Virus record (IMG/VR): IMGVR_UViG_2711768003_000013
DNA from: a virus
Taxonomy: Duplodnaviria > Heunggongvirae > Uroviricota > Caudoviricetes
DNA: 4,752 bases
Direction: 5' to 3' (one strand)
Shown here: positions 1 through 4,752 of the stretch, piece by piece
Layout of the letters: each line of letters starts with the position of its first letter
How positions within the stretch are numbered: the first letter of the stretch is position 1
Position numbers and translations under genes: made by a program
The notes under the pieces: model-generated
Database searches by the model: none
What the model saw: only the letters and a program-made list of their open reading frames with translations
What the model was told of the DNA's origin: nothing

Positions 1-79
1 GCTTTGAACTCTTTAGAGTAACGTTGGGTTTTTCTGCTCATTATTAGCTCCTTCTGATGCCATTCTATTTCAGGAAGGA

Positions 80-343
80 GTGTCCGTTAAACTCAGGCTA
101 CCTCAGGTTATTCGCTTCTGGGCATGGGCGGATCAACAAATGATAGACGGTAATGCAGATTGTAACGCTCGCGGCGTTACAAAAAGTGCAATAGATCGCA
201 TCACTTTTATGTCTGGTTTTGCTGATGCGTTAATTCAGGTTGGATGGCTGGTCGAAAATGACGGAGGGCTTTCTCTACCTAACTTTGAACGTCATAACGG
301 AAAAAGCTCTAAAAAAAACGGGCGGTTACAAACGAGCGAGTAA
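80..343 (+). CDS. N-terminal segment (frame a) of a phage replication initiator / replisome-organiser gene
   Basis: ORF track 87 aa. All three forward frames contain stops within 1-57, so the gene starts in this window. GTG at 80 sits directly after AGGAAGGAG (71-79), which is very short spacing; ATG at 140 is an alternative start. The frame ends at TAA 341-343, but protein-like coding continues in the -1 frame from 313. Confidence 0.55.
   Translation: MSVKLRLPQVIRFWAWADQQMIDGNADCNARGVTKSAIDRITFMSGFADALIQVGWLVENDGGLSLPNFERHNGKSSKKNGRLQTSE
161..181. repeat. Perfect inverted repeat TGTAACGC-tcgcg-GCGTTACA inside the replication gene (iteron/operator-like)
   Basis: 8-bp arms at 161-168 and 174-181 are exact reverse complements. 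They share the GTAACGC core with the palindrome at 371-389 and the half-site at 406-412. Confidence 0.6.
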
Positions 344-370
344 CAAAAATACGCGAACTGAAACGAAAAG

Positions 371-389
371 GTAACGCTGCCAGCGTTAC
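371..389. repeat. Perfect inverted repeat GTAACGCTG-c-CAGCGTTAC inside the replication gene (iteron/operator-like)
   Basis: 9-bp arms at 371-379 and 381-389 are exact reverse complements with a 1-nt spacer. It is preceded by an A-rich stretch (342-370). Confidence 0.6.
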
Positions 390-414
390 ACAAACGGATC
401 AAAAAGCGTTACCA

Positions 415-432
415 GAGGAAGAGGAAGAGGAA
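415..432 (+). repeat. (GAGGAA)x3 tandem hexanucleotide repeat encoding a poly-Glu stretch in frame b
   Basis: GAGGAA at 415-420, 421-426 and 427-432; translated as EEEEEE in the linker of the replication protein. Confidence 0.8.
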
Positions 433-512
433 GATCTAAATACTGATCTCCCCCTCGCCAAAAACGAGCGTCTAAAAAATTCGAGCCGGAGGCTATTGAG
501 CTGCCCGATTGG

Positions 513-782
513 TTGCCGGAAACACTCTGGCATGAGTGGGTCCGGTTCAGACAGGCATTGCGAAAACCGATTCGAACGGAGCAGGGCGCTAACGGGGCGA
601 TACGGGAACTGGAAAAATTCCGTCAGCAGGGTTTTACACCTGAGCAGGTGATTCGACACAGCATCGCCAATGAATACCAGGGCCTGTTCGCGCCGAAAGG
701 TGTTCGGCCTGAGACGTTGCTCCGACAGGTTAACACCGTCTCGTTGCCGGACAGTGCGATCCCGCCAGGCTTCAGGGGGTAA
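513..782 (+). CDS. C-terminal DnaT-like (primosomal protein I-like) domain segment of the replication gene; coding probably begins upstream near 477-480
   Basis: The frame is open from 447. The TTG at 513 used by the ORF track has no Shine-Dalgarno. The product ends ...NTVSLPDSAIPPGFRG, closely resembling the C-terminal end of E. coli DnaT (...SEPDSQIPPGFRG, recalled from memory). Stop TAA 780-782 lies 6 nt before the dnaC-like ATG, mirroring the chromosomal dnaT-dnaC arrangement. Confidence 0.6.
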   Translation: MPETLWHEWVRFRQALRKPIRTEQGANGAIRELEKFRQQGFTPEQVIRHSIANEYQGLFAPKGVRPETLLRQVNTVSLPDSAIPPGFRG

Positions 783-788
783 CGGACC

Positions 789-1221
789 ATGAAAAATATT
801 GCGACAGGCGGCGTTCTGGAACGCATCCGCCGACTGACCCCGCCACATGTAACCGCCCCATTCAGAACGGTAGCGGAGTGGCGCGAGTGGCAACTTGCTG
901 AAGGCCAGAAACGTAGCGAGGAGATCAACCGCCTGAATCGCCAGTTGCGGGTGGAAAAAATTCTGAATCGCTCAGGCATCCAGCCGTTGCACCGTAAATG
1001 CTCGTTTGCGAATTACCAGGTGCAGAACGACGGCCAGCGATACGCGTTAAGCCAGGCGAAATCCATCGCCGATGAACTGATGACCGGGTGTACAAATTTT
1101 GCGTTCAGCGGAAAACCTGGTACCGGGAAGAATCACTTAGCGGCAGCTATCGGGAATCGCCTGCTGAAAGACGGTCAGACAGTGATTGTGGTTACCGTGG
1201 CTGATGTTATGAGCGCCCTGC
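789..1221 (+). CDS. dnaC: DnaC-like replicative helicase loader (prophage paralogue), 5' part only; 3' part lost in the N run
   Basis: The first 144 codons resemble E. coli DnaC along their length: MKN... start, NRSGIQPLHRKCSFANYQV, Walker A FSGKPGTGKNHLAAAIGN, and VTVADVMSAL. A G-rich SD (GGGGG 774-778) precedes the ATG at 789. A full-length DnaC (about 245 aa) would end near 1525, inside the N block. Confidence 0.9.
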
Positions 1222-1693
1222 NNNNNNNNNNNNNNNNNNNNNNNNNNNNNNNNNNNNNNNNNNNNNNNNNNNNNNNNNNNNNNNNNNNNNNNNNNNNNNN
1301 NNNNNNNNNNNNNNNNNNNNNNNNNNNNNNNNNNNNNNNNNNNNNNNNNNNNNNNNNNNNNNNNNNNNNNNNNNNNNNNNNNNNNNNNNNNNNNNNNNNN
1401 NNNNNNNNNNNNNNNNNNNNNNNNNNNNNNNNNNNNNNNNNNNNNNNNNNNNNNNNNNNNNNNNNNNNNNNNNNNNNNNNNNNNNNNNNNNNNNNNNNNN
1501 NNNNNNNNNNNNNNNNNNNNNNNNNNNNNNNNNNNNNNNNNNNNNNNNNNNNNNNNNNNNNNNNNNNNNNNNNNNNNNNNNNNNNNNNNNNNNNNNNNNN
1601 NNNNNNNNNNNNNNNNNNNNNNNNNNNNNNNNNNNNNNNNNNNNNNNNNNNNNNNNNNNNNNNNNNNNNNNNNNNNNNNNNNNNNNNNNNNNN
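1222..1693. other. Run of 472 N (assembly gap or masked sequence)
   Basis: Uninterrupted n characters from 1222 to 1693. The length is not a multiple of 3, so the 447-aa ORF 789-2132 in the track is an artefact that joins two different genes. Confidence 0.99.
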
Positions 1694-1709
1694 AGTTTCA
1701 GGAGGATTT

Positions 1710-2132
1710 ATGGCGAAACCTTTTACTCCCGAACAGCGGGAAGAACTGAAGACGCGAATTGTGGAACTCGTGCATCAGGACGGTCGGGTCACGATTCGGC
1801 AGTTGTCAGATGAAACAGGTATCAGTCGTGCGTCTGTCGGTCGCTTATGCATAGAACTGGTCGCAAGTGGTGATGTATATAATTCTGGCTACGGCTTATT
1901 CCCGTCTGAACAGGCTCGCAAGGACTGGCAAAGCGCCCGCAAAAAACTCTCGAGAGTAAAGGTGAGGAAACCGGTTGTTGTTGATCCGGACCTTATCTGG
2001 TCATTACCTGACGGAGAAATACGCCGCTACGACAGGCGCCTGAATATAATCTGTCGCGAGTGCCGGAAGAGCGAAGCTATGCAGCGTGTACTGGCTTTCT
2101 ATCAGGGTAATTTTCAGGAGGCGATACTGTGA
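1710..2132 (+). CDS. Small helix-turn-helix (winged-helix-like) protein of unknown function, 140 aa
   Basis: ATG at 1710 is preceded by AGGAGGA (1700-1706); stop TGA 2130-2132. The segment GRVTIRQLSDETGISRASVGRLCIELV looks like an HTH, and there is a C-x2-C (CRECRK) near the C-terminus. The true start could lie inside the N run. Confidence 0.65.
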   Translation: MAKPFTPEQREELKTRIVELVHQDGRVTIRQLSDETGISRASVGRLCIELVASGDVYNSGYGLFPSEQARKDWQSARKKLSRVKVRKPVVVDPDLIWSLPDGEIRRYDRRLNIICRECRKSEAMQRVLAFYQGNFQEAIL

Positions 2133-2546
2133 ATGAAATTAGCTATCAGGCTTCAATTACCGCTGGCATTCGCATCAAAGGAGAGGAGCATGGAAATAAA
2201 ACCAGAAGATGAGTTAAGCAATATCGTTTTATTTCCGGTAAAAGAGGATGACCCTCGTAATCAGGTTAATTTTCTTTATGAGCCATCGGAAAGACCATAT
2301 TGCCATCACGCCTCTGTACGGGTTGACGAAAAAGAGCGTCAGGTCCGCTGTAAAATCTGCGGTGCGGTTGTGGAGCCGTTTGACTGGATGCTCTCTGTGG
2401 CAAAAAGAGAAACCAGACTGGCAGATGATGTAAGGCTATTGCGCCAGGAGGAACAGGAAAGGCGGAGAAATATAGAAAAGCTGATACAGATTGAGCGTAA
2501 CGCGAAAGCGCGGATACGCAGGGCGACAAAATCCAGAACTGAATAA
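2133..2546 (+). CDS. Small Cys/His zinc-ribbon-like protein with basic coiled-coil C-terminus, function unknown
   Basis: ATG at 2133 abuts the upstream stop (TGAATG) with CAGGAGG at 2115-2121. An in-frame ATG at 2190 with a strong AAGGAGAGGAG (2178-2188) is an alternative start giving 118 aa. Motif C-H-H-x13-C-x2-C (YCHHASVRVDEKERQVRCKICG), followed by a charged heptad-like tail (RLLRQEEQERRRNIEKLIQIERNAKARIRR). Confidence 0.6.
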   Translation: MKLAIRLQLPLAFASKERSMEIKPEDELSNIVLFPVKEDDPRNQVNFLYEPSERPYCHHASVRVDEKERQVRCKICGAVVEPFDWMLSVAKRETRLADDVRLLRQEEQERRRNIEKLIQIERNAKARIRRATKSRTE

Positions 2547-2574
2547 TTAAATTTAGCACTGTTAAAAATTTAAT
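2546..2574. promoter_or_regulatory. AT-only perfect inverted repeat (9-bp arms ATTAAATTT / AAATTTAAT, 11-bp spacer) immediately after the zinc-ribbon gene stop; candidate operator or weak terminator
   Basis: Arms at 2546-2554 and 2566-2574 are exact reverse complements. There is no G/C in the stem and no following T tract, so a protein-binding site is more likely than an intrinsic terminator. Confidence 0.3.
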
Positions 2575-2693
2575 CCTTAACCGGAGGGATTTCTGCACCC
2601 TCAAATCATCAGGAGACCACCCGAAAGGGCGGGGAGCAGTCACACATCTGTTTCCGATAGCCCCGTTCTAATGCTACACTCTTTGATATTTTT

Positions 2694-3380
2694 ATGACCC
2701 CAATAAACATATTTATGACAGTTGCTGATTTCAAACGGCCCAAATTGGAGCTCCCAAACGGGGCAAACAAACTACTACTGCACTCTTGCTGTGCTCCATG
2801 TTCCGGTGAGGTGATGGAGGCGCTTCAGGCCTCGGGAATCGACTACACCATCTTTTTCTACAACCCGAACATTCATCCTCAGAAAGAGTATTTAATTCGT
2901 AAGGATGAGAATATTCGCTTTGCTGAACAACACGGCGTGCCGTTTATTGATGCTGATTACGACACAGACAACTGGTTTGAACGAGCCAAAGGAATGGAAT
3001 GGGAGCCCGAACGAGGGATCCGTTGCACCATGTGTTTTGACATGCGTTTTGAGCGGACAGCGCTGTACGCCGCTGAAAATGGTTTCAGTGTGATCAGCAG
3101 TTCACTGGGCATTTCACGCTGGAAAAATATGCAGCAGGTTAACGACTGTGGGCGGCGAGCCGTCGCGCATTATCCGGGCATGGTGTACTGGGATTATAAC
3201 TGGCGCAAGCAGGGCGGCTCGTCCCGTATGATTGAAATCAGCAAGCGCGAAAAATTCTATCAGCAGGAATATTGTGGCTGTGTGTATTCTCTGCGCGATA
3301 CCAATCTACACCGCAAATCTCAGGGACGCCCTCTTATCAAAATTGGTCAACTCCACTACGGTAAAGAAGAGAAGGAGTGA
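2694..3380 (+). CDS. queH: QueH/DUF208-like protein (putative B12-independent epoxyqueuosine reductase homologue)
   Basis: 228-aa ORF with the motifs I associate with the QueH family: [11 protein letters not shown] near the N-terminus, C-x2-C (CTMCFD) mid-protein, and EYCGCVYS near the C-terminus. No good SD precedes either ATG 2694 or in-frame ATG 2715, so the start is uncertain. Confidence 0.7.
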
Positions 3381-3401
3381 TTTTATGGGGCACCTTTCTG
3401 A

Positions 3402-3431
3402 TTGATTTCATATTGGCGAGGTAAGTAGAAT
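3402..3431 (+). promoter_or_regulatory. Predicted sigma70 promoter of the hok mRNA (TTGATT, 18-nt spacer, TAGAAT)
   Basis: -35 TTGATT at 3402-3407 and -10 TAGAAT at 3426-3431; predicted start near 3438. This would give a leader of about 170 nt before the hok ATG, typical of hok family mRNAs. Confidence 0.4.
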
Positions 3432-3494
3432 GACTGCGGGTGCTTGAGGCTATCTGCTTCAGGCATGAACACCAAAAGGCAGATAGAGAAAAGC

Positions 3495-3559
3495 CCCAGT
3501 TAACATTACGCGTCCGGCAAGACGCTTAACATTAATCTGAGGCCAATTTCATGCTTTGC
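3495..3559 (-). ncRNA. Candidate sok-like antisense RNA (about 60-65 nt) complementary to the mok-like translation initiation region
   Basis: Predicted from the minus-strand promoter. The transcript would contain a composite hairpin (GUUAA-GCGUC-UUGCCG-GACGC-GUAAUG-UUAAC) followed by a U-rich stretch (GGGGCUUUUCUCU). Ends are approximate. Confidence 0.3.
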
Positions 3560-3763
3560 ACATGTAGGTTAGCCTCTTACATGCCGAAAGGCAAGGAGAA
3601 GCAGGCTATGAAGCAGCAAAAGGCGATGTTAATCGCCCTGATCGTCATCTGTTTAACCGTCATAGTGACGGCACTGGTAACGAGGAAAGACCTCTGTGAG
3701 GTACGAATCCGAACCGGCCAGACGGAGGTCGCTGTCTTCGTAGACTACGAATCCAGGAAGTAA
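3551..3763 (+). CDS. mok-like upstream reading frame (in-frame N-terminal extension of hok, 70 codons)
   Basis: ATG at 3551 with GAGG at 3538-3541 (9-nt spacing). The other two frames were checked and contain no ORF overlapping hok, so the only upstream ORF is this in-frame one. Its role as the translational coupler is inferred from the hok/sok paradigm. Confidence 0.35.
   Translation: MLCTCRLASYMPKGKEKQAMKQQKAMLIALIVICLTVIVTALVTRKDLCEVRIRTGQTEVAVFVDYESRK
3566..3594 (-). promoter_or_regulatory. Predicted promoter of a sok-like antisense RNA (minus strand: TTGCCT, 17-nt spacer, TAACCT)
   Basis: On the reverse complement, -35 TTGCCT corresponds to + coordinates 3589-3594 and -10 TAACCT to 3566-3571. 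The predicted start near 3559 points leftwards across the mok-like ATG (3551) and its SD (3538-3541). Confidence 0.35.
3608..3763 (+). CDS. hok: Hok/Gef-family type I toxin (51 aa small membrane peptide), HokD-like
   Basis: Translation MKQQKAMLIALIVICLTVIVTALVTRKDLCEVRIRTGQTEVAVFVDYESRK. As I recall E. coli HokD/RelF, it matches until the last seven residues. AAGGAGA at 3594-3600 lies 7 nt before the ATG; stop TAA 3761-3763. Confidence 0.9.
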   Translation: MKQQKAMLIALIVICLTVIVTALVTRKDLCEVRIRTGQTEVAVFVDYESRK

Positions 3764-3771
3764 GAGTGACC

Positions 3772-3799
3772 GGGCGGGGAGCTGATCCCATCCCCGCCC
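3772..3799 (+). other. GC-rich hairpin immediately downstream of the hok stop (9-bp perfect stem GGGCGGGGA / TCCCCGCCC, 10-nt loop)
   Basis: 3772-3780 and 3791-3799 are exact reverse complements. No T tract follows, so this is probably a structural element of the hok mRNA 3' region rather than a terminator. Confidence 0.5.
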
Positions 3800-3840
3800 A
3801 CCTCTGATGTGTCAGGCATCCTCAACGCACCCGCACTTAA

Positions 3841-3883
3841 CCCGCCCATCGCTGTGATCTCTCAGCGTTTCGGCGGGTTTTTT
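3841..3883 (+). terminator. Rho-independent terminator of the hok transcript
   Basis: Nested stem CCCGCC(3841-3846) / GGCGGG(3872-3877) enclosing CGCTG(3850-3854) / CAGCG(3863-3867), followed by T6 at 3878-3883. Confidence 0.6.
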
Positions 3884-3903
3884 GTTGTTTATTTCCGGTG
3901 AAT

Positions 3904-3931
3904 TTGATTCGCGCACCTTCGCAGATAGAAT
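3904..3931 (+). promoter_or_regulatory. Predicted sigma70 promoter for the downstream 95-codon ORF and DUF1367 gene (TTGATT, 16-nt spacer, TAGAAT)
   Basis: -35 TTGATT at 3904-3909 and -10 TAGAAT at 3926-3931, the same hexamers as the predicted hok promoter. It lies just downstream of the hok terminator and about 80 nt upstream of the ATG at 4013. Confidence 0.3.
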
Positions 3932-4012
3932 CGACTCACTTAAGTAGCGCGCAGGGAGAAGAGGGATGGACCCCGAACAGGGGAGAGCTATTTATCTGGA
4001 AGGATTCTGAAG

Positions 4013-4300
4013 ATGAAAATCGAAGAATTGCGTGAAATTTTTAGTGAAAATGGCCTCTATGCTGTGCGCGTTGAGAATGGAGCGATTGTCAGCCATTGCC
4101 GCATTAGATGTTTGCAATCTCAACAAAGGAAGAGCGGTGCTGTGTTATTTTATTTTTGTAATGGACTTCTGACGGACGGTTTTATTTTGCGTGAGGACGA
4201 ATTTGTCACATCATTACGGGTTTTGAAAGAGATTGGTTTTAAGGCTGGTTTTCTGCTTTTGCTGAAGAATAAACTCATCTACAATCTTGAGCAGGATTGA
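4013..4300 (+). CDS. Hypothetical small protein (95 aa), no family recognised; AT-rich accessory-type gene
   Basis: ATG at 4013 with GGAAGGA about 9 nt upstream; stop TGA 4298-4300. Visibly more AT-rich than neighbouring genes. The hydrophobic C-terminal stretch KAGFLLLLKNKLIY is noted. No motif that I can assign. Confidence 0.5.
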   Translation: MKIEELREIFSENGLYAVRVENGAIVSHCRIRCLQSQQRKSGAVLFYFCNGLLTDGFILREDEFVTSLRVLKEIGFKAGFLLLLKNKLIYNLEQD

Positions 4301-4338
4301 ACTCCTGCTGTGTAACACCGTGCCACCGGAGAAAGCCG

Positions 4339-4692
4339 ATGGCACATATACAACTGGTCAAACAAACCTCTTCCGGATTACTTCTCCCGGCGACGCCGGA
4401 GAGTTGCGATTTTCTGCATCAAATCAAAATAGGTGAGTGGATACACGCAGACTTTAAGCGTGTGTGTAACTACGCATTCCACAAGCGTTTTTTCAAACTC
4501 CTGCAACTGGGTTTCGATTACTGGACTCCGGTCGGTGGGGCGATCACGCCTCGCGAACGAAAACTGGTGTCCGGTTTCGTTGATTACCTGTGTGAATCAG
4601 TAGGCCGGGAACATACGCCAGCTCTGAGCGAAGCCGCAGAGCAATTGAGGTGTACTGGCAATAGCGGACACTACCATTTGTTCTTTTTTTAA
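4339..4692 (+). CDS. DUF1367 (YbcN-like) nin-region protein, possibly truncated at a T7 tract
   Basis: ATG at 4339 with GGAGA 8 nt upstream is preferred over the TTG at 4297 used by the ORF track. The N-terminus MAHIQLVKQTSSGLLLPATPE...FHKRFFKLLQLGFDYWTP matches my recollection of YbcN/DUF1367 proteins. The ORF stops at TAA 4690-4692 inside TTTTTTTAA, while the -1 frame is open from 4665 to the window end. Confidence 0.65.
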   Translation: MAHIQLVKQTSSGLLLPATPESCDFLHQIKIGEWIHADFKRVCNYAFHKRFFKLLQLGFDYWTPVGGAITPRERKLVSGFVDYLCESVGREHTPALSEAAEQLRCTGNSGHYHLFFF

Positions 4693-4752
4693 GCAGCCAT
4701 CTGATGATATTTTTCCCTGAAGGCTGCCGGGGAGATATTCCCCAGACGAGAG

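Follow-up and report, generated by a model that had tools for sequence, protein, structure and literature searches.

Very probable inactivation of a ydaU-like replication-initiator gene by three independent lesions in a Rac-like prophage remnant of Shigella sonnei

Results

Gene content and reading frames of the window

The window (the whole 4,752-nt stretch of DNA analysed here) is the segment between two copies of IS600, an insertion sequence of the IS3 family. The left end of one copy occupies positions 1-105 on the minus strand, where orfA begins with the codon at 41-39; its terminal inverted repeat ends ...CCTCA at 105. A second copy, oriented alike (minus strand), contributes its right end at 4646-4752, and the sequence TGAGGTGTACTGGCAATAGCGGACAC from 4646 is identical to the other IS600 end in the S. 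sonnei assembly L004 (position 4763). IS600 ends on both sides are the usual shape of a short-read contig that lies between repeated IS copies. A DUF1367-family ORF at 4297-4692 runs into the second IS600, which encodes the final codons; this gene is apparently truncated.

The genes of the module come in the order HTH repressor, Cro-like gene, YdaT, a 262-aa gene, ydaV, DUF977, QueH and HokD. The prophage remnant carries apparently intact QueH (epoxyqueuosine reductase) and hokD-type toxin genes at 2694-3380 and 3551-3763. A dnaC-like gene had been recognised downstream of the split gene, and we found there, on the plus strand from 789, an ATPase of the IstB_IS21/Bac_DnaA type, namely the 5' part of ydaV (789-1221; Pfam IstB_IS21, E 5e-7), a DnaC-like helicase loader that runs into a gap. 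This scaffold gap (1222-1693) holds 472 N's where ydaV has 312 nt; an intact ydaV of 248 aa stands in L004 and L005, both free of gaps. The mismatch in length shows the window to be a draft scaffold and rules out a deliberate, equal-length mask. The two non-N parts of the window are identical to gap-free NCBI assemblies (L004, L005, L012 and L013).

Upstream of ydaV, re-computation of the ORFs confirmed three plus-strand frames with their stops in the region 80-782. Frame a is an 87-aa ORF (80-343, TAA stop at 341-343), frame b is open at 313-651 between TAA (310-312) and TGA (649-651), and frame c is open at 447-782 between TGA (444-446) and TAA (780-782). The window contains exactly two copies of the 9-mer TCTAAAAAA (308-316 and 471-479), for a chance expectation of ~0.07, and two or more copies appeared in 0 of 200 shuffles. 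Frame a contains the heptamer A_AAA_AAC (313-319) and frame b the heptamer A_AAA_AAT (474-480), so that both copies of the 9-mer and both heptamers, each in its incoming frame, stand where the earlier note on this DNA had placed them. That note had located both frame changes on the 9-mers, and had offered single-base undercalls, a decaying prophage gene or recoding by -1 frameshifting as explanations.

Intact orthologues and identity of the encoded protein

Alignment with intact genes identified positions 106-782 (plus strand) as the 3' part, codons 35/36 to 262, of a ydaU-like replication-initiator pseudogene, in which the ancestral frame runs through a to 318, b from 319 to ~448 and c from ~449 to 782. 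In a megablast search of 5,426 complete E. coli genomes, window positions 105-1220 aligned at up to 98.8% with a gene for a 262-aa 'hypothetical protein' followed by ydaV, and intact 262-aa E. coli ORFs were found at 97-99% nucleotide identity. One RefSeq record names the gene 'phage replication initiator YdaU family protein'; the replication-initiator role is this annotation name, and we use it as a putative assignment. Full-length single ORFs make up homologue clusters of 1,716, 613, 169 and 107 members, and the names attached to members extend the family to Salmonella, Klebsiella, Citrobacter and Enterobacter, as well as Shigella flexneri.

A three-way alignment of the window with E. coli FDAARGOS_944 and phage Rac MN652886 gave exactly three differences of consequence between the window and both intact genes. 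We repaired the gene by joining the upstream fragment, dropping IS600 and one GGT, shortening an A8 run to A6 and restoring 10 bp. The repaired ORF of 789 nt encodes a product identical at 262 of 262 residues to WP_038340159.1 (E. coli), whose gene has the same neighbourhood as the lambdoid replication module of the window. A single nucleotide difference from the intact orthologue remains (GGT to GGA in codon 88, synonymous). The three segments look like protein because the inactivation is recent, as this one synonymous substitution indicates. Intact orthologues in relatives, restoration of the ORF by reversal of the lesions and recurrence of the lesions across assemblies mark the locus as a pseudogene. 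Unlike the intact gene represented by WP_038340159.1 and phrog_2509, the window copy is interrupted by IS600, carries A8 instead of A6 and lacks 10 bp, and for these reasons it cannot encode the protein.

Residues 1-262 of the intact orthologue matched positions 1-277 of 277 of phrog_2509 'replication initiation protein' (E 1.2e-89), which the window copy matched only after repair. A Pfam search with the intact protein and with each of the three segments placed none of them in a family, so that the 262-aa allele does not fall under Pfam's DUF1376/YdaU label. NCBIfam returned only a sub-threshold match to the DnaT tail (16-17 bits against a cut-off of 201), a score so far under the cut-off that the intact protein is not a DnaT orthologue. 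The DnaT-like C-terminal domain that had been noticed in the last segment was nevertheless recovered, as residues 170-262 of the intact orthologue matched the DnaT structures PDB 2ru8 (E 9.5e-5) and 9zbt chain D (3e-4). These residues align with residues 92-179 of E. coli DnaT, and the tails (...PDSxIPPGFRG) are near-identical; DnaT differs in that the C-terminal domain alone is shared with the intact 262-aa protein. The YdaU of the K-12 Rac prophage (285 aa, DUF1376), also encoded upstream of ydaV, is 81% identical over its C-terminal 124 residues, including the DnaT-like domain and the ending ...PDSAIPPGFRG, whereas its N-terminal domain is unrelated, with no alignment to the 262-aa protein and no DUF1376 match in it. 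Literature searches on ydaU/ydaV and oriJ yielded passing mentions only, with no characterisation of the initiator or the origin.

Two indels displace the reading frame

The first frameshift lesion is a run of eight A's at 311-318 (plus strand), two more than the A6 of the intact genes in the three-way alignment. The earlier note had predicted that one A was missing at this site; intact genes proved to carry A6, not A9, and it is the window that has two extra. A8 was found in 0 of the 5,426 complete E. coli genomes searched, where the best match to 270-360 (97.8% over an 89-nt span) has A6. An expansion from A6 to A8, with replication slippage as the probable cause, accounts for this junction.

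The second frameshift lesion, and the true junction between frames b and c, lies at 449-455 (plus strand), where a single TCCCCCT direct repeat remains. Intact genes read ATC-TCCCCCT-AAA-TCCCCCT-CG and the window reads ATC-TCCCCCT-CG, a loss of 10 bp, with TCCCCCTAAATCCCCCT as the undeleted form of the sequence at this locus. In the protein alignment, homology in frame b ends after 'DLPL' (...NTDLPL) and homology in frame c begins with 'PPRQKRASKKF'. The loss is a deletion between the two 7-bp TCCCCCT repeats, probably by a slipped-strand or microhomology event. It was present in 0 of the complete E. coli genomes (5,426), the best match to 405-495 being 90.1% over a 101-nt span. The two indels do not compensate each other, since +2 and -10 give -8, which is not a multiple of 3, and mutual compensation was rejected on this count. 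The combination of A7 with the deletion, which would be in frame, was not seen among 99 surveyed loci.

The proposal that both frame changes fall on the 9-mers therefore stood for the first, at the A-run, and not for the second, which is the 10-bp deletion at 449-455, ~20 nt upstream of 471-479. The second TCTAAAAAA copy (471-479, plus strand) is unchanged and is not a lesion; it reads Ser-Lys-Lys in ancestral frame c, and its tract is A6 in the window, as it is in the intact genes and in every S. sonnei assembly that we examined. An extra A had been expected in homologues here as well, and both window and homologues turned out to have A6 within an identical 9-mer. On the alignments, both copies of the 9-mer read as ancestral in-frame Ser-Lys-Lys codons in a Lys/Arg-rich linker. 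The repetition of the 9-mer is without connection to the frame changes, and the A-run heptamers are by-products of in-frame Lys codons within this basic linker.

At 415-432 the window contains three copies of a GAGGAA (Glu-Glu) hexamer, which is repeated three to eight times in deletion-bearing relatives (four ~4.8-Mb S. sonnei contigs among them, with six to seven) and two to four times in intact genes. This variation is either an in-frame VNTR or a collapse in short-read assemblies.

IS600 interrupts the gene at codon 35-36

Megablast against complete E. coli genomes matched window bases 1-109 to a multi-copy element. More than 3,000 E. coli records match the IS600 end at 99-100% in sequence annotated 'IS3-like element IS600 family transposase', with up to 43 copies per genome; in L003, orfA (100 aa, HTH_Tnp_1) and orfB (272 aa, rve) adjoin the match. 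The complete element in L004 is 1,264 bp long (4763-6026) and ends TGAGGT...ACCTCA. Its size of ~1.26 kb, the presence of orfA and orfB, the TG...CA ends and a 3-bp target-site duplication (GGT) identify it as IS600. The L004 junctions read ...GGGAAGGT followed by TGAGGTG of IS600 at one end, and CCTCA of IS600 followed by GGTTATTCG at the other, where the intact gene reads GGGAAGGTTATTCG. In the window, GGT at 106-108 (plus strand) is the right-hand copy of the duplication. The insertion point is codon 35-36, and the first 35 codons (MASNWIKLEV...ALGK) lie beyond IS600 in L004.

The start of frame a at GTG80 is consequently not a gene start, because bases 1-105 are the IS600 end. The terminal repeat of IS600 supplies GTG at 80-82 and the first nine codons of frame a, and AGGAG at 75-79 directly abuts the GTG with zero spacing. 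The 87-aa ORF is a chimera that begins inside the IS600 terminal repeat. The 1,264-bp element cuts the gene body off from its start codon, its ribosome-binding site and the upstream operon.

Upstream of IS600, the S. sonnei assemblies differ (L008, L011, L012 and L013 compared with L004, L006, L007, L009 and L010). Some have the 5' fragment of the 262-aa gene there, and others have a K-12-type Rac module (285-aa DUF1376 ydaU and a truncated ydaV). Either two prophage remnants have recombined through IS600, or the assemblies contain joins made across this repeat.

The lesions recur across assemblies and follow lineages

The A8 run, the single TCCCCCT and the A6 tract at the second site were present in 10 of 10 independent NCBI assemblies (L004-L013), four of them as ~4.8-Mb contigs. 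The exact 87-aa product, which requires A8, was found on 492 contigs named Shigella sonnei (481 index blocks), under names such as 'putative bacteriophage protein [Shigella sonnei]' and 'hypothetical protein FORC11_0721 [Shigella sonnei]'.

These results bear on the explanation that the earlier note had preferred, in which an intact gene only seems broken, owing to homopolymer miscalls in a draft. The draft character of the scaffold, with its 472-N gap for 312 nt, is in keeping with a sequencing or assembly artefact, as are the position of one lesion within a homopolymer and the few A7 alleles on other backgrounds, which are possible miscalls. However, the A8 run and the deletion were identical in every one of the independent assemblies, including the four long contigs, neither the 10-bp deletion nor a 1.26-kb IS insertion with target duplication is a homopolymer error, and the A8/A9 tracts described below are perfectly paired with the deletion, as in lineage inheritance. 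Together with the 492 contigs and the tract lengths of homologues, this refutes single-base undercalls, and we consider an artefact of any such kind exceedingly improbable. From the sequences compared, we take the lesions to be real and heritable, in the case of A8 by agreement among many assemblies.

We surveyed the tract by scanning three collections with the pattern AACGGAAAAAGCTC-N(1-12)-CGGGCGGTTACAAACGAG, which returned 99 loci; one of the collections (genome contigs) contributed only two, both A6, from S. flexneri and E. coli. The unshifted length (A6) was found at 84 of the 99, six of which have a T-to-A substitution that makes a 7-A run at unchanged length. Five loci are A7, frameshifted and on two different allele backgrounds. 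Eight are A8, six with IS600 at the same junction and two without it (L042, L093). The remaining two are A9 (L056, L089), neither with IS600 in the gene. The 10-bp deletion was present at 10 of 10 A8/A9 loci and absent from every A6/A7 locus that was readable there; A8/A9 thus co-occur perfectly with the deletion, which argues for lineage inheritance. All three lesions occur together at six loci. The four deletion loci without IS600 in the gene are at most two substitutions from the window in ydaU, and in the 5' stretch of ydaV that was sequenced three of the four match it at 100%. The A9 state (...SSKKKRAVT...) is also seen in P0002, a partial protein of S. sonnei whose 5' end is not interrupted.

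The simplest history that we infer from these alleles would place the deletion and tract expansion first, followed by A9/A8 drift in the dead gene, with IS600 arriving last; this order is read from a handful of IMG/VR isolate-derived contigs. The decay would have been stepwise, with sister lineages keeping the deletion with A8 or A9 and no IS600.

The A7 (+1) alleles (L018, L070, L101, L028 and L086) have no 10-bp deletion and leave truncated ORFs of 117-123 aa. They are either independent mutations at a frameshift hotspot or homopolymer miscalls. S. flexneri SFBU1023 (L014, 6324-7443) has A6 and no 10-bp deletion, and carries a different frameshift, in the C-terminal domain (210-aa ORF), and a ydaV truncated to 113 aa; it is an independent decay of the same module.

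Programmed frameshifting and leaky rescue

Both heptamers have the form X_XXY_YYZ and sit in the correct incoming frame, and a -1 shift at the first would yield ...SSKKK-RAVT..., a product only one Lys longer than the intact protein. These features are what would suggest that two programmed -1 ribosomal frameshifts, at 313-319 and 474-480, join the segments into one initiator. However, the split-frame organisation is not conserved: full-length homologues are all single A6 ORFs, and 13 of them, with identities as low as 59%, run without a break through 'SSKK-RAxTN' and the second site ('KKF'). A shift at the second heptamer would give nine wrong residues and leave three missing, and this heptamer lies in the incoming frame only because of the 10-bp deletion upstream of it. 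The first 35 codons, with the start codon, have moreover been lost to IS600. The 41-nt folds downstream of the two heptamers were no better than shuffled sequence (z -0.02 and 0.06), 80-nt downstream folds gave z of -1.17 and -1.95, and no AGGAGG-like (SD-like) sequence was found within 15 nt upstream of either heptamer. In E. coli, A_AAA_AAC and A_AAA_AAU are poor -1 sites compared to A_AAA_AAG. The likeness to dnaX (A_AAA_AAG) and to IS3-family orfAB consists in A-rich heptamers in the incoming frame; unlike those sites, the window has neither a conserved split frame nor stimulators, and its arrangement is a derived, not an ancestral, state. With single-ORF homologues, the IS600 cut and no stimulatory structure, recoding of this kind, the third option of the earlier note, is left unsupported and seems to us scarcely conceivable.

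An adventitious rescue would make the locus a leaky pseudogene, by RNA polymerase slippage on A8 or by low-level ribosome slippage. Runs of 8-9 A's can permit transcriptional slippage, for which nine is the usual threshold, and are hypermutable in replication too (Baranov et al., PMC1088944); A9 alleles, which are in frame at the first site, do exist in sister lineages. However, a transcript or peptide corrected at the first site still runs into the 10-bp deletion, the segment has no genuine start codon or RBS ahead of it, and the rescued product would miss the N-terminal 35 residues as well as the C-terminal DnaT-like domain. Judging from the tract, slippage on A8 may give a trace of frame-corrected product past the first site, and a leaky pseudogene as an account of the locus is very unlikely.

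Conserved palindromes within the gene

The gene also contains 19-bp palindromes of the form GTAACGC-N5-GCGTTAC at 162-180 and 371-389, two in the window for an expectation of 0, with half-sites at 325-344 and 405-413. A third palindrome lies 33 nt upstream of the gene start (L004, 4625-4643; L001, ~2366-2384). The positions -33, +160 and +367 are alike in E. coli, Klebsiella oxytoca and Salmonella homologues, whose proteins are only about two-thirds identical, and across the 99 loci the palindrome arms are invariant and the 5-nt spacers variable. These palindromes are lacking in the K-12-type ydaU, whose N-terminal domain is different. They resemble binding sites for a protein, perhaps iterons of the initiator or an in-gene origin by analogy with lambda O and ori-lambda.

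Discussion

We conclude that positions 80-782 are very probably (about 95%) the 3' four-fifths of a ydaU-like initiator gene in a Rac-like lambdoid prophage remnant of S. sonnei, inactivated by three independent lesions, namely the IS600 insertion, the A8 run and the 10-bp deletion. A full-length product would not be expected from the locus. Of the explanations raised in the earlier note, decay of a prophage gene was the right one, though only two of the three lesions had been seen and one of them was misplaced.

Hawkey et al. 2020 (PMC7373316) document the spread of IS600 and a build-up of pseudogenes in S. sonnei; they count IS600 among the five IS expanded in all Shigella and give at least 199 pseudogenes, formed by IS or other mutations, for each Shigella reference genome. 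Set beside the IS- and indel-driven pseudogenisation described there, the window locus is one such case, with no difference of substance.

A further possibility, which we hold to be very improbable, is that the A-run of the linker is a hypermutable tract (A6-A9 alleles) that repeatedly switches the prophage initiator off, the S. sonnei copy being a leaky or contingency locus. If so, a change from A8 to A9, or slippage of RNA polymerase, would restore the initiator in part. The tract also lies between conserved 19-bp palindromes, maybe the prophage origin, and its length could then matter at the DNA level.

Returning to the inactivated gene as the preferred reading, the finding carries little biological weight for S. 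sonnei, as one more prophage gene inactivated by an IS and indels in a species noted for its expanded IS and decaying genome. It may serve as a calibration case, in which apparent slippery heptamers or miscalls resolved, once intact orthologues were compared, into an IS insertion that had gone unnoticed, two added A's and a loss of 10 bp at another place. Annotators would do best to regard the 87-aa 'putative bacteriophage protein' of S. sonnei as a chimeric pseudogene fragment.

Follow-up and report, generated by a model that had tools for sequence, protein, structure and literature searches.

The GTAACGC elements near the start of the window, the 4,752-nucleotide stretch of viral DNA analysed here in full, probably belong to a phage replication origin that sits within the gene of its own initiator, where they would serve as binding sites on double-stranded DNA. 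Alignment of homologous loci shows the sites to be under DNA-level selection that is independent of the coded protein, and we infer that the N-terminal domain of the initiator would be their binder and that the element would fire as an origin. The copy in the window is a dead relic, cut by an insertion sequence, in which the sites are intact and the initiator is not made in cis. The proposal provides a specific candidate origin for a large family of initiators from temperate phages, which spans several phyla and for which Pfam has no entry. The family takes in Salmonella phage epsilon15, E. coli phage TL-2011b, Xanthomonas CP2-like phages, Rac-like prophages and many prophages of Pseudomonas, Burkholderiales, Akkermansia and Planctomycetes; at present the annotations of its members go no further than 'hypothetical', 'primosomal protein I' or 'replication protein O'.

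On the two strands of the window GTAACGC occurs six times, at positions 162, 174 (minus strand), 371, 383 (minus strand), 406 (minus strand) and 2497. The expectation is 0.46 +/- 0.66 per window, and six copies were reached in none of 200 dinucleotide shuffles. Five of the six copies lie within 162-412; as an earlier note on this DNA had described, they are arranged as a pair of perfect palindromes, here delimited as 9+9 at 160-182 and 371-389, and a half-site (406-412). The window contains no other perfect palindrome of at least 9+9 with a loop of at most 6, and the mean obtained by first-order Markov simulation is 0.14 such palindromes per window, which bears out the view that the two observed are beyond chance. 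When the arm is taken as 7 nt, both palindromes have the identical 19-bp form GTAACGC-N5-GCGTTAC.

The palindrome of cluster 1, TTGTAACGC-TCGCG-GCGTTACAA (160-182, core 162-180, unstranded), lies within the stretch that codes for the N-terminal domain and encodes C-N-A-R-G-V-T. The palindrome of cluster 2, GTAACGCTG-C-CAGCGTTAC (371-389, unstranded), lies in the linker-coding region and encodes G-N-A-A-S-V-T; both are candidate binding sites. A degenerate direct half-site, GTAATGC (150-156, plus strand), is located 12 nt upstream of the half-site at 162; it carries one mismatch, and in phage 613R10 the site matches GTAACGC perfectly. The terminal half-site AGCGTTACC (405-413, minus strand, with AGCGTTAC at 405-412) is found 23 nt, or two helical turns, past the preceding half-site and is written in another reading frame, where it encodes A-L-P. 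It is followed by a candidate DNA-unwinding element (414-448, plus strand) that consists of a 21-nt run of purines only, AGAGGAAGAGGAAGAGGAAGA (414-434), and then the AT-rich TCTAAATACTGATC.

The initiator gene that contains these sites was read by alignment to two intact 262-codon genes (L002:2898-3686 and L001:2896-3684), according to which the copy in the window is a pseudogene truncated by IS600. The end of this IS3-family element occupies 1-105 on the minus strand and comprises the first part of orfA together with the terminal inverted repeat ...AAACTCAGGCTACCTCA. Thousands of E. coli records, and Stx phages as well, have IS600/IS3 transposase regions that match positions 1-105/109 at 99-100%, and similarity to intact initiator genes begins at about position 105. 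The pseudogene, a member of the phrog_2509 family (106-782, plus strand, stop codon 780-782), matches the PHROG annotation 'replication initiation protein' with an E-value of 1e-89. Codons 1-35 are gone, and two lesions break the frame: a +2 insertion that produces an A8 run (311-318, plus strand) where the aligned intact relatives have A6 and one uninterrupted 262-codon ORF, and a 10-bp deletion (441-459, plus strand) in which TCCCCCTAAA was lost between direct repeats. In the intact relatives a further perfect palindrome, the third, precedes the ATG by 14 nt; IS600 has removed it here.

These lesions change the reading of two features proposed earlier. The ORF at 80-343, which had been taken for an 87-aa N-terminal domain, is a chimeric and truncated artefact, with its initial 26 nt inside the IS600 end and its stop at the +2 frameshift. 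The suggestion of a frameshift-stimulating hairpin fails because the gene is a pseudogene with a +2 insertion in its A run; a programmed -1/+1 frameshift site with a hairpin was rejected as a candidate, given that relatives are uninterrupted at A6 and that GTTAC/GTAAC at 325-344 is not conserved.

Downstream of the lesions, the remnant encoding the C-terminal domain (513-782, plus strand) is shared with YdaU of the K-12 Rac prophage, and its product presumably contacts a DnaC-like loader. The 5' part of a ydaV-like gene for such a helicase loader of DnaC/IstB type follows (789-1221, plus strand; Pfam IstB_IS21, E 5e-7). This gene, which is annotated ydaV in relatives, enters a masked run of N at 1222-1693. 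In practice the locus is a decayed, IS-bracketed prophage fragment, and since its initiator is dead, the element could function here only with an initiator provided in trans.

To compare the sites across the family, 100 non-redundant homologous loci were used that share less than 85% nucleotide identity, with protein identities of 33-70%, from hosts among the Enterobacteria, Pseudomonas, Burkholderiales, Planctomycetes and Verrucomicrobia. In these homologues GTAACGC-N5-GCGTTAC recurs at two fixed places, at about nt 150 of the gene and in a cluster at about nt 340-420. Across the 100 loci, nt 120-210 of the gene contains 92 GTAAC and 169 GTTAC and nt 330-420 contains 177 and 149, respectively, with 99 and 70 GTAAC in the two bins that follow 300-330; the pile-up is confined to these two intervals, over a background of about 1-2 per 30-nt bin. 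The cluster 1 palindrome is present in 90 of the 100 homologues and the cluster 2 palindrome in 93, with a median of three half-sites per locus in the former cluster and four in the latter. Half-sites are spaced by 11 or 12 nt or multiples thereof, and a unit of 12 nt (four codons) is the modal direct spacing, so that all would lie on one face of the helix. Directly ahead of the purine tract, GCGTTACC is near-universal. This comparison strongly supports the suggestion that origin iterons may lie inside the initiator gene.

The same does not apply to the everted GTTAC/GTAAC pair at 322-345 (GTTAC 325-329, GTAAC 340-344; unstranded) and the A-rich stretch at 342-370, both of which are present in the letters as reported but have no conservation in the family. 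The pair is lineage-specific, with one GTAAC and five GTTAC in bin 300-330 of the 100 loci, and was excluded as a part of the origin; it is probably a by-product of coding for A-V-T...R-V-T. Likewise, the AT-rich element of the origin had been placed at 342-370, and the tract that the family conserves is instead the one downstream of the last half-site, at 414-448.

Whether the palindromes are kept in homologues at a cost in synonymous sites was the check proposed in the earlier note, and the 100 loci bear it out. At the motif, codons are nearly fixed: G50 is GGT in 95 of 99 loci, N51 AAC in 92/92, A52 GCT in 80/95, S54 AGC in 52/52, V55 GTT in 93/96, A58 GCG in 39/40, L59 TTA in 61/80 and V66 GTT in 74/80. 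Residues off the motif that are equally conserved use every codon (G34, 38/31/24/5; G96, 38/31/23/8; V109, 31/28/16/15), and synonymous sites are thus frozen at the motif only, the cluster 1 position included. The motif is also written in two reading frames in the family (for example, as A-L-P and A-L-L) and recurs in every one of the linkers that are otherwise unalignable, while the 5-nt spacer of the palindrome is free to vary. Four lineages have a changed half-site, and in each of them the same change appears in both clusters, unpaired direct copies included. Given as copies in cluster 1 and cluster 2, these are CGTGAC in L143 (4/4), GCGCAA in L198 (5/4), CGTCAC in L242 (5/2) and CGTTAG in L250 (3/2), and the amino acids track the DNA, with N replaced by H, C or D.

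Past the last half-site, the first 40 nt of the tract have a GC fraction of 0.40/0.35 against about 0.55 and are 86% purine (93 loci). In 70 of 100 loci the purine run starts 1-2 nt beyond the last half-site; its median length is 22 nt, compared with a background median of 8. A repeat within the tract, AGAGAAGAG, is read in one frame in 49 loci and in another in 26, and is therefore conserved as DNA. Along with the joint variation of the two clusters and the helical phasing, the tract adds to the support for an origin. Its A+T content averages only 60-65%, however, a milder bias than that of many unwinding elements, and this counts against the origin reading.

The only constant neighbour of the sites is the initiator's own N-terminal domain (aa 1-113). 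Cluster 1 lies inside this conserved domain, in which N-A...V-T is almost invariant, and cluster 2 lies between it and C-terminal domains that differ among members (YdaU-like, DnaT-like and others), as do the downstream partners (DnaC/IstB-like, DnaB-type helicase or primase-helicase). The N-terminal domain is probably a winged helix. Pfam and NCBIfam have no family for it, the intact protein is unmatched in Pfam at E <= 1, and Foldseek returned no significant structural match in the PDB. Among PHROGs, the intact protein matches phrog_2509 and phrog_9474, 'replication initiation protein', and the 'O-like' phrog_678 aligns to residues 77-236 only. Altered half-sites go with altered residues of the basic helix (T105/V109) in the same lineages, which is only suggestive, as the association is unclean (eight loci with other residues retain GTAACG) and uncorrected for phylogeny. 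A search of plasmids for a minimal replicon gave two records, each a whole phage genome. In a 41-kb circular element of Pusillimonas, the initiator gene and a DnaC-like gene are the sole recognisable replication genes, which lends weak support to an origin role.

The proposed mechanism begins with an intact initiator in which a conserved basic helix follows the N-terminal, probably winged-helix domain, and a linker then leads to a C-terminal domain that can be exchanged. It would recognise two arrays of 7-bp GTAACGC half-sites: one centred at about nt 150 of the gene, and a second at about nt 340-420 comprising one to four direct half-sites, the 19-bp palindrome and one or two inverted half-sites, adjoined by the AT-rich tract of about 40 bp that is purine-rich on one strand. 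Initiator dimers would occupy the palindromes and further protomers the phased half-sites, and the arrays, about 216 bp apart, would join in a nucleoprotein complex resembling the lambda 'O-some'. The AT-rich tract beside the second array would then melt, and the C-terminal domain would recruit the helicase loader or helicase, which would be the DnaC-like YdaV here and a DnaB-type helicase or primase-helicase in relatives. In the Rac-like lineage, the third palindrome, which precedes the ATG by 14 nt, could provide autoregulation as well.

Several other explanations of the sites were weighed. They might bind the initiator only as autoregulatory operators or transcriptional roadblocks acting on its own and downstream genes, with the origin elsewhere, which we consider unlikely. 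Palindromic sites do fit dimeric, repressor-like binding, the upstream palindrome of intact Rac-like relatives adjoins the Shine-Dalgarno sequence, and the initiators of iteron plasmids, which autorepress at inverted repeats, offer a parallel. However, few lineages have the upstream palindrome (9 GTAAC and 5 GTTAC in bins -120 to -30 of the 100 loci), and the conserved arrays lie deep in the ORF beside an AT-rich purine tract that operators do not need. Each array has 3-7 phased half-sites, more than repression needs, and the operator and origin roles can coexist. Recognition by another protein, such as a host factor, a Cro/CII-like regulator or an adjacent methyltransferase, appears quite improbable. 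It draws on the DNA methyltransferase genes adjacent to some loci, but the hosts span Enterobacteria to Planctomycetes and Verrucomicrobia, flanking genes vary by locus with the N-terminal domain alone always accompanying the sites, and the shared lineages of altered half-sites and altered basic-helix residues, though weak evidence, point to the initiator.

The palindromes might alternatively form hairpins or cruciforms, either as mRNA stem-loops that affect stability or translation or as single-strand initiation or primosome-assembly signals that work with a DnaT-like C-terminal domain. Each could form a stem of 7-9 bp, arm complementarity is retained in the variant lineages, and some family members have a DnaT single-stranded DNA-binding domain. 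Such a role is nevertheless very unlikely: the identity of the stem sequence is kept across phyla beyond what pairing asks while the spacer is free, the unpaired direct half-sites, phased at 11-12 nt, co-vary and are just as well conserved, which hairpins leave unexplained, and the DnaT-like domain is confined to part of the family. A scan against Rfam detected no known structured RNA and no family match for the palindromes, the sole match being a fluoride riboswitch at 1035-1070 with a chance-level E-value of 0.66. Hardly credible is the notion that the motif has no DNA-level function and is a passive by-product of G-N-A-x-x-V-T or of recombination sequences at a module boundary. The near invariance of N-A...V-T and the swapping of domains just downstream of cluster 2 would suit it, yet codons are fixed within the motif and vary at random outside it, the half-site is also written in a different frame, amino acids follow the DNA in the variant lineages and linkers that otherwise fail to align all carry the motif.

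With the sites taken as a probable origin, the G-N-A-x-x-V-T motif and the tetrapeptide repeats of the linker would be dictated by DNA sites and not by protein function, which is relevant for modelling and annotating these initiators. The defined recognition sequence and its natural variants GTCACG, GTGACG and TTGCGC would also be useful for studies of initiator-DNA recognition. Lambdoid iterons diversify, and origin diversification avoids cross-talk; that one half-site is common to nearly all lineages is unexpected if origins diversify and counts against reading the sites as an origin. The placing of part of the array inside the coding sequence of the domain that presumably reads it may freeze the recognition code, so that relics with perfect sites could respond to the initiator of any incoming phage of the family, an idea that we regard as unlikely. 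If it is true, relic sites could titrate the initiator of a family phage as an origin decoy that hinders superinfection, or replication could start from the relic in situ and multiply the IS600-bracketed segment. No paper on the origin of this initiator family was found in literature covering oriJ/Rac, ydaU/ydaV and epsilon15.

In lambda, the middle of gene O contains the phage origin, made up of 19-bp inverted-repeat iterons and an AT-rich tract (PMC7466680). The proposed origin resembles it and other lambdoid and Stx phage origins in its location inside the initiator gene and its repeated 19-bp dyad sites (PMC7466680). Further likenesses to oriλ are a main cluster in the part encoding the linker between a DNA-binding N-domain and a helicase-recruiting C-domain, an adjoining AT-rich tract of about 40 bp with purine/pyrimidine strand asymmetry, extra sites that lengthen the protein and the exchange of the N-domain and sites as a module. 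It differs in the GTAACGC sequence itself, in 7-bp half-sites phased at 11-12 bp in place of lambda's four to six iterons of about 19 bp, and in an initiator N-domain without detectable relation to that of lambda O. The GTAACGC half-site is held across phyla without diversification, and the helicase partners are DnaC-like, DnaB-like or primase-helicase. It also has a second array about 216 bp upstream in the coding sequence of the DNA-binding domain, where lambda has none, a difference that counts against the origin reading.

The ydaU-ydaV region of K-12 Rac (oriJ) has the same order of cro-like gene, ydaT/cII-like gene, initiator and DnaC-like ydaV, with repeat clusters at equivalent positions in the initiator gene. 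Window positions 525-1221 are 93% identical to the 3' part of ydaU and ydaV of E. coli DH1, and what the window and K-12 Rac have in common is limited to ydaV and the C-terminal ~90 codons of the initiator gene. The N-domain of K-12 YdaU is of the DUF1376 type and lacks detectable similarity to that of the window's initiator; in hhalign, our N-domain protein showed no N-terminal similarity to YdaU and the C-terminal part alone matched. The N-terminal and linker part of K-12 ydaU lacks GTAACG and carries TGTTCAAACA-type repeats at the two positions. On these alignments, the difference between K-12 Rac and the window is a module swap of the N-domain together with its repeats. A sequence-level mapping of oriJ was not found in the literature.

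Compared with iteron plasmids that encode winged-helix Rep proteins (pPS10 RepA, F RepE and R6K π), the repeat unit is 11-12 bp and not about 22 bp, and the GTAACGC sites lie within the ORF. The initiator here may likewise be a winged-helix protein, and the two systems are alike in a single recognition sequence that is repeated both directly and in inverted form, with an adjacent AT-rich region, and, in some lineages, in an inverted repeat shortly before the rep gene that could be an operator.

GTAACGC occurs six times in the window when both strands are counted, at 162, 174(-), 371, 383(-), 406(-) and 2497; dinucleotide shuffles give an expected count of 0.46 and 0 of 200 shuffles reach six. 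A repeat finder locates the palindrome TTGTAACGC/GCGTTACAA at 160-182 with a 5-nt spacer (cluster 1) and, in cluster 2, the palindrome GTAACGCTG/CAGCGTTAC at 371-389 with a 1-nt spacer and the half-site AGCGTTAC at 405-412. With 7-nt arms both palindromes read GTAACGC-N5-GCGTTAC, 19 bp. They are the only perfect 9+9 short-loop palindromes in the window, and Markov simulation yields a mean of 0.14. The palindromes described in the earlier note are confirmed, coordinates included, by the 7-mer counts, the repeat finder and the simulation. The sixth GTAACGC (2497-2503) stands alone within a zinc-ribbon ORF (2133-2546) without a partner half-site, probably by chance.

The gene that carries these clusters is damaged. 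An IS600 (IS3 family) end occupies positions 1-105 and a second IS600 begins at about 4645 (~4645-4752), both ends in the same orientation, so the window contains a 4.5-kb prophage fragment bracketed by two IS600 copies. Lesions were called by aligning the window copy to intact relatives in E. coli FDAARGOS_944 (L002:2898-3686) and phage vB_EcoS-613R10 (L001:2896-3684, annotated as ‘DNA replication protein O’). Codons 1-35 are missing, A8 replaces A6 at 311-318, and 10 bp are deleted near 448; since the intact initiator gene is a single ORF of 262 codons, the window gene is a pseudogene. Two earlier proposals fall with this alignment: the ORF at 80-343 that was taken for an 87-aa ‘N-terminal domain’ has its start within the IS, and the supposed frameshift-stimulating hairpin adjoins a mutational lesion (A8 versus A6) and no programmed site. 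The window element is thus a relic between two IS600 copies in which the sites are intact and the initiator is destroyed. Elsewhere in the fragment, the right-hand IS600 cuts a DUF1367 gene (4297-4692) at about residue 117 of 198, and an N run of 472 nt (1222-1693) masks the 3' half of a ydaV-like helicase-loader gene and the start of a DUF977 gene; a 447-aa ‘ORF’ (789-2132) was rejected as an artefact of this mask. The fragment also carries a QueH (epoxyqueuosine reductase) gene (2694-3380; Pfam E 2e-65) and a hokD-type Hok/Gef toxin gene (3551-3763; E 1e-22), in an order also found in E. coli FDAARGOS_944.

For comparison, 252 loci of relatives of the initiator's N-terminal domain (N-domain) were reduced to 100 at <85% nucleotide identity. 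Sources include Enterobacteria, Vibrio, Pseudomonas, Xanthomonas, Ralstonia, other Burkholderiales, Planctomycetes and Verrucomicrobia including Akkermansia, and the known phages include epsilon15, CP2, TL-2011b and phiPSA1. Counted from the domain start, GTAAC and GTTAC are confined almost wholly to gene nt 120-210 (92 and 169 copies, respectively) and 330-420 (177 and 149), against a background of ~1-2 of each per 30-nt bin. The palindrome TAACG-N7-CGTTA is present in cluster 1 of 90 and cluster 2 of 93 of the 100 loci, with a median distance of 216 nt between the two, and half-sites are spaced by 11 or 12 nt or multiples thereof. Cluster 1 is typically GTAACGC-N5-GCGTTAC-N4-GCGTTAC, while cluster 2 typically opens with 1-4 direct GTAACG copies in 12-nt steps, followed by the palindrome and finally GCGTTACC. 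A purine run begins 1-2 nt past the last half-site in 70/100 loci (median 22 nt; background median 8). Over the 40 nt past that half-site, GC falls from ~0.55 to 0.40 and 0.35 and the coding strand is 86% purine (means of 93 loci). The repeat AGAGAAGAG, found in 76 loci, is used in two reading frames (REEKRRE or EKRREE) and is therefore conserved as DNA. In the window this purine/AT-rich tract spans 414-448 (AGAGGAAGAGGAAGAGGAAGA TCTAAATACTGATC).

Because cluster 1 overlaps a near-invariant peptide, G-N-A-x-x-V-T, a codon-level test was needed. Codons that spell half-sites are nearly fixed: Gly50 GGT 95/99, Asn51 AAC 92/92, Ala52 GCT 80/95, Ser54 AGC 52/52, Val55 GTT 93/96, Ala58 GCG 39/40, Leu59 TTA 61/80 and Val66 GTT 74/80. 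Non-motif residues use their codons at 38/31/24/5 (Gly34), 38/31/23/8 (Gly96) and 31/28/16/15 (Val109), and synonymous positions are saturated throughout except those spelling half-sites. The half-site also occurs in a second frame (GCG TTA Cnn, coding A-L-x), and where a lineage has another half-site, His, Cys or Asp stands in place of the ‘invariant’ Asn, following the DNA. Codon usage across homologues shows the cluster motif to be selected as DNA and not as protein, and the conservation at synonymous-site cost for which the earlier note proposed to look is found. The 12-nt unit equals four codons, which accounts for G-N-A-x tetrapeptide repeats in linkers and for a four-codon insertion in the window lineage (150-161) that is an extra, now degenerate, half-site.

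Four independent lineages with an altered half-site carry the same alteration in both clusters, unpaired direct copies included: GTCACG/CGTGAC in locus L143 (4 copies in cluster 2, 4 in cluster 1), TTGCGC/GCGCAA in L198 (5 and 4), GTGACG/CGTCAC in L242 (5 and 2) and CTAACG/CGTTAG in L250 (3 and 2). This covariation points to one sequence-specific reader for both clusters. Thr105 and Val109 of a conserved basic helix, K-x-R-A-L-T-x-x-R-V, are both replaced in 5/5 changed-core lineages (L143, L232, L247, L198 and L242); the association has a Fisher p = 8e-4 when phylogeny is ignored, and eight loci with other residues keep GTAACG. This gives only a hint that residues 105/109 are a possible recognition element setting specificity.

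A Pfam search with the intact initiator protein returned no match, and the protein matches PHROG 2509 ‘replication initiation protein’ with E 1e-89. Compared with ydaU-ydaV of the K-12 Rac prophage, its last ~90 codons together with the DnaC/IstB-like gene that follows show 93% identity, and its first ~140 codons are common to phages ZX5 and TL-2011b (67% nucleotide identity), whose initiators have a DnaT-like domain as C-terminal half. By these matches the protein is a mosaic. In farther N-domain relatives, DnaB-type helicases, a primase-helicase or IstB-like ATPases come next. The predicted architecture is that of an origin-binding ‘replisome organiser’, with a constant DNA-recognition module and exchangeable recruiting modules. 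Separately, NC_015459 from Pusillimonas sp. T7-7 (41,205 bp), filed as a plasmid, is the complete circular genome of a temperate siphophage; an initiator-family member and a DnaC-like ATPase (37307-38816) are its only recognisable replication genes.

Sequence comparison shows that the motif is selected as DNA, with its position, phasing and covariation, that an AT-rich purine tract adjoins the sites and that they are linked to the N-domain. These results favour the origin inside the initiator gene that the earlier note had suggested by analogy with lambda, and the best explanation is a lambda-like origin read by the initiator's own N-domain: this domain would bind the half-sites, and replication would start at the GTAACGC element. 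A pure hairpin model leaves both the direct copies and the helical phasing unexplained, and an Rfam search gave no family match. The main alternative is that the sites serve autoregulation only. Intact relatives have one more perfect palindrome, TGTAACGCTGCGAGCGTTACA, located 14 nt 5' of the initiator ATG (L002 2864-2884), which touches the Shine-Dalgarno sequence ~192 nt ahead of cluster 1 and could be an autoregulatory operator. It is limited to the Rac-like lineage, besides which one half-site lies at -36 in locus L092, and IS600 has deleted it from the window. Autoregulation is compatible with origin function, especially for this upstream palindrome. A literature search found no description of such an origin for the GTAACGC initiator family. 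Unusual features of the proposed origin are a second array within the DNA-binding-domain coding sequence, sites composed of half-sites phased at 11-12 bp and a single specificity retained across phyla.

The AT-rich tract of lambda has strand asymmetry. The middle of gene O holds oriλ, which combines iterons that are 19-bp inverted repeats with an AT-rich tract (PMC7466680), and the GTAACGC family likewise has site arrays adjoining a ~40-bp AT-rich tract. K-12 YdaU has only its C-terminal part in common with the window initiator, and no GTAACG was found in the N-terminal/linker region of its gene. With its DUF1376 N-domain, K-12 Rac ydaU (E. coli DH1, L253 1042-1359) has its own direct and inverted repeats, (A)TGTTCAAACA, at gene nt ~142 and ~350-460, the relative positions of the GTAACGC clusters, and just 5' of an A-rich/CCCCCTAAATCCCCC junction where homology to the window resumes. 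That another N-domain brings other repeats at matching positions is as expected if N-domain and cognate sites are co-inherited, and at the sequence level the (A)TGTTCAAACA repeats are a candidate for oriJ, the Rac origin.

Follow-up and report, generated by a model that had tools for sequence, protein, structure and literature searches.

In phage lambda, the slot behind P, the last replication gene of the early rightward (PR) operon, is occupied by ren, whose 96-aa product (NP_040633) has a Rex-related role, its functional hallmark being relief of Rex-type exclusion. Proteins of the Ead/Ea22-like family bias the lysis–lysogeny decision in lambda and in Stx phages. Two published reports (PMC7093339, PMC10834534) describe Ea22 as pro-lysogenic. 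The Rac prophage of E. coli K-12 encodes a further winged-helix protein, YdaW, in the same slot of a Rac-type prophage, after ydaV, and ydaW has been listed as a blocker of the retron-Sen2 toxin (bioRxiv 10.1101/2020.06.22.160242). Here, we compare two small neighbouring genes with these systems; they lie in a window of 4,752 nt, the window being the whole stretch of DNA that was analysed.

The interval as a whole is quite probably best explained as two adjacent, functionally separate accessory genes in the rightward early operon of a Rac-type lambdoid prophage, now decayed, from Shigella/E. coli. IS600 ends bracket the prophage (window positions 1–105 and 4646–4752), and the gene order runs from a Cro/CI-type regulator through a YdaT-family protein, an unnamed hypothetical protein, ydaV, DUF977 (gene 1), gene 2, QueH and hokD to DUF1367. 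The initial annotation had placed two small co-oriented genes, one encoding an HTH protein and the other a zinc-ribbon/helical protein, between the replication and nin/Q-type genes, and this arrangement is indeed what is found. Both are real, intact ORFs, with numbers of homologues (hundreds to thousands for each) that are far beyond chance, and around 1000 public contigs carry identical proteins. No sigma-70 promoter or terminator signal between or after the two genes rises above the level of shuffled sequence. The locus is an ordinary mosaic prophage region, with the following features.

1700..1705, + strand: Shine-Dalgarno sequence AGGAGG of gene 1, read from the sequence, 4 nt before the ATG at 1710
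1710..2132, + strand: gene 1, DUF977/Ren-like, 140 aa plus stop (PF06163, phrog_142, PGAP, public contigs)
1710..1955, + strand: winged-helix (HTH) domain, gene 1 residues 1–82 (AlphaFold, Foldseek, Pfam)
2043..2105, + strand: C-terminal motif of gene 1, NIICRECRKSEAMQRVLAFYQ, in common with lambda Ren (NLVFKECRQSAAMKRVLAVYG) (BLASTP, hhalign)
2130..2135, + strand: TGAATG, the gene 1 stop abutting an in-frame ATG, read from the window
2133..2160, + strand: spacer conserved in the DUF977 context only, unrelated in Ea22 and other contexts
2161..2189, + strand: leader of the gene 2 cassette including the Shine-Dalgarno sequence AAGGAG (2178–2183), identical across all gene 2 contexts
2190..2546, + strand: gene 2, zinc-ribbon and long-helix protein, 118 aa plus stop, phrog_1621 (PHROG, homologues, PGAP)
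2205..2237, + strand: conserved N-terminal peptide EDELSNIVLFP of gene 2 (homologue conservation), predicted to be disordered
2301..2360, + strand: zinc ribbon C38-x-H40-x13-C54-x2-C57 of gene 2 (ligand conservation, hairpins in the model)
2376..2540, + strand: long helix, gene 2 residues 63–117, ending in the invariant basic IEKLIQIERNAKARIRR (model, conservation)

The 140-aa HTH ORF of gene 1 stands as first read: AGGAGG lies upstream, and Pfam and AlphaFold both support an N-terminal helix-turn-helix. Pfam assigns the protein to DUF977 (PF06163; 1.1e-33, 116 bits against a cut-off of 22), with additional HTH_24, IclR (HTH_IclR) and MarR-type matches, and PGAP annotates a 'DUF977 family protein' at the corresponding place in NZ_CP065615. 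DUF977 is a very common prophage protein of E. coli and Shigella, and the exact gene 1 protein is present on about 1000 contigs. In the AlphaFold model, pLDDT exceeds 90 for residues 10–75 (91–94 for residues 11–70), and Foldseek matches the model to winged helices of the GntR, IclR, MarR and ArsR types (prob 1.0, E around 1e-2). Literature searches with 'LygF', the name given to gene 1 homologues in some phage records, returned only unrelated uses of the word and genome announcements.

Neither gene had been recognised as a known lambda gene. Gene 2 indeed has no characterised homologue, but gene 1 does resemble one of lambda's genes: it belongs to the PHROG of Ren, aligns with Ren in hhalign and holds the position of ren. 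On sequence grounds, gene 1 is a longer relative of lambda Ren. It matches phrog_142, 'Ren-like exclusion protein', over residues 1–139 (2.7e-44), and Ren itself scores 1.6e-41 against the same profile. The DUF977 profile aligns with Ren in hhalign (probability 94.4%, E 8.6e-8) over 88 columns that span the winged helix and the C-terminal motif, in an alignment that is shallow (Neff 1.5). The two proteins have in common a winged-helix N-terminus and a C-terminal ...ECRxSxAMxRVLAxY motif, in which 12 of 20 positions of gene 1 and Ren are identical by BLASTP (E 3e-7); the motif is nearly invariant among DUF977 alleles that are just 54–83% identical overall. Their genes occupy the same operon slot, after the last replication gene of the PR operon, ren following P in lambda and DUF977 following ydaV (DnaC-like) in NZ_CP065615. 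Lambda Ren gives no scoring match to Pfam DUF977, so the link to Ren is carried by the PHROG profile, the shallow hhalign alignment and the 20-residue motif.

Gene 1 is 44 residues longer than Ren, as about 40 residues, forming a helix at 67–82 and a stretch of low confidence, are inserted between its winged helix and its C-terminal motif, and the replication gene upstream is DnaC/IstB-like here as opposed to lambda P. No rexA or rexB genes are visible in the window, and the Rex-related role of Ren may therefore not apply to gene 1. By analogy with Ren, gene 1 most likely binds a partner during early development, be it DNA, replication proteins or an exclusion system, and such binding would protect or tune phage replication. 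Since DUF977 can be linked to Ren by profile, motif and synteny, a testable hypothesis becomes available for a 'domain of unknown function'. YdaW, at first a candidate for Rac's DUF977 protein, was rejected: its Pfam family is DUF1627 (3.6e-34), with no DUF977 match, and it reaches an hhalign probability of 0.9% and is unrelated to gene 1 beyond the generic HTH. As YdaW lies in another family, the retron-Sen2 blocking listed for ydaW is not transferable to gene 1.

The second ORF does end at 2546, and it can be read either as 137 aa (from 2133) or as 118 aa (from 2190); the TGA at 2130–2132 abuts the ATG at 2133–2135, as had been noted. The ATG at 2190 is most likely the start of gene 2, and that at 2133 less likely, because four lines of sequence evidence favour the former. 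PGAP calls a 118-aa CDS; AAGGAG lies 6 nt upstream of the ATG at 2190 and is the better placed Shine-Dalgarno sequence; all distant homologues of gene 2 start at the position equivalent to M2190; and the sequence common to every gene 2 context starts at about 2161, some 30 nt upstream of 2190. The translational coupling via TGAATG that had been proposed is probably incidental.

A 137-aa gene 2 product, translated from the ATG at 2133 by termination-reinitiation, is unlikely, whether as the sole form or beside the 118-aa form. The TGAATG is present with AGGAGG 11 nt upstream of 2133, the frame from 2133 to 2190 is open, and 730 public contigs are annotated with the 137-aa form. TGA followed by GTG also opens other cargo genes of the slot behind DUF977, and a start abutting the stop, together with the near-constant 57-nt spacing between DUF977 and gene 2, would be compatible with a longer isoform or with some functional linkage of the two genes. 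However, PGAP prefers 2190 with its better placed Shine-Dalgarno sequence, and the 19-residue extension is missing from all gene 2 homologues outside the DUF977 context. The open frame is not significant either, as 19 codons stay open by chance about 40% of the time (our own calculation, (61/64)^19). Across alleles, the stop–start junction is TGAATG here and TGAGTG in many other DUF977 alleles, while the Shine-Dalgarno sequence and the ATG 57 nt downstream are conserved.

Read from 2190, gene 2 encodes three elements. The N-terminal peptide (pLDDT 54–60) has invariant E6, F15 and P16, with E8, L9 and N11 at least 90% conserved, and the [DE]..NVV.FP pattern recurs in distant relatives from soil metagenomes. 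Next comes a zinc ribbon, for which a C-H-H-x13-C-x2-C motif had been described; the string is present (residues 38–57 of the 118-aa form), but only the second His is conserved, so that the ligand set is C38, H40, C54 and C57. Among 71 distant members, C38, C54 and C57 never vary, H40 reaches at least 90% conservation, and two beta-hairpin strands are seen at the ribbon in the model. The highly charged helical tail expected after the motif is also there, as a charged helix of about 55 residues: the model, whose confidence is moderate overall (pLDDT 75, pTM 0.41), has one helix at 63–117 that reaches pLDDT 92–96 at residues 81–110. Residues 84–110 include 17 invariant positions, L98, N104 and R108 are at least 90% conserved across the wider family, and a heptad pattern can be read by eye.

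Gene 2 is a member of phrog_1621 (5e-56), in which the C-x-H...C-x2-C ligands and the C-terminal ERNAKARIR helix are conserved. There are 148 homologues and, more widely, 1615 clusters (50% identity) at E<=1e-3. The family is large (at least 1600 clusters at 50% identity) and extends from enterobacterial prophages to soil metagenomes, with no Pfam entry or solved structure. Searches of Pfam, NCBIfam and PADLOC with gene 2 found no family beyond weak zinc-ribbon matches, and a Pfam scan of the 71 distant members gave just weak zinc-ribbon and coiled-coil matches. TFIIB Zn_Ribbon is the sub-threshold Pfam match of gene 2 (21 bits against a cut-off of 29); gene 2 thus lies outside Pfam Zn_Ribbon_TF, which 7 of the 71 members match at E<=0.01. 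Structure searches against the PDB (Foldseek) and the viral BFVD yielded nothing significant, the top Foldseek match being the TFIIB N-terminal ribbon at E 0.28, and PDB sequence and profile searches gave coiled-coil noise, with S27e/TFIIB at E>0.5 only. Literature searches with the protein accessions and PHROG ids had no matches. The most distant relatives (GC-rich, soil) lie on contigs of about 1 kb; locus searches for distant relatives were negative both with an alignment and with individual proteins, no viral contig matched a degenerate DNA pattern for LKRxERNAKARIR, and tblastn of one distant relative (P0176) gave one weak phage match and no plasmid match.

The two genes do not co-occur consistently, an outcome that the initial annotation had itself named as refuting a module. 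Loci were sampled as the 80 best matches to the alleles present in the window, and the co-occurrence fractions are rough for this reason: the upstream neighbour of gene 2 is DUF977 in 49 of 97 copies, an ead/Ea22-like gene in 34 and something else in about 14, and gene 2 is the downstream neighbour of 37 of 77 DUF977 genes. Behind the remaining DUF977 genes lie at least seven other gene types, which bears out the earlier suggestion that this position is a hotspot for variable cargo. In 48 of the 49 loci with the two genes adjacent, DUF977 and gene 2 are separated by 57 nt. In the DUF977 context, gene 2 is 98–100% identical while the adjoining DUF977 spans 54–100%, and a variable DUF977 beside a near-invariant gene 2 points to a recombination joint between them.

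Outside Escherichia and Shigella, none of the loci examined has DUF977 directly upstream of a gene 2 homologue; one Salmonella locus has a DUF977 gene 2.2 kb away. The Klebsiella, Serratia and Yersinia homologues of gene 2 are placed at the end of the nin region, with RusA/NinG/YbcO/NinH on one side and the Q antiterminator on the other; a small ORF (YlcG in Klebsiella) usually intervenes. By tblastn, no DUF977 was found beside the homologues in Kluyvera, Erwinia, Pantoea and Photorhabdus loci, where by our reading the upstream ORFs look NinG-, HNH-, primase-, methyltransferase- or RusA-like and the downstream ones resemble Q-like antiterminators.

The frequency of Ea22-like neighbours raises a different possibility, which we regard as doubtful, namely that gene 2 is tied functionally to Ead/Ea22-like coiled-coil proteins, either partnering them or serving as an exchangeable C-terminal module, and that its position behind DUF977 is a secondary transplant. 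The 34 copies in question directly follow ead/Ea22-like genes of many lengths with a 23-nt overlap: the Ea22-like ORFs read through the gene 2 leader and stop 23 nt inside gene 2. In other phages, the 29-nt leader that is kept in the window encodes the C-terminal tail (…GIRIKGEE…) of ead/Ea22-like genes. The same arrangement occurs in ArgO145 and in Enterobacter phage Tyrion, where a gene 2 homologue at just 33% identity follows an Ead/Ea22-like gene, some proteins join Ea22 and gene 2 in a single frame (P0002, P0121, P0043), and Ea22 is reported to be pro-lysogenic. Yet the window has no Ea22-like gene, the annotated Klebsiella, Serratia and Yersinia loci have gene 2 homologues without an Ea22-like neighbour, and the fusions are rare (1–4 contigs each) and could be recombination accidents.

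Least tenable is the dedicated two-gene module proposed at the outset, an HTH regulator or sensor with a zinc-ribbon effector acting, for example, as a defence, anti-defence or exclusion pair coupled through TGAATG: adjacency, co-orientation, near-fixed spacing, an in-frame ATG or GTG right after the DUF977 stop codon, the presence of gene 2 behind about half of the sampled DUF977 genes and the exclusion-related label of phrog_142 speak for it, but it is very improbable given that half of the copies of each gene have other neighbours, that gene 2 homologues in the loci examined outside Escherichia/Shigella do not directly follow DUF977, that a recombination joint separates the two, that the conserved cassette begins at about 2161 and not at 2133, and that no defence-system model in PADLOC-DB was matched (gene 2 had no match, and gene 1 had weak HTH-level matches, E>=1.7e-3, to Csa3/CARF HTH regions).

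Under the preferred reading of two separate accessory genes, gene 2 is an autonomous mosaic cassette that brings its own ribosome-binding site, and the two genes are presumably transcribed together at this locus for no other reason than that gene 2 came to occupy the variable cargo slot behind a ren-like gene. The gene 2 product combines a short conserved N-terminal peptide of acidic and hydrophobic character with a CHCC zinc ribbon and a helix of 55 residues, heptad in character, whose arginine/lysine-rich end is invariant. This anatomy suggests that it is most likely a small, probably oligomeric adaptor for nucleic acid or a conserved protein partner, making contact via the basic helix and the zinc ribbon, with the N-terminal peptide as the putative docking site for a second partner. 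Its recurrent neighbours (the junction nucleases RusA/NinG/YbcO, NinH, Q and Ea22-like genes) point to a role in recombination and DNA processing or in early-to-late regulation, rather than to a defence system. The ERNAKARIRR end may loosely resemble the arginine-rich peptides through which N proteins bind RNA, and we know of no studied member of the family. A bolder and rather improbable proposal is that the family constitutes an undescribed class of small phage regulators, in which the ribbon and the arginine-rich helix end would bind RNA, DNA or a conserved host hub and the NVVxFP peptide would recruit a second partner, thereby modulating recombination, late transcription or host defences. 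The family is large and its helix sharply conserved, and assigning a function to it would cover thousands of 'hypothetical proteins'.

Both proteins are already present in public databases, and their pairing arose through lambdoid mosaicism and does not represent a new system. Set beside described proteins, gene 2 resembles the zinc ribbons of TFIIB and ribosomal S27e in its C-x-H...C-x2-C ribbon of two beta-hairpins, and these are its best, though weak, matches in sequence and in fold; none of the scores reaches its threshold, and the N-terminal peptide and 55-residue helix have no counterpart there. With Ead/Ea22-like proteins it has a coiled-coil character in common, but gene 2 has no Ead/Ea22 Pfam domain (PF13935), and the two domains occur together only in the rare fusions. 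The small nin-region proteins (NinH, YlcG, NinE and others), to which no sequence relationship was detected, are like the gene 2 homologues of other genera in their size class, their placement between the junction-nuclease genes and Q, and the packing of their genes by overlapping stops and starts.

The two small genes at 1710–2546, which the initial annotation had presented as a translationally coupled HTH and zinc-ribbon pair and a candidate module, are probably independent of each other, one being Ren-like and the other an orphan. That description was accurate at the level of individual letters: the sequence does contain the TGAATG junction, an HTH, the string C-H-H-x13-C-x2-C and a charged helical tail. 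At 99.7–99.8% identity, the window corresponds to a lambdoid prophage of Rac type from E. coli/Shigella (NZ_CP065615). It is a prophage remnant between IS elements, because its ends (1–105 and 4646–4752) match, at 100% identity, both termini of IS600 copies found in the reference locus. The annotated order in NZ_CP065615 is Cro/CI-type regulator, YdaT-family protein, unnamed hypothetical, ydaV (DnaC/IstB-like ATPase), DUF977 family protein, hypothetical protein, QueH, hokD, hypothetical protein, DUF1367, DUF1364 and DUF1133. The features of the window are as follows.

105–782: O-like replication gene, 5′ end cut by the left IS600, with frameshifts
1222–1693: masked run of N, the 3′ two-thirds of ydaV (DnaC/IstB-like); the ydaV end and ydaV/gene 1 junction are unreadable in the window
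1710–2132, plus strand: gene 1, DUF977/Ren-like ORF, ATG 1710 to TGA 2130–2132, 140 aa, AGGAGG at 1700–1705
2133 or 2190 to 2546, plus strand: gene 2, zinc ribbon and long helix
2694–3380: full-length QueH homologue (epoxyqueuosine reductase), PF02677 1.9e-65, phrog_3217 ‘unknown function’
3438–3763: hok/sok type I toxin–antitoxin locus, Rfam and Pfam matches
4013–4300: 95-aa ORF between hokD and DUF1367, phrog_340 (unknown function) 6e-20, without a Pfam hit
to 4645/4646: DUF1367 gene (NinB-like by PHROG), cut by the right IS600

The O-like gene needs three reading frames (ORFs 80–343 and 513–782, and the stretch between them), and the intact 261-aa CDS of the reference aligns to the window with 18 gap positions; the gene is a pseudogene here. 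The hok/sok locus comprises an Rfam sok match (RF01794, 3438–3613, 117 bits) and a HokD-like toxin CDS (3608–3763; PF01848, 4e-23), which an ORF from 3551 overlaps upstream, in the position expected for a mok-like reading frame. QueH is a tRNA-modification enzyme carried as prophage cargo in the accessory slot directly after gene 2, a placement found in only 14 sampled loci. The locus is an unremarkable mosaic stretch of accessory genes in a decaying prophage, and nothing in it amounts to a new type of system; the exact gene 1 and gene 2 proteins are common in public data, each occurring on approximately 1000 contigs, most of which come from Shigella sonnei and S. flexneri.

Co-occurrence was assessed in 96 loci from reference genomes and IMG/VR, 92 of them found via gene 2, with 97 gene 2 copies sorted by upstream ORF. 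DUF977 lies upstream of 49 of the 97, with a 57-nt spacer in 48 copies and a 72-nt spacer in one. This fraction and that of the reverse count below are approximate, because sampling took the 80 top matches of the window's own alleles, with bias, if any, towards co-occurrence. Genes of ead/Ea22-like type, of many lengths, precede 34 copies, overlapping gene 2 by 23 nt and reading through the shared leader (the sequence from approximately 2161 common to all gene 2 contexts), and other genes precede approximately 14. DUF977 alleles of 54–100% identity stand beside gene 2 copies that are 98–100% identical, a pattern characteristic of a recombination joint separating the two genes. In the reverse count, gene 2 follows DUF977 in 37 of the 77 loci with enough downstream sequence to judge, and a frameshifted copy does so in one more; the rest carry at least seven other genes, which from our own reading of the sequence we take to be DUF4406-like, methyltransferase-like and several small proteins. 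With adjacency at this level the two genes do not consistently co-occur across genomes, which is the outcome that the initial annotation had named as refuting it; the proposed two-gene module is very unlikely.

The position after the DUF977 stop is a variable cargo slot in loci L108–L180, where at least seven unrelated genes start at or a few bases from the TGA, several of them at TGA+GTG; the small cargo proteins are, by our reading, of 84, 70 and approximately 167 aa. This clustering of starts suggests a conserved recombination joint after the stop and, for those cargo genes, possibly genuine stop–start coupling.

Outside Escherichia/Shigella, no DUF977 gene stood directly upstream of a gene 2 homologue among the loci examined; the Salmonella locus has a DUF977 gene at a distance of 2.2 kb, non-adjacent. 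The homologue in Klebsiella, Serratia and Yersinia occupies the distal end of the nin region, directly behind NinG, RusA, YbcO or NinH, whose stop codon often overlaps its start codon, and the Q antiterminator is found downstream, usually with a small ORF between (YlcG in Klebsiella). A tblastn search found no DUF977 next to the homologue in Kluyvera, Erwinia, Pantoea and Photorhabdus loci, where we take the upstream ORFs to be NinG-, HNH-, primase-, methyltransferase- or RusA-like and the downstream ORFs to be Q-like antiterminators. An Ead/Ea22-like gene precedes the homologue in Enterobacter phage Tyrion and likewise in Stx phage ArgO145, and rare in-frame fusions (proteins P0002, P0121 and P0043; also locus L002, 4017–5385) place the complete gene 2 protein behind the N-terminal/coiled-coil part of ead/Ea22-like proteins, with ...AELEAR meeting EIKPEDEL... 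at the junction.

The gene 2 ORF encodes 137 aa from ATG 2133 and 118 aa from the internal ATG 2190. The shorter product is the most likely, as PGAP annotates this form, AAGGAG (2178–2183) lies 6 nt ahead of ATG 2190, and 35 of 35 homologues (other genera and alleles) start with the methionine that corresponds to it (M-TTETE-ELSNVV-FP...). A comparison of the 120 nt ahead of gene 2 in its various genomic contexts shows identity from approximately 2161 onwards only, which leaves 29 nt to the ATG; the stretch 2133–2160 is particular to the DUF977 context, where many alleles read TGAGTG at the junction. A frame open over 19 codons, as from 2133 to 2190, is expected by chance at approximately 40%. 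A 137-aa isoform may be made by reinitiation at ATG 2133, which has AGGAGG 11 nt before it and resembles the TGA+GTG starts of further cargo genes in the same slot. The start at 2190 nevertheless remains the most likely, and coupling of gene 2 through TGAATG is the less likely route. Gene 2 carries a ribosome-binding site of its own and is a portable cassette.

The gene 2 protein has an N-terminus predicted to be disordered with a conserved peptide (E6, E8, L9, N11, F15, P16), a zinc ribbon with ligands C38, H40, C54 and C57 (neighbouring H39 is not conserved) and a single long helix (63–117), whose last 30 residues are near-invariant in Enterobacterales (LRxEExxRRxNIEKLIQIERNAKARIRR). An exhaustive profile search (E<=1e-3) gathered 1615 clusters at 50% identity, including GC-rich soil sequences that retain C-x-H...C-x2-C, a DPFD-like turn and ERNAKARIR. 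Pfam has no entry for it beyond sub-threshold TFIIB/S27e ribbons, NCBIfam and PADLOC scans gave no match, sequence and profile searches found no PDB relatives, and fold searches of PDB and BFVD returned nothing significant. The family, labelled ‘unknown function’ in each of PHROGs 1621, 8538 and 4865, is catalogued in databases and unstudied; it is unlikely to be a hitherto undescribed class of small phage regulators that bind nucleic acid or a partner.

Gene 1 belongs to a family already known and named. Pfam DUF977 covers its full length (1.1e-33), with small winged-helix models also matching, and PHROG 142, ‘Ren-like exclusion protein’, matches both gene 1 (2.7e-44) and lambda Ren from NC_001416 (1.6e-41). 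The C-terminal motif (NIICRECRKSEAMQRVLAFY in gene 1, NLVFKECRQSAAMKRVLAVY in Ren) is identical at 12 of 20 positions (BLASTP, E 3e-7), and a shallow profile of 16 DUF977 alleles aligns with Ren across the winged helix and the motif (94% probability, E 8.6e-8), with an insertion of approximately 40 residues in DUF977. Lambda Ren is itself below the reach of the Pfam DUF977 model. AlphaFold predicts a confident winged helix at residues 1–82, matching GntR/IclR/MarR/ArsR-type folds, and a poorly defined C-terminal half. In lambda ren follows P, and DUF977 here follows a DnaC-like gene (NZ_CP065615 annotation). Together, PHROG, motif, profile, model and gene order identify gene 1 as a relative of Ren that stands where ren does, contrary to the initial annotation, which recognised neither gene as a known lambda gene.

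Both genes lie in the same orientation in the early rightward gene block, and promoter-like or terminator-like signals between them did not exceed the shuffled-sequence level. With low confidence, we propose that gene 1 would act in a Ren-like manner: produced early, this small winged-helix protein may bind DNA or partner proteins at the replication/exclusion interface. The gene 2 protein would oligomerize by its heptad-patterned helix, its invariant basic end and ribbon may contact nucleic acid or a conserved partner, and its N-terminal peptide could be a docking motif. The recurring neighbours (junction nucleases, NinH, Q and Ea22-like proteins) suggest for gene 2 a role outside defence, in DNA processing or early-to-late regulation.

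K-12 YdaW is the positional counterpart of gene 1 but belongs to another family, DUF1627, and for this reason the published ydaW retron-blocker result is not applicable to gene 1. In Salmonella (L187/L188, 176–1278), DUF1627 (YdaW-type) and DUF977 genes stand in tandem downstream of genes for replication or an exonuclease, so that these winged-helix families are not simply alternatives for one slot.

Follow-up and report, generated by a model that had tools for sequence, protein, structure and literature searches.

A QueH-family epoxyqueuosine reductase homologue carried as a one-gene cassette by lambdoid prophages of Escherichia coli and Shigella

The stretch of DNA analysed here (the window: 4,752 nucleotides of virus record IMGVR_UViG_2711768003_000013) encodes a protein that profile searches, ligand residues and a predicted structure confirm as a genuine and intact epoxyqueuosine reductase homologue of the QueH/DUF208 family. 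Our preferred reading, which we hold to be quite probable, is that a functional QueH is carried here as prophage cargo and gives the lysogen a B12-independent conversion of epoxyqueuosine-tRNA (oQ-tRNA) to queuosine-tRNA (Q-tRNA). In queuosine synthesis, QueA makes epoxyqueuosine on tRNA. The reduction of epoxyqueuosine-tRNA to queuosine-tRNA is then carried out by either QueG or QueH, the latter being a non-orthologous replacement of the former, and the full pathway has been established for E. coli (PMC5372724). In E. coli and Salmonella the oQ-to-Q step depends on cobamide (Frey 1988, cited in PMC4646009). The reaction predicted for QueH is the same as that of QueG, from oQ34-tRNA to Q34-tRNA (PMC5372724), but the two enzymes are not homologous, and QueG needs cobalamin (PMC4646009), whereas QueH uses iron and does not require cobalamin (PMC13443448). 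The two can share a cell: in S. aureus, QueG and QueH co-exist and are expressed differently (PMC13443448). Since the QueG reaction needs cobamide, a lysogen carrying queH would gain a second, B12-independent route for finishing queuosine synthesis, beside its cobamide-dependent QueG. The sequence of events we propose is that a prophage ancestor captured an Enterobacteriaceae queH together with an extended -10 promoter and a leader lacking a Shine-Dalgarno (SD) sequence. Since then, lambdoid prophages of the Rac-like and Qin-like kinds would have carried the gene as a one-gene moron, with the replication module on one side and the hok/sok, nin-like and antiterminator region on the other. The product of the gene, dependent on iron or an iron-sulfur cluster, would act on tRNA-Asp, -Asn, -His and -Tyr, in which it would reduce the epoxyqueuosine found at position 34 to queuosine.

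The open reading frame extends on the + strand from 2694 to 3380 and comprises 228 residues when counted from ATG 2694. A second ATG at 2715 lies in the same frame, so that initiation at 2694 would add seven residues. We took the gene as 2715 to 3380 (221 residues) because ATG 2694 is not conserved, being ATT in the most diverged prophage allele (Mali), and because both the RefSeq model and the N-termini of homologues fit 2715. Specifically, RefSeq places the start of its identical counterpart in E. coli FDAARGOS_944 (WP_012421537.1) where 2715 lies in the window, and the N-termini of Providencia and Photorhabdus QueH line up with this start. In the allele alignment, ATG 2715 is kept in six of six prophage alleles. 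Thus, ATG 2715 is the likely start, and ATG 2694 was rejected. Neither ATG is preceded by an SD sequence, the upstream bases reading ...ACACTCTTTGATATTTTT-ATG (2694) and ...CCCCAATAAACATATTT-ATG (2715); in this respect the description in the earlier note, which had seen no clear SD at either candidate start, was accurate. The gene and its three cysteine motifs, all of which that note had already picked out, are as follows:

2715..3380, + strand: queH coding sequence, best gene model, 221 amino acids plus stop codon (PF02677, RefSeq model, homologue N-termini, dN/dS)
2781..2804, + strand: HSCCAPCS motif (Cys25, Cys26 and Cys29 in the 221-residue numbering), aligned to 7lc5
3021..3035, + strand: RCTMC motif, the C-x2-C (Arg103, Cys104, Cys107), from the family alignments
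3270..3281, + strand: YCGC motif (Cys187, Cys189), aligned to the YCGC of T. maritima QueH

The suggestion that the reading frame is QueH/DUF208-like, originally made from these motifs together with the proposal of a profile search, is borne out by that search and by two further lines of comparison, ligand positions and fold. The reading frame matches the Pfam QueH profile PF02677 at E=1.9e-65; its score of 220.6 bits far exceeds the cut-off of 23.5, and all but the last of the 175 profile positions (1-174) are covered. None of the NCBIfam models matched the window protein, so the QueH name given by PGAP must stem from other evidence. The match to T. maritima QueH (7lc5) has E=5e-22, with every Cys motif aligned. 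To compare the protein with its family we aligned 85 sequences: the window protein, T. maritima QueH and 83 representatives that a search across 1.84 billion proteins had supplied. At all seven Cys positions the window protein has the majority residue, and the metal-ligand pattern CCxP(C/D), RCxxC, YCGC is present in it at seven of seven positions. In the Cys29 column, Cys is found in 69 of the 75 sequences having a residue there, CCAPC being the majority form; the Cys104 and Cys107 columns hold Cys in 82 of 85 sequences; and YCGC is kept by most representatives. A second alignment (A3), of 66 sequences, shows no variation at Arg103, Cys104 or Cys107. Residues of the first motif are studied active-site positions, as indicated by the PDB entries for the C9S and D13N mutants of T. 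maritima QueH. The conserved residues of QueH were reportedly assigned by Li et al. (2021) to a [4Fe-4S] cluster and an adjacent iron.

The predicted structure agrees with membership of the QueH family. The AlphaFold2 model of the window protein, built on the family alignment, has a mean pLDDT of 96 and a pTM of 0.91, and its five best matches in the PDB are all T. maritima QueH, with target-normalised TM scores of 0.90-0.92 and rmsd of 1.2-2.0 Å (1.2-1.3 Å for the top three). The TM score is 0.92 (target-normalised) against 7lc5 and 9d86 (rmsd 1.2-1.3 Å) and likewise 0.92 against the queuosine complex 9deu (rmsd 2.0 Å), whereas the next matches, enzymes of the adenine-nucleotide-alpha-hydrolase fold such as TtuA, have target-normalised TM scores below 0.4. 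The window protein and T. maritima QueH (7LC5/7LC7/9DEU) therefore share a fold (TM 0.92, rmsd 1.2 Å over 179 columns), and they also share a length class and the CCAP, RCxxC and YCGC motifs. On the other hand, they are only 30% identical, Asp13 of the T. maritima enzyme is replaced by Cys29 in the window protein (it is T. maritima that is the exception in the family), and about 20 additional residues form a C-terminal tail in the window protein, a region of low model confidence. The window protein is predicted to bind an iron-sulfur cluster and to reduce oQ.

The genomic setting of queH points to prophage cargo. Between positions 2133 and 4645 the window shows 99.9% identity to a prophage that adjoins ybhA in the gal-mod region of E. 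coli FDAARGOS_944. This prophage encodes, in order, integrase, excisionase, Gam, RecE, repressor, Cro, YdaT, an O-like protein, YdaV (DnaC-like), DUF977 and a hypothetical protein; then come QueH, hokD, a hypothetical protein, DUF1367, DUF1364, DUF1133, four tRNA genes, and the lysis, terminase, head and tail genes. The same slot holds queH in APEC O1 and in a Malian isolate, both with a Rac-type prophage adjoining trkG, in a Qin-type prophage, in an O157:H7 prophage, where a restriction-modification (RM) pair follows, and in the isolated lambdoid phage HannyBb, where the gene is annotated as "hypothetical protein". In the Rac-like, Qin-like, O157 and HannyBb backbones alike, the slot is bounded by the replication module and, on its other side, by hok/sok or different cargo. 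In the window allele and several others hok/sok is directly downstream of queH, while some alleles have an RM system or a DUF1971 gene as neighbour and no hok. Similarity among alleles starts about 65-70 nt upstream of ATG 2715, with unrelated sequence farther upstream, and stops about 10 nt past the stop codon. On this alignment, queH is a one-gene mosaic cassette with sharp junctions. It is also, as expected of a moron, a discrete insert that is variably present, related prophages being without it. In these features, namely the single-gene insert, sharp junctions, variable presence and a place among hok/sok, toxin-antitoxin and RM cargo, it resembles other lambdoid morons found between the replication genes and the antiterminator; it differs from them in that no downstream terminator was detected and in that its promoter is a putative one.

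In the window itself the prophage has been cut down. IS600 ends occupy positions 1-104 and 4646-4752, the left one cutting the O-like gene and the right one the DUF1367 gene, and what lies between the two IS600 copies is a 4.5-kb remnant, as in Shigella sonnei, in which queH is intact. The remnant has neither a phage early promoter nor late genes. The description of the gene as prophage-borne thus stands on the strength of the shared lambdoid slot in several backbones, with the proviso that the window holds only an IS600-cut remnant. In a tblastn search of QueH against 50,697 phage records, HannyBb was the one isolated phage that we judged credible. We did not count the remaining 24 matching records as phage carriage: they were faecal 'Bacteriophage sp.' contigs that carry no annotation, 'Acinetobacter phage' records of excessive length, and Staphylococcus or Listeria fragments that resemble host DNA.

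Close relatives of the prophage protein occur in a number of Enterobacterales. QueH proteins 80-91% identical to it, and alike in length and motifs, are named from Enterobacter, Klebsiella, Citrobacter koseri, Escherichia albertii, Erwinia, Providencia, Photorhabdus, Pantoea and others, identity to the Enterobacter, Klebsiella and Citrobacter proteins being 88-91%. Relatives at 83-90% identity sit in non-phage chromosomal contexts; in all, such contexts were seen in Providencia, Photorhabdus, Erwinia and three further contigs. In Providencia, queH adjoins tmcA (tmcA-queH) near purC and dapA; in Erwinia the order is purL-queH-glrK; in Photorhabdus the gene adjoins benE; and in contigs of Enterobacter- and Citrobacter/Klebsiella-containing clusters it lies beside LysR and acetyltransferase genes (LysR-acetyltransferase-queH in the Enterobacter-containing cluster). 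Thus, the chromosomal genes have non-phage neighbourhoods wherever these were read, whereas the window gene occupies a lambdoid slot and is found in about 18% of E. coli. Most simply, the prophage cassette is probably a captured chromosomal gene of Enterobacteriaceae. These relatives also run counter to the remark in the earlier note that enterobacteria normally rely on QueG, for QueH is not exotic among enterobacteria.

How the gene is expressed can be approached through its upstream region, in which two features stand out:

2645..2714, + strand: conserved upstream block, with a putative promoter and an AU-rich leader lacking an SD sequence (ATAAACATATTT-ATG), from the allele alignment
2672..2680, + strand: extended -10-like element TGCTACACT, of the form TGnTAnnnT, 43 nt before ATG 2715, with a predicted transcription start at about 2687-2690

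The element is identical in five of the six prophage alleles, and in the sixth it reads TGCTACACA (TACACA). It recurs at -40 to -44 of chromosomal queH genes in the common form TGCTA(C/A)A(C/A)T: as TGCTACACT in Erwinia, as TGCTACAAT in a contig of the Enterobacter-containing cluster and as TGCTAAAAT in a contig of the Citrobacter/Klebsiella-containing cluster. The flanks around the chromosomal element have otherwise diverged from those in the prophages. The AU-rich leader of the window gene resembles the Erwinia chromosomal leader, TATAAACGTATTTCT-ATG, which likewise lacks an SD sequence, and, to judge from these sequences, this QueH clade inherited its lack of an SD from its ancestor. A simple two-hexamer sigma-70 scan found no + strand promoter upstream of queH, and the extended -10 pattern is not rarer in the window than chance would have it (8 matches against 5.9 expected); because of this, our promoter proposal rests on positional conservation. 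Such conservation suggests that the cassette probably has its own extended -10 promoter and would not need read-through. The earlier note had supposed that expression might depend on read-through from upstream, and the conserved element, common to chromosomal homologues, argues against such dependence. If right, a promoter of its own would also explain the persistence of the gene in the IS600-bracketed remnant that lacks an early promoter. Nevertheless, a scan of 2100-3900 gave no intrinsic terminator-like site, either between the replication genes and queH or downstream of it, and therefore transcripts reading through from the replication operon may contribute to queH expression in intact prophages. 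With the scans empty, a canonical sigma-70 promoter and an intrinsic terminator around queH were both rejected. A hairpin GGAGGG...CCCTC followed by AGGAG (about 2596-2616) had raised the suspicion of a preQ1-type riboswitch; this candidate was also rejected, since the stretch is not conserved among alleles and has no match in Rfam, where a search of the window at E<=1 returned only sok and no riboswitch upstream of queH.

Among 5426 complete E. coli genomes, 995 (~18%) have queH, nearly always as one chromosomal copy, and in all of these it is labelled "epoxyqueuosine reductase QueH" in RefSeq. The K-12 chromosomal queG was found in all 5426, so that queH in E. coli is always a second gene for the same step and both genes are present in every genome that carries queH. 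Given that queG is universal, a benefit from queH would be expected only when B12 or cobinamide is limiting. Reductase activity, use of the proposed promoter and a gain in fitness under B12 limitation are thus all parts of our reading that we infer from comparative data. Were the benefit of B12 independence real, queH would show cleanly how a prophage can alter the tRNA-modification capacity of its host.

This reading can be taken one step further, though here we are much more tentative. As a lysogenic-conversion gene for translation, queH could provide B12-independent full Q modification in B12-poor niches such as the competitive gut lumen or the host-cell cytosol and in this way tune virulence genes that are rich in NAU codons or otherwise sensitive to Q, for example Shigella VirF. 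It has been shown that VirF expression in Shigella depends on tgt (PMC1950534), but a link between queH and Shigella virulence via Q-dependent VirF expression is speculation. If true, such a role would explain why queH is intact in the IS600-trapped remnant of S. sonnei and in many pathogenic E. coli, and no phage or prophage gene for a late, tRNA-specific step of queuosine synthesis would have been described before queH. More generally, queH cargo may bear on the physiology of Shigella and ExPEC.

Alternatively, it might be the phage, not the lysogen, that QueH serves. After induction, queH would be co-transcribed with the early-right (replication) operon, and its product would keep tRNA-Asp, -Asn, -His and -Tyr fully modified with Q for efficient phage translation. 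The location of the gene is compatible with such a role, for queH lies on the same strand as the replication genes and directly downstream of them, with no predicted terminator in between, and the same arrangement is seen in HannyBb, a complete lambdoid phage known as an isolate. Several queH prophages moreover carry tRNA genes of their own, an investment in translation; however, these are tRNAs for Ile, Arg, Thr and Gly, which are not modified with Q. The promoter-like element appears to be inherited from chromosomal homologues, and queH is intact and widespread in an IS600-bracketed remnant that retains neither an early promoter nor late genes. Most lambdoid relatives, furthermore, do without queH. 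On balance we consider a role in the service of the phage unlikely.

Prophage cargo for the benefit of the lysogen also has to be weighed against the possibility that queH, silent or redundant, is a neutral passenger hitch-hiking with the hok/sok addiction module and the prophage. With queG universal, queH is redundant on paper; it has neither an SD sequence nor a strong canonical promoter, and in the window allele and several others hok/sok is immediately downstream. The evolution of the protein nevertheless speaks clearly against this idea. In pairwise Nei-Gojobori comparisons of the six prophage alleles, dS ranges from 0.02 to 0.46 and dN is at most 0.02, which for pairs with enough differences gives a dN/dS of 0.02-0.05. 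All Cys residues are kept, and there is no disrupted copy among the alleles examined. At dS of up to about 0.45, such ratios are the mark of strong, long-term purifying selection on the prophage alleles, as far as sequence comparison can show it. The protein has apparently been kept functional while moving among prophages, and this counts against a silent passenger. In addition, some alleles have queH beside an RM system or a DUF1971 gene, where there is no hok to hitch-hike with, and the promoter-like element is conserved. A neutral passenger is accordingly quite improbable.

It is conceivable, finally, that the protein no longer acts on oQ-tRNA and has been recruited to another substrate, either a 7-deazaguanine base in phage DNA, as the earlier note had entertained, or some other epoxide. 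Phages do use 7-deazaguanine chemistry in their DNA, and their genes for it (FolE, QueD, QueE, QueC, DpdA) are, like the window queH, phage-carried and drawn from the queuosine/deazaguanine pathway (PMC6884629). These systems, however, modify phage DNA and end at preQ0, G+ or related bases (PMC6884629), whereas the window queH represents the late, tRNA-specific step, carried alone and without DpdA. In the viruses analysed for deazaguanine genes by Hutinet et al. (2019), deazaguanine-DNA phages included, there was no QueA, QueG or QueH (PMC6884629). Judging from annotation, neither the 42-kb region of the intact FDAARGOS_944 prophage nor the 45-kb HannyBb genome has DpdA, a TGT-like gene or preQ0-synthesis genes (FolE, QueC, QueD, QueE), which tells against a deazaguanine substrate in phage DNA. 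Given also the close identity to Enterobacter, Klebsiella and Citrobacter QueH, the chromosomal, non-phage location of relatives at 83-90% identity, ligand positions that all follow the family majority and selection that is neither relaxed nor altered, we regard a change of substrate as very improbable. A role in a known defence system was rejected as well, since PADLOC models matched neither QueH nor its two small neighbours.

As for novelty, the identity of the gene is already known. The QueH family has been characterised since 2017, and structures exist. The exact 221-residue protein occurs on at least 1000 contigs and carries the name QueH in RefSeq, both as QueH [Shigella sonnei] and as a MULTISPECIES Enterobacteriaceae entry, names that agree with a Shigella-type genome rich in IS elements; its identification is therefore correct but ordinary. 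The earlier note had called the gene a notable cargo gene, and this holds insofar as it is a prophage-carried, B12-independent alternative to QueG, but it is less notable than supposed, having already been annotated as QueH. In the literature searched on QueH with phage or prophage, we found no paper describing a prophage-borne QueH. What is apparently undiscussed is that a late, tRNA-specific queuosine enzyme is lambdoid cargo in about one fifth of E. coli/Shigella genomes, always together with the B12-dependent QueG. Phage-centred resources, for their part, lag behind RefSeq on queH: in PHROGs, the family is phrog_3217, listed under 'unknown function'.

The region after queH is a hotspot of accessory and defence cargo. 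In the window, queH is followed directly by a complete type I toxin-antitoxin locus, hok/sok, with a promoter-like site upstream of that locus at 3402-3431:

Window 3438-3613: sok RNA region (Rfam sok, 117 bits, E=4e-27)
Window 3551-3763: mok/hok ORFs, with hok at ~3608-3763 (Pfam HOK_GEF, E=1e-22)

The hok/sok locus follows queH in the window, O157 and APEC O1 alleles, but is absent from that place in other alleles. In one O157 prophage (L011, E. coli O157:H7 Z1832; 6872-8882), hok/sok is replaced by a cytosine methyltransferase and an NgoMIV-family restriction endonuclease, encoded directly after queH. Intact relatives of the window prophage additionally carry clusters of tRNA genes between the antiterminator and lysis genes:

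L001 23837-24147: tRNA gene cluster
L009 10277-10430: tRNA gene cluster
L012 10316-10469: tRNA gene cluster

These clusters encode Ile, Arg, Thr, Gly, or Thr and Gly tRNAs, and none of the three includes a queuosine-bearing tRNA.

On the other side of the queH cassette, the window holds a small conserved phage ORF found at this position only in the window's prophage type and, further upstream, a stretch of undetermined bases:

Window 2133/2190-2546: phrog_1621 ORF (function unknown), just upstream of the queH cassette
Window 1222-1693: run of 472 N

The phrog_1621 product has a CxxC...CxxC pattern resembling a zinc ribbon; its match to TFIIB Zn-ribbon is weak (E=2e-4) and does not reach the Pfam cut-off. 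The run of N hides the 3′ part of ydaV (DnaC-like) and the junction to a DUF977/Ren-like gene, and the 447-aa ORF at 789..2132 is an artificial fusion that it produced.

Both edges of the window are occupied by ends of IS600, an IS3-family element:

Window 1-104, - strand: left IS600 end, holding the start of transposase orfA
Window 4646-4752, - strand: right IS600 end, holding the end of orfB
Window 4297-4692: DUF1367 gene, truncated by IS600 insertion at ~4645

This leaves the prophage DNA as a 4.5-kb remnant between two IS600 copies of the same orientation, an arrangement that could behave as a composite unit. The truncated DUF1367 product is 131 aa long, as against 199 aa in the prophage of E. 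coli FDAARGOS_944, and its Pfam match covers only positions 1-102 of the 198 in the profile.

In phage-centred annotation the QueH family is unrecognised. The queH gene of the isolated Escherichia phage HannyBb (L008, PP925841; 33011-33697) is labelled 'hypothetical protein', and phrog_3217, which matches the window QueH protein at E=1.7e-138, carries the label 'unknown function'; the RefSeq PGAP name for the same protein is QueH. Among chromosomal homologs, the 237-aa QueH call at 10001-10714 of L013, a contig of the Citrobacter/Klebsiella-containing cluster, appears overlong by about 15 codons, which span the conserved TGCTAAAAT promoter-like element. A call of 237 aa is also found in Citrobacter koseri (CKO_01240), and the remaining members of the cluster are 220-222 aa long.

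Follow-up and report, generated by a model that had tools for sequence, protein, structure and literature searches.

The stretch of DNA analysed here, referred to as the window, spans 4,752 nucleotides of a Caudoviricetes record (IMG/VR IMGVR_UViG_2711768003_000013), and its positions 3402–3886 hold a complete hok/mok/sok type I toxin-antitoxin locus, confirmed by the evidence set out below, within a fragment of a lambdoid prophage. The toxin gene, hok, lies on the plus strand at 3608–3763 and encodes a peptide of 51 aa of the HokW/HokD type, which matches the Pfam HOK_GEF family (PF01848) with 81.1 bits against a cut-off of 22 and over the entire 42-position model. It is preceded by a Shine-Dalgarno sequence, AGGAG (3594–3598, plus strand), located 9 nt before the hok ATG and nearly invariant in an alignment (A1) of 33 homologous loci out of 47 related loci gathered. 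The gene is annotated as hokD in genomes with an identical sequence, and the exact protein is found, under the name HokD, on at least 1000 public contigs. An earlier, sequence-only reading of the locus had correctly read the C-terminus of the peptide as VDYESRK and had taken it to define a distinct variant, a claim that fails because HokW, the corresponding toxin of Stx phages, ends in VDYESEK, one residue away, and because the identical protein is so widespread in public contigs. The NCBIfam subfamily model for Hok family toxins (NF007279) scored the peptide at 55 bits, under its curated cut-off of 73; the trusted threshold of this model misses the HokC/D/W branch, and a cut-off set for a single model is no criterion that defines the hok family.

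Upstream of hok, and in frame with it, a second reading frame corresponding to mok extends over 70 codons from an ATG at 3551 to the hok stop codon (3551–3763, plus strand), as seen in the list of open reading frames. Its Shine-Dalgarno region (3539–3543, plus strand), read from the sequence and identical in the eight closest homologues, contains a GAGG (3540–3543) 7 nt upstream of the mok ATG. The upstream ATG with its own Shine-Dalgarno sequence had been recognized in the sequence-only reading, and so had the lack of overlapping frames: no further open reading frame on the plus strand overlaps hok. Neither mok nor hok contains frameshifts or stops. The frame corresponds to the mokW annotated in phage 933W, where mokW and hokW likewise share a stop codon, and an ATG is present at the aligned mok position in 29 of the 33 homologues, most of which read into hok either in frame or with a one-base shift. 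An in-frame mok at −57 is found in most members of the hokC/hokD/hokW clade, and in five homologues a 1-nt insertion places it at −58, out of frame. It is the translation of mok that matters, and not the Mok product, according to a published view (PMC9841398) with which the frame-shifted mok of these five homologues is in agreement.

Transcription of the mok and hok frames can be assigned to a promoter at 3402–3431 (plus strand), with a TTGATT −35 hexamer (3402–3407), an 18-nt spacer and a TAGAAT −10 hexamer (3426–3431). This promoter had been proposed from the sequence alone and was also called by a promoter scan, which returned two sites in the region, shuffled sequences giving an expectation of 0.5. 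Homologous loci of Escherichia, Kluyvera, Photorhabdus, Erwinia, Pantoea and Citrobacter present a −10-like hexamer 6 nt before a conserved GGG, and this fixed distance between the hexamer and the GGG that opens the tac element places the predicted transcription start at G3438. The Rfam sok model (RF01794) begins at the same position. A search with Rfam covariance models, suggested earlier as a check on the locus, yielded a full-length match to this family (model positions 1–157 of 157) at 3438–3613 on the plus strand, scoring 117 bits (gathering score, 59; E = 4e-27), and this is the sole Rfam match in the window. Since the model comprises 157 positions and matches the sense strand, it describes the leader of the hok mRNA and not the short antisense RNA, and its use as a guide to the orientation of Sok was hence rejected. 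The same model also matches the 933W and hokC loci and those of Photorhabdus and Erwinia.

The predicted mRNA begins with a tac (translational activator) element, GGGUGCUUGAGG (3438–3449, plus strand), named after the model developed for plasmid R1 (PMC9841398), which can pair with the fbi element, with the ucb box or with a nearby segment at 3457–3466. The fbi (fold-back inhibition) element, CCUCAACGCACCC, is located near the 3′ end of the transcript (3820–3832, plus strand), and its assignment draws on the MFE fold, on covariation and on duplex energy. The MFE fold of 3436–3886 has an energy of −195.4 kcal/mol (z = −9.1), with none of 100 shuffled sequences being as stable, and pairs 3436–3449 with 3820–3834, leaving C3826 bulged. 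The duplex between tac and the 3′UTR (−21.1 kcal/mol) is the best site for tac in the whole window, and its stability is equalled by only 2 of 2000 dinucleotide shuffles of the 3′UTR. The six G-C/C-G pairs at the core of the tac/fbi helix form in 30–32 of the 33 homologues, and the U3441–A3829 pair (alignment columns 53/469) shows compensatory change across six or more genera, being U-A in 21 homologues, C-G in nine, U-G in three and unpaired in none. The outer pairs at 3436–3437 are unpaired in 18–19 of the 33 homologues and fall upstream of the predicted start at G3438, and the conserved helix is therefore one of 12 pairs plus the bulged C3826. The long-range complementarity reported in the sequence-only reading is thus real, present in the MFE fold and covarying, and it is its length of 14 bp that requires correction.

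Covariation extends well beyond this helix. When the MFE structure is imposed on the 33 homologues, 81% of the alignment cells are paired, against about 41% with slid partners; 51 pairs have changed on both sides, and none of 500 shuffles reaches the observed covariation score. In the full-length MFE fold, a 3′UTR segment (3807–3819, plus strand) adjacent to fbi pairs with the mok start region (3551–3563). This helix displays double changes in eight of its 12 aligned pairs, with just 61–65% of cells paired. Its identification as the ucb/dcb pairing was considered and rejected because, following the published scheme (PMC9841398), ucb corresponds to the anti-Shine-Dalgarno box at 3491–3497 and dcb to the box at 3572–3576.

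The leader carries the elements required for alternative conformations of the mRNA. The ucb box, AAGCCCC (3491–3497, plus strand), can pair with the mok Shine-Dalgarno region in the full-length fold or with tac in the open fold, and the dcb box, GCCUC (3572–3576, plus strand), pairs with the mok Shine-Dalgarno region in the open, processed form according to the Rfam consensus structure, so that the mok Shine-Dalgarno region alternates between ucb and dcb. The closed form is seen in the full-length MFE fold, where GAGGC (3539–3543) pairs with GCCCC (3493–3497), and the open form emerges when the Rfam consensus is mapped onto the window, with 3438–3445 paired to 3491–3497 and 3539–3543 to 3572–3576. 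The tac/ucb pairs form in 31–32 of the 33 homologues and the mok Shine-Dalgarno/dcb pairs in 30–32, the alternative pairings of the open and closed forms are formed in 29–32 of them, and the open structure as a whole has 71% of its cells paired, against about 40% with slid partners. The pairs between tac and ucb and between the Shine-Dalgarno region and dcb are nearly invariant and hence leave little covariation signal; the open form is accordingly supported by conservation and by the Rfam model, and not by covariation. The tac/ucb open form was also sought in MFE folds of 3′-truncated RNAs, which gave a local hairpin of the metastable type instead: upon in silico removal of fbi, tac moves to pair locally, 3440–3449 with 3457–3466. 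The segment at 3457–3466 (plus strand) is hence the probable counterpart, judging by these truncated RNAs, of the tac partner in the metastable structure of nascent transcripts. In plasmid R1, tac pairs just downstream in a metastable hairpin of the nascent transcript, the closed full-length mRNA has tac paired with fbi and the mok Shine-Dalgarno sequence sequestered by ucb, and the 3′-processed open mRNA has tac paired with ucb and the mok Shine-Dalgarno sequence with dcb; mutational support has been provided for this model of tac, fbi, ucb, dcb and metastable elements (PMC9841398).

On the minus strand, the window encodes a putative antisense RNA, Sok, some 71 nt long (3559 to 3489), which covers the mok start codon and its Shine-Dalgarno sequence, and to which the sokW annotation of 933W maps (3559–3489). 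Its predicted fold (−30.2 kcal/mol, z = −4.9) comprises a 9-nt single-stranded 5′ tail, a long hairpin and a final CUUUU. The corresponding promoter, read from the sequence at 3566–3594 (minus strand), consists of a TTGCCT −35 hexamer (3594–3589), a 17-nt spacer and a TAACCT −10 hexamer (3571–3566), with a start at about 3559. A consensus promoter scan of the region did not call this promoter, since its −10 hexamer matches the consensus at only three of six positions, and what justifies keeping the assignment is not the strength of the consensus match but the identity with the sokW promoter: 34 of 35 positions match 933W across 3560–3594, both hexamers being identical, and mutations around the −10 of sokW abolish antitoxin activity in Sp5 (PMC8621323). 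The sequence-only reading had thus located the minus-strand promoter and its antisense product over the mok Shine-Dalgarno sequence and ATG correctly, and had underestimated the length of the RNA at about 60 nt.

The Sok and SokW sequences are identical in their last 54 nt and differ by six substitutions in the first 17, a stretch that is also the spacer between the mok Shine-Dalgarno sequence and AUG plus mok codons 2–3. Across seven close relatives, only 6–12 of the 16 positions of 3544–3559 are identical to the window, with the flanking elements almost always identical, making this the only strongly variable part of the leader among closely related copies. Three loci within a single Shigella flexneri genome have differing versions of the stretch.

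Downstream of the shared stop codon, a GC-rich stem-loop (3772–3799, plus strand) taken from the MFE fold would form the protective 3′ terminus of the mRNA after processing, a role that derives from mutagenesis of R1 (PMC9841398); in the homologues its helix core is 98.6% paired. The locus closes with an intrinsic terminator (3839–3885, plus strand) composed of an 8-bp outer stem, an inner 5-bp hairpin and a UUUUUU run, the hairpin at 3839–3879 together with its U-run having a folding energy of −22.8 kcal/mol (z = −5.9). Both the GC hairpin and the terminator, the latter placed at 3841–3883, had been noticed from the sequence, and the conservation of the former and the stable fold of the latter bear this out. 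A simple terminator scan found nothing at 3841–3883, a limitation of the scan that apparently arises because the stem is interrupted by the inner hairpin. This inner hairpin is formed by a 23-nt insertion in the terminator loop, seen in alignment A1 relative to other Escherichia and Shigella loci, and the terminator with the insertion is matched exactly in only two E. coli records. The break in similarity at about 3845 with most E. coli records was considered as a recombination boundary and rejected, given that it is explained by the 23-nt insertion, after which the next 19 nt are identical to a homologous locus (L011); it is only against 933W that homology truly ends after fbi. Neither the terminator nor the variable tail stretch of this copy removes any known element. 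It could be speculated that 3544–3559 acts as a diversified ‘address’ preventing cross-neutralization of co-resident hok/sok copies or, separately, that the terminator insertion retunes the timing of 3′ processing, but we deem these suggestions unlikely.

The region at 3380–3900 is 100% identical to chromosomes labelled as E. coli FDAARGOS_943 and FDAARGOS_944, and the same region shows 99.6% identity to one Shigella flexneri chromosome and to a further chromosome; these 99.6–100% identical copies in four other genomes all keep the same intact arrangement. In FDAARGOS_943, the gene annotated as hokD lies directly downstream of queH in a Rac/Qin-like lambdoid prophage, and the record has no mok, Sok or RNA feature annotated at the locus. 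This prophage is riddled with IS600, IS1 and IS2 elements, its integrase, RecE and terminase are disrupted, the terminase gene by an IS2 that splits it, and a head morphogenesis gene contains an internal stop. The window itself is bounded by IS600 termini (1–105 and 4646–4752), and the heavy decay of the prophage through insertion sequences means that the module could be under weakened selection.

In its overall design, the locus can be read through a model like that of R1. The constitutive promoter at 3402–3431 would give rise to a transcript of about 447 nt that begins at 3438 and ends around 3885, and whose 5′ tac would be kept in a local hairpin during synthesis. In the finished mRNA, tac would pair with fbi (3820–3832) and the mok start region with 3807–3819, and ucb would sequester the mok Shine-Dalgarno sequence, rendering the mRNA stable, untranslatable and inaccessible to Sok. 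Slow trimming of the 3′ end up to the GC hairpin at 3772–3799 would then take off fbi, allowing tac to pair with ucb and the mok Shine-Dalgarno sequence with dcb, and thereby enabling mok translation and the coupled translation of hok. The open mRNA would also expose the target of the unstable 71-nt Sok RNA, transcribed on the minus strand from 3559 to 3489, whose 5′ tail would bind the mok initiation region and form a duplex to be degraded by RNase III. Upon loss of Sok, the 51-aa Hok peptide would be expected to enter the inner membrane and kill or lyse the cell. The sequence elements, the predicted folds and the covariation of the helices are observations on this copy. Its close homology to characterized systems suggests, in turn, that both RNAs are probably transcribed, that the mRNA is processed at its 3′ end, and that toxicity and antitoxin action are likely retained.

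A different role for the module has to be weighed, in which its function would not be post-segregational stabilization. Sok would instead be lost at prophage induction, with Hok aiding lysis and phage release, or the module might alternatively serve in abortive-infection defence. The behaviour of Sp5 provides a precedent for the former, as mitomycin C removes the sokW RNA, after which the appearance of HokW is RecA-dependent and precedes that of the endolysin, and phage release falls by half when the locus is deleted (Takada et al., 2021; PMC8621323). The locus in the window also sits at a comparable position in the early region of a lambdoid prophage. However, the genome that carries the identical copy has the split terminase, the internal stop in the head morphogenesis gene and the disrupted integrase region, which make productive induction unlikely, and a role in assisting lysis would hence be left without a beneficiary. 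We thus regard such a role as tentative and somewhat unlikely for this copy.

The same signs of decay could point to a silent relic, that is, to a locus that is intact in sequence and physiologically inactive in a decaying prophage, neither killing nor stabilizing. Silence of this kind has been reported in E. coli K-12 for several of the hok loci on the chromosome. The insertions of IS600, IS1 and IS2 and the disrupted integrase, RecE and terminase around the identical copy, together with the IS600 sequence on both sides of the window, would all be in line with this view, and such decay is common in the family: the hokD leader has been lost in K-12, and homology is lost at the 5′ end in two of the related loci (L007 and L036) and at the 3′ end in two others (L016 and L041). 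Against it, every regulatory element is present here, with tac, ucb, the mok Shine-Dalgarno sequence, the sok promoter hexamers, the hok Shine-Dalgarno sequence and fbi all identical to their counterparts in the functional hokW-sokW system, the mok and hok frames are uninterrupted, and the near-identical copies in the four other genomes are equally intact. An inactive relic appears, on balance, quite improbable. Lastly, the notion that the 5′/3′ complementarity and the hairpins are accidents around a small hydrophobic open reading frame has a negligible probability and was rejected, for even though short GC-rich complementarities can arise at random, as the 2 in 2000 shuffled 3′UTRs matching the stability of the tac duplex illustrate, chance would have to account for the Rfam E-value of 4e-27, the fold z-score of −9.1, the compensatory changes in tac/fbi and many other helices, and the same architecture aligned in more than 30 loci of several genera.

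The reading of the locus as an intact hok/mok/sok module of the hokW-sokW prophage lineage, lying between queH and genes of the nin region in a lambdoid prophage fragment, is hence the best explanation of these data, with a probability of about 0.9. The proposal of a complete hok/sok-type locus with fold-back elements, first made from the sequence, is upheld by the Rfam model, by Pfam HOK_GEF, by covariation in 33 homologues and by 91% DNA identity to hokW-sokW. Loci of this kind are already known, the sequence itself is catalogued, and both mechanism and family are textbook material. The significance of the finding goes little beyond annotation, in that the ‘hokD’ of RefSeq in Shigella-like genomes is a complete module of the hokW-sokW type, with mok, Sok and fold-back elements. 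Intact prophage copies of hok/sok may contribute to the chromosomal retention of prophage segments undergoing decay, or may have an influence on lysis.

Among known systems, the one that lends its name to the gene in RefSeq is a poor comparator. The hokD (relF) gene of the K-12 Qin prophage, located 71 nt downstream of relE, encodes a toxin that is 90% identical to the Hok of the window (compared through the K-12-type copy L008) and ends in TAYEPEE, where the latter ends in VDYESRK. In that copy, similarity to the window reaches no further than about 14 nt upstream of the hok ATG and RF01794 yields no match, so that tac, ucb, sok and mok are missing, and it is this loss of the whole regulatory leader that makes K-12 HokD unsuitable for comparison. 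The Escherichia chromosomal hokC (gef)/mokC/sokC locus belongs to the same clade and is closer in organization, with about 75% DNA identity to the window, the same tac sequence, an in-frame mok of 69 codons and an Rfam sok match of 118 bits. It differs in toxin residues and in a shorter Sok terminator hairpin, due to an 18-nt deletion relative to the window, and its K-12-type representative loses homology past the GC hairpin, implying that fbi is absent there.

The hok/sok (parB) system of plasmid R1 is carried by a plasmid, whereas the locus of the window resides in a prophage; its mok is out of frame with hok, unlike the in-frame mok seen here, and its full-length mRNA measures about 398 nt, against about 447 nt for the transcript predicted in the window. 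Its toxin is also distant, with an identity of about 44% that was given for HokW and R1 Hok (PMC8621323). As the reference system, R1 nevertheless defines tac/fbi, ucb, dcb, the metastable hairpin, mok coupling, the Sok target and 3′ processing (PMC9841398), all of which have counterparts in the window.

The closest characterized relative is the hokW-mokW-sokW locus of the Stx phages 933W and Sp5 (VT2-Sakai), which shares 91% DNA identity with the window over 3415–3842, the same order of elements, an in-frame mok and each of the identical regulatory elements enumerated above. HokW and the Hok of the window are identical at 50 of 51 residues, with E50 in HokW and R50 here, and the mokW product differs from the predicted Mok at two residues. 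The two loci diverge in the 3′ GC hairpin, whose loop is longer in the window, in the terminator, as similarity with 933W stops right after fbi, and in their neighbours, with queH lying upstream in the window. In this system, HokW has been shown to be toxic and is located in the inner membrane, both RNAs have been detected, and the sokW RNA, with 71 nt complementary to the leader, neutralizes the toxin when expressed from its own promoter, with partial contributions from RNase III and Hfq (PMC8621323).

When close relatives are compared, the only strongly variable part of the regulatory leader is window 3544-3559, a stretch that comprises the 5' tail of the predicted Sok RNA (3559-3489, minus strand), the spacer between the mok Shine-Dalgarno sequence and its AUG, and mok codons 2-3. 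Seven close relatives match the window at 6 to 12 of these 16 nt, with the elements on either side nearly always identical. Furthermore, a single Shigella flexneri genome harbors three of the collected loci (L004, L009, and L011), and their versions of 3544-3559 differ. This stretch may act as a specificity determinant against cross-talk.

Several of the homologous loci in A1, an alignment of 33 related loci, appear to be decayed. In L007 and L036 homology is lost at the 5' end, and these loci therefore lack both tac, the 5' end of the hok mRNA (3438-3449 in the window), and the leader. In L016, a K-12-type hokC, and L041, homology stops directly after the GC hairpin that follows the hok stop codon (3772-3799), implying the absence of fbi, the pairing partner of tac in the 3' untranslated region (3820-3832).

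Directly upstream of hok/sok lies a prophage-borne queH gene encoding an epoxyqueuosine reductase (2694-3380; Pfam PF02677, 220 bits), and the queH-hokD pair is seen repeatedly among those E. coli chromosomes that match best. The window's two ends (1-105 and 4646-4752) are 100% identical, and in the same orientation, to the IS600 termini found at the related locus L001, indicating a prophage fragment with queH and hok/sok that is flanked by IS600; alternatively, the window could be a draft contig broken within IS copies. An ORF at 4297-4692, assigned to the DUF1367 family in L001, is apparently truncated by the right-hand IS600 copy. Within the replication-gene region, a masked run of 472 consecutive N (1222-1693) creates an artificial 447-aa ORF (789-2132).

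Just past the hok terminator (3839-3885) and upstream of a 95-aa ORF (4013-4300) for which a Pfam search returned no match, there is a second promoter-like site (TTGATT-16-TAGAAT, 3904-3931), whose hexamers are identical to those of the hok promoter (TTGATT-18-TAGAAT, 3402-3431). The terminator itself carries, in the loop of its hairpin (3839-3879), an extra 23 nt (3847-3869, approximately CCATCGCTGTGATCTCTCAGCGT) that form a separate 5-bp hairpin. The exact insertion is common to only two E. coli records, and a form about 80% similar occurs in four. Other Escherichia and Shigella loci, in contrast, present a CCCGC-TTCG-GCGGG arrangement at the position where the window bears this insertion.
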